DNA from: Betaproteobacteria bacterium
GTDB lineage: Bacteria > Pseudomonadota > Gammaproteobacteria > Burkholderiales > Rhodocyclaceae
Assembly (NCBI GenBank): GCA_009781085.1
Contig: WQYV01000001.1
Span: 5,438-69,437 of the forward strand
Direction: 5' to 3'
DNA length: 64,000 nucleotides
This document shows, piece by piece, positions 1-64,000 of this stretch. A program made the position numbers and the translations under genes. The notes under the pieces are model-generated. The model saw only the letters and a list, made by a program, of their open reading frames with translations. It was not told where the DNA came from and made no database searches. Position 1 is the first letter of the stretch. Each line of letters opens with the position of its first letter.

Positions 1-1239
1 TGGTTCCGCAATGCCGATGACTCCTCGATGAGTGCAACCCAACGCGCATGGCGCGTGCGTGTGTCGTTGCGTACCAGTGATTGGCCGGGGGTGCTCGCGG
101 CCATCGACAAACTGAACCCCGAAGAGCGCGCCTTGCCCGAATGGATTTACTGGCGCGCGCGTGCCCTGAAATCCCTGAACCGGGTGGGTGAGGCAGAAAA
201 GGAATTCCGACGCATTGCCAGTCTGGCGGACTTCTACGGTATCCTCGCCAACGAAGAATTGGGAAACCCGTTCGACCCACGCGTGGCACACACGGCGCTC
301 GCGACTTCTACCACAGAAATAGCCGCAGAGGCCGCAGAAGAGGCAACTGCAGAGGAAGCTACCGAAGGTTCTGATGACGCCGATGCTGAATCTGAGTCCG
401 GCTCTGGCCCTGAATCAAGTCCTGGCGAGAATACTGGGGAGGGTAACGGCGGGGCAATACAGGCCGACGTCGGGGCAGGGGGCAAGGCCGGGGCAGCGGT
501 CACCAACGGGCCGAGCGTCGACAACCATCCGGGTTTCCAGCGCGCAATGGCGCTTTTCCAGCTCGATTTGCGCATGGATGCCATTCGCGAATGGAACTGG
601 GCGCTACGCGGGCGTGACGAAGCTTTTCGCCTTGCCGCTGCGCAACTGGCTCTGAGAAACCATCTCTATGACCGCGCCATTACTTCCGCCGAACTCGCCA
701 ATCCAGCCGGAGCCTGGGAACTGCGTTTCCTTGCCCCGTACCGCGAACTCATTGAGCCGCAAGTACGTGCCAACAACCTCGACTTGAGTTGGGTCTACGG
801 CGTGATGCGGCAGGAAAGCCGCTTCATCATCCCTGCCCGTTCCCCTGTTGGGGCGCAGGGATTGATGCAGGTCATGCCGAAAACTGGCAAGTGGGTTGCC
901 AAAAGGCTTGGCATGTATTATCACCCCGGCCTGCTGCGCGATCCTCAGACCAACGTGGAAATCGGAACTGGCTACATGCGCATCCTCCTCGACGAACTCG
1001 AAGACGATCAGGTGCTGGCCGCTGCTGGTTACAATGCCGGCCCTGGCCGCGCACGGCGCTGGCGTGCCCATCGGGCATTGGAGGGCGCGGTTTATGCCGA
1101 AACCATTCCCTTTGAAGAAACACGCGATTATGTAAAGCACGTCATGACCAACGCCATCATCTACGCGGCCTTGTTCGAAGGCAAACCACAATCGCTCAAG
1201 ACCCGTCTCGGCACGATTATGCCGAAGATGTCGGACTGA
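1..1239 (+). CDS. slt: Soluble lytic murein transglycosylase (Slt70 family), 5'-truncated by window edge
   Basis: Frame is open from base 1. It carries the SLT catalytic domain motifs RQES (catalytic Glu), GLMQVMP and AAAGYNAGPG, plus the C-terminal IPFEETRDYVK. Confidence 0.93.
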   Translation, partial: WFRNADDSSMSATQRAWRVRVSLRTSDWPGVLAAIDKLNPEERALPEWIYWRARALKSLNRVGEAEKEFRRIASLADFYGILANEELGNPFDPRVAHTALATSTTEIAAEAAEEATAEEATEGSDDADAESESGSGPESSPGENTGEGNGGAIQADVGAGGKAGAAVTNGPSVDNHPGFQRAMALFQLDLRMDAIREWNWALRGRDEAFRLAAAQLALRNHLYDRAITSAELANPAGAWELRFLAPYRELIEPQVRANNLDLSWVYGVMRQESRFIIPARSPVGAQGLMQVMPKTGKWVAKRLGMYYHPGLLRDPQTNVEIGTGYMRILLDELEDDQVLAAAGYNAGPGRARRWRAHRALEGAVYAETIPFEETRDYVKHVMTNAIIYAALFEGKPQSLKTRLGTIMPKMSD

Positions 1240-1254
1240 AGGCGGGAGTTGGGC

Positions 1255-2490
1255 ATGCGCGCGTATGTGGTCGGCGGCGCGGTACGGGATGCTTTGCTTG
1301 GCCTGCCGGTCAAGGATCGGGATTGGGTTGTGGTGGGGGAGACGGTTGAGACTATGCTCGAACGTGGGTTTCGCCCCGTAGGGCGGGATTTCCCCGTTTT
1401 CCTGCACCCGGAAACGCACGAGGAATACGCGCTGGCCCGGACCGAACGCAAGAGCGGGCACGGTTATACCGGCTTCGTCTGCCATGCCGCGCCCGATGTC
1501 ACCCTGGAGGAAGACCTCTCAAGGCGCGACCTCACGATCAACGCCATCGCCCGCGAAGCGGGGGGGGCGCTGGTCGATCCTTACGGAGGGGTGGGCGACC
1601 TCGAAGCCAGAATCCTGCGCCATGTCGGCCCGGCCTTTTCCGAGGACCCTTTGCGCGTCCTGCGCGTGGCGCGTTTTGCCGCCCGCCTGCCCGAATTCAG
1701 CATTGCGCCGGAAACGCTTGCACTCATGCGGTCGATTTGCGAGGGCGGCGAACTTGCTCACCTCACGCCCGAACGGGTATGGAAGGAACTCTCGCGCGGC
1801 CTCATGGAAGCTTGTCCCTCGCGGATGTTTCGTGTCCTGCGTGAATGTGGGGCACTCGCCTGCATCCTTCCCGAGGTCGACCGCCTGTTTGGCGTGCCGC
1901 AACCACCTGAGTACCACCCCGAAATCGACTGCGGCGAACATACGATGCTGGTCGTCGACCATGCCGCCCAAGCCGGGTATGGGCTGGAAATCCGCTGGGC
2001 CTGCCTGTTGCACGACCTCGGCAAGGGAGAAACCCCCGCCGACATCCTGCCGCACCACTACGAACATGAAGCACGGGGCGCACCGCTTGCCGGGCAAATC
2101 TCGGAACGGTTGCGCGTCCCGGCCAGTTGCCGCGACTTCGCCGTGCTGTTCGCCCGTGAACATGGCAATTTGAGGCTGATCGGCGAAATGCGCCCGAACA
2201 CCATCACCAGCCTGCTCGAACGCTGTGATTGCGTGCGCCGCCCCGAGCGTTTCCTCGCCCTGCTGGATGCCGCCACCTGTGATTATTTTGGGCGCGGAGG
2301 TCATTGGCCCGCACCCTGGCCATCCGCTACGTCCTGGCAGATGGCCATGGAAGCCTTCCTCGGCGTGGACGCTGCCGCGCTTGCACGCTCCGTTGCGGAA
2401 CCTCGGCAAATTCCTGCTCGCTTGCACGCTGCGCGGGTCGACGCCGTACGCAATCGCCTCGCCTGTCACAAGGAAAAGACGGATATCTGA
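1255..2490 (+). CDS. cca: Multifunctional CCA tRNA nucleotidyltransferase / HD phosphatase
   Basis: VGGAVRD, DRDWV, DLSRRDLTINA, EDPLRVLRVARF and the HD-domain motif LLHDLGKG. The ATG at 1255 is preferred over the TTG at 1249. Confidence 0.96.
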   Translation: MRAYVVGGAVRDALLGLPVKDRDWVVVGETVETMLERGFRPVGRDFPVFLHPETHEEYALARTERKSGHGYTGFVCHAAPDVTLEEDLSRRDLTINAIAREAGGALVDPYGGVGDLEARILRHVGPAFSEDPLRVLRVARFAARLPEFSIAPETLALMRSICEGGELAHLTPERVWKELSRGLMEACPSRMFRVLRECGALACILPEVDRLFGVPQPPEYHPEIDCGEHTMLVVDHAAQAGYGLEIRWACLLHDLGKGETPADILPHHYEHEARGAPLAGQISERLRVPASCRDFAVLFAREHGNLRLIGEMRPNTITSLLERCDCVRRPERFLALLDAATCDYFGRGGHWPAPWPSATSWQMAMEAFLGVDAAALARSVAEPRQIPARLHAARVDAVRNRLACHKEKTDI

Positions 2491-2550
2491 TACCCTGTGC
2501 TGTATCAATTGTGTTACTTTTTTCCCTTTTCCCTTTTTTCTAGGGAAGCA

Positions 2551-3384
2551 ATGATGCAAAAAATGAGCACTGCTACGGTAAGCGCAGGCTCTTACAGTTC
2601 TCTTGAGATCATCAGCCGCCTGCCTGCTTCGCACCACAGGCACCGGATGCCGATCCTTTTCGTACATGGTGCCTACGCTGGTGCCTGGTGTTGGGAAGAG
2701 CATTTCCTGCCTTGGTTCGCTCAGCGCGGATGGGCCGGGCACGCGGTATCGCTCAGCGGGCATGGCAGCAGCCGGGGGCGTGACGATCTCGACACTTTCA
2801 GCATCGACCATTACGTAGCCGACCTCGTCGAGACCATTGCCACCCTGCCTGCGCCCCCGATACTGGTCGGCCATTCGATGGGCGGCATGGTGGTACAGAA
2901 ATATCTCGAACAGGCCGCTGCCCCCGCCGTCGTACTGGTAGCCTCGGTTCCGCCCCAGGGGTTAATCTATTCCGCGCTCGGCCTGTTTTTTACCGCACCG
3001 CATCTGCTTACCGACCTCAACCGGATCATGGGTGGAGGCGAGCCGAGCGCCGACAGCCTACGCTGCGTGCTTTTCCACCAGCCGGTTGCCGTCGAAAAAC
3101 TTCAGCGCTACTGGAAACTGTTCCAGCCCGAATCCCTCCGTGCAATCTGGGACATGACCTTTTACAATCTGCCTGATACTTCCCGCGTCTACAGGCCGCC
3201 GATGCTGGTGCTTGGCGCACAGTACGACCGCCTGATTTCTCCCGGCCAGGTTCAAATGGCCGCAAACGCCTACGGAACCCCGCCGGAAATATTTCGCGAC
3301 ATGGGCCATGCGATGATGCTCGAACGCAGTTGGGAAAAGGTCGCCGCCCGGATCGATGAATGGCTCACTGAGCAGGGGCTGTGA
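2551..3384 (+). CDS. Alpha/beta-fold hydrolase
   Basis: Oxyanion motif HGAYAGAWCW, nucleophile elbow GHSMGG, and C-terminal His in MGHAMML. The start is uncertain (ATGATG at 2551 follows GGGAAG). Confidence 0.88.
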   Translation: MMQKMSTATVSAGSYSSLEIISRLPASHHRHRMPILFVHGAYAGAWCWEEHFLPWFAQRGWAGHAVSLSGHGSSRGRDDLDTFSIDHYVADLVETIATLPAPPILVGHSMGGMVVQKYLEQAAAPAVVLVASVPPQGLIYSALGLFFTAPHLLTDLNRIMGGGEPSADSLRCVLFHQPVAVEKLQRYWKLFQPESLRAIWDMTFYNLPDTSRVYRPPMLVLGAQYDRLISPGQVQMAANAYGTPPEIFRDMGHAMMLERSWEKVAARIDEWLTEQGL

Positions 3385-3408
3385 AGCCCCTGCTCGGGTT
3401 CCCGGCGA

Positions 3409-3969
3409 CTATGCTTCTCCCGCGTTCTTCCTCTTCTGCCACAGCACATCCTCGCGTCCTGCCGCACGGTTGAGCACGCGCCCGAGCACGAACAATAAAT
3501 CCGAGAGGCGGTTGAGATACTGGCGCGCACCGTCGTTGACGGTATCGATCTGCGCCAGCGCCACCAGCGTGCGTTCGGCGCGACGGCAGACGGTGCGGGC
3601 ATGGTGAGCCAGTGCGGCGGCGCGGGAACCGCCGGGGAGGATGAAATCCTTGAGTGGCTCCAACCCGGCGTTGTAGTGGTCGACGGCCTTCTCCAGCCGT
3701 CCCACCTGTTGTGCGGTGATCATGCTCATGCCGGGGATGCAGACTTCGCCGCCTAAATCGAACAGGTCGTGCTGTACGTCGGTAAGGAGCGCACGTACAT
3801 CGGTGGGCAATTCTTCCGTGAGCAGCAGGCCAAGCGTAGTGTTGGTTTCGTCGATTTCACCGATAGCATGGATGCGCGTGTCGCTTTTCGGGACGCGGTG
3901 GCCATCGCCCAGCCCTGTCTGGCCGGCATCGCCGGTACGTGTGTAAATCTTGGAGATGCGATGTCCCAT
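3409..3969 (-). CDS. pduO: PduO-type ATP:cob(I)alamin adenosyltransferase
   Basis: KIYTRTGD-x-G-x-T motif, GEIDE, FILPGG, RTVCRRAER and YLNRLSDLLF. Confidence 0.93.
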   Translation of the reverse strand: MGHRISKIYTRTGDAGQTGLGDGHRVPKSDTRIHAIGEIDETNTTLGLLLTEELPTDVRALLTDVQHDLFDLGGEVCIPGMSMITAQQVGRLEKAVDHYNAGLEPLKDFILPGGSRAAALAHHARTVCRRAERTLVALAQIDTVNDGARQYLNRLSDLLFVLGRVLNRAAGREDVLWQKRKNAGEA

Positions 3970-4097
3970 ATGTTGTTTCCTGTGGGATATAGGCGTTTTT
4001 TAGCAGGTAAGCACGCATGATAAACTGCCACGTTCTGCCCGTGGCTCCTGCTAAGCCAATACCATTCATCAAACTAGATCCTGCAAGAGCGAATCCC

Positions 4098-6719
4098 ATG
4101 AAATCCGCCGAAATCCGCGAACAATTCCTGAAATTCTTCGAGTCCAAGGGGCACAGGATCGTAGCCTCCAGTTCGCTTGTGCCTGTCGATGACCCCACGC
4201 TGCTCTTCACCAACGCGGGCATGAACCAGTTCAAGGACGTGTTCCTCGGCTTCGACAAGCGCCCCTACAGCCGCGCCACGACCTCGCAGAAGTGCGTGCG
4301 GGCGGGCGGCAAGCACAACGACCTGGAAAACGTCGGCTACACCGCCCGACATCACACCTTTTTCGAGATGCTCGGCAATTTTTCCTTCGGCGACTACTTC
4401 AAGCGCGATGCCATCCGCTACGCCTGGGAACTGCTCACCGAAGTCTACGGGCTGCCGAAGGATAAGCTCTATGTCTCCGTCTATGCTGAGGACGACGAGG
4501 CGTTCGACATCTGGACGAAAGAGGTGGGGCTTGCCCCGGAACGTGTCATCCGCATCGGCGACAACAAGGGCGCACGCTACGCTTCCGTCAATTTCTGGAT
4601 GATGGGGGACACGGGTCCCTGTGGTCCTTGCACCGAGATTTTCTATGATCACGGCCCGGAAATCCCCGGCGGGCTTCCCGGCACACCGGAAGAGGACGGC
4701 GACCGCTACATCGAAATCTGGAACAACGTGTTCATGCAGTTCAACCGCGACGAAGCGGGCGTGATGCATCCGTTGCCCAAGCCGAGCGTGGATACCGGCA
4801 TGGGGCTGGAACGCATTTCCGCCGTATTGCAGGGCGTGCATTCCAATTACGAAATCGACCTTTTCCAGAGCCTCATCCAGGCGGCGGCGCGTGAAACTTC
4901 CAGTGCCGATATGGCGAGCCCCAGCCTGAAAGTGCTGGCCGACCATATCCGCGCCTGCGCTTTCCTGATTGCCGACGGCGTCATCCCCGGCAACGAAGGG
5001 CGCGGCTTCGTGCTTCGCCGCATCATCCGCCGCGCCGTCCGGCACGGCTACAAACTTGGTGTGCGGGCGGCGTTCTTCCATCGCCTCGTGCCCGATCTCG
5101 TCAAGGAAATGGGTGCGGCCTACCCGGAACTGCCCGCCGGTGAAAAACGCATCATGGACGTTTTGAAAGCCGAGGAAGAACGCTTCTTCGCCACCATCGA
5201 AAACGGCATGACAATCCTGGAAACCGGGCTGGCCGAGATGAAAGCAGGGGGGCGCGACTGCTTTGATGGCGAACTCGCTTTCAAGCTGCACGACACCTTT
5301 GGCTTTCCGCTCGACCTCACCGCCGACGTTTGCCGCGAGCAGGGCGTAAGCGTTGATACCGCCGCGTTTGATGCCGCAATGGCCCGCCAAAAAGAACAGG
5401 CCCGTGCGGCGGGCAAGTTCCGGATGACGGCCAACCTCGATTACGCGGGCGCGGAGACCGTTTTCCACGGCTACGACTTGCTGGAACTCGACGCCAAAAT
5501 CATCAAACTCTACCGGGACGGAACCGCCGTCGATGAGTTGCGCGAGGGCGACCTTGGCGTCGTCGTGCTCGATGGCACCCCTTTCTACGCCGAATCCGGC
5601 GGCCAGGTTGGCGACCGGGGCGAACTCCGTGGCGCGGTGGGCATCTTCGCCGTTGAAGACACCCAGAAAATTCAGGCGGCAGTGTTCGGCCAGCACGGCA
5701 TCGTCAAAACCGGCGCATTGCGCGTCGGCGACAAGGTAGCGGGCCGAGTGGACATCCCCGCCCGCGCTGCCACCGCCCGCAACCATTCCGTCACCCACAT
5801 CATGCACAAGGCGTTGCGTGAAGTGCTGGGCAGCCACGTCCAGCAGAAAGGCTCCCTCGTCGACCCCACCAAAACCCGCTTCGACTTCGCCCACACCGCG
5901 CCGATGAGTGCCGAAGAAATCCGCGAAGTGGAAGCGCGTGTTAACGCTGAAATTCTGTCAAACGCCGCGACAGAGGCTGCCGTCATGCCGCTGGAAGCCG
6001 CGCAGAAATCCGGCGCGTTGATGCTTTTCGGCGAAAAATACGGCGAAACCGTGCGTGTACTCGGCATTGGCACGTCCAAGGAGCTTTGTGGCGGCACGCA
6101 CGTGACCCGCACCGGGGATATCGGTTTTTTCAAGGTTCTCTCAGAGTCGGGCATTGCCGCAGGCGTGCGCCGTATCGAAGCCGTAACCGGGGAAAACGCC
6201 CTGCATTACACGCAAATGCAGGAGCAGCGCGTCACGGAAATTGCCGCGCTTCTCAAAGCCCAGCCCGATGCCCTCACCGAGCGTGTTTCCAGCCTGATTG
6301 AACAGGCAAAGGCGTTTGAGAAGGAAATCATCCGGTTGAAATCGAAACTCGTGAGCAGCCAGATCGACGACCTTATCGGGCAGGCGGTCGAAATCGAAGG
6401 CGGTGCGAAACTCCTCACCGCCACGCTGGAAGGCATCGACCCCGCAACCTTGCGCGAAACCTTGGACAAACTGAAAGACAAGCTCAAATCCGCCGTGATC
6501 ATGCTTGCCACCGTCCGTGACGAAAAGGTGAGCCTCATTGCGGGCGTTACTGCGGATTTGACGGCTAAAGTCAAAGCGGGCGAATTGGTGAATTTCGTTG
6601 CGCAGCAGGTTGGCGGCAAAGGCGGCGGCAGGCCGGATATGGCGCAGGCCGGTGGGACAGAACCGGGGAAACTGGCGGGAGCTTTGGGGAAGGTGAAGGA
6701 GTGGGTGAAGGGGAGGTAG
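4098..6719 (+). CDS. alaS: Alanine--tRNA ligase
   Basis: [40 protein letters not shown], editing-domain HSVTH and ELCGGTH, and C-terminal GGKGGG. Confidence 0.98.
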
Positions 6720-6755
6720 CGTAGGTTTTCCTTATGGAGATAGGAGAGAGCCATC

Positions 6756-7172
6756 ATGGATGACAGTCGGTTTGTCAAAGTCAGCTACGAAGAGCTTAAT
6801 TCTCGCCAAAAGGAAAACTTCAATTTTCAGAAAGCCTCGGCTGTCCTCGCTGAATATGGGTATAACTGCCTTCGTCTTTCGGATGATTGGCAAGGTGCTG
6901 ATTTTATTGCTGTTCATATTGATGGAGAAACATTCCGGAAAATCCAATTAAAAGGGCGCCTGAGCTTTGATAAAAAATATCAAGGTAAGGATATTTGGAT
7001 TATTTTTCGCTATGATAATGATTGGTATATTTATCCGCATGACGAGCTTCTTGATCAAGTTTTGGAAACCGGAAAACTGAAAGGTACAGACTCATGGGAA
7101 AAAGAAGGGGCTTTTAGTTTTGGTTATCTTTCACAAGAAAACAAAACGATGCTTGAAAAATACAAACTATGA
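6756..7172 (+). CDS. Hypothetical protein, putative PD-(D/E)XK nuclease fold
   Basis: AT-rich 138-aa ORF with a GGAGAG-like RBS upstream. The pattern E...GADF...IQLK resembles a restriction-endonuclease-like active site. Confidence 0.7.
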   Translation: MDDSRFVKVSYEELNSRQKENFNFQKASAVLAEYGYNCLRLSDDWQGADFIAVHIDGETFRKIQLKGRLSFDKKYQGKDIWIIFRYDNDWYIYPHDELLDQVLETGKLKGTDSWEKEGAFSFGYLSQENKTMLEKYKL

Positions 7173-7189
7173 TCAAGTCTGTATGCTTT

Positions 7190-7236
7190 CCCCTCTCCCG
7201 GCGCTATGCACCCTCTCCCGCAAAGGGGGAGGGGGA
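7190..7236. repeat. REP-like CCCTCTCCC hairpin element
   Basis: CCCTCTCCCG occurs twice (7191, 7211), followed by CAAAGGGGGAGGGGG. Related halves occur at 23661-23745 and 24630-24666. Confidence 0.6.
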
Positions 7237-7326
7237 GTGTTCAGGTATGGATCGAAAATTCTCTATAAGCTATGGCAATCGAATTTTGCCGCTCTGCTGC
7301 TTGCCAAAAAATGACAACGAACACAA

Positions 7327-8646
7327 ATGCCGACTGCTGTCATTGAATCCCTCGACCACGAAGGCCGTGGCATCGCACGGGTAGGCGGCAAGGCGGTATT
7401 CATCGAAGGCGCGTTGCCGAGGGAGGCGGTCGAATACGAAACCCTGCGCGTCCGGCCAACTTACGAACAAGCCCGTGTTGTGCGCATCCTCCGCGAGAGC
7501 GGGTTGCGGGTCGTGCCGCATTGCCCGCATTTTGGAGTGTGTGGCGGCTGCTCAAGCCTGCATCTCGACCCAACGGCGCAGGCAGCGGTGAAGCAGCGGG
7601 TGATGGAGGATGCTTTCTGGCATATCGCCAGGCTTCGCCCTGAAATCATTTATCCGGCAATGTCCGGGCAGGCGTGGGGCTATCGCCAGCGTGCCCGGCT
7701 CGGTGTGCGGAAGGTTCCGACACGGGGCAGGGTGCTGGTCGGGTTTCATGAGAAGCGTTCGAGTTATATCGCCGATCTTTCGTCTTGCCCTGTGTTGCCG
7801 CCGCATGTGTCGGCGATGTTGCCCCGGCTGCGTGTGTTGGTGGAGGGGCTTTCGATTGCCAACCGGGTCCCGCAGGTCGAAATGGTGATGGGTGAGCGTG
7901 GGAGTGGGTTGGGCGAACCCGTTACCGTGCTGGTGTTCCGTCATCTGTTGCCGTTTTCCGATGCGGATCTGAAACGGTTGCTGGCGTTTGGCGAAATGGC
8001 CAGGGTGGATGTCTGGTTGCAGCCCGGCCAGCCGGATACCGCGCATCCGCTGGCGGGTGGTGAGGGTGAATTGTTTTATTCCCTGCCTGAATTCGATGTG
8101 CGCCTAGCGTTTCGCCCTGGCGATTTCACGCAGGTCAATGTCCATACCAACCGGTTGCTGGTTCGCCGTGCCGTGCAGTTGCTCGACCCATGTGCGGGGG
8201 AACGGGTTGGCGATTTGTTCTGCGGGCTGGGCAATTTCACCCTGCCCATTGCGCGCCGGGGCGCGGCAGTGGTGGGGGTGGAGGGCAGTGCGGCAATGGT
8301 GGCGCGTGCAACAAAAAACGCCCGTGCCAATGGGCTGGATACGCTTGCCGTGTTTTATGTTGCCGATTTGTTCGAGACGACCGGCGACAGCTTCGCCGCG
8401 CTTGGCCCTTTCGACAAGCTGTTGCTCGACCCTCCACGTGAAGGCGCGATTGCTGTGGTTAAGGCCATCGAGCCACACAACAGCCCGCGCCGTATCGTCT
8501 ATGTGTCGTGCAATCCTGCCACGCTCGCCAGGGATGCCGCCGTGCTGGTGCGGGAAAAGGGCTATGTTTTACGTGGCGCGGGCGTTGCCGACATGTTCCC
8601 GCATACCTCGCATGTGGAGTCGGTGGCGTTGTTCGAGCGACCTTGA
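7327..8646 (+). CDS. rlmD: 23S rRNA m5U1939 methyltransferase
   Basis: N-terminal TRAM domain (LDHEGRG), [4Fe-4S] motif CPHFGVCGGC, DLFCGLGNF, LDPPREG, YVSCNPATLARD and MFPHTSHVES. Confidence 0.96.
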   Translation: MPTAVIESLDHEGRGIARVGGKAVFIEGALPREAVEYETLRVRPTYEQARVVRILRESGLRVVPHCPHFGVCGGCSSLHLDPTAQAAVKQRVMEDAFWHIARLRPEIIYPAMSGQAWGYRQRARLGVRKVPTRGRVLVGFHEKRSSYIADLSSCPVLPPHVSAMLPRLRVLVEGLSIANRVPQVEMVMGERGSGLGEPVTVLVFRHLLPFSDADLKRLLAFGEMARVDVWLQPGQPDTAHPLAGGEGELFYSLPEFDVRLAFRPGDFTQVNVHTNRLLVRRAVQLLDPCAGERVGDLFCGLGNFTLPIARRGAAVVGVEGSAAMVARATKNARANGLDTLAVFYVADLFETTGDSFAALGPFDKLLLDPPREGAIAVVKAIEPHNSPRRIVYVSCNPATLARDAAVLVREKGYVLRGAGVADMFPHTSHVESVALFERP

Positions 8647-9309
8647 GGGCAAAGGCGCAGTTCGATTGTCAAGTGAACATTTCTTTGTGCAGCATGAGCC
8701 GTGCCCGGATAGCGGCAGGCATGACCACCGCGTCATGGGTGATTGCGCAGGAGTAGAACGCGAACCGCGAGTCTCCCGTATAACGTTTTGCTGCAACGTA
8801 GGCCACGGCGGAGAGGCCGATTGCCAAGGTGTGCGGACTCATGTGCCAGCCACCTGCCAAAGACAGTGCAACCCTGTTCATTATCGATAGATACAACTAT
8901 GCGAAATAAGGTAGGGTTTTCGCATGATAGGTACGCCCATTCGTGGAGCTTACTACATTGTACTTGATTTTATTTGAGATAATAACAAAAAAATAAAAAT
9001 ACAAAGCTTTATTCTTATTTGAAGAAATGCAAAGTTATAGATTGTATATGAATGTTTATGATAACAACATTTTTGTTGTTAGTAGTTTCTACAATTGACG
9101 AGAATGGGTGGTTAATAATAATTTCAATCTATGTCGAACGGAATCCTTAGTCTTCAGGACAAAGTGCTTTAGAGGCGGTCATGTTTGCTTTTTGTATAAA
9201 GGATGCTTGATGCCAGTATATTTTGATCGATTTTTTCTTGAGCATTTACCGGTGATATACCGAGGGTATGGAACTGGAATAAACGGTGTTGTCTGTAAGA
9301 ACAGTGTTG

Positions 9310-10062
9310 ATGAACATGCGTATTAGCAATAAAAAGTATTTATATATTGCTGCTTCTCTGATCGGTATTGTTATTGTATTAGTTGCGCGCATAGGGTTAT
9401 TTTGCCTGTCTACCAACATACTGATGCAGGTAAACGAAAATAACGACAATATCTTTTTTAATGTAGTGGTATTTTCCATCACTGTACTTTTATTGGTAGC
9501 ATTGGGACTGATTGGTCTAACGATCAAGGCAGTATCCAGAGAACCGATTGAAGAACTTTACGTCCTGCTGAAACGATTCAAGGACAGAGGCGGTTTTACT
9601 GGTCATTCCAGTAGTGAAGTTGATGAGATTACGGTGGCTCTTGAAGAAACGATGAACGATCTACATGGGTTGCTTCAATCCATCTTGATCAAAGCGCAGA
9701 CCATTGACGGCAGAGTAGAAATACTGGCTAATGGGATACAGCAAGTGGTTGCAGATCAGACCAATCTATTTTCCCTTAACGCCGCAATCGAGTCAGCACG
9801 TTCGCGACAGGACGGTTTTTCCGTCGTTTCCGGTGAAGTATTGTCGCTTGTTGAGCGTACTGGGCGTCTGACGGGCGATGTTCGTGATATGGCCGACCAA
9901 CTTCGGATGGGGGTCAATGAAATTGTCGTTGAATTGGACCATGTACTCAAGCGAGTCGACCCCAATCGGATCAGTGCGCCAATAGATACAGATGCGTGTG
10001 CAAGCTCCATTCAAGGGGAAGAGGCGATTACTGCGCTAAATGAAGCAGATGGTTCCAAGTGA
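9310..10062 (+). CDS. Short methyl-accepting chemotaxis-like membrane protein (2 TM, HAMP-like region, degenerate signalling tip)
   Basis: Two hydrophobic helices, then ADQTNLFSLNAAIESAR...GFSVV.GEV..LVERT, matching the MCP hairpin-tip consensus. It is far shorter than typical MCPs. Confidence 0.75.
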   Translation: MNMRISNKKYLYIAASLIGIVIVLVARIGLFCLSTNILMQVNENNDNIFFNVVVFSITVLLLVALGLIGLTIKAVSREPIEELYVLLKRFKDRGGFTGHSSSEVDEITVALEETMNDLHGLLQSILIKAQTIDGRVEILANGIQQVVADQTNLFSLNAAIESARSRQDGFSVVSGEVLSLVERTGRLTGDVRDMADQLRMGVNEIVVELDHVLKRVDPNRISAPIDTDACASSIQGEEAITALNEADGSK

Positions 10063-10097
10063 TTCGCAGTATATGCGCCAATTGTGGATGTTACGAA

Positions 10098-10190
10098 TGT
10101 TGCAACGCAACAACATGTAGTAGCGTTATTCCCATGTCTTCGTTGACATGGCAGTTATTATGCGGAAAATTGAATTTGTGCATCGCAGCA
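10098..10190. promoter_or_regulatory. Two TGC-N3-GCA operator-like boxes (PhaR-like)
   Basis: Perfect inverted repeat TGTTGC-AAC-GCAACA at 10098-10112 and TGCATCGCAGCA at 10179-10190. Both resemble the recalled PhaR motif TGCRNYGCASMA. Confidence 0.4.
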
Positions 10191-10232
10191 AAATGCTTGA
10201 AATTTATACTATGTAAGTAGGAGGTTGATGCA

Positions 10233-10397
10233 ATGAACACAAAGACTCATGGAATGCAACACAGCTCACATGCCAATGCGAGCTCACTTTCGCTTCTGCC
10301 TCAACGGGAGACGATTATCAAGAAGGCACGAGAAAGTGTGCGCGCCTCGCATCAGCGGATGCGCAGCCGCTGTCATGGTCGCGGCACACGTGTGTGA
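10233..10397 (+). CDS. Putative small protein (54 aa, basic and His-rich)
   Basis: AGGAGG at 10219-10224 lies 8 nt before the ATG at 10233. The frame reads MNTKTHGMQH...RGTRV to TGA at 10395-10397. It is below the ORF-track cutoff. Confidence 0.4.
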   Translation: MNTKTHGMQHSSHANASSLSLLPQRETIIKKARESVRASHQRMRSRCHGRGTRV

Positions 10398-10432
10398 AGA
10401 AGGTGGCAATTCATCCCTTTAACCGCGCTTCT

Positions 10433-12259
10433 TTACTGCCCGCGCAGGAAGAAACGGTCAAGGTCGGACATTGTAAACTGCGTCCAAGTAGGACGCCCGT
10501 GGTTGCATTGGTCAGCCCGTTCGGTTTTTTCCATGTCACGCAACAGGGCATTCATTTCCGGCACGGTTAGTTGACGGTGGGCACGCACGGCTCCGTGGCA
10601 GGCCATCGTGGCGAGTAGGTCGTTCCGCCGCCGGATGATGACTTCGGATGTTGGGTATTCGCGCAGTTCTTCTAATAGTTCGTGTAGTAGTTCTGCCACC
10701 GCCGCGCTGGCAAGGAGTACCGGGACAGTGCGCACGGCAAGTTCCCTAGGCCCAGCGGGCGAAATTTCAAAACCCATCTTGAGCAGGGTTTCTGCGTGGG
10801 ATTCTGCTGTTGCCATTTCCGTTGGACTCGCGCTGAATATCGCTGGAACAAGCAAACGCTGCATGGAAGGCGTGCCATCGAGCACAGTTTTGAGTTTTTC
10901 GTAAAGAATGCGTTCGTGGGCGGCGTGCATGTCGATGAGCGCGAGCCCTTTGGCGTTTTGCGCTAGGATGTAAGTGCCGTGCAGTTGCGCGAGGGCGTAG
11001 CCAAGCGGGTTGTCGTCGTTCGCCTCGGCAGTGGTATTTTGCGCGGCGCTTGTTTCAATCGAAGGCGCGATGGAGGGTTGAGGTTGGGCACCGGCAGCGA
11101 AGCTGAAATACGCTTGGCTTGCCGAGTCCATGGCAACGCGCCCCAGCGTGGCAGCAAGCTGTTCCGAGGGCAGGGGATAGCGTCCTGCGTCATTGATCCC
11201 GTCTGTGGTTGATGTGGGCGAGGAAGGGGGCGGGGGGTCCAGAGTGGTTCGCTGTCCGGCCACTCGCGTTTCCGCGTGCCCTGCACCCACGCCACCTAAC
11301 GCTTGGGTCAGGGCGTGAAAGATGAACTGGTGCACGCCACGGGAGTCGCGGAAACGGACCTCGGTCTTAGCCGGATGCACGTTGACATCGACACCAGCTG
11401 GGTCGAGTTCGAGAAAGAGCACATAGGCTGGATAGCGGCTGTTGTGCAGGATGTCGGCATAGGCTTGGGTGATGGCGTGATTGAGTAGTTTGTCCCGCAC
11501 ATGCCGCCCGTTGACGAAAAAGTATTGCGCATCGCGCCGATTGCGAGCGTAGGCTGGGAGGCTGGCGAAACCGGTGAGTTTGATCGCGCTTTCCGCACGA
11601 ATTTCACGCGCCTGGTTCAGAAAGTCATCTCCCATCAATGTGGCAATGCGCGTGCGCATTTCGCTCACAGTTAGGCGGTGAAGCACGCGCCTATTGTGGG
11701 CAAGCTGCATGGCAACATCGGGCCGGGCAAGCGCGATGCGGCAGAAGATTTCTTCGCAGTGGGCAAATTCGGTGGCGTCAGTCCTGAGAAATTTGCGTCG
11801 CGCCGGGGTGTTGTAATAAAGGTCAGTTACATCCACAACCGTACCGCGGTTGAGGGCAGCGGGCACCGGTTCGCGGTGGGTGGAATCGATTTTCCAAGCA
11901 TGATCCGCGCCTTCGATGCGGCTGGTAATGGTGGTGCGGGCGATGGCGGCAATGGCGGCCAATGCCTCGCCGCGAAAGCCCATCGTGCCGACCCGTTCGA
12001 GGTCTTCGAGGCTGCTGATTTTGCTGGTGGCGTGGCGCTCCAGTGCGAGGGCGAGTTCGTCGCGTGGGATGCCGCAACCGTCGTCGGAGACGAAGATGCG
12101 GCGCACGCCGCCCGTATCCAGTTGCACGTCGATGGCCTTTGCCCCGGCATCGAGTGCGTTTTCCAGCACCTCCTTGAGCACCGAGGCCGGGCGTTCGACC
12201 ACCTCGCCCGCAGCGATCTGGTTGATGAGTAGTTCGGGCAGGCGGTGGATCGATGCCAT
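10433..12259 (-). CDS. mutL: DNA mismatch repair endonuclease MutL
   Basis: NQIAAGEVVERP, KELVEN-like, GFRGEAL, DVNVHPAK, endonuclease motif DMHAAHERILYE, ACH and CNHGRPT. Start taken at MASIHRLP. Confidence 0.97.
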   Translation of the reverse strand: MASIHRLPELLINQIAAGEVVERPASVLKEVLENALDAGAKAIDVQLDTGGVRRIFVSDDGCGIPRDELALALERHATSKISSLEDLERVGTMGFRGEALAAIAAIARTTITSRIEGADHAWKIDSTHREPVPAALNRGTVVDVTDLYYNTPARRKFLRTDATEFAHCEEIFCRIALARPDVAMQLAHNRRVLHRLTVSEMRTRIATLMGDDFLNQAREIRAESAIKLTGFASLPAYARNRRDAQYFFVNGRHVRDKLLNHAITQAYADILHNSRYPAYVLFLELDPAGVDVNVHPAKTEVRFRDSRGVHQFIFHALTQALGGVGAGHAETRVAGQRTTLDPPPPSSPTSTTDGINDAGRYPLPSEQLAATLGRVAMDSASQAYFSFAAGAQPQPSIAPSIETSAAQNTTAEANDDNPLGYALAQLHGTYILAQNAKGLALIDMHAAHERILYEKLKTVLDGTPSMQRLLVPAIFSASPTEMATAESHAETLLKMGFEISPAGPRELAVRTVPVLLASAAVAELLHELLEELREYPTSEVIIRRRNDLLATMACHGAVRAHRQLTVPEMNALLRDMEKTERADQCNHGRPTWTQFTMSDLDRFFLRGQ

Positions 12260-12281
12260 GGTCAGGACGTCCGGTATGGTT

Positions 12282-13706
12282 TCAGAGGACTTCGGCGGCG
12301 TAGTCGGCCAGCCGCGAGCGTTCGCCCCGTTGCAGGGTGATGTGCCCGGCGTGCGCCCAACCCTTGAAGCGGTCGACGACAAACGACAGGCCCGACGACC
12401 CTTCGGTGAGGTAGGGGGTGTCGATCTGCGCGATATTGCCGAGGCAAGCCACTTTGGTTCCAGGGCCTGCGCGGGTGATGAGGGTTTTCATCTGTTTCGG
12501 GGTGAGGTTCTGCGCTTCGTCAATGATAAGGAATTTCTGTAAGAAGGTACGGCCCCGCATGAAATTCAAGCTCTTGATCTTGATGCGGCTACGCACAAGG
12601 TCAACCGCCGCCGCACGTCCCCATTGGCCGGTTTCGCCAACCGTCCCGTTCAATACGTCCAGGTTGTCTTCGAGCGCACCCATCCAGGGAGTCATTTTTT
12701 CTTCTTCCGAGCCGGGCAGGAAACCGATGTCTTCGCCGACCGGCACGGTGACACGGGTGATGATGATCTCGGCGTAGCGCCGGGTTTCCAGCACCTGTGT
12801 GAGCGCGGCGGCCAGCGTCAGGAGCGTTTTACCGGTCCCTGCTTGGCCAAGCAGGGTGACGAAGTCGATTTCCGGGTTCATCAGGAGGTTGAGGGCGAAA
12901 TTCTGTTCGCGGTTGCGTGCAGTGATGCCCCAGACGCTGTTCTTGCTGTGGCGGCAGTCGACCAGGGTTTCGAGCACGGCGCTGCGCCCGGCCTGTTCGC
13001 GCACCCAGGCTTCAAAGGGCGGTTCGCTCTCCAGGTGGACGAATTCGTTGAGCAGGAGGCGGCTTGCGGCAGGGCCGGTCACGCGATAGGCGGTATGGGT
13101 GTCCGTTTTCCATGACTCCATCCCGGCAGCGTGCGTTTCCCAGAAGTCGGTGGGCAATTCACAGGAGCCGGTGTAGAGCAGTTCGCTGTCTTCCAGCACC
13201 TTGTCATTGAAGTAATCCTGCGCCGCCAACCCCAGGGCACGCGCCTTGATCCGCATGTTGATGTCTTTGGTGACGAGGATGACCGCACGTTCGGGTTCGC
13301 GTTGGGCCAGGAACGTCAGCACCGAGAGGATCTGGTTGTCGCCTTTGACGGTAGGGAGCCCCGCAGGCAATTCGACGTTGATCGCCTCGGTCTGCAGGAA
13401 CAACCGGCCCGTGGCAAGGCCGTGCGAGGGCGTTTTCAGCGCAATGCCCGAGGTGATGCCGTCGGGTACGCTTGATACGATTTCATCGAGCATGCGGCTT
13501 ACCTGGCGGGCATTGCGTGCGACCTCGGACAAGCCTTTTTTGTTGTCATCGAGTTCCTCCAAAGTCATGATCGGAATGTAAATATCATTCTCTTCAAAGC
13601 GGAAGATACTCGTAGGGTCATGCATCAGGACGTTGGTGTCGAGCACAAAGAGCTTGGCGTGATGGGAGGCGGTAGGGGATTTTTTTGCTTTGCGGGAAGC
13701 GGCCAT
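12282..13706 (-). CDS. PIN-domain + PhoH-family ATPase (PhoH2/YlaK type)
   Basis: N-terminal PIN motif LDTNVLMHDP, Walker A GQAGTGKT, RGRT and IIDEAQN. Confidence 0.94.
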   Translation of the reverse strand: MAASRKAKKSPTASHHAKLFVLDTNVLMHDPTSIFRFEENDIYIPIMTLEELDDNKKGLSEVARNARQVSRMLDEIVSSVPDGITSGIALKTPSHGLATGRLFLQTEAINVELPAGLPTVKGDNQILSVLTFLAQREPERAVILVTKDINMRIKARALGLAAQDYFNDKVLEDSELLYTGSCELPTDFWETHAAGMESWKTDTHTAYRVTGPAASRLLLNEFVHLESEPPFEAWVREQAGRSAVLETLVDCRHSKNSVWGITARNREQNFALNLLMNPEIDFVTLLGQAGTGKTLLTLAAALTQVLETRRYAEIIITRVTVPVGEDIGFLPGSEEEKMTPWMGALEDNLDVLNGTVGETGQWGRAAAVDLVRSRIKIKSLNFMRGRTFLQKFLIIDEAQNLTPKQMKTLITRAGPGTKVACLGNIAQIDTPYLTEGSSGLSFVVDRFKGWAHAGHITLQRGERSRLADYAAEVL

Positions 13707-13841
13707 AAAAGGGAAACCTCAAACATGAGCCTAGGAAAGAACCCATGAAGAGTAGCGGAGACTTTTTGACAGGGCAATTGTCCGGTAGGGCAGTCGAGGG
13801 TCGGTCGGGAAGGTAGGTATATTTTCACAATTGGTTTTATT

Positions 13842-14102
13842 ATGCCGCTGAAGGGATTTCTGGCGTCTTACAAAAGTGAAAGGGTGGATGAGAGAAATGC
13901 CGCTTTTGCTTTCCTATTGGGCGTGGCCGATGCTACCGAGGGAAAGATGTGGTGTAGCAATAATGATTACACGCGCACGATGGTTTTTGAAGCAATTGAT
14001 GAAGGGTTGGAAAATTTAAAACAGTCACGTTATAACGAGCGTGCGGCTTATGTCATTACCGAGATTTTTGAAAACATCCTCTCCTGCGAAAAGAAGCATT
14101 GA
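13842..14102 (+). pseudogene. Rap1a/Tai-family T6SS immunity-like protein, apparently N-terminally truncated
   Basis: LLGVADATEGKMWC...ERAAYVI...SC recalls Rap1a/Tai proteins. It has no signal peptide, and an in-frame TGA at 13767 has no ATG between it and 13842. Confidence 0.55.
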
Positions 14103-14112
14103 TTTTTACCCC

Positions 14113-15138
14113 TCAGAAAATAAGCTCAAGCTGCTCAAGCGCCTTTTCGTCCTGTTGGTTCAGAAAAGCCCCAAGCAATTGAAGCGATTTTTTTGCGTTC
14201 TCATTGCCTTGTTCCACCGCTTTTCTCAGCCATTTTTGGGCTTCGGTGAGGTTTTGTGCAACCCCTTGGCCTTTTGCGTGTATTACCCCAATGTTGTGTT
14301 GGGCGGAGGTATCGCCAAGTTCTGCAATTTTGAGATACCACTTCAGGGCTTCTGCGTAATGAGGAGGTTCAATGAGCCTGTCACAACCGGCGTATGTTTT
14401 TGCAAGGAAAGTTTGAGCCAATAAATGCCCCTGCTCAGCCGCTCTCGTATACCACTTCAAGGCTTCTATAATGTCCTGGTCCGCAACACACCAGCCCGTG
14501 GAGTACATGTATCCAAGCTCATGCTGGGCATCCACGAGTCCCTGTTCTGCCGCTTTTTGAAACCATTGCAAACCTTTTTCTTCATTTTCCCTGCCACCCA
14601 TGAACCAACAATAAATTCCACCGAGTTCAAATTGAGCTTTCATGTCTCCCTGTTCTGCTGCTTGGCGAAATACTTCCGTCGCCATTTGAAACCATTTTGC
14701 GGATTCCTCTTCATACCATTTGGTGTCCTTTTCGCCACAAACAAGGGCTACTGCGGCGGAGACCGTTTTGATCCTCTTATTCTGGCTCTCGCTCTTAACC
14801 ATGTCATATATTTCTCCCAAACGGCATTGTGCTTCCGCATCGCCATTTTCAGCCGCCAAGTGAAACCCTTCCATCGCCAGCTGAATCCATTTGATGGCTT
14901 CTTCTTCATTTTTTTTATTGGGCGGGAGCCTGGAGTACATCAACCCAAGATCGTATTGAGCTTTTGCGTGTCCCCGTTCCGCAGCCTTGAGGTAGCACTG
15001 CATGGCTTTTGCTGAATCCTGCTTGACTCCCCGGCCTTCTTCGTACATGCACCCAAGGTCATATTGAGCCTGTGTATCTCCTTGGTTTGCCGCGAATTTT
15101 ATTTCTTCAGAACGTTTCATCAGTTCAAATAGAGCCAT
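14113..15138 (-). CDS. Sel1-like repeat (SLR) protein
   Basis: About seven repeats of the type AAEQGD.EAQ..LG..Y...A..W...AA. Confidence 0.92.
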   Translation of the reverse strand: MALFELMKRSEEIKFAANQGDTQAQYDLGCMYEEGRGVKQDSAKAMQCYLKAAERGHAKAQYDLGLMYSRLPPNKKNEEEAIKWIQLAMEGFHLAAENGDAEAQCRLGEIYDMVKSESQNKRIKTVSAAVALVCGEKDTKWYEEESAKWFQMATEVFRQAAEQGDMKAQFELGGIYCWFMGGRENEEKGLQWFQKAAEQGLVDAQHELGYMYSTGWCVADQDIIEALKWYTRAAEQGHLLAQTFLAKTYAGCDRLIEPPHYAEALKWYLKIAELGDTSAQHNIGVIHAKGQGVAQNLTEAQKWLRKAVEQGNENAKKSLQLLGAFLNQQDEKALEQLELIF

Positions 15139-15179
15139 GTTTTTCTCCTATGATTGGGGATTATTTCTTTGAGTTCCCG

Positions 15180-15208
15180 GTCGGGTGCACACTTGTTGCG
15201 CATCCAAC
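15180..15208. repeat. Imperfect hairpin (REP/terminator-like) downstream of ppk1
   Basis: GTCGGGTGCACA-CTTGT-TGCGCATCCAAC, with 9 of 12 arm positions matching. Confidence 0.3.
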
Positions 15209-15259
15209 ACGGCTGTGGGGTTGGGTAGGGGATGGTCGAGTTAAGTCGGTAATGTTTCT

Positions 15260-17341
15260 TTATCCCCCTACTGCCAACTCCGCAAGCAGGATGCTTTGGG
15301 CGGAGTGCGCGGTGCGGCGTGGGGTTTTGTGCCGGTATCGGCCATTTGACTGCATTTCCCACGCCTGAGTGTTGTCGAGGAGGTAGCAACGCAAGCCTTC
15401 TTTGATGACCCGGCGCTTGAGTTGCGAGTCGAGCACGGGGAAGGCCGTTTCGATGCGACGGAAAAAGTTGCGCGGCATCCAGTCTGCGCTCGACAGGTAA
15501 ACCCGGTCTTCACCGTCTGCGCGGAAATACAGGATGCGGTGATGTTCCAGGAACCGCCCGACGAGCGATCGCACGTGGATATTCTCCGAGAGCCTCGGCA
15601 CGCCGGGGCGCAGGGCGCAGGGGCCACGCACGATGAGGTCGATTTCTACCCCGGCACAAGAGGCTTCGTAGAGTGCCTCGATGGTTTCGGGGTCGAGCAG
15701 AGCGTTGACCTTGGCGATGATGCGCCCACGCCGACCTGCGCGGGTAATTTCAGTTTCGTTCCTGATGGCGGCGACGACGTTGGGCTGAAGCGAGAACGGA
15801 GCCTGCCACAGGTGGGCGAGGGTGGAAGCACGGCCAAGGCCAGTGATTTGTTTGAAAATTTCGGCAACATCTTCACCGATTTGTTCGTTGGAGGTTAGCA
15901 GGCCGAAGTCAGTATAGAAGCGCGTGGTGCGGGGGTGGTAGTTGCCGGTTCCTAAGTGGACGTAGCGGCGCAGGTTGTCGGTTTCGCGGCGCACGAGCAT
16001 GAGCATTTTGGCGTGCACCTTGTAACCGAATACCCCGTAAACAACATGCGCGCCCGCTTCTTCGAGGCGGTTGGCCCAGGAGATGTTGGCCTCTTCGTCG
16101 AAACGGGCCATGAGTTCAAGGACGACAGTGACTTCCTTGCCTTTTTGCGCGGCGCGTATGAGGTGCTCCATAAGCACGGAATCGGTTCCGGTGCGATAGA
16201 CGGTCATCTTGATGGCGACGACTTGCGGGTCGTCTGCCCCTGCACGCAGGAGTTCAATAACTGGGGCGAAACTCTGGAAGGGATGGTGGAGCAGGACATC
16301 GCGTTCGCAGAGGACGGAGAAGATGTCGCCCCGGCCTTTGAGCGATTTTGGCAGGCCAGGTTGGAAGGGCGGGTATTTGAGGTCTTGGCGGTCGACCCAG
16401 TCGGGGACTTGCATCATGCGGACGAGGTTGACAATGCCCGGGGTGGCGTACAGGTCGGTGCGGTCGAGTTGAAAGTGCTGAAGCAGGAAGTCAGCCATCC
16501 TATCGGAGCAATTATCGGCCACTTCCAGCCGCACTGCGTCGCCATAGTGGCGTTGCTGGAGTTCGCCCTTTAGCTGGGCGCGCAGATCCTTGACCTCTTC
16601 TTCATCGACGAAGAGGTCGGAGTTGCGGGTGACGCGGAATTGGTAACAGCCATGCACGTGCATGCCGTCGAAGAGTTCGTCGACGTGGGTATGCAGGACG
16701 GAAGAGAGGAAGACGAAGGTGTAGGGTGCCTGGCCGGGTTGATCCGGCAGGCGGATGATGCGGGGAAGTACCCGGGGCGCCTGTACGATGGCAGTGTTCG
16801 AGACGCGGCCAAAGGCATCGCGCCCTTCGAGTTCCACAGCAAAGTTCAGGCTCTTGTTGAACACCCTTGGGAAGGGGTGCGCGGGGTCGAGCCCGATGGG
16901 GGTGAGCACGGGCATGACTTCGCGCCGGAAAAAATCGTGTATCCAGGCGCTTTGTGCTTCGTCCCAAAGGCCACGCCGCAAAAAGACGACGCCTTCGCTC
17001 TCCAGTGCGGGAAGGATGACATCGTTGAGCAGGGCGTATTGTTCGGAGAGTATCTGGTGCACTTCGTCGCTGACGCATGCGAGCAGTTCGGTAGGCAGGA
17101 TGCCATCAGTGCTGACGGCGCTGCTGCCAAGGCGGATTTGTTCACGGATGCCCGAAACCCTGATTTCAAAGAATTCATCAAGGTTGCTCGATACGATGCA
17201 AAGGAACCGCAGTCGTTCAAGAAGAGGAACCATCGGGTCGGCAGCCTGTGCGAGGACGCGGCGCTGAAATTGCAGCAGGGAGAGTTCGCGGTTGATGAAG
17301 TGTTCCGCGTCATAGGATTCTTTGTTGAGCGGGGCAACCAT
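15260..17341 (-). CDS. ppk1: Polyphosphate kinase 1
   Basis: INRELS, SNLDEFFEIRV, HPFP, LLHHPF (phospho-His), ARFDEEANI, KVHAK and SADWMPRN. Confidence 0.97.
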   Translation of the reverse strand: MVAPLNKESYDAEHFINRELSLLQFQRRVLAQAADPMVPLLERLRFLCIVSSNLDEFFEIRVSGIREQIRLGSSAVSTDGILPTELLACVSDEVHQILSEQYALLNDVILPALESEGVVFLRRGLWDEAQSAWIHDFFRREVMPVLTPIGLDPAHPFPRVFNKSLNFAVELEGRDAFGRVSNTAIVQAPRVLPRIIRLPDQPGQAPYTFVFLSSVLHTHVDELFDGMHVHGCYQFRVTRNSDLFVDEEEVKDLRAQLKGELQQRHYGDAVRLEVADNCSDRMADFLLQHFQLDRTDLYATPGIVNLVRMMQVPDWVDRQDLKYPPFQPGLPKSLKGRGDIFSVLCERDVLLHHPFQSFAPVIELLRAGADDPQVVAIKMTVYRTGTDSVLMEHLIRAAQKGKEVTVVLELMARFDEEANISWANRLEEAGAHVVYGVFGYKVHAKMLMLVRRETDNLRRYVHLGTGNYHPRTTRFYTDFGLLTSNEQIGEDVAEIFKQITGLGRASTLAHLWQAPFSLQPNVVAAIRNETEITRAGRRGRIIAKVNALLDPETIEALYEASCAGVEIDLIVRGPCALRPGVPRLSENIHVRSLVGRFLEHHRILYFRADGEDRVYLSSADWMPRNFFRRIETAFPVLDSQLKRRVIKEGLRCYLLDNTQAWEMQSNGRYRHKTPRRTAHSAQSILLAELAVGG

Positions 17342-17531
17342 GGTGTTTGTTCCTTGTTCCTGCTGAAATAATAAGTTGTTTATTATGTGGCATTCCTGGC
17401 GTGATGGGAAAAAACGGGTGCAAGCATCAAGAAGGCTGGGGGCGAGACGGTGCTAGAATGCCCGCCGTCGCGTCTTCGGCGCGCCACGAATCTGTTTTTT
17501 TGAGCCATAACGTGCAGGTTGAGCCATAACG

Positions 17532-19025
17532 ATGCAGGATGTAATTGCCGCAGTCGACCTCGGTTCCAACAGTTTCCGTTTCCAGGCCGGGCGTATTGTC
17601 AATGACCAGATTTATGCCTTTGATGGGTTGAAGGAACCGGTGCAGTTGGCCGCAGGCCTGACAGCGGACAAATGGTTGGACGATAAAGCCTGCCAACGGG
17701 GGCTTGCCGCCCTGCGCCAGTTTCATGAGCGGCTCGCAGGTTTCAAGCCCGAGGCGGTGCGCGCAGTGGCAACCAACACCTTGCGCGTTGCCAAGAACGC
17801 GGCGGATTTTCTTTGCCAGGCCGAAAAGGCGCTTGGCTTTCCCATTGAGGTGATCAGCGGGCGCGAGGAAGCGCGGCTGATCTACGTGGGGGTTGCCCAT
17901 ACACTGCCAGACCCGCATCGTCAGCAGTTGATTGTCGATATCGGCGGCGGTTCCACTGAATTCATCATCGGCAAAAGCTTCGAGCCTGTTTTGCTCGATT
18001 CGCTCTATATGGGCTGTGTCAGTTATAGCCTGCGTTATTTTCCCGGTGGAAAGATCAACAAACGCAATTTCCGGGAGGCGGAACTTGCCGCATGCCACGA
18101 ATTGCAGTCGATTACTCATGATTACAGTGAAACGGGTTGGGAGCGTGTAGTCGGTTCCAGTGGCTCGGCTAAGGCACTGGAAGAAATCCTAGTGGAAAAC
18201 GGTTTGTCGGAAACCGGGATTACTCGCGACGGGCTGGAAAAGCTGCGCACGATCTTTCTTCGCGCCGGTTCTATCGATGCCGTTGACCTGCATGCCCTGA
18301 GAAGCGACCGGAAATCCGTGATCCTCGGCGGGCTGGCGATCATGGTTGCGGTATTCCATGAATTTGGGCTGCAACGCATGGAGTTTTCAGAAGGTGCGTT
18401 GCGGCTGGGCGTGCTTTACGACATGTTGGGCCGCTATCACCGCAACGACCTGCGTGATGCGACCGTCGGAGCCTTTATGAAGCGGTATCGGGTCAATATG
18501 CGTCAGGCGGGACAGGTGGCCGACACAGCTTGTTCACTGCTTGCGCAACTCGACCCTGCTGCTGCCGACCCGACCAATATGAATCGCAGGTTCCTGCGCT
18601 GGGCGGCGCTTTTGCACGAGATTGGTATTTCCGTTGCGCATGCCGGGTATCACAAACACAGTGCCTATATTCTTGCCAACGCCGACATGCCGGGTTTTTC
18701 GCGCATGGATCAGGGGCGGCTCGCACGGCTCGTGCTTGCACATCGCGGCAAACTTGCGCGGCTGACAGATATCGAGCCATCGAGCCCAGATTGGTTGTTA
18801 ATCGTCTGCCTGCGCCTAGCGGTGGTGATCCATCGCGCCCGTGACAACCGGGGCGTGCCGGACATTACCCTGACCCGGATGGGACGCGGTTTCATCGTAT
18901 GGGTCCCGCCGGAGTGGTTGCGGGAACTGCCGCTTACTGCTGCTGCATTGGAGGAGGAACGACTACAATGGCGCTCGGTCGGGCGTGAGCTTACCGTGCG
19001 TGCACTGGCAGCACAAACGGGTTGA
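17532..19025 (+). CDS. ppx: Exopolyphosphatase (Ppx/GppA family)
   Basis: DLGSNSF, ISGREEARL, DIGGGSTE, GALRLG and C-terminal LLHEIG. It is divergent from ppk1. Confidence 0.96.
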   Translation: MQDVIAAVDLGSNSFRFQAGRIVNDQIYAFDGLKEPVQLAAGLTADKWLDDKACQRGLAALRQFHERLAGFKPEAVRAVATNTLRVAKNAADFLCQAEKALGFPIEVISGREEARLIYVGVAHTLPDPHRQQLIVDIGGGSTEFIIGKSFEPVLLDSLYMGCVSYSLRYFPGGKINKRNFREAELAACHELQSITHDYSETGWERVVGSSGSAKALEEILVENGLSETGITRDGLEKLRTIFLRAGSIDAVDLHALRSDRKSVILGGLAIMVAVFHEFGLQRMEFSEGALRLGVLYDMLGRYHRNDLRDATVGAFMKRYRVNMRQAGQVADTACSLLAQLDPAAADPTNMNRRFLRWAALLHEIGISVAHAGYHKHSAYILANADMPGFSRMDQGRLARLVLAHRGKLARLTDIEPSSPDWLLIVCLRLAVVIHRARDNRGVPDITLTRMGRGFIVWVPPEWLRELPLTAAALEEERLQWRSVGRELTVRALAAQTG

Positions 19026-19050
19026 TATCTGCTTGCGCAGGATTTTTATC

Positions 19051-19821
19051 GTGTTGATCGACACACATCTTCATCTCGACGCGGCTGAGTTCGATCAGGA
19101 TCGTGCAGTGTTGCTGGCGCGGGCACGTGCGGTGGGTATCGGAGAATTCGTCGTGCCTGCCGTCGATCGTGCGGGTTTTACGCGGGTGCTGGCGCTGGCT
19201 GAAACAACACCCAACGTTTTTCCAGCGCTTGGCATTCATCCGCTTTACGTCGATCATGCTGATGAGGCCGATCTTGACGTACTCGATGCCTTGCTCACGC
19301 AGGGTTGCGCCGTGGCCGTGGGGGAAATTGGGTTGGATCATCATATGCCGGAATTTGATGCTGTGCGGCAGGAGGCATTCCTTGGCGCGCAGCTTGGGCT
19401 GGCGCGCCGTCATGGTTTGCCGGTCATCCTTCATGTGCGCCGGGCACAGGATGCCGTGCTCGCCGCCTTGCGGCGGATCAGGGTTGCGGGGGGTATCGCG
19501 CATGCTTTCAATGGCAGTTTCCAGCAGGCGGAAGCTTTCATTGAATTGGGGTTCAAGCTTGGTTTTGGCGGTGCGATGACCTTTGACGGGTCGCACCGCA
19601 TCCGCCGCCTTGCGGCGGAGTTGCCGCTGGGTGCAATCGTGCTCGAAACCGACGCGCCGGACATCCCCCCCGCTTGGGCGCATGGGGGGCGGAACGTGCC
19701 GGAAAACCTTCTGCGTATCGCGGGGATCTTCGCTGAATTGCGCAACCTATCGTTCGAAGAAATTGTTCGGGTTACTTCCCGCAACGCCCGTATGGCGCTG
19801 GCGTTGCCAGGTAGTAGCTGA
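19051..19821 (+). CDS. TatD-family metal-dependent hydrolase/DNase
   Basis: IDTHLHLD, GIHP, VGEIGLD, LHVR, AHAF and ETDAP. A GTG or TTG start near 19051 is assumed. Confidence 0.92.
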   Translation: MLIDTHLHLDAAEFDQDRAVLLARARAVGIGEFVVPAVDRAGFTRVLALAETTPNVFPALGIHPLYVDHADEADLDVLDALLTQGCAVAVGEIGLDHHMPEFDAVRQEAFLGAQLGLARRHGLPVILHVRRAQDAVLAALRRIRVAGGIAHAFNGSFQQAEAFIELGFKLGFGGAMTFDGSHRIRRLAAELPLGAIVLETDAPDIPPAWAHGGRNVPENLLRIAGIFAELRNLSFEEIVRVTSRNARMALALPGSS

Positions 19822-20053
19822 TTTTGGTGCGTGACAATTAAAAAACCATACAATTCGAGTGACAGGCAAATGACTTTGCTAGCGCAGATGGTGAAACTCA
19901 AAACAGGGTATCAGGAGGAATTTTTCGCGCTACGTTTCGCACTACGGCATGCATAACCAAGGTCATGGTGCATAATTAGCATAGCCGGTAAAATTCAATA
20001 CCGGTGGCACCCGTGAGATGCCATTTAACCGAACTTACAAAGGAGAGACAGCT

Positions 20054-20803
20054 TTGAAAATCCTGGTTCTGGTCAAACGTGTGGTCGACTACAACGTCAA
20101 TATCCGCGTCAAGGCGGATGGCAGCGGAGTAGATACGGCTAACGTAAAAATGAGTATGAATCCATTTGATGAAATTGCTGTGGAAGAGGCCGTGCGCTTG
20201 AAAGAAGCGGGTGTGGCGACAGAAGTGGTCGTCGTGAGCGCCGGTTCGGTAGCCGCGCAGGAAACGCTGCGTACCGCAATGGCAATGGGAGCAGACCGCG
20301 GCATTCTTGTGGAAACCGATGTCGACTTACAGCCATTGGCAGTCGCCAAGCTTCTGAAAGCAATTGCCGATAAGGAAGCACCGAAACTGGTTATTGCGGG
20401 CAAGCAGGCCATCGACGACGATGCCAACCAGACCGGACAGATGCTTGCCGCACTGCTTGGCTGGCCGCAAGCGACGTTCATTTCCAAGCTCGTTCCCGGC
20501 ACTGACGAAATCACTGTTGCGCGAGAAATCGATGGTGGCCTGGAAAAGCTGGCGGTCAAGCTGCCAGCAGTGGTGACGGTCGACCTGCGCCTCAACGAAC
20601 CGCGTTACGCCACCTTGCCCAACATCATGAAGGCGAAGAAAAAGCAACTCGACATCATGAAGCCTACCGACCTGGGCGTGGATGTCACGCCCAGGTTGAC
20701 GACTCTCAAGGTGACTGAGCCGCCCAAGCGCAGCGCAGGGATCATCGTGACCGATGTCGGCCAACTGGTCGATAAACTTAAGAACGTAGCAAAGGTGATC
20801 TGA
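20054..20803 (+). CDS. etfB: Electron transfer flavoprotein beta subunit
   Basis: [26 protein letters not shown] and NEPRY. TTG start follows AGGAG. Confidence 0.97.
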
Positions 20804-20805
20804 AC

Positions 20806-21738
20806 ATGGCTATTCTCGTCATTGCCGAACACGACAACGCTGCCTTGAAGGCCGCGACACTCAACGCCGTGACTGCCGCCGTAAAACTTGGCGGCGATGT
20901 TCATCTGCTGGTAGCCGGAGCTAACGTCGGCGCGGTAAGTGGGGCTGCCGCCAAAGTGGCCGGCATTGCCAAGGTGCTTGTCGCCGATGCACCACAGTAT
21001 GAGGCGCAAACCCCGGAAAACCTTGCCGCCTTGGTCAAGGGGCTGGCTTCTGGTTATAGCCATATCGTGGCCCCCGCCACTACTACAGGTAAGAACCTTG
21101 CGCCTCGCGTGGCAGCGCTGCTTGATGTTGCCCAAATCAGCGACATCATTGCTATCGAAGCGCCAGATACTTTCGTGCGCCCGATCTATGCGGGTAACGC
21201 GCTGGCTACGGTGAAGAGCGTTGACTCCATCAAGGTTCTCACTGCGCGCACGACTGCGTTCGACGCTGCTGGGGAAGACGGCAGCGCAGCGGTCGAACAG
21301 GTGGCGGCAGGAACTGATTTCGGCCTCGTGCGCTTGATTGGGCGAGAAGTCACCAAAACTGCCCGTCCTGAGCTAGGTGCGGCCAAGGTTGTTGTCGCCG
21401 GGGGTCGTGGCTTGAGCAGCCGCGAAAACTTCAGTGGCATTCTCGAACCGTTGGCCGACAAGCTTTGCGCGGCGCTCGGTGCGAGCCGTGCTGCAGTGGA
21501 TGCCGGTTTTGTGCCGAACGACTATCAGGTGGGGCAAACCGGCAAGATCGTTGCGCCGCAGCTCTACTTCGCCATCGGAATTTCGGGGGCAATCCAACAT
21601 TTGGCTGGTATGAAGGATTCCAAGGTGATCGTGGCGATCAACAAAGATGCCGATGCGCCGATCTTCCAGGTGGCTGATTTTGGGCTGGTGGCTGACTTAT
21701 TTACCGCCGTGCCGGAACTGGTGGCGGCTCTGGGTTGA
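20806..21738 (+). CDS. etfA: Electron transfer flavoprotein alpha subunit
   Basis: [34 protein letters not shown] and INKD. Confidence 0.97.
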
Positions 21739-21789
21739 GTCCGCTTTGAAACGAATAGCATTCAGATATTCACTGGAGGGAGGTTCCCA

Positions 21790-23601
21790 ATGAGCACTTA
21801 CAATGCACCACTTGCAGATATGCGTTTTGTCCTGAACGAACTGGCTAGTTTGCAGGAAATTCTCGATTTACCCGATTTTGACGAAGTCGATGCAGACACG
21901 GTGGATGCCATCCTGGAAGAAGCCGCTAAATTCGCATCTGAAGTCATCGATCCCTTGAACCTGAAGGGCGACGTGGACAGCCCAGTCTGGAAAAACGGTG
22001 TTGTCACCACGAACCAGGAATACAAGGACGCTTACAAGCTCTTCTGCGAGAACGGTTGGCATGCCATGCCGGTGAATCCCAAGTACGGTGGCCAGGGTTT
22101 GCCCCATCTCGTCAATATCGCGGTCAATGAAATGTGGCGTTCTGCCAGCATCGCTTTCGCGCTGTGCCCGATGTTGACCTTGGGAGCCATCGAAGCGATC
22201 CGCCACCACGCCTCTGAGGAGCTCAAGGAAAAGTACTTGCACAAGATGGCTGATGGCACTTGGGCGGGCACGATGAACCTGACCGAGCCGCAAGCTGGTT
22301 CCGATCTGACCGCCATCCGCGCCAAGGCTATGCCCGACCCCAGTGGCGACGGCACTTACCGGGTTACTGGCACCAAAATATTTATCACTTGGGGCGAACA
22401 CGATATGGCGGAGAACATCATCCACCTCGTGCTTGCGCGCCTACCTAACTCCGACCCGGGCCTGAAGGGCATCTCGCTCTTTATCGTTCCCAAATACCTC
22501 GTTAACGACGATGGCAGCCTAGGTGAACGTAACGACCTGGTCTGCTCATCCATTGAGCACAAGCTCGGCATCCACGGCAGCGTCACTTCGGTTATGTCCT
22601 ATGGCGACAAAGATGGCGCGAAGGGTTGGCTGGTTGGGCAGGAAGGCAAGGGCGTGGCCTATATGTTCACGATGATGAACCACGCGCGCCTCAATGTGGG
22701 CCTGGAAGGCATCGGCGTGTCCGAACGTGCCTACCAGCACGCGCTGGCCTATGCCCGCGAGCGCATTCAGGGTGCGATTATCGGTGACAAGAGCAAGGAA
22801 ACCAAGCCCATCCTGTTCCACCCGGATGTGCGTCGGCTTCTGATGGACATGAAGTCCCGTACTGAAGCCATGCGCGCGATTGCCTATTTCGTGGCTGGCA
22901 ACATGGACAAGGCTTCGCACCACCCTGATGTGGAGGTTCGCAGGCAGTCCCAAGCGTATGTCGAACTGCTCACCCCAGTGGTTAAGGGTTGGAGCACTGA
23001 AAACGGCATTGAGATTGCTTCCGAAGGTATCCAGGTGCATGGCGGGACTGGTTACATCGAAGAAACCGGCGCGGCGGTGTACCTGCGCGATGCCCGCATC
23101 ACCACGATCTACGAAGGCACGACCGCCATCCAGGCCAACGACCTGGTTGGACGCAAGACCGCACGTGAAAAGGATGAAGCGGGGAACGTCGGCTTTACGG
23201 CCCGTGGGCTGTACAAGGAAATTGCCGCTTATGCTGACAAACTGTCGGGTTGTTCCAGGCTGGGTGATGTTGGCAAGCTCCTGAAGGAAGCCGTCCAGGC
23301 GCAGATCGATGCAACAGAATGGCTGATCGGTACCTATGGCAGCGCGCCGGAAGTCGTACATGCCAGCTCCGTTCCCTACCTTAAGCTCACCGGCATTGTA
23401 GTGGGTGGCTGGTTGCTGGCCAAATCCGCGCAAATCGCGCAGGCAAAGCTGGATGCGGGTGCAACCGACGGCTACTACAAGGGCAAACTGGCGACGACCC
23501 GTTTCTTCGCGCAACACTGGTTGGTGCAAGCCAGGGCGATGGCGACGGAAATCGCTCAGGGAGGCGAGTCGGTGTTTGGTCTCGACGAACCCCTGTTCTG
23601 A
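21790..23601 (+). CDS. Acyl-CoA dehydrogenase (long ~600-aa DmdC/FadE5-like class)
   Basis: TMNLTEPQAGSDL, GTKIFITWG, EHKLGIHGS, QVHGGTG and catalytic IYEGT. It follows etfBA. Confidence 0.93.
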   Translation: MSTYNAPLADMRFVLNELASLQEILDLPDFDEVDADTVDAILEEAAKFASEVIDPLNLKGDVDSPVWKNGVVTTNQEYKDAYKLFCENGWHAMPVNPKYGGQGLPHLVNIAVNEMWRSASIAFALCPMLTLGAIEAIRHHASEELKEKYLHKMADGTWAGTMNLTEPQAGSDLTAIRAKAMPDPSGDGTYRVTGTKIFITWGEHDMAENIIHLVLARLPNSDPGLKGISLFIVPKYLVNDDGSLGERNDLVCSSIEHKLGIHGSVTSVMSYGDKDGAKGWLVGQEGKGVAYMFTMMNHARLNVGLEGIGVSERAYQHALAYARERIQGAIIGDKSKETKPILFHPDVRRLLMDMKSRTEAMRAIAYFVAGNMDKASHHPDVEVRRQSQAYVELLTPVVKGWSTENGIEIASEGIQVHGGTGYIEETGAAVYLRDARITTIYEGTTAIQANDLVGRKTAREKDEAGNVGFTARGLYKEIAAYADKLSGCSRLGDVGKLLKEAVQAQIDATEWLIGTYGSAPEVVHASSVPYLKLTGIVVGGWLLAKSAQIAQAKLDAGATDGYYKGKLATTRFFAQHWLVQARAMATEIAQGGESVFGLDEPLF

Positions 23602-23677
23602 TCTGTTTGGTGCTTAGAGCTACCCTCTTCTCCTATAAGTAAGTGGGAGGAAAATCATCTCCTCCCCCAAAAGAACT

Positions 23678-23729
23678 TGAACTAACCCCCAATCGTTGGA
23701 CGGGTGTCCAACTTTTGGGGGTTAGTTCA
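23678..23729. mobile_element. 52-bp IS3-like MITE: two terminal inverted repeats joined by 4 bp
   Basis: TGAACTAACCCCCAATCGTTGGAC (23678-23701) and GTCCAACTTTTGGGGGTTAGTTCA (23706-23729) match at 22 of 24 positions. The 5'-TG...CA-3' termini and CCCC-AAAAGTTGGAC core are typical of IS3/IS150-group ends. Confidence 0.65.
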
Positions 23730-23785
23730 CTTGAGGGGGAGGGGAACGAATGTACAAGTTAAACCGAAAACGCTCTAACGATGTC

Positions 23786-24244
23786 TCAGCCCGCATTCGG
23801 ATCAGTGGTACCTCGGCAGGCCGCTGGCAGGAATTTAGCTGGGATGGATTTAGGGTCGTTATCTACATAGCAAACCCATTTGATGGAACCATCGGTATCA
23901 CTTTTATTAGGAGCCAATTTCAAGATTCCATCACTAACAACTTTCTCGTTATAGGTGATGGTGATGACACCACCATCAACCGTTACGCTCTTAACGGCGT
24001 TGCCCGTAATTTTAGTACCAGTCTCCAGCCCTGCAGCAGAGTTGTCGGTAGGCCACGTCCCTTTGTCGATCCAATATTCCGACACAGCGGTCTTAGCGGC
24101 TTCGGCCAGACCAAGACCTTCCGCAACGTGGGCGCGCTTGGCATAGTCCTGATAGGCGGGTAGCGCGACGGCGGCAAGGATGCCGACGATGGCAACGACG
24201 ATCATCAGTTCGATCAAGGTGAAACCTTGTTGGGTTTTTTTCAT
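23786..24244 (-). CDS. pilA: Type IVa major pilin
   Basis: Prepilin cleavage site QQG|[18 protein letters not shown] and a C-terminal Cys pair (KWVC...AAC). RBS AAGGAG. Confidence 0.95.
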
Positions 24245-24291
24245 TTGTAGACTCCTTGTTGTAATGGCGGTTCTTCCGCTCAGTTGAATAG

Positions 24292-24307
24292 AGCAAAAGC
24301 CGTGCCC
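24292..24307 (-). promoter_or_regulatory. Sigma-54 -24/-12 promoter of pilA
   Basis: The minus strand reads GGGCACGGCTTTTGCT (GG-N10-GC), about 50 nt upstream of the pilA ATG. Confidence 0.8.
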
Positions 24308-24352
24308 GGTTTATGTGGGCTTCAGACATGATAAGAGTCTCAAAATAGGCAT

Positions 24353-24421
24353 CTAAAAGTGACAATTCAGGCGGTAAGCTGTCAGTTTTTGACAACTTGC
24401 CGCCTGAATTGTCACTTTTAG
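24353..24421. promoter_or_regulatory. Long inverted repeat containing TGACA/TGTCA sites; putative PilR-type enhancer
   Basis: 31-bp arms (24354-24384 and 24390-24420) match at 29 of 31 positions around a 5-nt loop, upstream of the sigma-54 box. Confidence 0.55.
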
Positions 24422-24472
24422 GTTTCTTCAAAAACCTCAACTTATTCCTGCATTTCTTGCATCTCTGGATGA

Positions 24473-24545
24473 TGGATTGCTTCGTCGCTTGGCTCCTCGC
24501 AATGACGGGGTAGGTTCGTCATTGCGAGCGTAGCGAAGCAATCCA
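24473..24545. repeat. GTCATTGCGAG...GAAGCAATCC-type palindromic element
   Basis: TGGATTGCTTCGTCGCTTGGCTCCTCGCAATGACG pairs with CGTCATTGCGAGCGTAGCGAAGCAATCCA. Confidence 0.7.
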
Positions 24546-24605
24546 GTTTGTACGGACTTGAATCAAAAATGCTCTAGCCCTTGGCTGCTTAGCAAGCGTT
24601 CAACT

Positions 24606-24629
24606 GTCCAACTTTATAGGGTCAGTTTA
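24606..24629. mobile_element. Solo IS3-like terminal repeat
   Basis: GTCCAACTTTATAGGGTCAGTTTA is 19/24 identical to the right IR at 23706-23729 and is likewise followed by CTTG(C/A)GGG(A/G)GAGGGG. Confidence 0.55.
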
Positions 24630-24726
24630 CTTGCGGGAGAGGGGATTCCAAAGGGGGGAGGGGAATATGCAAAAAAAAGCGGCGGAGGTGTGTACCCCTC
24701 CGCCGCTTTTCTACGGATACCACGCC

Positions 24727-25572
24727 TTATTTCTTCACATCGGCATTCTTCACGTCTTTTGCATCGGCGCTCTGTTTCAGCTTGTCGATGTATGCCTGCC
24801 ACCTCATTTGCTGCATCCGTTGTTGCAGTTCCGGTTTGATTTCATCAAAAGGCGGGACTTGAATGTCGCGTGTGTCTTCCAGGAGGATGACGTGGTAGCC
24901 GTACTCTGTCTTAACCGGCGCTGTGGTATATTTTCCTTTGACGAGCTTGGTCATTGCCTCGGAGAAAGGTGGGAGGAACATGGCAGGGCTGGTCCAACCG
25001 AGGTCGCCACCTTTGTCCTTGGAGCCGGGGTCGAGCGATTTGCGTGCCAGATCCGCGAATTTTGCGCCTTTGGCAAGCTTGGAGATCGCGGTTTTAGCCT
25101 CTTGTTCAGTTTTGAGCAGGATGTGGTGCACGTGGTATTCCTTTTGCCCATTTACAGAAGCCTTGATTTTTTCGTATTCCTGCTTCAGCTCATCGTTGGT
25201 TGGCGCATTGGTTTTCGTCCAATCCTGCACGTAATCCCGAATCAGCGCGTTTTGGCGGGCGAGGTCTTGCCGGATGAGCGTATCGGGTCGTTTGTTGATG
25301 CCAGCCTTGACGGCGTCTTTCTCAAGCAGCGCACGGACGACAAGTTCCTTGCGGATGTTGTCCCGCATGTTCGAGTCTTCCGGTGCGCCTTGGGCGTGCT
25401 GCTCGGAGGCGATGACTTCGATCACTTCGTTCGGGATGACGACGCCATTGGCAGCAGCGGCAGGTTTTGCCCCTGTGCTGGTAGAAGGCGCAGGGTCAGC
25501 GGCACAGCCCGTTAGGGCGACTAGGCCGAGGGCGACAAAAGCAACACTGAGGCGGTTTTGGAGATTTTTCAT
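24727..25572 (-). CDS. PpiC/parvulin-type peptidyl-prolyl isomerase, predicted lipoprotein
   Basis: Lipobox LTGC and rotamase motifs HHILLK, FADLA..S.D..S..KGGDLGW, PVKTEYGYHVI. Confidence 0.92.
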   Translation of the reverse strand: MKNLQNRLSVAFVALGLVALTGCAADPAPSTSTGAKPAAAANGVVIPNEVIEVIASEQHAQGAPEDSNMRDNIRKELVVRALLEKDAVKAGINKRPDTLIRQDLARQNALIRDYVQDWTKTNAPTNDELKQEYEKIKASVNGQKEYHVHHILLKTEQEAKTAISKLAKGAKFADLARKSLDPGSKDKGGDLGWTSPAMFLPPFSEAMTKLVKGKYTTAPVKTEYGYHVILLEDTRDIQVPPFDEIKPELQQRMQQMRWQAYIDKLKQSADAKDVKNADVKK

Positions 25573-25747
25573 CAGGATTCCTTTTTTGTGGGACATGATC
25601 CCAATTTTGATATACATGGAACATGCCGGGGAGAAAACAACAAAGAAAGACTATCACGCAACATGTTTGTTCCAGCATTGCATCGAAAAAAATAATTAGT
25701 GCGTGAAAACAGAGCCGTTCGTCATGCCAGTGGGTGTGCATTTTACC

Positions 25748-26362
25748 TTACTGGTTGGTTTTGTCCTCAAGCAGGTGTTTCGACAGGTACAACCCTTGGA
25801 CAATCGAGAACGCGAAAAACAGTACCAGACAGCCGGGGAATTTGAAGTAGACCCAAACCTTTTCCGAAAAATGGAAGGCTACATAGAGGTTGAGCGCACC
25901 AAGCATGACAAAAAATAATGCCCATGCTAAGTTGAGGTGCAGCCAGACTGGGTCGGGGAGGCGTATCTGGCCTTCGAGCATGCGCCGGATGAGGTTGCGG
26001 CGGAAAACCATATCCGAGCAGAACAGGATCAGACCGAACAGCCAGTAAACCACGGTGGTTTTCCACTTAAAGAAGGCCGGGTCGTGAAATATGAGTGTGG
26101 CTCCGCCGAGAGTGGTGATGACGACCAGTGTGATCCACAGCATGCGGTCGACCTTGCGGTGTTTGAGCCAGACAATGACTATTTGCAGCACTGTGGCAAC
26201 AATAGCGATGAAAGTGGCAATCAGGAAGGGCGCTTGGTCGGCGGGAATGTCCTCGGCCAGCCATTTCGTGACCAAGGCATGCGCCTCATCTGGGAAAAAA
26301 CCAGCGATTTGGTAGGCTGCAAAAAAGAAAATGACCGGCAGTAGGTCAAAAAGAATTTTCAT
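25748..26362 (-). CDS. yciB: Inner membrane protein YciB (septation protein A/IspZ)
   Basis: MKILFDLLPVIFFF, GGATL, FFKWK.T, W..LN..W and VYFK. Confidence 0.95.
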   Translation of the reverse strand: MKILFDLLPVIFFFAAYQIAGFFPDEAHALVTKWLAEDIPADQAPFLIATFIAIVATVLQIVIVWLKHRKVDRMLWITLVVITTLGGATLIFHDPAFFKWKTTVVYWLFGLILFCSDMVFRRNLIRRMLEGQIRLPDPVWLHLNLAWALFFVMLGALNLYVAFHFSEKVWVYFKFPGCLVLFFAFSIVQGLYLSKHLLEDKTNQ

Positions 26363-26491
26363 GGACGGGATTATACGAGGTCGACACGGTTTCTGGGAGT
26401 GCTTCACATTTATCAACCCAGTTTGTTTTTCCGGTCTTTTCCCCGCTTCCGGGAAGTGCTGCGAACGGTTCGTCAAAAACGGGTACCCAGT

Positions 26492-27910
26492 TCAATTGGG
26501 ATTTTCCTGTTGCAGCGTCAATGTCCAGGACAAGGCGTCCATGTAACAGGCCGATACCTGTTCTGGATGGATATGGCAGGCTTCGGCGGCAGAAGCGATG
26601 CGGCTCGTGTCCATACTTTCGCATGCTCGTGCCAGCGCCAGCGTCGTGGCGTAAATACCTTGGCTGCGGAGAATGGCGTTACGGATGTTGTCGTCGATGG
26701 ACAGGACATCCAATGCGTGTTCTATCGGTTGTTGCAGGATGACATCAATCAGCGACAGAAGCCCGGTGAGGAAAATCGCTTCGCGCTCATGTGCTGTCCG
26801 CGAGCCGGAAACCAGTTCCATGAAGCGTGCTCGGACGAGCGCCGTTTCGAGCACGGCTGCGGCGCGCGGCTGGTTACGGTTGCTCCCGCAAAACAGCAGC
26901 GTGAGCCAACGCCGCAGCGGTGCGCGCCCCAGCAGGGTGATGGCGTGTTCGATCGAGGATACGTGTTCTTGCAGGCCGTTGGCTGCCGAGTTGATGTAGC
27001 GCAACAGGCGCAAGGTAATGGCTGCATCCTGCTTGAGGATGGAGACGATTTCTCGTGTCTCGGCGTCTTGCTGCAATTTTTTCAGCAGCATAGCCAAATG
27101 GGCGAAACTGGGACCGAGATCGGCTTTTTTCCATTGTTCGCGGCTGACGACGAAGTGTCCCTGAAACAGGGTAGCCCCAATCTCGTGGCAGAAATTGAAA
27201 TCTTCAATACTAGACAGGTTTTGCACCAGAATCGATGCATGCGGCACTTTCTTGAGGAAAAAGTTGACGAGCCTTTCCCCTTTGTCGATATCGATCTGGG
27301 AAGCCTGCATTGAAACCAAGTCGATTTCCGGCAGCAAATGAAAATATTCGGGCGTCGCTATCGGATCGGGGATACCGATGCGGTAACCGAGTTTGCGTAG
27401 AGTACGCGCCCAGGTCAGTAAATCGCCCTGCGCGGGTTTGTTGGATTCATCAACGGATTTGAGGATGAAAAAGGTATTGGCCGCTGGAAGTTGCGTCAGG
27501 CATGGATCGCAAAGAAAAGAATCCGGGATTTCGATGAAGACGGAGCGTTGTCCGAGTAGCGGAAAAATATTGGTATGTATTAGGTTCCGCACCAGGACTT
27601 CAGCATAAAGATGGAAAACACGCCAGTTCTGTATGCGGATGCGAGCATTGGCGGCTTTTTGGAGCAGGAACTGGTATCCGGCGATTTTTTGTTGGCGGTC
27701 GAGGACGGCTTCGCGGCAGATGACAGAGTCCCAGATGTATTCGATGCTAGATGTACCTACGGGTGGCTGTCCCTGCTGCAGGGGGGGTTGGTGAACCGAT
27801 TTGTCGGTATCAATGGGAGCCGGGGTTGCAGTGTCGCCATACGTGTTGTCTTTTGCAGGCACAGACGGCGACGAACGGTGGAACAGACGGTGGAACAGGC
27901 TCGCCAGCAT
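26492..27910 (-). CDS. Degenerate EAL + HDOD domain signalling protein (YuxH-like)
   Basis: N-terminal REAVLD...GYQFL, GATLFQGHF, then HDOD motifs DAAITLRLLRYINSA, SIEHAITLLG and FLTGLLSLID. Confidence 0.88.
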   Translation of the reverse strand: MLASLFHRLFHRSSPSVPAKDNTYGDTATPAPIDTDKSVHQPPLQQGQPPVGTSSIEYIWDSVICREAVLDRQQKIAGYQFLLQKAANARIRIQNWRVFHLYAEVLVRNLIHTNIFPLLGQRSVFIEIPDSFLCDPCLTQLPAANTFFILKSVDESNKPAQGDLLTWARTLRKLGYRIGIPDPIATPEYFHLLPEIDLVSMQASQIDIDKGERLVNFFLKKVPHASILVQNLSSIEDFNFCHEIGATLFQGHFVVSREQWKKADLGPSFAHLAMLLKKLQQDAETREIVSILKQDAAITLRLLRYINSAANGLQEHVSSIEHAITLLGRAPLRRWLTLLFCGSNRNQPRAAAVLETALVRARFMELVSGSRTAHEREAIFLTGLLSLIDVILQQPIEHALDVLSIDDNIRNAILRSQGIYATTLALARACESMDTSRIASAAEACHIHPEQVSACYMDALSWTLTLQQENPN

Positions 27911-28011
27911 GTTGGATACTCCCAAGGTTCATCCACGATTATGGTGCATATCTACGTGGTAGAAGTGCCCGAATACTGGGATACCGGAGAAATGTTCCTT
28001 CTCTCCGTGAC

Positions 28012-28452
28012 TCAATCGTCGACCGGCGGTATTCCAGCACGGCGGCGAATGCTGTTGAGGTAAGCTGTTCCATCGGGCGAGGTTTTGTCGCGCAGCGCCT
28101 TGAACATCGTTTCGCCTAGGCAATCGAGTATCTCGTGCATGGCGTTATGGCGGCCACGGAACTTGCGCAATGCCTCGAAAGCGGCTTGGATACCGGGAGG
28201 TTGATCGATCGATATCTGTTCCTCGATGGCCAGATGCAGCGACAAGTGCAAAAAGGGATTGGATTGCCCGTTTTCAGGGGAAAACTCCTGTGACAGCGCA
28301 TCTGGGGCGGAGAGCAGGGCGTGGTATTCGGGGTGTTCCAGCGCAATACCCGCAGCAATGGTTTCAAGCGCGCTAAGGACTTCCTGAGCCTGGTACTTGC
28401 GCCAGGCTTCGATGAAAAACTCTCGGACTTGTTCGCGGGTAGGGTTAAACAT
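28012..28452 (-). CDS. DUF1841-family protein
   Basis: MFNPTREQVREFF, HPEYH, NPFLHLSLHLAIEEQISIDQPPGI and H..M.CLGE. Confidence 0.9.
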   Translation of the reverse strand: MFNPTREQVREFFIEAWRKYQAQEVLSALETIAAGIALEHPEYHALLSAPDALSQEFSPENGQSNPFLHLSLHLAIEEQISIDQPPGIQAAFEALRKFRGRHNAMHEILDCLGETMFKALRDKTSPDGTAYLNSIRRRAGIPPVDD

Positions 28453-28487
28453 GACATGGGTTGGCGGTCAAGGAAGCGTTGTTGGGT

Positions 28488-29120
28488 TCAGGTTGCCCTG
28501 TCCGACCAATTGCATAAATCGTACACGCAGCAGGCTGAGCAAAGTGGTTTTTTTGCAGTGCAAACATAACGACCGTGCAATATTAACCAGTGATGCGCAT
28601 CAAGCAGGTAGTCGGCAGGCACAGTTTTCATAAGCGAGGTTTCGACTTCATCCACATCCTTGCCGGGCGCAAGCCCCGTGCGGTTGGCGACTCGAAAGAC
28701 ATGCCTGTCGACGGCTATGATCGGCTGGCGAAAGATAGTATTGAGCACGACGTTGGCGGTTTTGCGCCCCACACCGGGCAGGGATTCAAGCGCGGTGCGA
28801 TCAGGCGGGACTTCGCCTGCGTACCGCTCGACTAGCAGGTGGGAAAGTTTGATGACGTTTTTTGCCTTGGCGCGGAAAAAGCCGATGGTTTTGATGCGTT
28901 CGGCCAGTTGCCTTTCTCCCAGCGCGATCATCGCCTGTGGCGTCGGGGTTAAGGGGAACAGGCGGCGGGTTGCCAGGTTGACGCCTTTGTCGGTAGTTTG
29001 TGCCGAAAGTACGACCGCGACGAGAAGCTGGTAGGGGTTGCCGAATTCGAGTTCAGTACGCGGTTCCGGGGTACGTTCTGCCAGACGACGGAAAAATTCG
29101 CTGACCGTTTCCAGTTTCAT
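28488..29120 (-). CDS. nth: Endonuclease III
   Basis: LSAQTTD, HhH motif LPGVGRKTANVV, AVDRHV.RV, and the Fe-S motif C-x6-C-x2-C-x5-C (CTAKKPLCSACCVYDLC). Confidence 0.96.
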   Translation of the reverse strand: MKLETVSEFFRRLAERTPEPRTELEFGNPYQLLVAVVLSAQTTDKGVNLATRRLFPLTPTPQAMIALGERQLAERIKTIGFFRAKAKNVIKLSHLLVERYAGEVPPDRTALESLPGVGRKTANVVLNTIFRQPIIAVDRHVFRVANRTGLAPGKDVDEVETSLMKTVPADYLLDAHHWLILHGRYVCTAKKPLCSACCVYDLCNWSDRAT

Positions 29121-29128
29121 GACCGTTT

Positions 29129-29824
29129 TCAGGCAACGGGCGGCGCGGCGGTAGCTTCTACCGGCGGGGGCGGGGTCTGTTCCCGGTTGATGCGTGCCGC
29201 ACGGTGGGCATTGATTGCGTTGAAACCGGCAACCAGGCAACCGAGAACGAAGAATGCGCCGGGCGGTAGGCTGGCAAGCAGAAAACCCGGGTAGTTGTCA
29301 CCAAAAACGCTGATTGATTTCAGGCTCGGAAAAACCATCTCAATGCCAGAAAAAATTGTGCCATTGGCAATGAACTCGCGTATCGCGCCAAGCAACGCCA
29401 ACACCCAGACTAGGCCCAATCCCATTGCGATGCCGTCTACGGTCGACTCCAAAATGCTGTTCTTGGCTGCGTAGGCTTCAACGCGAGCGAGTACGATGCA
29501 GTTGGTGATGATGAGTGGGATGTAGATGCCGAGTACTAGGTACAGGCTGTGAAAGTAGGCGTTGAACGCTAGGTCAAGTACCGTTACCAGCGCTGCGATG
29601 ATGAGAATGAACACGGGGATGCGTATCTCGTAGGCGATCCAGCGCCGCAGGCCGGAGACGACCAGGTTCGAGAGAGTCATTACTATGACGGTGGCAATTC
29701 CCAAACTAACGGCACTCACCATGCTGGTGCTGATGGCAAGGATCGGGCACATGCCGAGAATCTGAGCCAGGCCCGGATTTTGCCGCCACAGACCGTTGCG
29801 GATGTTTTCCCCGAGATTACTCAT
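29129..29824 (-). CDS. rnfE: Rnf/Rsx electron transport subunit E
   Basis: LGMCPILA, RIPVFILIIA, PLIITNC and PPGAF. Confidence 0.95.
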   Translation of the reverse strand: MSNLGENIRNGLWRQNPGLAQILGMCPILAISTSMVSAVSLGIATVIVMTLSNLVVSGLRRWIAYEIRIPVFILIIAALVTVLDLAFNAYFHSLYLVLGIYIPLIITNCIVLARVEAYAAKNSILESTVDGIAMGLGLVWVLALLGAIREFIANGTIFSGIEMVFPSLKSISVFGDNYPGFLLASLPPGAFFVLGCLVAGFNAINAHRAARINREQTPPPPVEATAAPPVA

Positions 29825-29827
29825 TGC

Positions 29828-30547
29828 TCATTCCTTTTGTTTTTCTGCCGGGGCAGTAAAAAGCGCCTCGCGATGCGCGTTGACCCAGGCGGCGGCGCGG
29901 CCTACCGCGTGCGTAACGGCACGGGCGCTAACCGTTGCGCCAGCGGGATAATCAAAATTGCCGCCGTCCTTCTTCACTTCCCAACGCGTGGTGGGCATTG
30001 TGGTGTCTGCACCAACGAACTGGCCGATCCAGGGTTTATCCTTCCTTCGATCCTTGGCCGGGTCGATGTAATCGCCCAAGCCCGGCGTTTCGCGGTGCGA
30101 AGTCACACGCACGCCGCCGATGCGCCCCTCACTGTCCAGTGAGACAACGAGATCAATGCGCCCGCCGTAGCCGTCCGGCGCAAAGGTTTCGAACACCAGC
30201 GCCACGGGTGCACCGCCGCTCCGGGCGCGCCAGACCTTGCCGACGCGGCTCTCGGTGCCGCCTTCAATTTTGGTCTTGTCGTTGATTTTGTCGTCAAGCA
30301 GGGCATTGTCGTAATGCAGGTTTGGTAACACTTCGGCAATGAGGCGCATCTTTTCCTGTTCTTTGGCGGCACGGATACGGTCGCACGTCATTTCATACGT
30401 GAACGCCATGAGGGAGGTAAAGATCAGCGTAAAGACAAAAAGCCCAAAAGCCGAAACCAGCGCACGGTATAGCGCAGGTGGCAACCCTACGAGGAAGGCC
30501 ACGCGGGAAGGGGGCGATTCGGGGAGCGCGGAACCGGGAGGTGTCAT
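29828..30547 (-). CDS. rnfG: Rnf/Rsx subunit G
   Basis: APDGYGGRI, HRETPGLGD, VKKDGG and FMN-site GAT. Its position in the operon fits. Confidence 0.93.
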   Translation of the reverse strand: MTPPGSALPESPPSRVAFLVGLPPALYRALVSAFGLFVFTLIFTSLMAFTYEMTCDRIRAAKEQEKMRLIAEVLPNLHYDNALLDDKINDKTKIEGGTESRVGKVWRARSGGAPVALVFETFAPDGYGGRIDLVVSLDSEGRIGGVRVTSHRETPGLGDYIDPAKDRRKDKPWIGQFVGADTTMPTTRWEVKKDGGNFDYPAGATVSARAVTHAVGRAAAWVNAHREALFTAPAEKQKE

Positions 30548-31542
30548 GGCCTATCCTTGCGCTGACCGGCAGGGGCAAGAGGGGTTGCGCGGTTGATAAA
30601 CGGCACGCAGATGTTCATCAGTAGCACGGCAAAAGCGATTCCATCAGGGTATACGCCAAAAGCGCGGATGACCCACGTAATGATTCCGACCCCGAGGGCG
30701 AAAATGAATTTACCGAGCGGGGAACTTGCACACGTGACTGGGTCGGTGACGATGAAAAAGGCTGCAAGCATCGTTCCGCCGCTGGCGAAATGAAAGAGCG
30801 GGGAAGGAAAACTCTCCGGCGCGATGAGGTAGGACACGCTCGCCATGACGCCCATGCCGACGATGAAACCGAGCGGCAACGACCAAGGGATGATGCGGCG
30901 TGCAAGTAAAAAGACACCACCGACAACATAGCCTGCCGCGATCCATTCCCACCCTCGCCCGCCAGCGTAGCCAAAGGTATTAGAGGTGAGAATGTCCTGG
31001 ACATTGCCCAGGTTGTGCAATCCGGTGCGCATGGTATCTAGGGCTGTTGCGCCAGTGATACCGTCAATTCCGCGACTGCCGCCGAGAATCAAATGCAGTT
31101 GGGTAGCGAAGTCCACGCCGTCGACGGAAGGCCATTGCGACATCAGCGCCGGATAGGCGACGATCATTGCGCAATAGGCAGCCATTGCTGGGTTGAACGG
31201 GTTTTGCCCGATGCCACCATACAGGTGCTTGGCTCCGATAATGGCGACCAGCACACCTGCCACGGTCAACCACCAAGGCGCGATGGAAGGCAAAATAAGC
31301 GCGACAAGCCAAGCGGTGACGATTGCCGAGCCGTCACTGAGCGTGACCCATAGAGGACGCTTGCGTAGCCGGAGAACCAGTGCCTCAGCAGCTAGGGCCG
31401 ACACGGTGGCAATGACGAGGTTGACCAGGATGCCAGCGCCAAATTGCCAAACATAGGCGGCGATGCCAGGCAGGAGCGCGACCAGCACGGTTGTCATTAC
31501 GCGCTGCACACTGGCAGGTTGTCGGATATGTGGGGAAGTCAT
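30544..31542 (-). CDS. rnfD: Rnf/Rsx subunit D
   Basis: SPHIR, YGGIGQNPFNPA, DGITGAT, FFIVTDPVT and YPDG.AFAVLLMN. Confidence 0.95.
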   Translation of the reverse strand: MTSPHIRQPASVQRVMTTVLVALLPGIAAYVWQFGAGILVNLVIATVSALAAEALVLRLRKRPLWVTLSDGSAIVTAWLVALILPSIAPWWLTVAGVLVAIIGAKHLYGGIGQNPFNPAMAAYCAMIVAYPALMSQWPSVDGVDFATQLHLILGGSRGIDGITGATALDTMRTGLHNLGNVQDILTSNTFGYAGGRGWEWIAAGYVVGGVFLLARRIIPWSLPLGFIVGMGVMASVSYLIAPESFPSPLFHFASGGTMLAAFFIVTDPVTCASSPLGKFIFALGVGIITWVIRAFGVYPDGIAFAVLLMNICVPFINRATPLAPAGQRKDRP

Positions 31543-33107
31543 GTTTGTTGATCGTACAAGGGCGCAGCGTTGTCCTGGAGAGAGGGCTCGATTTGGGCCT
31601 GTTCATTGACCCGTTCCGCGGCGGCGGCGATTAGCGCGGCATCGGCGGCAGATTTTGTGCGGGTTTCAGTAGCTCTAGCGGCTAGGCGCGCGGATTTCTC
31701 AGCCTTCTCGCGTTCCAACCGAGAACTGCGGAATTCAAACCTCATTCGAGCCTGATCGGCGGCTTTCTGTTCTTCATCACGGGCGCGGATTTCGCTGCTG
31801 GCATAACGGAAGTAATCGACGAGCGGGATATGAGCCGGGCATACGTAGGCGCAACAACCGCATTCCATACAGTCAAATAGGCGATGATATTTGGCACCGT
31901 CGAAATTTTTCGCACGGCTGGCCCAGTACAACTCGAAGGGTTGCAGATTGACTGGGCAGGCGTCCACGCATTCGCCGCAGCGAATGCAAGGTTGCTCCGA
32001 CGGCGGTGGTGGGAAAAGCTCTTTGGAAGCGGCGATGAGGCAATTGCAGCCCTTAGTGACTGGTGCGTCGAGGTTAGGCAGGGTAAAGCCCATCATTGGC
32101 CCACCCATCAGGACGTGCGTCGTGTTGGGTTTCACTCCGCAGAATGCGAGCAGATCGGCAATTGGCATACCGAGCGGCGTTTCGTAATTACCCGGACGCT
32201 TTACGTTGCCGGTCACGGTGACGATACGCGACACCATTGGCTCGCCATGCAACAAGGCGCGGCACACCGCGTGCGCGGTAGCGACATTGAAACACTGTAT
32301 GCCGAATTTGGTGACACGGTCGCTAGGGGGGATCTCAATGCCGGTGAGTACGTGGATGAGTTGCTTTCTTTCCCCGGTCGGATAGCGCGTCGGAACGACA
32401 ATGACAGTCATCTTGCCCGTGCCCAGGCATTCGCGCGCAACAGGTTCCATGTCGTCCACGGCGGTGCGCGTGGCAGCGATGGCCTCGGGTTTGTTGTCTT
32501 CGATACCGATAAGTGTTTGCTGCGCACCGGTCAAATGCGCCAGAACCGCTGCGCCACTCACGATGTTGGCGGCGCGCTCGCGCATCAAACGGTCATCACC
32601 GGTCATCCACGGTTCGCATTCTGCGCCGTTGATGACTAACGTATTAATTTTGCTCCTGGCCTTGAGGTGGCTTGGAAAAACCGCACCGCCCATGCCAACG
32701 ATGCCGCTTGCCTGGATGCGGAGAATCAACTCGTCGCGGTTTGCCGTGGTGGGGTCGAGCGGTTCGTATGTGATCCAATGATTCTCTCCGTCCGGTTCGA
32801 TTACGATGGACTGTGAGGACAACCCGGATGGGTGCGCCATCGGATAACGCCCGATTTCCGTGACCGTACCCGAAGTCGGCGCGTGAATAGACGTGCCATC
32901 CGCACCCTCAGCTTCGCCGATGCACTGACCTTTCAATACCTTGTCACCAACGGTGACAATCGTCCTTGCCGATCCCTGGCTCCCCTGGATGAGCGGGATT
33001 ATCAGCCGTGGCGGCATCGGTACGTGCCGGATTGGAGTCTCGGAAGATTCCGTTTTGTGAGAGTCGGGATGGACTCCGCCCCTGGGAGTGAAAATCTTCA
33101 AATTCAT
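31539..33107 (-). CDS. rnfC: Rnf/Rsx subunit C
   Basis: [31 protein letters not shown], and two ferredoxin motifs ([24 protein letters not shown]). Start taken at MNLKIF. Confidence 0.95.
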
Positions 33108-33649
33108 GCCACCACCCTGAGTCCTGTCACTGGGTATTTCCAACGCCAGTTTTGCGGCGTGCGCGGTTCTTCTACCATTGAAATGCAATCGACAGGGCAA
33201 GGCGGCAGGCACAATTCGCAGCCTGTGCAATAACGGCTCACCACCGTATGCATCTGTTTGGATGAACCGATGATCGCATCGACCGGGCATGCCTGGATGC
33301 ACAACGTACAGCCGATACAGGTTTGTTCATCGATGAGTGCTACCGTTTTCAGCTTTTCGACTAATGCCCCACGTGGTTTGAACTCACGCCCGAGCAACTC
33401 CGCTAGCTTGCGTGTGTTGTCGTCGCCGCCTGGTGTGCACAAGTTGATTTCGGTTTCGCCTTTGGCAATGGCTTCGGCATAGGGCTTGCAGCCTGGATAG
33501 CCGCACTGGGCACACTGGGTTTGCGGTAGGATGGCGTCGATCTGCTCGGCCAGCGGATTTCCTTCAACTTTGAAATAAACAGCGGCATAGCCTAGCGTCG
33601 CACCAAGCACGAGGGCTATTCCTGTCATGATTAAAATGGCGGCAAGCAT
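33104..33649 (-). CDS. rnfB: Rnf/Rsx subunit B
   Basis: [26 protein letters not shown] and [12 protein letters not shown]. Confidence 0.96.
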
Positions 33650-33701
33650 CGATCTGAAAAAGATGGGGGGCAGAAGGTAATTTGGGCAGTGCGGTTATTT
33701 T

Positions 33702-34286
33702 TTAATGATGAAAACGATCCAATCCAGCGAAACCCATGAAAGCAAGGCTCATAAAACCGGCAGTCATCATGATGATAGGCACGCCCCGTAACGCCAATGG
33801 CACATCGGCTCCATCCATCCGTTCACGGAGGCCGGCGAACAGAATCAGGGCAAAAGTGAAACCGACGGAGGAACCGAACCCGAACAGCAGGGATTCGAGC
33901 AGGTCATAACTGAGTTCCGCGCTCAACAGAGGAATACCGAGCACGGCGCAGTTGGTGGTAATCAGCGGCAAGTAGATGCCGAGCACTTGATACAACAGCG
34001 GGCTGACCTTGTGGATGATCAGTTCCGTGAGTTGCACGATGGCCGCGATTACGACGATGAACGCCAGCGCACGCAGGTAGGTGAGGTCGAACGGCACCAG
34101 CAGGTAATGGTCGATGAGATAACTCGCCCCTGAACCCAGCGTGAGCACGAAAGTCGTTGCCAAGCCCATACCGATGGCAGTTTCGAGTTTTTTCGAGGTG
34201 CCCATGAACGGGCACATCCCGAGAATGCGGACAAAAACTACGTTATTGACAAGAACAGCGCTAAGGACGATGAAGAGATAACCCAT
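33702..34286 (-). CDS. rnfA: Rnf/Rsx subunit A
   Basis: [28 protein letters not shown] and LFAGLRER. Confidence 0.96.
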
Positions 34287-34339
34287 TCGAAGCAATGATA
34301 GCGAATGAACAAAACACTGTATTATACAGAGTATTACAC

Positions 34340-35347
34340 CTACGCGGCAGTAGCCTGTACGCACTCGCGGACGAGGCACGGGCCACGAAAAACGAGGCCA
34401 CTCATCAACTGCACCAATGCTGCCCCGGCATCGAGTTTTGCTCGGGCGTCTGTGCCATTGAGTACGCCCCCCACCGCAATGATCGGCACTTCACCCGCTA
34501 GTTCCTGCGCGAGTTGGCGTATTAAGGTGGTTGAAGCTTCCAGCAATGGCGCACCCGACAGCCCGCCTTCCTGATCGGCGTGATGCAACCCCCCCACCTT
34601 GTCGCGCGCAAGCGTGGTATTGGTGGCAATCACGGCATCGATGCTGTGACGGCGCAAGGCATCGGCAATAGATGAAATGGCAATCGTGTCAAGGTCTGGT
34701 GCAATTTTCAGCGCTAGCGGTACGTAGCGGCCATGATGCCCGGCCAAGTGATGTTGGGTCTCCTTGAGGCGGGCAAGGAACTGGTCGAGTTCGGAAGTGC
34801 TTTGCAACTGGCGTAGGTTCTTTGTATTGGGCGACGAAATATTGACTGCCACGTAGCTTGCCACCTCGTACACTTTGGCGAAAGCCACAAGGTAGTCATC
34901 GACGGCGCGTTCCATCGGAGTGCCGACATTTTTACCGATATTGATGCCGAGAATGCCTTTGTATTTGGATGCACGCACATTGGCGACAAGCGCATCGACC
35001 CCGTGGTTGTTGAAACCCATACGATTGATGATGGCGTGTGCTTCCGGCAGCCGGAAAAGGCGCGGACGCGGGTTCCCCGGCTGTGCACGTGGCGTGGTCG
35101 TACCAATTTCAAGGAAACCGAAACCCATCAATGCCAACCCGTCGATGGCCTCGCCGTTTTTGTCGAGTCCTGCGGCAAGCCCAATGCGGTTTGGAAACTT
35201 GAGCCCCATGACCTCTACCGGGATAGAGAGGTGTGGACGTCCAACGGGCAGCAGGCTGCCAGCGACGTGCAAGGTGGCTATGGCGGTTTCGTGCGCGGTT
35301 TCAGGATCAAACGAAAAGAGGAGGGGGCGAACTAGATCATAAAGCAT
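34340..35347 (-). CDS. pyrD: Quinone-dependent dihydroorotate dehydrogenase
   Basis: [34 protein letters not shown] and GGLSG. Confidence 0.97.
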
Positions 35348-35987
35348 GGGGGCGATTGTAGCGGCTTGTACCCGACAGCGCGACATGAAAAACGAAACCG
35401 TTCCAGTACAAGACCAAACCGAGCGGCAGGGAGGATCGCATGATGGGTGCAATCTCCGCGATTCATGGAGAACTGAGGCGAGACAAATATTTATGAAACC
35501 AAAGAATACCCACTTAATTTTCTTGGAAAACCTCCAAACAGAGGGCAGGGGATTCAAAGCGGGGTTAGAATTTCATAAATTATTGCCAGTGTTCCAGAAT
35601 GTAAAAATTATTAATGTGATGAGATGTTATTTTGAATGATATTTTAGCTAACTGTGTAACTCTTATGTGGACACGTCTTATATGTACCTAATGGTGTACA
35701 ATTTAAATTGTCGGTGTAATATATTATTTCTACGCACATACATTCTATGTGATTTCGATGTGTATCATTTCATAGATATCGATATAGTAACTTCCATGAG
35801 GTTCGGTTTATATTGTCACACCGATGCGTTATTTTTGTAAGAAAGCTTGCATTGAATTTTATGTAAATGCGTTTATTTAGATAACGAAACGTGATCGAAG
35901 GAATGGAGTTTCATTAAAAATCAATGAGTTGTATCTGTATTTGATGCGTATTTAGCTGCTTGGTTAATAAGTGCGAAGGAACATAAA

Positions 35988-37100
35988 ATGAGCAGTATCC
36001 GCAAGTTGATCATGCTGGTGGATGATAGCCTTACCAACCTGATGGTTGGTAAGGAGGTTTTATCTGACATATACAGTGTGATAACTATTCCATCAGCAAT
36101 AAAAATGTTTGAATTGCTGATGCGCTATACACCAGAGCTGATTTTGTTGGATGTCGACATGCCTGAAATGAATGGATATGAGGCAATTGAAATTCTTAAA
36201 AATAACCCAAAAATGAAAAATATTCCAGTAATTTTCCTCACAGGTATGGGTGATTCTGTCAGCGAACTTCGCGGGTTAGAATTAGGCGCTGTTGATTATA
36301 TAACTAAGCCATTTTCACCGGCACTTCTGAAAAAGCGGGTCGAACTGCATACTTTGATAGAAGCACAGAAAAAAGCACTACAAGATTATAACGAAAATTT
36401 ACAACAAATAGTGCTTAATAAAGCGCAAACTATACTTAAATTACAGAATAAAGTTTTGCAAGCAATGGCAGAATTAGTGGAAGGGCGGGATAATTTTACA
36501 GGGAATCATGTTGAACGAACGCAAATCTGCCTTGAGGTATTATTGTCTGCTATGAATGAAACCGGTATATACCGAGAACAAACAATCGGGTGGGATATTA
36601 ATTTATTGCTTCAATCTTCACAATTGCATGATGTTGGGAAAATTGCTATTCACGATAATATTCTTAAAAAACCTGGAAAATTAACAGAAGAAGAATTCGA
36701 AGAAATGAAAAAACATGTCGCATATGGTGTCAACTTTATAGAAAAACTTGAAGAGAGTGAGGAGGATAGTATTTTTTTGAAATACGCCAAAATATTCATT
36801 AATTATCATCACGAAAGATGGGATGGTTTCGGTTATCCAAACAATCTCGAAGGAACAAATATTCCGCTACTGGGGCGTCTGATGACTATTGTCGATGTTT
36901 ACGAAGCCTTAGTTTCTGAACGGTGTTACAAACAAGCGATCGATCATCAAGCAGCAGTGAATATTATTCTACAAGGCAGGGAAACTATTTTTGATCCAAT
37001 TTTGACTGATTTGTTTGAACAATGTTCAGAACAATTGTTTTTATCAATGTCGTTAAATGCAAAAAATGAACAAAATCAATATTTGAGCATAAGAAAATGA
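35988..37100 (+). CDS. Response regulator with HD-GYP c-di-GMP phosphodiesterase domain
   Basis: REC motifs VDD, LLDVDMP, FLTG and KPF. HD-GYP motifs LHDVGK, HHERWDGFGYP and VDVYEAL are intact. Confidence 0.93.
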   Translation: MSSIRKLIMLVDDSLTNLMVGKEVLSDIYSVITIPSAIKMFELLMRYTPELILLDVDMPEMNGYEAIEILKNNPKMKNIPVIFLTGMGDSVSELRGLELGAVDYITKPFSPALLKKRVELHTLIEAQKKALQDYNENLQQIVLNKAQTILKLQNKVLQAMAELVEGRDNFTGNHVERTQICLEVLLSAMNETGIYREQTIGWDINLLLQSSQLHDVGKIAIHDNILKKPGKLTEEEFEEMKKHVAYGVNFIEKLEESEEDSIFLKYAKIFINYHHERWDGFGYPNNLEGTNIPLLGRLMTIVDVYEALVSERCYKQAIDHQAAVNIILQGRETIFDPILTDLFEQCSEQLFLSMSLNAKNEQNQYLSIRK

Positions 37101-38158
37101 ATGGAAGAACTGTGATACCAGATATTAGTACGTCAACAAGATACTTTTTTGTTGTAAATCCGATATGTTTTGATAACCATCAGAAAATGGAGTCGATGAT
37201 TGCAGGAGTGCACAGATTTTTCAATGAGTTAAGCAAATCAACGATAAAAGTACCCCCAGATTATGCTGTTCATGTTTCGCGCTTTCCGCGCGATGCCATC
37301 GGTGCAATACGACGATTTGCCGCTGCTGTTCCATCTGCTGTTCCACTCAGAGTATATGCTGTCGGGGGTGACGGTATATTGTTCGATTGCTTGAATGGTA
37401 TCGTAGGGTTGAATAATGTGGAATTAGGTATTATGCCCTACGGTGCAGAAAACAAATTTTGTACATTTTTTGGAATAAAAAATCAGAACATCCTTAATTC
37501 TTTGGAAATACAAACCCGCTCATCTTCTATACCGGTAGATGCAATGTATTGCAACGGTAATTATGCTTTGAGTCATTGCATGATTGGTTTGGAGTCGCTG
37601 ATAAATGGTAATATTAAAAAAATTCGAAAACATATATTTTTGAAGCGATTTATGCCATCAGTTTTTTATTTTTTTTTCGTAAATTACATGTATTTTATAG
37701 ATGCTTTGAATTTTAAAACAGTCGATCATAACTACAGTTTATGGGTAGACGGTGAAGATATGAGTGGAGTACATTTCGCAATTAATATCATCAACACTTC
37801 GTGGCATTCTGGTGAAGGATTTAATCCAAAAATTGACCCGTGTGATGGTTGGTTGAATGTGCTGGTGGGTGGTGATATGAGTGTACTGAAAATATTTAAA
37901 ACAATTAATGGTTGGTCGAATACATTGAATAAATTAAAAATAGCCGAAATGTATGGAAGTGATGGTGATCAAGAAAAATATCGAAACTTATCTCGAAAAT
38001 TTTATACATTTAGGTATGCAAAAAAAATTTTTATAACTTCCGAAAACTCATTGATACTTAATTTGGATGATGAAATTTTTTATGACAAAAATATTACAAT
38101 TGAAATAAAACCTGCGGCAATACGCATCATCGTTCCGAATTCTGTAGCTGGAGTGTAG
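37097..38158 (+). CDS. Diacylglycerol/lipid kinase (DAGK_cat/YegS-like) family protein, divergent
   Basis: FVVNP, VGGDG, IMPYG, DG(W)LNV and LDDE correspond to the NPxSG, GGDG, PxGTxN, DGxLD and DGE family motifs. Its ATG overlaps the upstream TGA. Confidence 0.8.
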   Translation: MNGRTVIPDISTSTRYFFVVNPICFDNHQKMESMIAGVHRFFNELSKSTIKVPPDYAVHVSRFPRDAIGAIRRFAAAVPSAVPLRVYAVGGDGILFDCLNGIVGLNNVELGIMPYGAENKFCTFFGIKNQNILNSLEIQTRSSSIPVDAMYCNGNYALSHCMIGLESLINGNIKKIRKHIFLKRFMPSVFYFFFVNYMYFIDALNFKTVDHNYSLWVDGEDMSGVHFAINIINTSWHSGEGFNPKIDPCDGWLNVLVGGDMSVLKIFKTINGWSNTLNKLKIAEMYGSDGDQEKYRNLSRKFYTFRYAKKIFITSENSLILNLDDEIFYDKNITIEIKPAAIRIIVPNSVAGV

Positions 38159-38160
38159 CC

Positions 38161-41100
38161 ATGACACTTAAAGCGGATCCAGGAAATAATTATTTTTACT
38201 TGGCACTTGTCATGGCGGCGATTGGTGCGATCATCATTATATTGCTACATATGGGATGGGTAGTTCACGCGCATCATTATTCTGTCCTGTTAGTGCCTAT
38301 TTGCGTTTCCCTCGTCATGTTGTTAGTTATAATTCCTACGATAAAATGTATACAACGAGTTTTAGGTAGTCAGGACGAAGGGGGATATTACCGGGCAGCC
38401 AGTTTTTTCGCTTTTTTTGGTGTTATTGGATTTCTCAATATTCGATTACCGCATTATCTCTGGACAGAGCAGCTAGACAAAGCGCTTCTTCTGATCATTA
38501 TATGTTTTCTACTTGTTGTTATGATGGCACTCTTGATGATTTCTATAAGAAACCTTGCAGCTATGTCCTACACGGTTCCATTACTTATCTTTTTAGTTTT
38601 CATTTTTAATAGTCTATATTTAAACGATCATGAATATTATTTAAACGTCAGCGTGTGTATATGTGGTATCGGTGCAATTTACTGTCGATACAAATCGCTT
38701 TTCTATCTTATTATTACAGTTAATGTAATTCTTTATATATTGGTTTTAAATCATATTCCTCTTTTCGGGTTAACTGTGTCATACGACGTTGGGTCTATCA
38801 AGTGGGGAATTGCTATTTACGCTATGTTTGTGCTTCTGATGCTGACGCGTTTTGCTTCAGACAGAAATTTACGATCTACGCAAGCGGAAGAGGCTTTTGC
38901 TACACTGATGGCAAGCACCCCCAACATTATCGCCCTAGTGGACGAAAGAAACTGTGTCACCTATATCAGCGAGCCGATGGCAAAATTGGCCAATATCGAA
39001 AACACAAAAATGGTTGTTGGGCGCCCATTGATTGATCTTTTTCATCAAATGAGTATGAAATTGATGATTAGTGATATTTTTGAGCAAGATGATTTTTATG
39101 ATGAAACAAAAGAAATAATAGAAAATGATAAATCATTTTATTTCAGAATTATATCCAGTTTATTTGTGGGCACTAGGTATGCTAATAAATGTGAAAAACG
39201 TGGTAGATTTATTGACATCAGTGATGTAACCCCCCTGGTTGAAGCCAGATTGGAAGCGGAACGAGCCAATCGATCTAAGAGTATGTTTTTGGCTAAAACA
39301 TCTCATGAAATTCGTACTCCAATGAATGCAATTATTGGTATGAGTGAGTTGATTTTACGTCAAAAAGATATATCTAATAATGTTCGCTATTATGCGGAAA
39401 ATATGAAACAAGCAGGAACAAATTTATTGGTAATTATCAATGATATTCTTGATTTTTCCAAAATGGAATTCAATAAATTAGAACTTGTCCCAGCAGAATA
39501 TGAGTTTGATTCCTTATTGAGCGATGTGTGTATAATTACCAAGATGCGTTTAGCGGGAAAACCAATTCGATTCTATGTTTATGTTGACTGCCATCTACCG
39601 AGCAAAATGGTTGGTGATGAAGCACGTATTCGTCAAATATTGTTGAATTTATTATCTAATGCTGTGAAGTATACAAAAAAAGGATATATTTCACTTCATG
39701 TAGATGCTAAAGAAGTGCAAGCAAATGAATATGAGGTTCGATGCAGAGTACAAGATACTGGTATTGGTATTAAAGAAAGTGATATAAAACGCCTGTTCAA
39801 TGAGTTTGTGCAAATCAATGGTTTCAATAAAAATCAAATAGAAAGTACGGGATTAGGGCTCGTTATTTCAAATAACCTCAGCCGCAAAATGGGTGGAAAA
39901 ATTATGGTTGAAAGTGAGTATGGTAAAGGATCAGTTTTTACTGTTACGTTTTTACAAAAAATTCTTATATATCATTGCTTTGCAGAAGTTTTTGAACCAG
40001 ATAAAAAAAGTGTTTTATTTTATGAACCTCGTCGTCAATTTGTAGAAAATGTTTCTATGACTGTCAAAAATTTAGGTGTATTTTGCAAACGTGTTGAATC
40101 TCATGAAGATCTTGTTGATGAATTATTGAGGCGCGTATACGGTTTTGTTTTCGTACCTCACTATTTGTTGACGGAAACCGTTACCGAACTGAAGCGGCTT
40201 GATTCTAATGCTGTGCCGGTGATTGTCGACGCGAATACTGAAGATCATATGTCTATACCCCATATCCGTACACTAACCATGCCGACCTATGCGCTTAATG
40301 TTGCCAACATCCTGAATGGTTTGCCTGATGTGAAGCATTATGCTCAGGTTGCCGAGAGCGAGGTTCGCTTTATTTTCCCGGATGCAAGAGTTTTGATCGT
40401 GGACGATCTTGCGATCAATCTGCGTGTGGCGCAAGGAATCATGGCTATTTACGAGATGCAAATCGATTGTGTCGAAAGTGGGTTTGAAGCCATCGAAAAG
40501 GTAACACAACAGCACTATGACATTATTTTCATGGATCACATGATGCCGGGTATGGATGGTATGGAGGCGACAGCCGCTATTCGCGCATTAGAAGATGAAT
40601 ATTTTAAAAAAATACCTATCGTTGCATTGACTGCTAATAGTGTTTCTGGGATGCGTGAAATGTTTCTTGAAAATGGCTTTGATGATTTTCTTTCTAAACC
40701 AATTGAAATTGCTAAGTTAGATGGAATTCTAGAAAAATGGATTTCTAAAGAAAAACGCCGAACCGTATTGTTACCAGTAGAAAATATAAAGGATACTGAT
40801 CAAAACGTTGTTGCGAGTTTCCTGAATATCGAAGGCGTGAATGTTTCTACTGGTATACAGCATGCTGCTGATTCCGAAGAACGCTACTGGAGTTTCCTTG
40901 AGGTTTTTCTATGTGATGCAAAACAGCGTTTTGCGTCGTTGGAAATGCCAACGCCCGATAACATGAATACATTTGTCTCGCATGTTCATGCCTTGAAAAG
41001 CGCCTTAGCCAATATTGGTGCATTGACATTATCGGAATCGTCAGGTTTGTTGGAAGCTGCCGGTCGTCGAGAGGATATATTGTTCATTCGTGAACATCTG

Positions 41101-41403
41101 GATAATTTCCGTTCTAGGTTGATTTCGCTGTGCACACAAATAGATAAAATAATTACGAAAAGTCGCTCTCATAAAACAATGTGGAAAGACGAGGAAGAAA
41201 CAGACGATTCGCGTTGGAATCAGGAAATTACACGATTGCAGGTAGCCTTGAAAGCAGAGGACATCGATGGTATGGATAAATGCCTAAAGATTTTGCAATC
41301 CTTATTGGTATCACCGGATCAGCAAGCCTTGATTTCGAAAGTAACCGAATTGATATTGGTTTCGGAATTCGAACTAGCCTTACACATGATTGAAGCGATG
41401 TGA
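38161..41403 (+). CDS. Unorthodox hybrid histidine kinase (about 7 TM, PAS-like, HisKA, HATPase, pseudo-REC, REC, Hpt)
   Basis: SHEIRTPMN, LLNLLSNAVKYT, DTGIG, TGLGL, VDD...FMDHMMP...LTAN...KP, and Hpt motif VHALKS. Confidence 0.93.
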   Translation: MTLKADPGNNYFYLALVMAAIGAIIIILLHMGWVVHAHHYSVLLVPICVSLVMLLVIIPTIKCIQRVLGSQDEGGYYRAASFFAFFGVIGFLNIRLPHYLWTEQLDKALLLIIICFLLVVMMALLMISIRNLAAMSYTVPLLIFLVFIFNSLYLNDHEYYLNVSVCICGIGAIYCRYKSLFYLIITVNVILYILVLNHIPLFGLTVSYDVGSIKWGIAIYAMFVLLMLTRFASDRNLRSTQAEEAFATLMASTPNIIALVDERNCVTYISEPMAKLANIENTKMVVGRPLIDLFHQMSMKLMISDIFEQDDFYDETKEIIENDKSFYFRIISSLFVGTRYANKCEKRGRFIDISDVTPLVEARLEAERANRSKSMFLAKTSHEIRTPMNAIIGMSELILRQKDISNNVRYYAENMKQAGTNLLVIINDILDFSKMEFNKLELVPAEYEFDSLLSDVCIITKMRLAGKPIRFYVYVDCHLPSKMVGDEARIRQILLNLLSNAVKYTKKGYISLHVDAKEVQANEYEVRCRVQDTGIGIKESDIKRLFNEFVQINGFNKNQIESTGLGLVISNNLSRKMGGKIMVESEYGKGSVFTVTFLQKILIYHCFAEVFEPDKKSVLFYEPRRQFVENVSMTVKNLGVFCKRVESHEDLVDELLRRVYGFVFVPHYLLTETVTELKRLDSNAVPVIVDANTEDHMSIPHIRTLTMPTYALNVANILNGLPDVKHYAQVAESEVRFIFPDARVLIVDDLAINLRVAQGIMAIYEMQIDCVESGFEAIEKVTQQHYDIIFMDHMMPGMDGMEATAAIRALEDEYFKKIPIVALTANSVSGMREMFLENGFDDFLSKPIEIAKLDGILEKWISKEKRRTVLLPVENIKDTDQNVVASFLNIEGVNVSTGIQHAADSEERYWSFLEVFLCDAKQRFASLEMPTPDNMNTFVSHVHALKSALANIGALTLSESSGLLEAAGRREDILFIREHLDNFRSRLISLCTQIDKIITKSRSHKTMWKDEEETDDSRWNQEITRLQVALKAEDIDGMDKCLKILQSLLVSPDQQALISKVTELILVSEFELALHMIEAM

Positions 41404-41413
41404 AAGAGAGCAA

Positions 41414-42700
41414 TCAAGCTTTGCGATTGATTGCTCGGTAGCCGATGTCTCGGCGGTATTGCATGCCGGTGAAGGAAATCGTTTCGATAAGTTCATAGAC
41501 CCGTTTTTGTGCGGCGCGGACATTTACACCCAACGCAGTGACGCAAAGTACGCGCCCTCCCGAAGTGACGATCTTTTCGGTTTTGTTGAATGCAGTGCCG
41601 GCGTGGAAAACATGAGCATCCTCGCCGAAAGAGTTGTCGGGAGGCAACCCCTTGATGATGTTGCCCGTGCGCGGGGTTCCCGGATATTTGGCACTTGCCA
41701 GCACGACACCAAGGGCGACCTTCAAATCCCATTCTGCTTCGATCTTGTCAAGTTTGCCATCGATTGCGTGTTCCAAGAGTTTTAGGAAGTCGCTTTTCAG
41801 GCGCATCAGAATCGGTTGTGCTTCGGGGTCACCCATGCGGCAGTTGAATTCCAGTACCTTGATACTGCCATCTTTGAGAATCATCAGGCCGGCGTAAAGA
41901 AAACCAGTATAAGGCATACCTTCTTGCGCCATACCCTTAATGACCGGGTTGATGACTTCCCGCATAATCTTGGCGTGAATGCTTGGCGTGACAGCCGGGG
42001 CAGGGGAGTACGCACCCATGCCACCGGTGTTTGGCCCGATATCACCGTCGCCAATGCGCTTGTGGTCTTGGCTGGAGGCAAGCGGTAACACGTTTTTGCC
42101 GTCGGCCATGACGATGAAACTCACTTCTTCGCCATTGAGAAATTCTTCGATCACGATCCGCGCACCGGCTTCACCGAGTTTGTTGCTGGCGAGCATGTCG
42201 TCAATGGTTATGTGCGCTTCTTTCAGCGTTTCAGCAACGACGACGCCCTTGCCAGCCGCAAGGCCATCGGCCTTGATAACGATGGGTGCACCTTGTTTTT
42301 CCACGTAGGCGTGCGCACTTTCGGCATTCGTGAAAGTTTCGAACGTGGCAGTCGGGATTCGATGTCGCACCATGAAACGCTTGGCGAAGTCTTTGGAAGA
42401 TTCGAGTTGGGCAGCGGCTTTGGTGGGGCCGAATATCCTCAATCCCCGTGCGCGGAAAATATCAACGATACCATCAGCTAGTGGAGCTTCGGGGCCGACG
42501 ATGGTCAGGAAAACCTTGTTGTCGGTAGCAAATTTCGCGAGTTCCTGTGGGTCGCTGATCGACAGGTTTTCCAGCTCGCGTTCAGCGGCAGTACCGGCGT
42601 TGCCAGGGGCGACATAGATTTTCTGCAAACCGCGCGTCCGCGCTAGACACCAGGCAATGGCGTGCTCGCGTCCGCCGGAACCAATGACGAGGAGTTTCAT
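41414..42700 (-). CDS. purD: Phosphoribosylamine--glycine ligase
   Basis: IGSGGREHA, APGNAG, VGPEAPL, KADGLAAGKGV, PNTGGMGAY and EFNCRMGDPE. Confidence 0.97.
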   Translation of the reverse strand: MKLLVIGSGGREHAIAWCLARTRGLQKIYVAPGNAGTAAERELENLSISDPQELAKFATDNKVFLTIVGPEAPLADGIVDIFRARGLRIFGPTKAAAQLESSKDFAKRFMVRHRIPTATFETFTNAESAHAYVEKQGAPIVIKADGLAAGKGVVVAETLKEAHITIDDMLASNKLGEAGARIVIEEFLNGEEVSFIVMADGKNVLPLASSQDHKRIGDGDIGPNTGGMGAYSPAPAVTPSIHAKIMREVINPVIKGMAQEGMPYTGFLYAGLMILKDGSIKVLEFNCRMGDPEAQPILMRLKSDFLKLLEHAIDGKLDKIEAEWDLKVALGVVLASAKYPGTPRTGNIIKGLPPDNSFGEDAHVFHAGTAFNKTEKIVTSGGRVLCVTALGVNVRAAQKRVYELIETISFTGMQYRRDIGYRAINRKA

Positions 42701-42774
42701 GATTTCTTTTCCGTGATGTGATGCGGACGGCCTTGCCGGACTCCGCATCGTCGATGTCGAGTGTGTTGTGAGAG

Positions 42775-44367
42775 TTAGTGCCGAAAATGCCGAACACCTG
42801 TAAAGACCATCGCTAGTCCGTGTTCGTTGGCGGCAGCGATGACTTCTTCGTCGCGCACGGAACCGCCGGGCTGGATAACGGCGGTCGCGCCTGCTGCAGC
42901 GACTACGTCCAAGCCGTCGCGGAAGGGGAAAAAAGCATCCGATGCAACCACGGAACCGGCAAGCGATAGCCCGGCATTGCTTGCCTTGATGCTGGCGATA
43001 CGGGTGGAGTCGACGCGGCTCATCTGACCTGCGCCCACACCCAAGGTCATGCCGCCGCCGCAGAAGACGATGGCGTTGGATTTGACGAACTTTGCGACGC
43101 GCCAGGCAAAGAGGAGGTTTTTGATTTGCTCGGGAGTTGGTGCTTTTTGGGTGACAGTTTTTAAGTTTTCCGGCGTGACGTTGAAGGCATCCGGTGTCTG
43201 TGCAAGCAAGCCGCCGCCGACACGTTTGAATTCTAGGGCATGCTGACCGGTTGCAAGGGGCACTTCCAGAACGCGCAAGTTCTGTTTTGTTTGCAACAAT
43301 GCTTTGGCGGCTGCGGTGAAGGCAGGGGCAATCAGCACTTCGACGAAATGCTTCCTCGTATTCATAGCTTCTACTACATCGGTATCGACCGTGCCGTTAA
43401 AGGCGATGATACCGCCGAAGGCGGATGTGGAATCGGTCTGGAACGCTTTTTCGTAGGCTCCGAATAAATTGGGGGCGATGGCCACGCCGCACGGGTTGGC
43501 GTGCTTGACGATGACGCAGGCAGGTTCCGGGAAGGTTTTGACGCATTCCCAGGCTGCGTCAGAATCGGCGATATTGTTATAGGAGAGCTCCTTGCCCTGC
43601 AATTGCCGATAGGCGGCGATGCTGCCTGCGGACGCTTGCGGTTCTCGGTAGAAAGCGGCTTGTTGGTGCGGGTTTTCGCCATAGCGTAAGGTTTCCATGC
43701 GGTCGAAAGCCAGTTGCAGGCGCTCGGGGAAAACTGACGGAATTGGGGCGGGAGCTAAAGGGGTAGCTTCGATGCCTTCAGGTTCACCGGTAAGCCAATT
43801 GGCGATCATGCTGTCGTAGCGGGCAGTGTGGGTGAAGGCTTTTTTGGCAAGGTTGAATCGGGTGGCAAGCTGCAATGCGCCCCCATTGGCCTGTATTTCT
43901 GCCAGGATGGGGGCGTAATCAGATGGGTCAGTGACAATGGCCACCCCGGCGTAATTTTTGGCGGCAGATCGCACCATCGTGGGGCCACCGATGTCGATGT
44001 TCTCGATGGCGGCTTCCAGCGTGACGCCGGGTTGGGTGACTGTTTCCCGGAACGGGTAGAGGTTGACGCAAACGAGGTCGATCATCGGGATGCTGTGAGC
44101 GTCGAGCGTAGCCATGTGCTCCGGCAGGTCGCGGCGGGCAAGGATGGCGCCGTGCACTTTCGGGTGCAGGGTTTTTACCCGGCCATCAAGTATTTCGGGG
44201 AAACCGGTGTAGTCACCGATTTCGGTGACGGCGAGGCCCGCGTTCTTCAGGAGCCGGGCAGTACCGCCAGTGGAAAGCAGCTTGACGCCGAAGGCGGTGA
44301 GTCCCTGAGCAAATTCGAGGACACCTTGTTTATCGGAAACAGAAATTAGGGCTTGGACGATCTTCAT
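42775..44367 (-). CDS. purH: Bifunctional AICAR transformylase / IMP cyclohydrolase
   Basis: [38 protein letters not shown] and SDAFFPF. Confidence 0.97.
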
Positions 44368-44419
44368 CTTGGTAAAGCGCGAAAGGAAAAAATAAAAGCT
44401 TGCCCGGGCAAGCGGGGGG

Positions 44420-44662
44420 TTACAACAAGTCGTAATCAATCAGTTTGCGGCGCAAGGTATTGCGGTTGATGCCCAGCAACCGGGCAGCGGTGCTCTGGTT
44501 GCCGCTGGCGCGTTCAAGCACGAACCGGATCATAGGTTTTTCGACGCATTTCATGACCATATCGTAAATCGGCACAGGTTTTTCACCGTCGAGATCGTTG
44601 AAATACTGTTTCAAAATGCGCTCTACGGCGTCGGCGAGTCCATTGTTGTTGCAAGGGTTCAT
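44420..44662 (-). CDS. fis: Fis DNA-binding protein
   Basis: HTH motif [21 protein letters not shown], in the dusB-fis-purH context. Confidence 0.93.
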
Positions 44663-45696
44663 GCGGCTAGTTCCAGTGATGTTTCGACGGATCCGTTCAT
44701 TGTGTGGTTGTTGGGGTAGTCGCCTGCTTCGGCTAGGCGGCCAAAGAATTCGTCAATGGCTGCGCCCTGGGCATTGGGGTCGTCAAGCTGGTTCATAGCG
44801 CGCCGGAAAGCCGACGCCCCAGCAAAACCCCGGGTGTACCAAGAAATGTGCTTGCGTGCGATCCTCACGCCAGTTTCCACGCCGTAAAAGGCATGGATGT
44901 CGGCTAAGTGTACGCGGCAGGTTTGGTGGATTTCGCTTACTGGTGGCGCTGACAAACGTTTGCTGGTTGAGAGAAAGTGTTCGATTTCGCGGAAAACCCA
45001 AGGCCGTCCTTGGGCAGCGCGCCCGATCATCAGGCCGTCCGCGCCGGTATAGTCAAGGACATAACGGGCTTTTTCGGGCGAGTGGATGTCGCCGTTGGCA
45101 ATTACCGGGATGCTGACTTGGCGGACGACTTCGGCGATGGTGTCGTATTCGGCTTCGCCCATGTATTGGTCGGCGCGAGTGCGGCCATGGATGGCAAGCG
45201 CACGCACACCGCAATCCTCGGCGATGCGGGCGATAGTGGGGGCGTTTTTGTTGGAGTGGTTCCAGCCGGTGCGGATTTTGAGCGTGACCGGCGTTTCAGG
45301 CACGGCGCGTACCACGGTATCAAGAATGCGGGCGGCGAGCGCCTCATCTTGCATGAGTGCCGAACCCGCCATGACATTGCAGATTTTTTTGGCAGGGCAA
45401 CCCATATTGATGTCAATGATTTGTGCGCCGTGCTTGGCATTATAGCGTGCGGCTTCAGCCAGCATCGCGGGGTCGGCTCCGGCAATCTGTACCGAGATCG
45501 GCCCCGGTTCCCCAGTGTGGTCGGCGCGGCGGCGAGTCTTGGCACTACCATAGAGCAGGGAGTTTGAAGTCACCATTTCGGAGACCGCCAAACCTGCGCC
45601 CATACGCTTGCACAACGCACGGAAAGGACGGTCTGTGACCCCAGCCATGGGGGCAACAAAGAGGTTGTTACGCAGGGTAAAACCGACATACTGCAT
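44659..45696 (-). CDS. dusB: tRNA dihydrouridine synthase B
   Basis: APMAGVTD, DINMGCPAKK, KIRTGW, HGRTR, ANGDI and MIGRAAQGRPW. Confidence 0.97.
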   Translation of the reverse strand: MQYVGFTLRNNLFVAPMAGVTDRPFRALCKRMGAGLAVSEMVTSNSLLYGSAKTRRRADHTGEPGPISVQIAGADPAMLAEAARYNAKHGAQIIDINMGCPAKKICNVMAGSALMQDEALAARILDTVVRAVPETPVTLKIRTGWNHSNKNAPTIARIAEDCGVRALAIHGRTRADQYMGEAEYDTIAEVVRQVSIPVIANGDIHSPEKARYVLDYTGADGLMIGRAAQGRPWVFREIEHFLSTSKRLSAPPVSEIHQTCRVHLADIHAFYGVETGVRIARKHISWYTRGFAGASAFRRAMNQLDDPNAQGAAIDEFFGRLAEAGDYPNNHTMNGSVETSLELAA

Positions 45697-45764
45697 AAGG
45701 AGTCGCCACAAAAAAACACACATTTTACCTTATGCGCCTTGTTCATGGGGCGAGCGGGCAAGGT

Positions 45765-45803
45765 AAAAAAACCAAGAGCCTGGATAGTTGCTTATCCAGG
45801 CTC
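45765..45803 (-). terminator. Intrinsic terminator after the PEP-CTERM gene
   Basis: Perfect 11-bp stem GAGCCTGGATA/TATCCAGGCTC with a 6-nt loop, followed on the minus strand by TTGGTTTTTTT. Confidence 0.75.
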
Positions 45804-45854
45804 CGGGAGTTTGGGCTGATTTTCGCGCCTGCAGCGCGGTGCTGCATCGTTGGT

Positions 45855-46733
45855 TCAGTTGCGGTTGCTCCGACGGCGAACGATGACACCAACCATACTC
45901 AGGCCTGCCAGCAGCATCGCGTAGGTCTCGGGCTCAGGGATCGGCGAAGTTGCGATCGAGAAGCTAAGTTGAGGAATGCTTTGGCTATGCTCTGGTGTCG
46001 TAAAACCCCAGCAGGCACCCGTCAATGCCCCATTGCTTACGCTAGAGCATGTTGCCGCGTCGATCAATTGGAGGCCGTTTACGGTGTAATCAAAGCTGTA
46101 CCACCCCCCGTCGTATTGGAATAAGACGGAGCCCTCAGCCTTGGCAAACAGAAGGATATCGTCGACAGGGCCGGGCTCATTCGGCGTTTCATAGAAATAT
46201 ATGTCGAACTTTATGTCTGGAACGGAAACCGGATCATAAACACTACCATTCCAAGCTCCCAAATCGATCGTCATGGTCAGCTGGGCGTACGTGAGGTCAG
46301 CAGTCCTTGCGTCGATTGTGTTATTGATGTGCCGGAACATATTGATGGCCGTCTGCCCGCCGTGGATGCCGTTGGGGCCATAGTACCCGTTCCAACCATT
46401 TCTAAAACCTGCGCTTCCGTCAATATACAGGCTGCTGCGAACCTCCCCCCCACCGGTGTATGGTGAGAGGAAGTTATCCACGCCACCCTTGTCGCCCCAA
46501 CTGATTGTGTCAGGTTTATTTGGATTTATACCATTAGCGTATGCAGCGCCCCTGGAGTCATGGCCACTGTCGTATGATTTCGTGAAGCCGCTTTCAGCGG
46601 GGCTGAAAGCGGCGGCAGTCCATTGCATGTCGATCGAGTAATTCCACCACTCGACGGCTGCCGCTTGCGAGGCCGAAGCTATGCACGCCAAGGCGCTGGT
46701 GGCGAGCAACTTGCAGATTGTTCCTTTTTTCAT
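45855..46733 (-). CDS. PEP-CTERM sorting-domain exoprotein (THxN-like family)
   Basis: Signal peptide ending ASQA-A, FRHINNTI motif, and C-terminal IPEPETYAMLLAGL-TM-RRR. Confidence 0.92.
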   Translation of the reverse strand: MKKGTICKLLATSALACIASASQAAAVEWWNYSIDMQWTAAAFSPAESGFTKSYDSGHDSRGAAYANGINPNKPDTISWGDKGGVDNFLSPYTGGGEVRSSLYIDGSAGFRNGWNGYYGPNGIHGGQTAINMFRHINNTIDARTADLTYAQLTMTIDLGAWNGSVYDPVSVPDIKFDIYFYETPNEPGPVDDILLFAKAEGSVLFQYDGGWYSFDYTVNGLQLIDAATCSSVSNGALTGACWGFTTPEHSQSIPQLSFSIATSPIPEPETYAMLLAGLSMVGVIVRRRSNRN

Positions 46734-46791
46734 GATGAAACCTTCCTTTGAGTACCACAGACAAAAACGCAACAGGTGTTTTCGCGTAATA

Positions 46792-46874
46792 AGCAGGAAT
46801 TAAGCCAATTTATACCTTCTTGATTTTTTTGGATAAAATATTGTATTACAAAAAATATGTAAAAAAAACCGACA
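46792..46874 (-). promoter_or_regulatory. Sigma-54 promoter plus TGT-N11-ACA enhancer-like site for the PEP-CTERM gene
   Basis: The minus strand reads TGGCTTAATTCCTGCT at 46792-46807 (GG-N10-GC). TGTAAAAAAAACCGACA lies at 46858-46874. Confidence 0.65.
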
Positions 46875-46984
46875 CGCAGTAACACTTATAGTGGTTATAC
46901 CTATTGTAATGAGTGTTGCTACAGAGACGGGTTTTAATCTGAAATTCCACCTAGAGGGTGAAGAGGGCAAGATGGGTGTCTTCG

Positions 46985-47155
46985 CTGTGCGCGGCTCTTG
47001 TGGGTGAAAATTCCACCGAAAACTAGCCGCCGCGAGCGTGACTGCATGAAGGGAGCGGATACGAGAGGGAATCGCGGACGAAGCCCACAACAACCCGATA
47101 GGAGACGGATAGAAGCCACTGCCGAGCAGGGTAAGCGGTTCGTGACCGCAAACTC
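46985..47155 (+). mobile_element. Probable 5' (domain I) remnant of a group IIC intron, without an ORF
   Basis: GTGCG start consensus, then GGTGAAAATTCC, ACTGCATGA.GG and CGGATAGAAGCCACTGCCGAGCAGGGTAAGCGG...ACCGCAAACTCT, resembling recalled proteobacterial IIC intron 5' sequence. No RT or domain V follows. Confidence 0.5.
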
Positions 47156-47557
47156 TCCCTTATATGACAATCGTTGTGACGGAATGCACTTGCTATCTTT
47201 TCCGTAGATAGTGTAATGTCATACGGTCGTAGCGTCACTCTGGCTGGTGGATAGAAGTTTCGAAGTTCTTTTGTGTTTTATGCTTTTATTGTATAATTAT
47301 GGCAATACTTATGCAAAAGTTAGTAACTAACTAACTGGCATGATATCTCAGGTGCGGTAAGGGAGCTGTGCAGTTATGGTAGGGGTTTACGTGGATTACG
47401 CAGTGTTGTATTGACACCATAGTTCTTTTGCTGGAACCGAAAAATAATTGGCACTATTCCCGAAACAGGGTAGACTAAAAACACTTATAATTTGAACCGA
47501 CTACAAGTCCGGTTTGTGAATGCGCAGGAAAAATTTACAACCACTTGGAGATAACAA

Positions 47558-49033
47558 ATGAACAGGATGAAGACTGTGATCTACATAGCGGTCGCTGCCG
47601 CCTTGCAGGTCTTGTCCGGAACCGCTGGTGCGCAAGAGGTTGGTGATGCGTCCAAAGGAGTGTTGCTGGATGCTGTGCGCAAAGCCGTGGCTAGTAATCC
47701 TGAGGTTCAGGCTCGCTGGCATGGATACCAATCCGCAGCAGCGGCCAAGGACGTTGCTCGCGGCGGGTATTTCCCGCGCCTAGACCTGAACGCCGGGCTG
47801 GGGCACAGGTGGCGCAAGGATCCAGGCCAATCCAGTGACAACTGGAACTATTGGGGAGCTGGGCTGGATCTCAACCAGATGGTCTATGACGGCTTTGCCA
47901 CGAGCAGCCAAGTCAAACAGATGAACTATGCCCGTCTTGTGAGTTATTATCAGTTGCTTGGCGCTTCGGAGAGCACTGCCCTTGATGTTGTGCAGGCTTA
48001 TGCAGACGTTCAGCGGGAACGCGAGCTAATCGAAGCGGCTAAGGCGAACTACGCTACCCACAAGCAGCTTTATGATCGCCTCAATAGCCGTACCTCGGCA
48101 GGCGTAAGCCGGCGGGTGGATCTCGACCAGGCGAATGCACGGTTGGCGCTGGCTGAAGCCAACCTGCTGACGGAGCTTCAAAATTTGCACGATGTCAGTA
48201 CACGTTATCAGCGATTGGTTGGTGACGTACCGCCTGACGCAATGCCGCCACTTGCGGACAGTTTCAACAGCGTGCGGTTACCGGAAAATGTTGTTGCCGC
48301 GTTGAACGTGGCTTACGTAAACAACCCAGAGTTCAATGCTGCGATTGAAAATGTGCGTGCCAGCATGGCCAACCAGGATGTGGCTCGTTCCAACTATCAC
48401 CCCAAGCTTAACCTGCACGCGACTACGGGAGTGAATCACAACCTTGACAATACAGCTTACTATGACTCTAACATGGAGAGGAGTGGTGGCTACAGGGGCA
48501 ACATGCGTGATAGCGCGGTCGAATTGCTGCTGAACTTCAACATTTTCCGCGGCGGTTCTGATGCGGCCCGTATCCGTCAGGCGGGCGAGGATGTCAATCA
48601 GGCCAGGGACTTACGCGAGAAAGCCTGCCGCGACTTGCGGCAGACCTTGGCGATAGCCTATCAGAACACTATCAGCCTGAACGAACAACTGAGCTACCGC
48701 GAACGCCATTTCCTGATGACCGGCAAGGCGCGCGATGCTTTCCGCCAGCAGTTTGACATTGGGCAACGTACCCTGCTTGACCTGCTCGATACTGAGAACG
48801 AGTATTTCACTTCTCAGCGAGCTTTAGCGCAGGCACGTTACGACCTGTTGACTGCGCAGGCTGCCACCTTGGCAGGGACTGGGCAGTTGCTGCGTACCCT
48901 TGGTGTCCAACGCGAAGATTTGCCGTCGACGAAGGAAATTGCGCAGGATCGTGACACAGTCGATTCGGCAGATATGTGCCCAGCCGACGCACCTGTCCAG
49001 GTTGAAGTTGATAAGAGTCAGTTGGTTCATTGA
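47558..49033 (+). CDS. TolC-family outer membrane protein (type I secretion, LapE/AggA-like)
   Basis: Signal peptide, two OEP repeats (YFPRLDL...YDGFAT; YHPKL...NIFRGG) and QQFDIGQRTLLDLLDTENE. Confidence 0.92.
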   Translation: MNRMKTVIYIAVAAALQVLSGTAGAQEVGDASKGVLLDAVRKAVASNPEVQARWHGYQSAAAAKDVARGGYFPRLDLNAGLGHRWRKDPGQSSDNWNYWGAGLDLNQMVYDGFATSSQVKQMNYARLVSYYQLLGASESTALDVVQAYADVQRERELIEAAKANYATHKQLYDRLNSRTSAGVSRRVDLDQANARLALAEANLLTELQNLHDVSTRYQRLVGDVPPDAMPPLADSFNSVRLPENVVAALNVAYVNNPEFNAAIENVRASMANQDVARSNYHPKLNLHATTGVNHNLDNTAYYDSNMERSGGYRGNMRDSAVELLLNFNIFRGGSDAARIRQAGEDVNQARDLREKACRDLRQTLAIAYQNTISLNEQLSYRERHFLMTGKARDAFRQQFDIGQRTLLDLLDTENEYFTSQRALAQARYDLLTAQAATLAGTGQLLRTLGVQREDLPSTKEIAQDRDTVDSADMCPADAPVQVEVDKSQLVH

Positions 49034-49079
49034 TCGGGTAAGAGAAACCGGAACCGCGCAAAGCGTGGTTCGGTCAATA

Positions 49080-49119
49080 AAAAGTGGCGCAACCTTTCAG
49101 GTGCGTCACTTTTCTTTTA
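49080..49119 (+). terminator. Intrinsic terminator after the TolC gene
   Basis: AAAAGTGGCGCA...TGCGTCACTTTT stem followed by CTTTTAT. Confidence 0.7.
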
Positions 49120-49137
49120 TGGTTTGCCCCTATTGGC

Positions 49138-49167
49138 TTGAGGGTATTGCCAGCGAGGTGCTATAAT
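49138..49167 (+). promoter_or_regulatory. Sigma-70 extended -10 promoter of rpsB-tsf
   Basis: TG-c-TATAAT at 49159-49167 and TTGAGG 18 bp upstream. An extended -10 is known for rpsB promoters. Confidence 0.65.
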
Positions 49168-49174
49168 ACAAAGC

Positions 49175-49319
49175 TTACCTTCACGGGATTTCCCGGGGAG
49201 ATAAGTTCGCACGCTGGATCGATCAGGGTGCACCGTTCAGATAGAGGCGGTGTCACTGGCGGGGAGGGTTCCCTGCCCGGTTCGGCGGAGGCCAAACCCT
49301 GAAACCGGAGTTACACACA
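49175..49319 (+). promoter_or_regulatory. rpsB 5' leader, putative S2 autoregulatory RNA
   Basis: Long structured GC-rich leader with CACGC...GGGTG...GGAGG...AACCC elements, as in proteobacterial rpsB leaders. Confidence 0.45.
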
Positions 49320-50078
49320 ATGTCAGTCACGATGCGCCAGATGCTTGAAGCAGGCGTCCATTTTGGCCACCAGACCCGCTTCTGGAACCCGAAGATGGCT
49401 CCGTACATCTTCGGCCACCGCAACAAGATTCACATCGTCAATCTCGAAAAGACGATGATCAAATACAACGAGGCAATGGATTTCGTGCGCAAGCTCGCAG
49501 CCAAACGTGGCACGATCCTCTTTGTAAGCACCAAGCGCCAGGCGCGCGAAATTCTCGCCGAAGAAGCACGCCGTGCCGGGATGCCGTTCGTCGACGAACG
49601 TTGGCTCGGTGGCATGCTCACTAACTTCAAGACGGTCAAGCAATCGATCAAGCGGCTGAAAGAGCTTGAAACGATGACCGAAGACGGTTCGATCGAGCGG
49701 CTGTCCAAGCGCGACGCGCTGATGACGCGGCGCGAACTGGAAAAGCTGCACAAGTCGATCGGCGGCATCAAGGACATGAGCGGGTTGCCTGACGCGCTGT
49801 TCGTGATCGATGTTGGTTATCACAAGATCGCCATTACGGAAGCACAAAAACTGGGTATCCCGGTGGCGGCAGTGGTCGATACCAACCATTCGCCTGAAGG
49901 CGTGGATTATGTGATCCCCGGTAACGATGACTCCTCCCGTGCCATTCGCCTCTACGCTCGTGGCGTGGCCGATGCCGTGTTACTGGGGCGCAGCCAGGTG
50001 CAACTGGAAATCGTCGAGGCAGGCAACGAGGAATTCGTCGAAGTCGAGGAAGAAAACGACGGCCAAGGTGAGGCTTGA
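49320..50078 (+). CDS. rpsB: 30S ribosomal protein S2
   Basis: [22 protein letters not shown] and IPGNDD. Confidence 0.98.
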
Positions 50079-50147
50079 TCCAACGCCATAACTATCGCGG
50101 CGGGCTTGTCCCGTCGCTGCAGGAAAACGAGTAATCAAGGAGTTAGT

Positions 50148-51047
50148 ATGGCGGAAATTACCGCAAGCATGGTCAAGGAGTTGCGCGAGAAAACTGACGC
50201 ACCGATGATGGAATGCAAAAAAGCCTTGTCGGAAGCCGACGGGGATATAGTTAGGGCTGAAGAAATCCTGCGGGTGAAACTGGGCAACAAGGCGACCAAG
50301 GCTGCCGCCCGCGTCACCGCCGAAGGCGTAGTGGCCGTCCATATCTCGGATGACGGTAAGTTGGGCGTTATCTTGGAAGGTAACTGCGAAACCGATTTCG
50401 TTGCCAAGAACAATGATTTCATCGCGCTGGTCAAGGATGCCGCTGCGCTGGTGGCGAACAATGCCCCTGCCGACGTGGCCGCCCTTTCGGCGCTGCCGAT
50501 GGGCGAAGGCACGGTGGAATCGGTTCGTACCGCGCTGGTGGGCAGGATCGGCGAGAACATGACCTTGCGCCGCTTCCAGCGTGTTAAGGCCAAGGGGCAA
50601 CTTCATTCCTATATCCACGGTGGTGCGAAAATTGGCGTGTTGCTCGACCTAGTTGGCGGCGACGCGCAATTAGGCAAGGATTTATCCATGCATATCGCCG
50701 CTTCCAAACCGAAGGCACTGGATGCCAGCGGGGTGGATGCCGCCCTGGTCGATACCGAGCGCCGCATCGCCATCGAGAAGGCGCGTGAGTCTGGTAAACC
50801 CGAGAACATGCTGGAAAAAATCGCCGGAGGTACGGTGCAGAAGTTCCTCAAGGAAGTCACCTTGCTCAATCAGATCTTCGTGAAGGCCGAAGACGGTAAA
50901 CAGACTGTGGAACAGCTGCTGAAAGCCAAAGAAGCGACAGTAGCGGGTTTTACGCTTTACGTGGTCGGCGAAGGCATAGAGAAGAAATCCTCTGATTTTG
51001 CCGCCGAGGTGGCTCAACAAGCGGCAGCTGCAGCTGCCCAACAGTAA
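50148..51047 (+). CDS. tsf: Elongation factor Ts
   Basis: [27 protein letters not shown] and IGENM. Confidence 0.98.
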
Positions 51048-51068
51048 GAAGAGGGAAGCCATTTGCCC

Positions 51069-51785
51069 ATGTCCGCTGCGTCCTATTCCCGCATCTTGCT
51101 CAAACTCTCAGGCGAAGCCCTGATGGGTGAAGACAGCTATGGTATCAACGAATCCGTAGTGTCGCGCATCGTCTCGGAAATTGCCGAAATTACGAACCTG
51201 GGCGTGCAGGTTGGGGTGGTGATTGGGGGCGGTAACATCTTTCGAGGCATGGCGGGCGCAGCGGGTGGCATGGACCGTGCTACCGCTGACTACATGGGCA
51301 TGCTCGCCACGGTGATGAACGCGATAGCGCTTGCGGATGCGATGCGCCGTGCGAATTTACCCGCCCGCGTGCAGTCGGCGCTACGGATCGACCAAGTGGT
51401 CGAACCTTACATCCGTGGGCGTGCCATCCGCCATCTCGAAATGGGGCGGGTAATCATCTTCGCCGCAGGCACTGGCAACCCGTTCTTTACCACTGATACT
51501 GCTGCTGCCTTGCGTGGGGTTGAAATTGGCGCGCAAATCGTGCTCAAGGCCACTAAGGTGGATGGTATTTACACTGCTGACCCCAAAAAAGACCCCTCGG
51601 CGCAGCGGTTTACCCGTATTAGCTTCGACGAAGCCATTGGCCGTAGCTTGGCCGTGCTTGATGCCACCGCGTTCGCGCTGTGCCGTGACCAGAAGATGCC
51701 AATCAACGTTTTTTCGATCTTTAAACCTGGAGCCTTGCGTCGTGTCGTTATGGGTGGGGACGAAGGAACATTGGTTCATTCCTGA
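51069..51785 (+). CDS. pyrH: UMP kinase
   Basis: [25 protein letters not shown] and [10 protein letters not shown]. Confidence 0.98.
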
Positions 51786-51809
51786 CGGTTCATTTCTGAG
51801 GATTTCGCG

Positions 51810-52367
51810 ATGATAGCTGAACTCAAAAAAACGATCGAACACAAGATGCAGAAGTCAGTCGAAACGCTCAAGAACGATCTCATCAAGATACGGACGGGGC
51901 GTGCTCACACAGGCCTGCTTGATCACATTCAGGTTGAGTATTACGGAAACATGATCCCGATCAGCCAGGCGGCCAACGTCACCTTGATTGATGCCCGTAC
52001 CATCGGCGTGCAGCCATGGGAAAAACCGATGGTGGCAAAAGTGGAAAAGGCGATCCGCGATTCCGACATTGGGGTAAATCCCGTCAATGTCGGTGAAATC
52101 ATCCGGGTTCCGATGCCGCCTCTTACTGAAGAGCGCCGCCGCGAACTCACCAAGGTCGTCAAACACGAAGGTGAAGCCACCAAAGTGGCTGTGCGCAACC
52201 TGCGGCGTGATGCTAACCAGCATCTCAAGGACGGGGTCAAGGACAAGACCATTTCGGAAGACGAAGAACGGCGGGCCGAGGAAAGCATCCAGAAACTCAC
52301 TGACCACTACATAGCCGAGATCGACAAGCTACTTGCCCAGAAAGAACAGGAACTGATGCAGATCTAA
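51810..52367 (+). CDS. frr: Ribosome recycling factor
   Basis: [14 protein letters not shown] and VRNLRRDAN. Confidence 0.98.
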
Positions 52368-52417
52368 TCTGCCGGACAATCCCGGTCCCGCCGGACCGTG
52401 TGTGTGGAGAACACCAA

Positions 52418-53197
52418 ATGGCGGATCAAGCCTTTATCAGTTCCACCCAAACCGTACCTGACCTGAACAGGGTGCCGCAGCATATCGCCATCATCATGGA
52501 CGGTAACGGGCGATGGGCGCGCAAACGTTTCTTGCCCCGGATAGCCGGACATGCCCGTGGGGTGGAAGCGGTGCGCGGGACGATCCGCGCCGTAATCGAA
52601 CGCGGGGTTGAATACCTGACCTTGTTTGCGTTCAGTTCCGAGAATTGGCGGCGGCCCGCTGAAGAAGTTTCTTACCTGATGCAGTTGTTCATCAAATCAC
52701 TGCAAAAGGAAGTCAGGCGGCTGCACGAAAACAACATCCGCTTTCGCGTTATCGGCGACCGTTCGCGCTTCGAACCGGTACTGGTCAGGGCTATCGAGGC
52801 AGCCGAAGAACTTACCGCTGGCAGCACCCGGTTGCATTTAACCGTGGCGGCCAACTACGGTGGGCGTTGGGATGTGCTCACGGCGGTCAATCGCTTGCTT
52901 GACCGGCAGCCGGGGCGGTGCAAGATTGACGAAGAAGCGGTCAATGCTGAACTGTCGATGAACTTCGCACCCGAACCCGATCTGTTCATCCGTACCGGGG
53001 GCGAGCAGCGGATCAGTAACTTCCTGCTTTGGCAACTGGCGTATACAGAGTTTTTCTTTACGGATGCCTTGTGGCCGGATTTCGATGGAAAGGTGCTCGA
53101 CCAGGCCATTGCTTCCTATCAGGAACGTGAGCGCCGTTTTGGGCGCACCAGTGAACAACTGATTACTGGTGTTAGCGAAGCGGAGCGTCATGCTTAA
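52418..53197 (+). CDS. uppS: Undecaprenyl diphosphate synthase
   Basis: [19 protein letters not shown] and [15 protein letters not shown]. Confidence 0.97.
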
Positions 53198-54071
53198 AAC
53201 GCGGGTCATTACGGCGGCTGCGCTGCTGGCTGGTTTGCTGGCGGCGCTGTTTTTTCTTCCACCATTAGGTTGGGCAGGTTTTTGTGCGTTGATTTGCGCG
53301 CTCGCGGCCTGGGAGTGGGGCGGGCTTGCGGGATGGGGCGGGAAGGCGCGGGTTGTTTATGGCGTCGTTTTGGGGTGTCTGTACCTTTTTTGGACAGTGG
53401 GGGTTGCAATTTCACCAGCCGCTGTCCTCCTTATTTGGTTTTCCTTTCCATTTTCTTTGTTCGCATGTCTCTTCTGGCTACTAGTTGTGCCGTTCTGGTT
53501 ATGGCGTAAATGGCTCTTGCGTAGTTGGATCGCGGTGTTGGTTGGGTTCATCGTATTGATTCCGCCTACGCTAGTTTTCTTTACCCTACGAGAAAGGTAT
53601 GGCCCTTGGAGCCTGATTATGGTATGTGCGTTGGTCTGGGTAGCCGACATCGCGGCCTATTTTTCCGGACGGACGTTCGGCGGTAAAAAACTCGCCCCCA
53701 ACATCAGTCCGGGTAAAACATGGGCGGGTGCGATTGGCGCAGTTATCGGTGTTTTGGTGTATTGCAATATGATTTTCTGGCTTGTATCCAACAAGCTTGA
53801 AATACAGCATGTATTGTTATTTCAACCACTATTTATCGTCCTGGCGGTTTGGAGCATCATCGGAGACCTTTTTGAATCATTACTTAAACGACAGGCGGGC
53901 GTAAAAGACAGTAGCAATCTTCTGCCAGGGCATGGCGGTATCCTTGACCGAATTGACAGCCTGACTTCGACTTTGGTGCCGATGGCTTTTATTTTTTCTG
54001 TAGTCTCACCTTACTTTTGTCCCACCAGTATCACTACTTTTGAAATCCCCTACTTATCACTTTTGAAATAA
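53190..54071 (+). CDS. cdsA: Phosphatidate cytidylyltransferase
   Basis: DIAAYF.G, SPGKTW.G, GDLFES and [16 protein letters not shown]. Confidence 0.96.
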
Positions 54072-54079
54072 CCGGTACC

Positions 54080-55279
54080 ATGCCCGCAGTTTTCCACCAA
54101 CAGGTCACCATTCTCGGCGCAACCGGTTCGATTGGCGCAAGCACGCTTGATGTCATCTCCCGCCACCCGGAACGCTATTCGGTTTTTGCCCTGACAGCGC
54201 ATCGTACGGCAGATCACCTTGCCAGGCTTTGTCTGCGGTTTTCCCCGCACTACGCGGTGATGACGGACGGGGAGGCGGCGAAGGAATTGAAGGGGCTGTT
54301 GCAGGCTGGGCGGTGCGCGACCACGGTGCTTGAAGGCGAGCAGGCCCTGTGCTTCGTTGCGAGTGCCCCCGAAACCGACGTGGTGATGGCGGCCATTGTG
54401 GGCGCGGCGGGGCTTCGCCCAACGTTGGCTGCCGTTACCGCAGGAAAAAAAGTGCTGCTTGCCAATAAGGAAGCCTTGGTGATGTCCGGCCAGTTTTTCA
54501 TGGATGCGGTGGGGGTATCTGGTTGCCATCTGTACCCGATCGATAGCGAGCACAATGCGATATTCCAGTCTTTGCCCAGGGATTTCCGACGCCGTCCAGA
54601 AGCGGACGGGGTGCGGCGCATCCTGCTCACGGCCTCAGGTGGGCCGTTCCGTGATACGCCGGCCGAAAAGCTGGAAATGGTCACGCCGGATGAAGCATGC
54701 GCCCACCCAATCTGGTCAATGGGGCCTAAGATTTCGGTTGATTCCGCGACCATGATGAATAAGGGGCTGGAAGTGATCGAAGCCCACTGGCTGTTTGGCG
54801 TGACTCCCAGCCGGATCGAAGTGGTCATTCACCCGCAGGGAATCATCCATTCGATGGTCGATTACGTCGACGGTTCGGTTTTGGCCCAACTCGGTAATCC
54901 CGACATGCGCATCCCGATTGCCAATGCCCTGGCTTGGCCAGAACGGATCGATTCGGGTGCCAACACGCTCGACCTTTTTGACATTGCTACGTTGCGTTTC
55001 GAACGTCCCGATTTTGACCGGTTTCCCTGTCTTTCCCTGGCGTATCAGGCGCTGGAGGCAGGCGGTTCGATGCCTGCCGCGCTTAATGCAGCCAATGAAG
55101 AGGCAGTGGCGGCGTTCCTGGATGGCAGGCTGGGGTTTTGCCGCATCGCCGACGTGATTGCCGCTACGCTGGAACGCAATGGATGGCCGAGAGCCGAAAC
55201 GCTTGAAGCGGTGCTGGAAACCGACGCATGCGCGCGCAGCTTAGCTCGCGAAGAAATCTGTAAACGGAGTGCTGCATGA
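54080..55279 (+). CDS. dxr: 1-deoxy-D-xylulose 5-phosphate reductoisomerase
   Basis: [27 protein letters not shown] and [17 protein letters not shown]. Confidence 0.97.
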
Positions 55280-56622
55280 ACCTCCTTCTCCATTACGTAG
55301 TCCCATATGTCATTGCCCTTGGAGTATTGATACTGGTTCATGAATTGGGGCATTACCTTGTTGCACGTTGGTGCTGCGTCAAAATCCTGCGGTTCTCGAT
55401 CGGTTTTGGCCGCCCGCTGTTGAGGGTTAAGAGCGGCGAAACCGAGTGGGTGCTGGCAGCGGTTCCGCTTGGTGGCTACGTCAAGATGCTTGGCGAGGGC
55501 GACGACGAAGTTGAAGAGCATGAATCGCACCGGGCTTTCAATCGCCAATCGGTAGGGCGGCGCTTTGCTATTGTAGTTGCCGGGCCGCTTGCCAACCTGT
55601 TGTTGGCCATCGTTTTGTACTGGGGGCTATATGTGGGCGGCAGCGATGAACTGCGGCCTCTGATCGCTCCTGCTAAGATGGGAGCCAGTTTGGCACACGA
55701 CGCAGGTGTGCGCGAGGGTGACTTGGTGTTGAGCATCGATAGCGAGGAAATCAAGAGCTGGCAGGATTTGCGGTGGGTATTGCTGCGTCATGCGGTCGAC
55801 AGCGACGAGGTGCACCTGTTAGTGCGCACACGGATGGGTGATAATGCCGTGCGGGTTCTCGATTTGCGGAATTTTTCCCTCGATGAAGTGGGCATGGAAG
55901 ACCCGGTTTTTCGTATGGGTTTGCGCCCGGGTTCAGTTCCTGCGCGCATCGACCATGTGGAAGAGGGCGGCGCGGCGGGCAAAGGCGGTATGCTCAAGGG
56001 CGATGAAATTGTCGCTATCGATGGCAGGCCGATGAATTTGATCTATGAAATCGTTGAAACCGTGCGCGCCACGCCAGGGCAAACGCGGATGTTCACCGTG
56101 CGCCGGGGCGGGGAAGAGCGGACGTTTGCTGTTGCTGTGGGCGAAAAACAAGCCAAGGGTGGCGAAACGGTTGGTTTCATCGGCGTGGGTTTCGACGATT
56201 CGGCCCTGTACGCTAGGGTGAGTTACGGGCCGCTCGACGCCATGGTGCGTGCCATGCATCTGACTTGGGAAACCAGTGTGCTGACCCTGAAATCCATTGG
56301 TAAAATGATTCTCGGCAAGATTTCGCTGAAAAACATTTCGGGGCCGATCACGATTGCTGACATTGCGGGAAAGTCGGCTCAACACGGGGCGGCGGCCTTT
56401 ATTCGCTTCTTGGCGTTCATCAGCATCAGTCTTGGGGTTTTGAATTTGCTGCCCGTGCCTGTGCTCGACGGGGGACATTTACTGTATTATTCGGCAGAGT
56501 TTATCAAAGGTAGCGCGCTTTCTGATCGTGTCGTGGCAGTTGGCCAAAGAATTGGGCTAGCGATCCTCTTCATGCTGATGGCGTTTGCCCTTTATAATGA
56601 TATCAACCGTCTCACCTCCTGA
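55276..56622 (+). CDS. rseP: RIP metalloprotease RseP
   Basis: HELGH zinc motif, PLGGYV, PDZ domains and [11 protein letters not shown]. Confidence 0.97.
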
Positions 56623-56636
56623 TACTGAATATCCGC

Positions 56637-58976
56637 ATGACTTATAAACGCCTTGCCGGGCTGATTGCGGCCCTCTTTATTTCCTTGCCGGCCTTGGCTT
56701 TTCAGCCGTTCGTGGTCAAGGATATCCGGGTTGAAGGTTTGCAGCGCACCGAGGCGGGTACCATATTTAATTACCTGCCCGTGAAAGTGGGCGATATGTT
56801 TGATGAAACCCAGGCGAGCGAGGCGATACGCGCTTTGTTTAACACTGGTTTTTTCCGGGACGTGCGCATCGAAACCGACCGCGATGTACTGGTAGTTGTA
56901 GTCGATGAACGTCCGGCCATTGCGCGGGTTGATTTCGTCGGTGTCAAGGATCTTGATGTTGATGCGCTCAGGAAGGGGCTACGCGATATCGACCTGGCTG
57001 AATCCCGTGCTTTCGACCGTGCGCTTCTCGACCGCGCCGAGCAGGAAATCAAACGCCAATACCTCGCACGCGGCAAGTTCGGCGCAACTGTCACGACTAC
57101 GGTGACGCCGCTCGAGCGCAACCGTGTCGGCATTGCCTTCAACGTCGATGAAGGCGATGTCGCCCGTATCCGGCAGATCAAGATTATTGGGGCAAAGACC
57201 TTCAAGGAAGGCGACCTGCTTGACATCTTCGAGCTTTCCACTCCAGGCTGGTTTACTTGGTATACCAAGCGTGACCGGTATTCGCGCCAAAAACTTGCTG
57301 CCGACCTTGAACGCCTGCGTTCCTATTACCTTGACCGTGGCTATCTCGATTTCAATATTGAAGCCACCCAGGTTTCGATTACGCCGGATAAAAGGGACAT
57401 CTACATTACGATCAACCTTCGCGAAGGCGAGCGTTACACTGTGACTGGCGTGCGTTACGCGGGTAACCTAGTTTTGCCCGAAGACGAATACCTGAAACTG
57501 ACCACTATTCATCCCGGTGAGATTTTCTCGCGCGAGCGGCTGACCGAAACCACCAAAGCAATTGCCGACCGTTTGGGTAATGAGGGCTATGCGTCTGCCA
57601 ACGTCAACGCCTCGCCCGAAGTGAACGAACAAAAAAACGAGGTCGCTTTTACCATCTACGTTGATCCCGGCCGCAAGGTGTATGTGCGGCGCGTCAATGT
57701 GCAGGGCAATAGTAAGACCCGTGATGGGGTTATCCGCCGCGAGATTCGCCAGATGGAAAGCGCTTGGTACAATGGTGAGGCGATCAACCGCTCACGCGTT
57801 CGTATCGACAGGCTAGGTTATTTCGAGGAGGTGACGGTCGAAACGCCGTCCGTGTCGGAGACGACCGACCAGGTCGATGCCAATTTCACGGTCAAGGAGC
57901 GGCGCACCGGCAACCTGATGCTCGGGGTGGGTTATTCCGCAGCCGACAAGGCCGTGCTCCAGGCGTCGATCTCGGATAATAATATTTTTGGTTCTGGTAA
58001 GAACGCGGTGCTCGCCTTCGATACGTCCAGATCCTTCCGCACCGTGTCGTTGTCTGTGACCGACCCATATTTCACCGTTGATGGCGTGAGCTTGGGGGGG
58101 GATATTTATTACCGTACTTACGATCCGGCGAAAACTACGTCGGTGTCGCCCTTCAGTATGGTTTCGACAGGTGCGGCTCTGCGGATAGGTTATCCGATTG
58201 CTGAGGACGATAGCATCAGTTTTGGTTTGGGCGTTGACCGCACCAGGATCACTACGCTTGAGAACAGTTTCAGATCTTACAAAGAATTCTGTATAGATTT
58301 TGGTTGTACTGGGCCAGGGGAGCAGACGACCGGCGTTGGGGAAGCCACTGTCAGCAGCCTAATACTGAGTTCGGGCTGGGGGCGCGATACCCGCAACAGC
58401 TTTTATTATCCAACCAAAGGTACTTACCAGCGCATTTACGGCGAAGTTGCAACCGCTCCGGCGGATCTTCGCTATGGCAAGATCACTTACCAATTCCAAC
58501 ACTGGTTCCCAATTGGCCGTAGCTCTGCCCTGATGTTCAACTCCGAGTTTGGTTGGATGAAGGGTTACGATGAAAAGCCGATACCGTTTTTCAAGAACTT
58601 TTATGTAGGTGGCATTGGTTCTGTGCGCGGTTATGACACGTATTCAATTGGCCCACGGGATTCGGATGGCAATGCCATTGGCGGTTCGCGCAAGTTCGTT
58701 GGTAACCTTGAATTCTTCTTTCCGATGCCCGGTTCGGGAAGCGACCGTTCATTCCGTTTCTCGACTTTCGTCGATGCGGGTACCGTCTGGGGGAAAGACC
58801 CTGTAACGGGGAATGACCAGCATATCAGGGCTAGCGATTTGCGATACAGTGCAGGCTTGGCTCTGACATGGAACGCGCCGATTGGCCCGCTCAAGTTCAG
58901 CCTGGGTTACCCGATTAGGAAGAAAGAGGGTGACAAGACCCGATCCTTCGACTTTTTGCTCGGCGCTACATTCTGA
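56637..58976 (+). CDS. bamA: Outer membrane protein assembly factor BamA
   Basis: Five POTRA domains, VRGY motif and C-terminal Phe. Confidence 0.97.
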   Translation: MTYKRLAGLIAALFISLPALAFQPFVVKDIRVEGLQRTEAGTIFNYLPVKVGDMFDETQASEAIRALFNTGFFRDVRIETDRDVLVVVVDERPAIARVDFVGVKDLDVDALRKGLRDIDLAESRAFDRALLDRAEQEIKRQYLARGKFGATVTTTVTPLERNRVGIAFNVDEGDVARIRQIKIIGAKTFKEGDLLDIFELSTPGWFTWYTKRDRYSRQKLAADLERLRSYYLDRGYLDFNIEATQVSITPDKRDIYITINLREGERYTVTGVRYAGNLVLPEDEYLKLTTIHPGEIFSRERLTETTKAIADRLGNEGYASANVNASPEVNEQKNEVAFTIYVDPGRKVYVRRVNVQGNSKTRDGVIRREIRQMESAWYNGEAINRSRVRIDRLGYFEEVTVETPSVSETTDQVDANFTVKERRTGNLMLGVGYSAADKAVLQASISDNNIFGSGKNAVLAFDTSRSFRTVSLSVTDPYFTVDGVSLGGDIYYRTYDPAKTTSVSPFSMVSTGAALRIGYPIAEDDSISFGLGVDRTRITTLENSFRSYKEFCIDFGCTGPGEQTTGVGEATVSSLILSSGWGRDTRNSFYYPTKGTYQRIYGEVATAPADLRYGKITYQFQHWFPIGRSSALMFNSEFGWMKGYDEKPIPFFKNFYVGGIGSVRGYDTYSIGPRDSDGNAIGGSRKFVGNLEFFFPMPGSGSDRSFRFSTFVDAGTVWGKDPVTGNDQHIRASDLRYSAGLALTWNAPIGPLKFSLGYPIRKKEGDKTRSFDFLLGATF

Positions 58977-59017
58977 TGTGTGCTGTGCTATCAAAAACGA
59001 CTCACTTGGAGAAATGT

Positions 59018-59521
59018 GTGAAAGTTCGTGCCCTTCCCGTACTTGCTCTAGTTCTGATGGGAGTCTCCCAACTGGCGCTCGCGGATGCCGCCAAAATCGG
59101 TTTCGTCAATTCCGAACGCGTAATGCGTGAATCTGCGCCAGCCGTGCGTGCGCAGCAACGCATCGAAAAAGATTTTTCCAAGCGCGACCAGGAATTGCAA
59201 CGCATGGCCAAAGATATGGACGCCCTCCAGAAAGAGCTGGAAAATGAAAATTCGAAAATGAGTACCCCTGAGCGCCAAGCGAAAGAGCGGTCCCTTGCTG
59301 ACCTCAACCGGGATTTCCAACGTAAGAAGCGTGAGTTCGGCGAAGACCTCAATCAGCGCCGTAACGAGGAATTGGCTTCGATCATTGAAAGAACCAACCA
59401 GGTCATTAAACAGATCGCTGAAAGCGATAAGTATGATGTCGTACTCCAGGATGTTGTGTATGCAAACCCTCGTATTGACATCACGGACAAGGTGCTCAAG
59501 GCGCTAGCCGATACCAAGTAA
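59018..59521 (+). CDS. skp: Periplasmic chaperone Skp/OmpH
   Basis: Signal peptide, KIGFVN, coiled coil and DITDKVL. GTG start follows GGAG. Confidence 0.94.
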
Positions 59522-59538
59522 GGTTCTTGGTCGTCACG

Positions 59539-60588
59539 ATGCCACGAATCGATGCATTGGTTGCCCGGCTAGGGGGCGAACTGGTTGGAAACGGCAGTGT
59601 GGAGGTGCACCGGGTTGCTACGCCTGAACAAGCGGGCGAGGGCGATCTGGTGTTTCTCGCCAACCCGAGATACTTGGAGCGGCTGAGAAGCAGCCGTGCG
59701 GCGGCCTTCATCGTTAGGCCAGCGCACCGGGACGCAGTCGGTGATGACCGGCCACGCATCGTAACAGGCGACCCTTATCTTTACTTTGCACGTGCCTCCC
59801 AGTTTTTCAACCCCCCGCCCCCCATTGTTCCTGGCGTGCACCCGCTCGCGTCGGTGCGTTGTGCGGTATCGGCAACGGTGGCGGTCGATGCCGGAGCCGT
59901 ACTGGAAGAAGGGGCGGAAATCGGCGAGGGTGCCCTGATTGGGGCCAATTGCTATGTCGGGCGCGGGGTGCGCATCGGGCGCGGCACGCGGCTGGCACCC
60001 AATGTCACGATTTATGCCGGTTGTGTGATCGGCGAAAACTGCATCATCCATGCGGGCGCGGTGATTGGCTCAGATGGCTTTGGCTTCGCACGGGAAGCCT
60101 CCGGCGAATGGGTCAAAATTCCACAAATAGGTCGGGTTGTGATCGGCAATGACGTGGAAATCGGGTCTAATACCTCGATAGACCGTGGTGCGTTGGAAGA
60201 CACCGTGATCGGCGATGGCGTTAAGCTCGACAATCAAATCCAGGTTGCCCACAACGTCCATATCGGTGAGTACACCGCCGTGGCGGGCAGTACGGGTATT
60301 GCGGGCAGCGCAAAGATTGGCGCACGTTGTATGATTGGTGGCCAAGCTGGTATCTCCGGGCATATTACCATCGCGGACGATGTGATCATTTCCGGTTGTA
60401 CCCTAGTGTCGAAATCCATCCAGAAGGCGGGTGTCTACACTGCTTGCCTGCCGTTACAAACGCACACCGAGTGGGTCAGAAATTTCGCCCATCTCCGTCA
60501 TCTTGATGCGCTCGCAAATAAAATACGCCTTCTCGAACAACGACTCCTGGAACAACAGGAAAACGAAAAAACCACAGGGACACTCTGA
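59539..60588 (+). CDS. lpxD: UDP-3-O-acylglucosamine N-acyltransferase
   Basis: DPYLYFA, hexapeptide repeats, IGSDGFG and [12 protein letters not shown]. The start could be 59527. Confidence 0.96.
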
Positions 60589-60592
60589 AATC

Positions 60593-61033
60593 ATGGTCAT
60601 GGACATCAACGAAATCCTCCGCTATTTGCCGCACCGCTACCCCTTCCTGTTGGTTGACCGGGTACTGGAGGTCCAGGAAAACCGCATCCTCGCAATCAAG
60701 AACGTCACCGTAAATGAACCATTCTTTCCCGGTCACTTTCCCCATCACCCGGTCATGCCGGGAGTGCTTATCGTCGAAGCGCTGGCTCAGGCCGCAGCGC
60801 TGCTGTCGTGCAAGGTGAATGATGTTATCCCTACCGAGGAGTCGGTCGTCCTGTTTGCTGGTATGGATAGGGTTCGCTTCAAACGCCAAGTTGTACCGGG
60901 CGACCAAATGCTGTTTGATGTTTCCATGCTGCAAAATAAACGCGGTATCTACAAATACAGAGGGCTTGCCACCGTTGACGGCGAACTGGCCGTTGAGTCT
61001 GAATTCATGTGCGCCCTCAGGATCAAGCCATGA
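60593..61033 (+). CDS. fabZ: 3-hydroxyacyl-ACP dehydratase
   Basis: [12 protein letters not shown] and FPGHFP...[12 protein letters not shown]. The start is 60593 or 60599. Confidence 0.97.
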
Positions 61034-61800
61034 TTCATCCGGCAGCCATCGTTCATCCCGGCGCAAAAATAGGAAACGGGGTCGAGATTGGACCGTACTC
61101 GGTCGTCGGCGAACATGTCGAGATTGGTGATGGCACATGGATCGGCCCGCATGTCGTACTCGAAGGCCATACCCGCATCGGGCGCGAAAACAGGATTTTC
61201 CAGTTCAGTTCACTTGGCGGGGAACCGCAAGACAAAAAATATTCCGGCGAACCTACCCGGCTAGAAATCGGTGACCGCAACACTATCCGCGAGTATTGCA
61301 CTTTCAGTACCGGTACGGCTCAGGATAGCAGCGTGACCCATGTTGGTAATGACAACTGGATTATGGCTTATGTGCATATCGCGCACGATTGCCAGGTTGG
61401 CAACAATACCGTCTTTGCCAATGGTGCTTCGCTTGCTGGGCATGCCCATATAGGCGATTGGGCTATTCTCGGCGGTTTTAGCGGCGTCCACCAGTTCGTC
61501 CGCGTTGGTGCGCATAGCTTTATCGGTGCGTTCGCCCTGCTGCTCCAGGATTTGCCCCCTTACGTCACTGTGGGCGGCAGCCCTGCCGCACCGCACGGGA
61601 TCAACAGTGAAGGGCTGCGACGGCGGGGGTTTTCAACCGAAGCGATTGCCGCGATTAAGCGGGCTTATCGTATCCTTTATCGTAAAGGTCTTCCTCTTGC
61701 GGAGGCGCGCGAGCAAGTCATCGCGATTGCCGCCGATTACGCCGAAGTTCGACCTCTTGCCGATTTCATCGGCGTATCAGGGCGGGGATTAGTGCGCTGA
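61030..61800 (+). CDS. lpxA: UDP-N-acetylglucosamine O-acyltransferase
   Basis: IHPAAIV, PQDKKY, HIAHDC, HQF and [10 protein letters not shown]. Confidence 0.97.
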
Positions 61801-61801
61801 C

Positions 61802-62977
61802 ATGACACCTACGATTGCCATGGTAGCTGGGGAAGCCTCCGGCGATTTACTAGCCGCCCACCTGATCCGCGCTATCCGCACCCATCTGCCCAATGCGCGC
61901 TTTTATGGTATTGGTGGGCCGAAAATGCAGGCCGAGGGGTTCGACGCGCTCTGGCCTTCCGAATTGCTCTCAATCAACGGCTATACAGAGGCTATCGGCC
62001 GCTACAGCTCACTGGCAGGCATTCGCCGTAAATTGCTGAAAGATATCCGGCGTACGCAGCCCAACGTGTTCATCGGTGTCGACGCGCCAGATTTCAACCT
62101 TTGGCTGGAGGGCAAAATCAAGGCGGATGGCATTCCGGCCATCCATTTCGTCAGCCCCTCGATTTGGGCTTGGCGCGGCAGGCGGATCAAGACCATCGCA
62201 CGTTCGGTGACGCACATGTTGTGCCTGTTTCCGTTCGAGATGCCAATTTACGAGCGTGCGGGCATTCCCGCCACTTATGTCGGGCATCCGCTTGCGGACG
62301 AACTACCAATAGAGCCAAATCGGCAGGCCGCGCGCGAGCGGCTGGATTTACCGTCCGACGCGACTATTGTGGCACTGCTGCCTGGTAGCCGGCAGTCGGA
62401 AGTTAGTAATTTGGCCGATTGCTTCATCGCCACGGCAGAAATCATTGCGCACCGGCGGCCGGAAACTATGTTTCTCGTGCCATTGGCGACCCGCGAGACA
62501 CGCGAAATTTTCGCTGAAGCGCTGTACCATCGGGGTTCGGCCGAGGATATGTCGATGCGCCTGCTGTTTGGCCACGCGGTCGATGCAATGACTGCCGCTG
62601 ACGTAGTGCTAGTCGCCAGCGGTACGGCCTGCCTTGAAGCCGCGCTACTTAAGCGCCCGATGGTAATCAGCTACCGCATGGGTAAATGGCAGTACCGCCT
62701 GATCAAACGCATGGCCTATCTACCTTGGGTCGGATTGCCTAACATCCTGCTCAACGAACTCGTGGTTCCTGAGTTGCTCCAGGATGACGCGAATCCTAAC
62801 ATCATGGCCGATGCTGTCGAGAAATGGCTTGGCGATGCTGACGGATGCGCGGCACTCGCCGACCGTTTCACTAGCCTGCATCATGAACTGCGTCAGGGGA
62901 CGGCAGAACGGGCGGCCAAGGTCATCTTGCCTTATTTGCGTGATTCAGTCTCTTCGCGGGAAACAGGGGCATCCTGA
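61802..62977 (+). CDS. lpxB: Lipid-A-disaccharide synthase
   Basis: [33 protein letters not shown] and SGTA.LE. Confidence 0.97.
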
Positions 62978-62984
62978 AGAGGGT

Positions 62985-63578
62985 ATGGCCGGGGTAAAAG
63001 TCTGCGGTGTCGACGAAGCTGGGCGCGGCCCCTTATGTGGGTCGGTGGTGGCTGCTGCCGTTATTCTCGACCCTATGTGCCCCATTGAAGGTTTGGCCGA
63101 TTCCAAGAAACTGGGCGCACGTGCGCGCGAACGTCTGGCAGGTCTGATCCGGCAACGGGCGCTTGCCTGGGGCGTAGCCGAAGCCACAGTGGAAGAAATC
63201 GACCGTTTCAACATCCTGCAAGCCAGCCTGTTGGCGATGCAACGCGCCATTGCTGCGCTGTCCATTACTCCCGATGAAGTATGGGTCGACGGCAATCATT
63301 GCCCGGATATTACCCTGCCTGTATGGGCCATCGTCGGCGGTGATGCACTGGAACCAGCTATTTCCGCAGCCTCCATCCTCGCCAAAACCGTGCGTGACGC
63401 GCAAATGATCGAACTGGACCGCCTCCATCCCCAATTTGGCCTCGCACGCCACAAAGGGTATCCGACTGCTGCGCATCTTGAAGCCATCCGTCGGTACGGC
63501 GTCACAGATTTCTATCGCAAGAGCTTCGCACCCGTGCGACAGGTTCTCGCCAATCCGCTGCTATGCGCGGGCGGTTGA
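62985..63578 (+). CDS. rnhB: Ribonuclease HII
   Basis: [28 protein letters not shown] and HKGYPT. Confidence 0.97.
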
Positions 63579-63608
63579 TCGTTCATATCGAAAAAGACCA
63601 GTTTTGCG

Positions 63609-64000
63609 ATGATGGCGACGCAAATCATCTTTACCCATCTCACTTCACACAATAACCCACGGGTCAGATTATTCGCGTCGCTCGCTTCGATGCCACGCGG
63701 GCGCCGTAAATTTGGGCAAACCCTGCTCGACGGCACGCATTTGCTTGGTTGTGCCCTTGATGCGGGTTTTACCCTACTCGACGTTTGTGTGTCCGAAAGC
63801 AAGTGTGATAACCCCGAGATCCTTGCTTTGCTCGCCTGCCTGCCTGCCGGAGAGCCCCCGATTTGCGTGCCCGACGCGCTTTTTGCGCATCTAAGCCCGG
63901 TCGATACGCCCACGGGCATCCTCGCACGCATCGCGTTGCCGCTGCCCGGCCCGCAGGAGGCGGTGGAGCGGGAAACGCTCATCGTGCTCGATGCCATTCA
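63609..64000 (+). CDS. TrmH/SpoU-family RNA methyltransferase, 3'-truncated by window edge
   Basis: Manual translation from ATG 63609 gives TSHNNPRV, LDGTHL, LSPVDTPTGILA and LIVLDAI. This gene normally follows rnhB, and it is absent from the ORF track because it has no stop in the window. Confidence 0.85.
   Translation, partial: MMATQIIFTHLTSHNNPRVRLFASLASMPRGRRKFGQTLLDGTHLLGCALDAGFTLLDVCVSESKCDNPEILALLACLPAGEPPICVPDALFAHLSPVDTPTGILARIALPLPGPQEAVERETLIVLDAI

Follow-up and report, generated by a model that had tools for sequence, protein, structure and literature searches.

The locus lies in a window of 64,000 nucleotides, the whole stretch of DNA that was analysed, from a betaproteobacterium of the termite gut, and comprises three genes of the same strand between pyrD and purD (Table 1). 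They encode a response regulator with receiver (REC) and HD-GYP domains, a DAGK-like protein and a multi-TM hybrid sensor histidine kinase; these domain calls, made in an initial annotation of the window, are matched by Pfam. The genes are coupled, as that annotation had also proposed, and both junctions can be read in the sequence: an ATGA overlap joins the first two genes at 37097–37100, and the second junction is TAG-CC-ATG, with the stop codon at 38156–38158 and the start codon at 38161–38163. On the right, 10 nt separate the stop codon of the kinase gene (41401–41403) from that of purD (41414–41416). Between pyrD and purD there is no ORF beyond these three, and no crotonase-family RpfF.

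Table 1. Features of the three-gene cassette and its flanks, in window coordinates.
Feature	Coordinates	Strand	Remarks
pyrD (dihydroorotate dehydrogenase), left flank	34340..35347	-	Normal GC; Pfam DHO_dh 255 bits
Left end of inserted block	35372..35987	.	Non-coding; AT-rich from about 35480
REC + HD-GYP, RpfG-family response regulator, 370 aa (P0001)	35988..37100	+	Domains from Pfam
DgkB/YegS/BmrU-fold DAGK-like protein, 353 aa (P0002)	37097..38158	+	Start overlaps regulator stop
Hybrid sensor histidine kinase, 1080 aa (P0003)	38161..41403	+	Pfam: PAS, HisKA, HATPase_c, REC, Hpt
purD (GAR synthetase), right flank	41414..42748	-	Normal GC; Pfam GARS_N/A/C; convergent with kinase gene

Base composition confirms the AT-rich block that had been recognised between pyrD and purD. 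The GC content is 0.367 over positions 35988–41403 compared with 0.559 for the remainder of the window, the backbone being about 56% GC and not ~60% as first estimated. Five 1-kb bins in a row fall at 0.33–0.40, with almost all others at 0.50–0.63, and GC3 is 0.29–0.34 in the three cassette genes compared with 0.60 in purD and pyrD.

Alignment with congeners places the pyrD start at an ATG on the complement of 35345–35347, and the non-coding leader of the operon is therefore about 640 bp long. Homology with the empty purD–pyrD sites of two close congeners, L108 and L110, stops about 25 bp upstream of this start. The non-coding segment at the left end of the block has no ORF with a Pfam match and no Rfam match; it should be the site of divergent promoters, predicted for pyrD on the reverse strand and the operon on the forward strand. 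Matches in promoter and terminator scans were not commoner than in shuffled sequence. At E ≤ 1 neither the operon nor the leader has any match in Rfam, from which we conclude that there is no c-di-GMP riboswitch. None of the RNA runs searched was found to hold the locus, and zero of the sampled words of L048 are present in the metatranscriptomes from the study behind it.

The regulator has the features of the RpfG family, a receiver with its phospho-acceptor Asp (in LILLDVDMP) followed by an HD-GYP domain. Pfam Response_reg matches residues 8–118 with 78 bits and HD_5 scores 91 bits; HD is also matched. The motifs of HD-GYP domains, known from a recent survey (10.1101/2021.11.05.467447) and in part generally, are HD, HHExxDGxGYP and DxxxAL...RxY[KR]. 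They correspond to HDVGK, HHERWDGFGYP and DVYEAL..R.YK in the regulator, the last lying in the stretch DVYEALVSERCYK. On these motifs the protein is predicted to be a c-di-GMP phosphodiesterase, and the genome, with 12 GGDEF and 4 HD-GYP genes, provides a c-di-GMP context. Identity to the congener copies is 65–76%. In NCBIfam, where none of the three cassette proteins attains a curated family cut-off, the best match of the regulator is the NosR family, and a match to MASE3_PAS_HK among the three scores 137 bits where the cut-off is 560.

The kinase has the full Rpf-type arrangement of TM sensor, HisKA, HATPase, REC and Hpt domains. Eight TM helices (residues about 7–251) precede a PAS domain at 252–356, and an AF2 model of residues 1–365 (pLDDT 84) shows eight helices and a PAS fold. 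The signature stretches are present in the H-box (SHEIRTP), the receiver (FMDHMMPGMDG) and the Hpt domain (HALKS). No Pfam model covers the 8TM sensor region, and Pfam finds neither GGDEF nor 5TMR_LYT in the protein. When residues 1–365 were compared with the PDB by Foldseek, matches were confined to the PAS part, the DhaR(N)–DhaK complex among them, and the 8TM bundle was unmatched. Across the family the sensor region has 6–8 TM helices joined by short loops.

The DAGK-like protein has the two-domain DAGK_cat fold. Pfam DAGK_cat scores 43.7 bits (cut-off 23.6), with a weak match to YegS_C, and a profile search against PDB sequences gives E 1.5e-20. An AF2 model (pLDDT 80) finds its best Foldseek matches in DgkB (2qv7), BmrU (3t5p) and YegS (2p1r), at E 1e-20; for DgkB, BmrU, YegS and SphK1 together, E values are 1e-17 to 1e-20 and TM-scores 0.6–0.79 on the target. 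The score against NCBIfam TIGR00147 is 72 bits, below the cut-off of 118.65. The subfamily has motifs of its own (NPxSF, GGDGILFDCLNG, PYGxxNDFxRxFG and three invariant Cys residues), and comprises about 519 clusters at 50% identity (E ≤ 1e-30). Residues 187–204 form a strongly hydrophobic helix. The host genome has no second good DAGK_cat gene.

Catalytic roles are assigned to the motif residues from what is known of DgkB and SphK. The window copy retains GGDG (as GGDGI), D97, D148, D218, D250, D324 and E326, but N-D-F has become N-K-F (PYGAENKF), R123 is replaced by T and DGE by DDE, so that the set GGDG[T], PxGTxND and DGE is not complete; in all it deviates at 13 of 65 family-conserved columns. 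Of the 15 copies in the genus, 4 have another residue in place of the GGDG Asp and 13 in place of the N-D-F Asp. Outside the genus GGDG, N-D-F, D148, D218, D250 and D324/E326 are 88–100% conserved. The lipid-kinase motifs are eroding within the genus.

We compared gene neighbourhoods at 81 loci of Pseudomonadota, Spirochaetota, Bacillota, Myxococcota, Synergistota, Fibrobacterota and Actinomycetota. A homologous TM-PAS kinase lies immediately downstream of the DAGK-like gene at 61 of them, mostly with an overlap of 4–8 nt, and immediately upstream at about 8 more; the 14 loci with no kinase directly downstream include some with one upstream and some on short contigs. The same pairing appears in public gene calls for Treponema, Lachnospiraceae ZAX-1 and T. 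primitia ZAS-10, the partner in the last having a PAS domain and no TM region. DAGK-like homologues are thus tied to histidine kinase and HD-GYP genes in distant taxa, and the initial proposal survives the test of linkage that was set for it. What is conserved of the proposed three-gene unit is the pair of DAGK-like protein and TM-PAS kinase; the REC-HD-GYP gene is present at 26 of the 81 loci, the alternative outputs being REC-GGDEF or a single REC. A full-text literature search found no paper that connects sensor kinases or HD-GYP proteins with a gene of the DAGK family, and with the pairing present in seven phyla the module would seem to be of a kind not yet studied.

Homology of the TM+PAS region extends across phyla, and in 772-residue Treponema proteins it is retained with a kinase core of a different type. 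Distances between DAGK-like proteins correlate with those of the PAS domain and of the TM region (Spearman 0.44 each; 0 of 300 permutations as high), a signal that is modest because the TM regions of sensor kinases generally vary fast, and are uncorrelated with those of the kinase core (0.11). The partner of the DAGK-like protein thus appears to be the sensor module, not the transmitter. Fusions point to direct functional coupling of the DAGK-like domain. It occurs in REC-GGDEF-DAGK, HK-REC-DAGK, 7TMR-DISM-HK-REC-DAGK, dCache-DAGK and HisKA-DAGK proteins and also behind REC, with GGDG, N-D-F and the other catalytic motifs retained; two of these types are each found in two independent assemblies with a PAS hybrid kinase directly after. 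Given fusions to such varied modules, we take the DAGK-like protein and the TM-PAS sensor to be the conserved core and the output to be variable.

All carriers whose source habitat could be checked come from termite or invertebrate guts. The 'k119_' MAG series is presumably of termite origin, since several of its members share a genus with a genome for which the reads derive from termite-gut metagenomes.

Of 21 members of the host genus 15 carry the DAGK-like gene, and 19 other genera of the order all lack it. In the tree the copies from the genus group as a single clade, whose long stem lies among sequences of Spirochaetota, Bacillota and Myxococcota, and the empty-site genomes have only 11–41 bp between the purD stop and the pyrD start. 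The cassette is foreign to the lineage, with a single origin in the genus. Of the marks of a horizontal island it thus has deviant GC, patchy distribution and empty sites in relatives; mobility genes (there is no integrase or transposase ORF), a tRNA target and flanking direct repeats are lacking at the locus, whose insertion ends have no significant flanking repeats and no convincing target-site duplication. The horizontal acquisition first proposed therefore stands as to foreign origin, on distribution, tree and empty sites, and fails as to recent gain by the strain: recent transfer is ruled out by the monophyly of the cassette in the genus and its occurrence at the same site in several species. 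The cassette has long been resident in the genus.

The sequence of the cassette changes rapidly under purifying selection, and catalytic residues are being lost. dN/dS is 0.07–0.37 for the cassette and 0.12–0.28 in the window lineage, the window copy is the fastest-evolving in the genus (terminal branch 0.6), and cassette dS is above that of the flanks. The C-terminal domain of the DAGK-like protein and the TM sensor are variable, the transmitter and the regulator conserved. All three ORFs are intact across 5.4 kb of 37% GC DNA, and gene order and coupling are retained in the 15 congeners.

From the domain content, the three genes would form one operon for a multistep phosphorelay with an accessory input protein. 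The kinase is expected, from its domain set and established knowledge, to autophosphorylate and to pass the phosphoryl group internally from His to Asp to His; from there it would move to the REC domain of the regulator and set the rate of c-di-GMP hydrolysis. We tentatively favour, at somewhat under even probability, a role for the DAGK-like protein as a lipid-reporting co-sensor of this kinase and a dedicated partner of its 8TM-PAS input module. It may lie against the membrane on the cytoplasmic side and bind a diacylglycerol-like lipid, which in most carriers it probably also phosphorylates, and the kinase would read its state, most likely through direct contact with the PAS or TM region. 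If its state is read in this way, the operon would couple membrane-lipid status to c-di-GMP. In the genus, where motifs decay under purifying selection, the protein probably acts by binding, as a pseudo-enzyme co-sensor, and not by catalysis. The initial proposal of a link from a lipid or lipid-kinase signal to c-di-GMP thus holds for the association with kinase and HD-GYP genes, and a signal made by catalysis is doubtful in the genus because the motifs are eroding there. The only related precedent that the literature search found is from S. aureus, in which the polytopic signalling protein GdpS binds the soluble DgkB (PMC11962490).

The strongest alternative makes the DAGK-like protein an active, regulated lipid kinase whose product, phosphatidic acid or another phospholipid, is sensed by the 8TM bundle, so that catalysis and not contact carries the signal. 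The full conservation of motifs outside the genus, together with their presence in the fusions, fits such a product-based mechanism better than pure binding. The position of the DAGK-like domain behind REC, REC-GGDEF or HK-REC is that of a regulated output domain, with the TM-PAS kinase always next, and counts against an input role; a sensor of 6–8 TM helices with short loops would also suit a membrane-borne ligand. The window clade, however, loses the catalytic Asp under selection, the window copy reading N-K-F and DDE, and the T. primitia ZAS-10 partner has a PAS domain but no TM region. Overall we consider this alternative rather unlikely, and we judge unlikely too the form of it in which the DAGK-like domain is an independent signalling domain, either free-standing or fused to REC, GGDEF, HK or dCache modules in front of it, and writes, as a regulated lipid kinase, an inner-membrane mark that is read by the 8TM-PAS kinase behind it. 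If true, such mark-reading would amount to a bacterial lipid second-messenger relay joining two-component systems to c-di-GMP, which gene transfer has carried into at least seven phyla, with carriers seen in termite and invertebrate guts only.

The direction of control could also be reversed, the kinase anchoring or regulating a soluble lipid-recycling kinase that is output and not input. [quoted passage not shown] A recycling function is nevertheless hard to reconcile with absence from 6 of 21 congeners and all sister genera, clean empty sites, eroded catalytic residues and restriction to a single habitat, and with a hydrophobic helix of its own (187–204) the protein may need no recruiter; we regard this as improbable. 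Equally improbable is that the genes have no functional tie in this organism, the cassette being a passenger that is decaying, poorly expressed or silenced, and its DAGK-like gene a pseudogene in the making. The extreme AT drift (GC3 about 0.3), the long terminal branch, the 13 deviations and loss from close congeners all invite this view, but three ORFs remain open in DNA whose composition readily yields stop codons, dN/dS is low in the window lineage, the signalling motifs of the regulator and kinase are all intact, and order and coupling persist in the genus. Least probable is a cell–cell signalling pair of the RpfF/RpfC, CqsA/CqsS or LuxM/LuxN type, with the DAGK-like enzyme making a diffusible lipid and the kinase as receptor in the termite-gut community: the enzyme gene beside a multi-TM hybrid kinase with Hpt, the Rpf-like regulator, spread between phyla inside one habitat, raised dS and the pherotype-like contrast of variable and conserved parts recall such loci, but a kinase adds phosphate and phospholipids do not travel by diffusion from cell to cell, the erosion of catalytic residues speaks against a synthase, the operon has no export gene and sensor kinases in general often have variable TM regions.

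Few accessory proteins are known to supply histidine kinases with signals, and most of them were found by accident. In the present case gene order, translational coupling and fusion tie a whole lipid-kinase-fold subfamily to a single type of polytopic PAS kinase. This offers a point of entry to the coupling of bacterial membrane-lipid state to c-di-GMP, to the roles of many orphan YegS/BmrU-like 'lipid kinases' and to the spread of signalling modules inside one gut ecosystem. The genus is a natural experiment in which motifs decay and the partnership persists, and it can separate catalytic from scaffolding roles.

Among the known systems closest to the cassette is the Rpf system of Xanthomonas (RpfC/RpfG/RpfF), in which a multi-TM HisKA-HATPase-REC-Hpt kinase likewise acts on a REC-HD-GYP regulator, an enzyme gene lies beside the kinase and the output is c-di-GMP turnover, as predicted for the cassette. 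The Rpf enzyme is, however, a crotonase-family DSF synthase, whereas that of the cassette is a DgkB/YegS-fold look-alike, and the cassette sensor has 8 TM helices and a PAS domain and is without a Pfam model. The GdpS–DgkB pair also combines a soluble DgkB-family protein with a polytopic protein built of signalling domains. GdpS has the architecture 5TMR_Lyt-GGDEF; it uses the GGDEF domain to bind DgkB, in support of a DAG recycling that is essential, and no operon of the two genes is described (PMC11962490). In the cassette, by contrast, an 8TM-PAS hybrid kinase stands in the place of GdpS, translational coupling joins the genes, and the module is accessory, with a kinase-like protein that is losing catalytic residues.

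Circuits of H-NOX or NosP with a hybrid kinase (HnoK/NahK) and a REC-HD-GYP or EAL protein share with the cassette a stand-alone sensor gene beside the kinase and a phosphorelay that ends, in the cassette by prediction, in a c-di-GMP phosphodiesterase; the accessory protein of the cassette has a lipid-kinase and not a haem protein fold, and its kinase also possesses its own large membrane sensor. DhaK/DhaL with DhaR in E. coli provides an analogy only, in that a kinase-fold protein reports ligand state to a PAS/GAF-type domain; fold, ligand and regulator class all differ. With DgkB, YegS and BmrU themselves the cassette protein shares the two-domain fold of DAGK_cat and β-sandwich and the GGDG and D..E motifs, but it belongs to a subfamily with its own motifs that falls below the TIGR00147 cut-off and is linked to sensor kinases, and the window copy has N-K-F and DDE.

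The cassette between pyrD and purD comprises a REC-HD-GYP regulator (RR), a DAGK-like protein and a hybrid sensor kinase (HK) with an Hpt domain; Pfam reproduces these initial domain assignments, and all three proteins score below the cut-off of every curated NCBIfam model. The genes are coupled as first described, through an ATGA overlap at 37097-37100 and a TAG-CC-ATG junction at 38156-38163, and the kinase stop lies 10 nt from the purD stop. The low GC content is likewise borne out: GC is 0.367 over 35988-41403 against 0.559 in the remainder of the window, with a sliding-window drop from ∼0.56 to 0.33-0.42 between 35500 and 41400, and GC3 is 0.29-0.34 in the three genes compared with 0.60 in purD and pyrD. 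Congener alignments show that the mechanically called pyrD ORF (34340-35557, TTG start, 405 aa) is too long and that the gene starts at the ATG complementary to 35345-35347, which gives the operon a leader of ∼640 bp. GC is also reduced (0.41-0.50) in patches at 9286-10062, 14113-15138 and 45855-46772, which hold accessory-type genes, namely a short MCP-signal-domain ORF, a Sel1-repeat protein and a PEP-CTERM protein.

Features of the cassette and of related loci in other genomes (L, locus; positions without a prefix refer to the window)
Feature	Position	Strand	Details
RR ORF, REC-HD-GYP	35988-37100	+	370 aa; Pfam REC and HD_5/HD
DAGK-like ORF	37097-38158	+	353 aa; Pfam DAGK_cat 43.7 bits (cut-off 23.6), weak YegS_C
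Kinase ORF	38161-41403	+	1080 aa; Pfam PAS, HisKA, HATPase_c, REC, Hpt
Flanks			rnfB, rnfA, pyrD on one side; purD, purH on the other (Pfam)
Fusions behind REC-GGDEF, HK-REC and 7TMR-DISM-HK-REC	L115:1506-3428, L117:6001-9321, L102:3779-7396		PAS hybrid kinase next, 4-nt overlap, at each locus
Treponema subgroup	L078:8964-11282 and L078:7094-7498; likewise L074, L080, L082, L089, L091, L093		single-domain REC upstream
Clean empty sites in two close congeners	L108:3075-3120, L110:12768-12785

Linkage of the DAGK-like gene was assessed by calling ORFs in 81 loci and typing these ORFs by comparison with segments of the window proteins. In 61 loci a sensor kinase starts no more than a few bases from the DAGK-like stop, most often with a gap of -4; two more reach a contig edge, and in about eight a hybrid kinase lies directly upstream instead. 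Of the RR-DAGK-HK triplet envisaged across distant taxa it is the DAGK-kinase link that holds; REC-HD-GYP is present at 26 of the 81 loci. Public gene calls give the orders DAGK-HK-RR-RR in Treponema, RR-x-DAGK-HK in Lachnospiraceae ZAX-1 and DAGK-HK-HK-HK in T. primitia. Every downstream partner has a homologous PAS domain, preceded in nearly all by 6-8 TM helices. This PAS/TM homology persists in a Treponema subgroup with a different kinase core, and also where REC-GGDEF or a single REC is the output. In the Treponema subgroup the gene after the DAGK-like one encodes a 772-aa TM-PAS protein with HATPase_c, without HisKA and with a weak Hpt-like match. Pairwise DAGK-like distances correlate with those of the partner PAS and TM regions (Spearman 0.44 for both; none of 300 permutations reached this value) and do not track the kinase core (Spearman 0.11). 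From the downstream linkage, the shared PAS/TM homology and this selective tracking we conclude, on sequence comparison, that the conserved unit is the DAGK-like protein together with a TM-PAS input module.

Fusion proteins bear on the same association. In ∼10 of the 150 best representatives the DAGK-like domain is C-terminal in a longer protein, the Pfam types being REC-GGDEF-DAGK, HisKA-HATPase-REC-DAGK, 7TMR-DISM-HK-REC-DAGK, dCache-DAGK and HisKA-DAGK, and the family motifs are retained. Two types each occur in two independent assemblies, again with a PAS hybrid kinase overlapping by 4 nt, and are therefore not assembly errors. The fusions position the domain after the receiver and before the TM-PAS kinase, and its joining to REC and HK modules is strong evidence, at the sequence level, that it operates within two-component circuits.

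Within the cassette, the regulator shows all readable RpfG-family motifs (LLDVDMP, HDVGK, HHERWDGFGYP and DVYEAL..R.YK), and the kinase carries SHEIRTP as its H-box, FMDHMMPGMDG with the receiver Asp and HALKS with the Hpt His. An AlphaFold2 model of kinase residues 1-365, built from 25 homologues (pLDDT 84), places eight TM helices joined by short loops at 7-251 and a PAS fold at 252-356; Foldseek matches to the PDB are confined to the PAS part.

The DAGK-like protein, modelled at pLDDT 80, matches DgkB (2qv7), BmrU (3t5p), YegS (2p1r and 2bon) and sphingosine kinase in Foldseek (E 1e-17 to 1e-20), and a profile search against PDB sequences agrees. The protein lacks a signal peptide, and residues 187-204 form a very hydrophobic helix. 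Outside the window's genus, GGDG, N-D-F, D148, D218, D250 and D324/E326 are retained at 88-100%, which fits active kinases. Among the 15 genus members, the GGDG Asp is substituted in four, including near relatives of the window (GGSG), and the N-D-F Asp in 13; the window copy retains GGDG but shows N-K-F, T in place of R123, and DDE in place of DGE, and departs from the family at 13 of 65 conserved columns (median outside the genus 2.5). Since the motifs are altered, yet dN/dS of the gene is 0.07-0.37 (0.12-0.28 in the window lineage) and all cassette ORFs are intact despite the AT-rich DNA, the simplest reading is that the protein has a selected but non-catalytic role within the genus. Cys 98, 152 and 161 (in LFDCLNG, D...CG and the C of C.IG.E) are invariant across the aligned family and absent from canonical DgkB, YegS and BmrU; they may have a metal or redox function.

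The window derives from a termite-gut metagenome, and public records label its genus 'Azoarcus sp.' or Betaproteobacteria MAGs. Of 21 congeners 15 carry the gene, all in the order RR-DAGK-HK and many adjoining purD and/or pyrD. When 185,579 species, each represented by one genome, were scanned for the subfamily motif, 89 relatives emerged, of which the best 80 fall in Pseudomonadota (the window's genus only), Spirochaetota, Bacillota, Myxococcota ('Deltaproteobacteria'), Synergistota, Fibrobacterota and Actinomycetota; an exhaustive profile search gave 519 clusters (50% identity) at E <= 1e-30. Fourteen relatives bear the names of higher-termite MAGs collected by Hervé et al. (PMC7024585). T. 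primitia ZAS-10 and Lachnospiraceae ZAX-1 are isolates, and one more was traced to 'invertebrate gut metagenome'. The remaining 'k119_' MAGs presumably represent a second termite-gut collection. Some genomes have two or three tandem or neighbouring DAGK-like paralogues (L084:941-4615, L104:7656-10376, L085:5992-9008).

Horizontal acquisition, proposed in the initial annotation, is upheld: copies from the genus group in one clade (support 100) with a long stem inside a mixed Spirochaetota/Myxococcota/Bacillota group, and the gene is absent from 19 other genera in the order. This nesting suggests that the genus acquired the cassette once. Cassette GC equals host GC in other phyla and falls below the flanks, by 0.02-0.20, in the window's genus only; cassettes of low GC make up a subclade (support 97), that of the species carrying the cassette between purD and pyrD. 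In the close congeners G012 and G019, members of the low-GC subclade, the purD stop and pyrD start are 11-41 bp apart and cassette-free, placing the window insertion at ∼35372-41410, where no mobility genes or flanking repeats were found. Evolution is much faster in the cassette than in the flanks. Where purD is ∼90% identical, RR is 76%, the kinase 59% and the DAGK-like protein 50-53% identical, and cassette dS is 2.5-4x flank dS in the closest species pair. The TM sensor (41%) and DAGK-like C-domain (54%) are most variable within the genus, and DHp (83%), REC and RR (75%) least. GC3 of orthologous cassettes of this one genus ranges from ∼0.3 to 0.84, and that of flanking purD from 0.60 to 0.86 (window 35988-41403 versus L019:4741-10041).

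We tentatively favour a co-sensor role for the DAGK-like protein. It would be a membrane-peripheral, lipid-binding partner of the kinase, catalytic in most carriers and drifting to a pseudo-enzyme in the window's genus, whose state the 8TM-PAS module would read. Phosphate relay from the kinase to REC-HD-GYP, with an effect on c-di-GMP, is predicted from the domain set and from a genome with 12 GGDEF and 4 HD-GYP genes. A relay based on the lipid product is the best-surviving alternative, if an unlikely one. Recruitment of a lipid-recycling enzyme, for which GdpS is the precedent (PMC11962490), is improbable, and a decaying passenger cassette hardly seems probable either. A cell-cell signal pair of the Rpf/Cqs kind is the least probable. 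Relay of phosphate to an RpfG-type regulator is textbook knowledge; a DAGK-like partner of such a relay was not found described in the literature searched, and this domain may define a new lipid-based signalling node.
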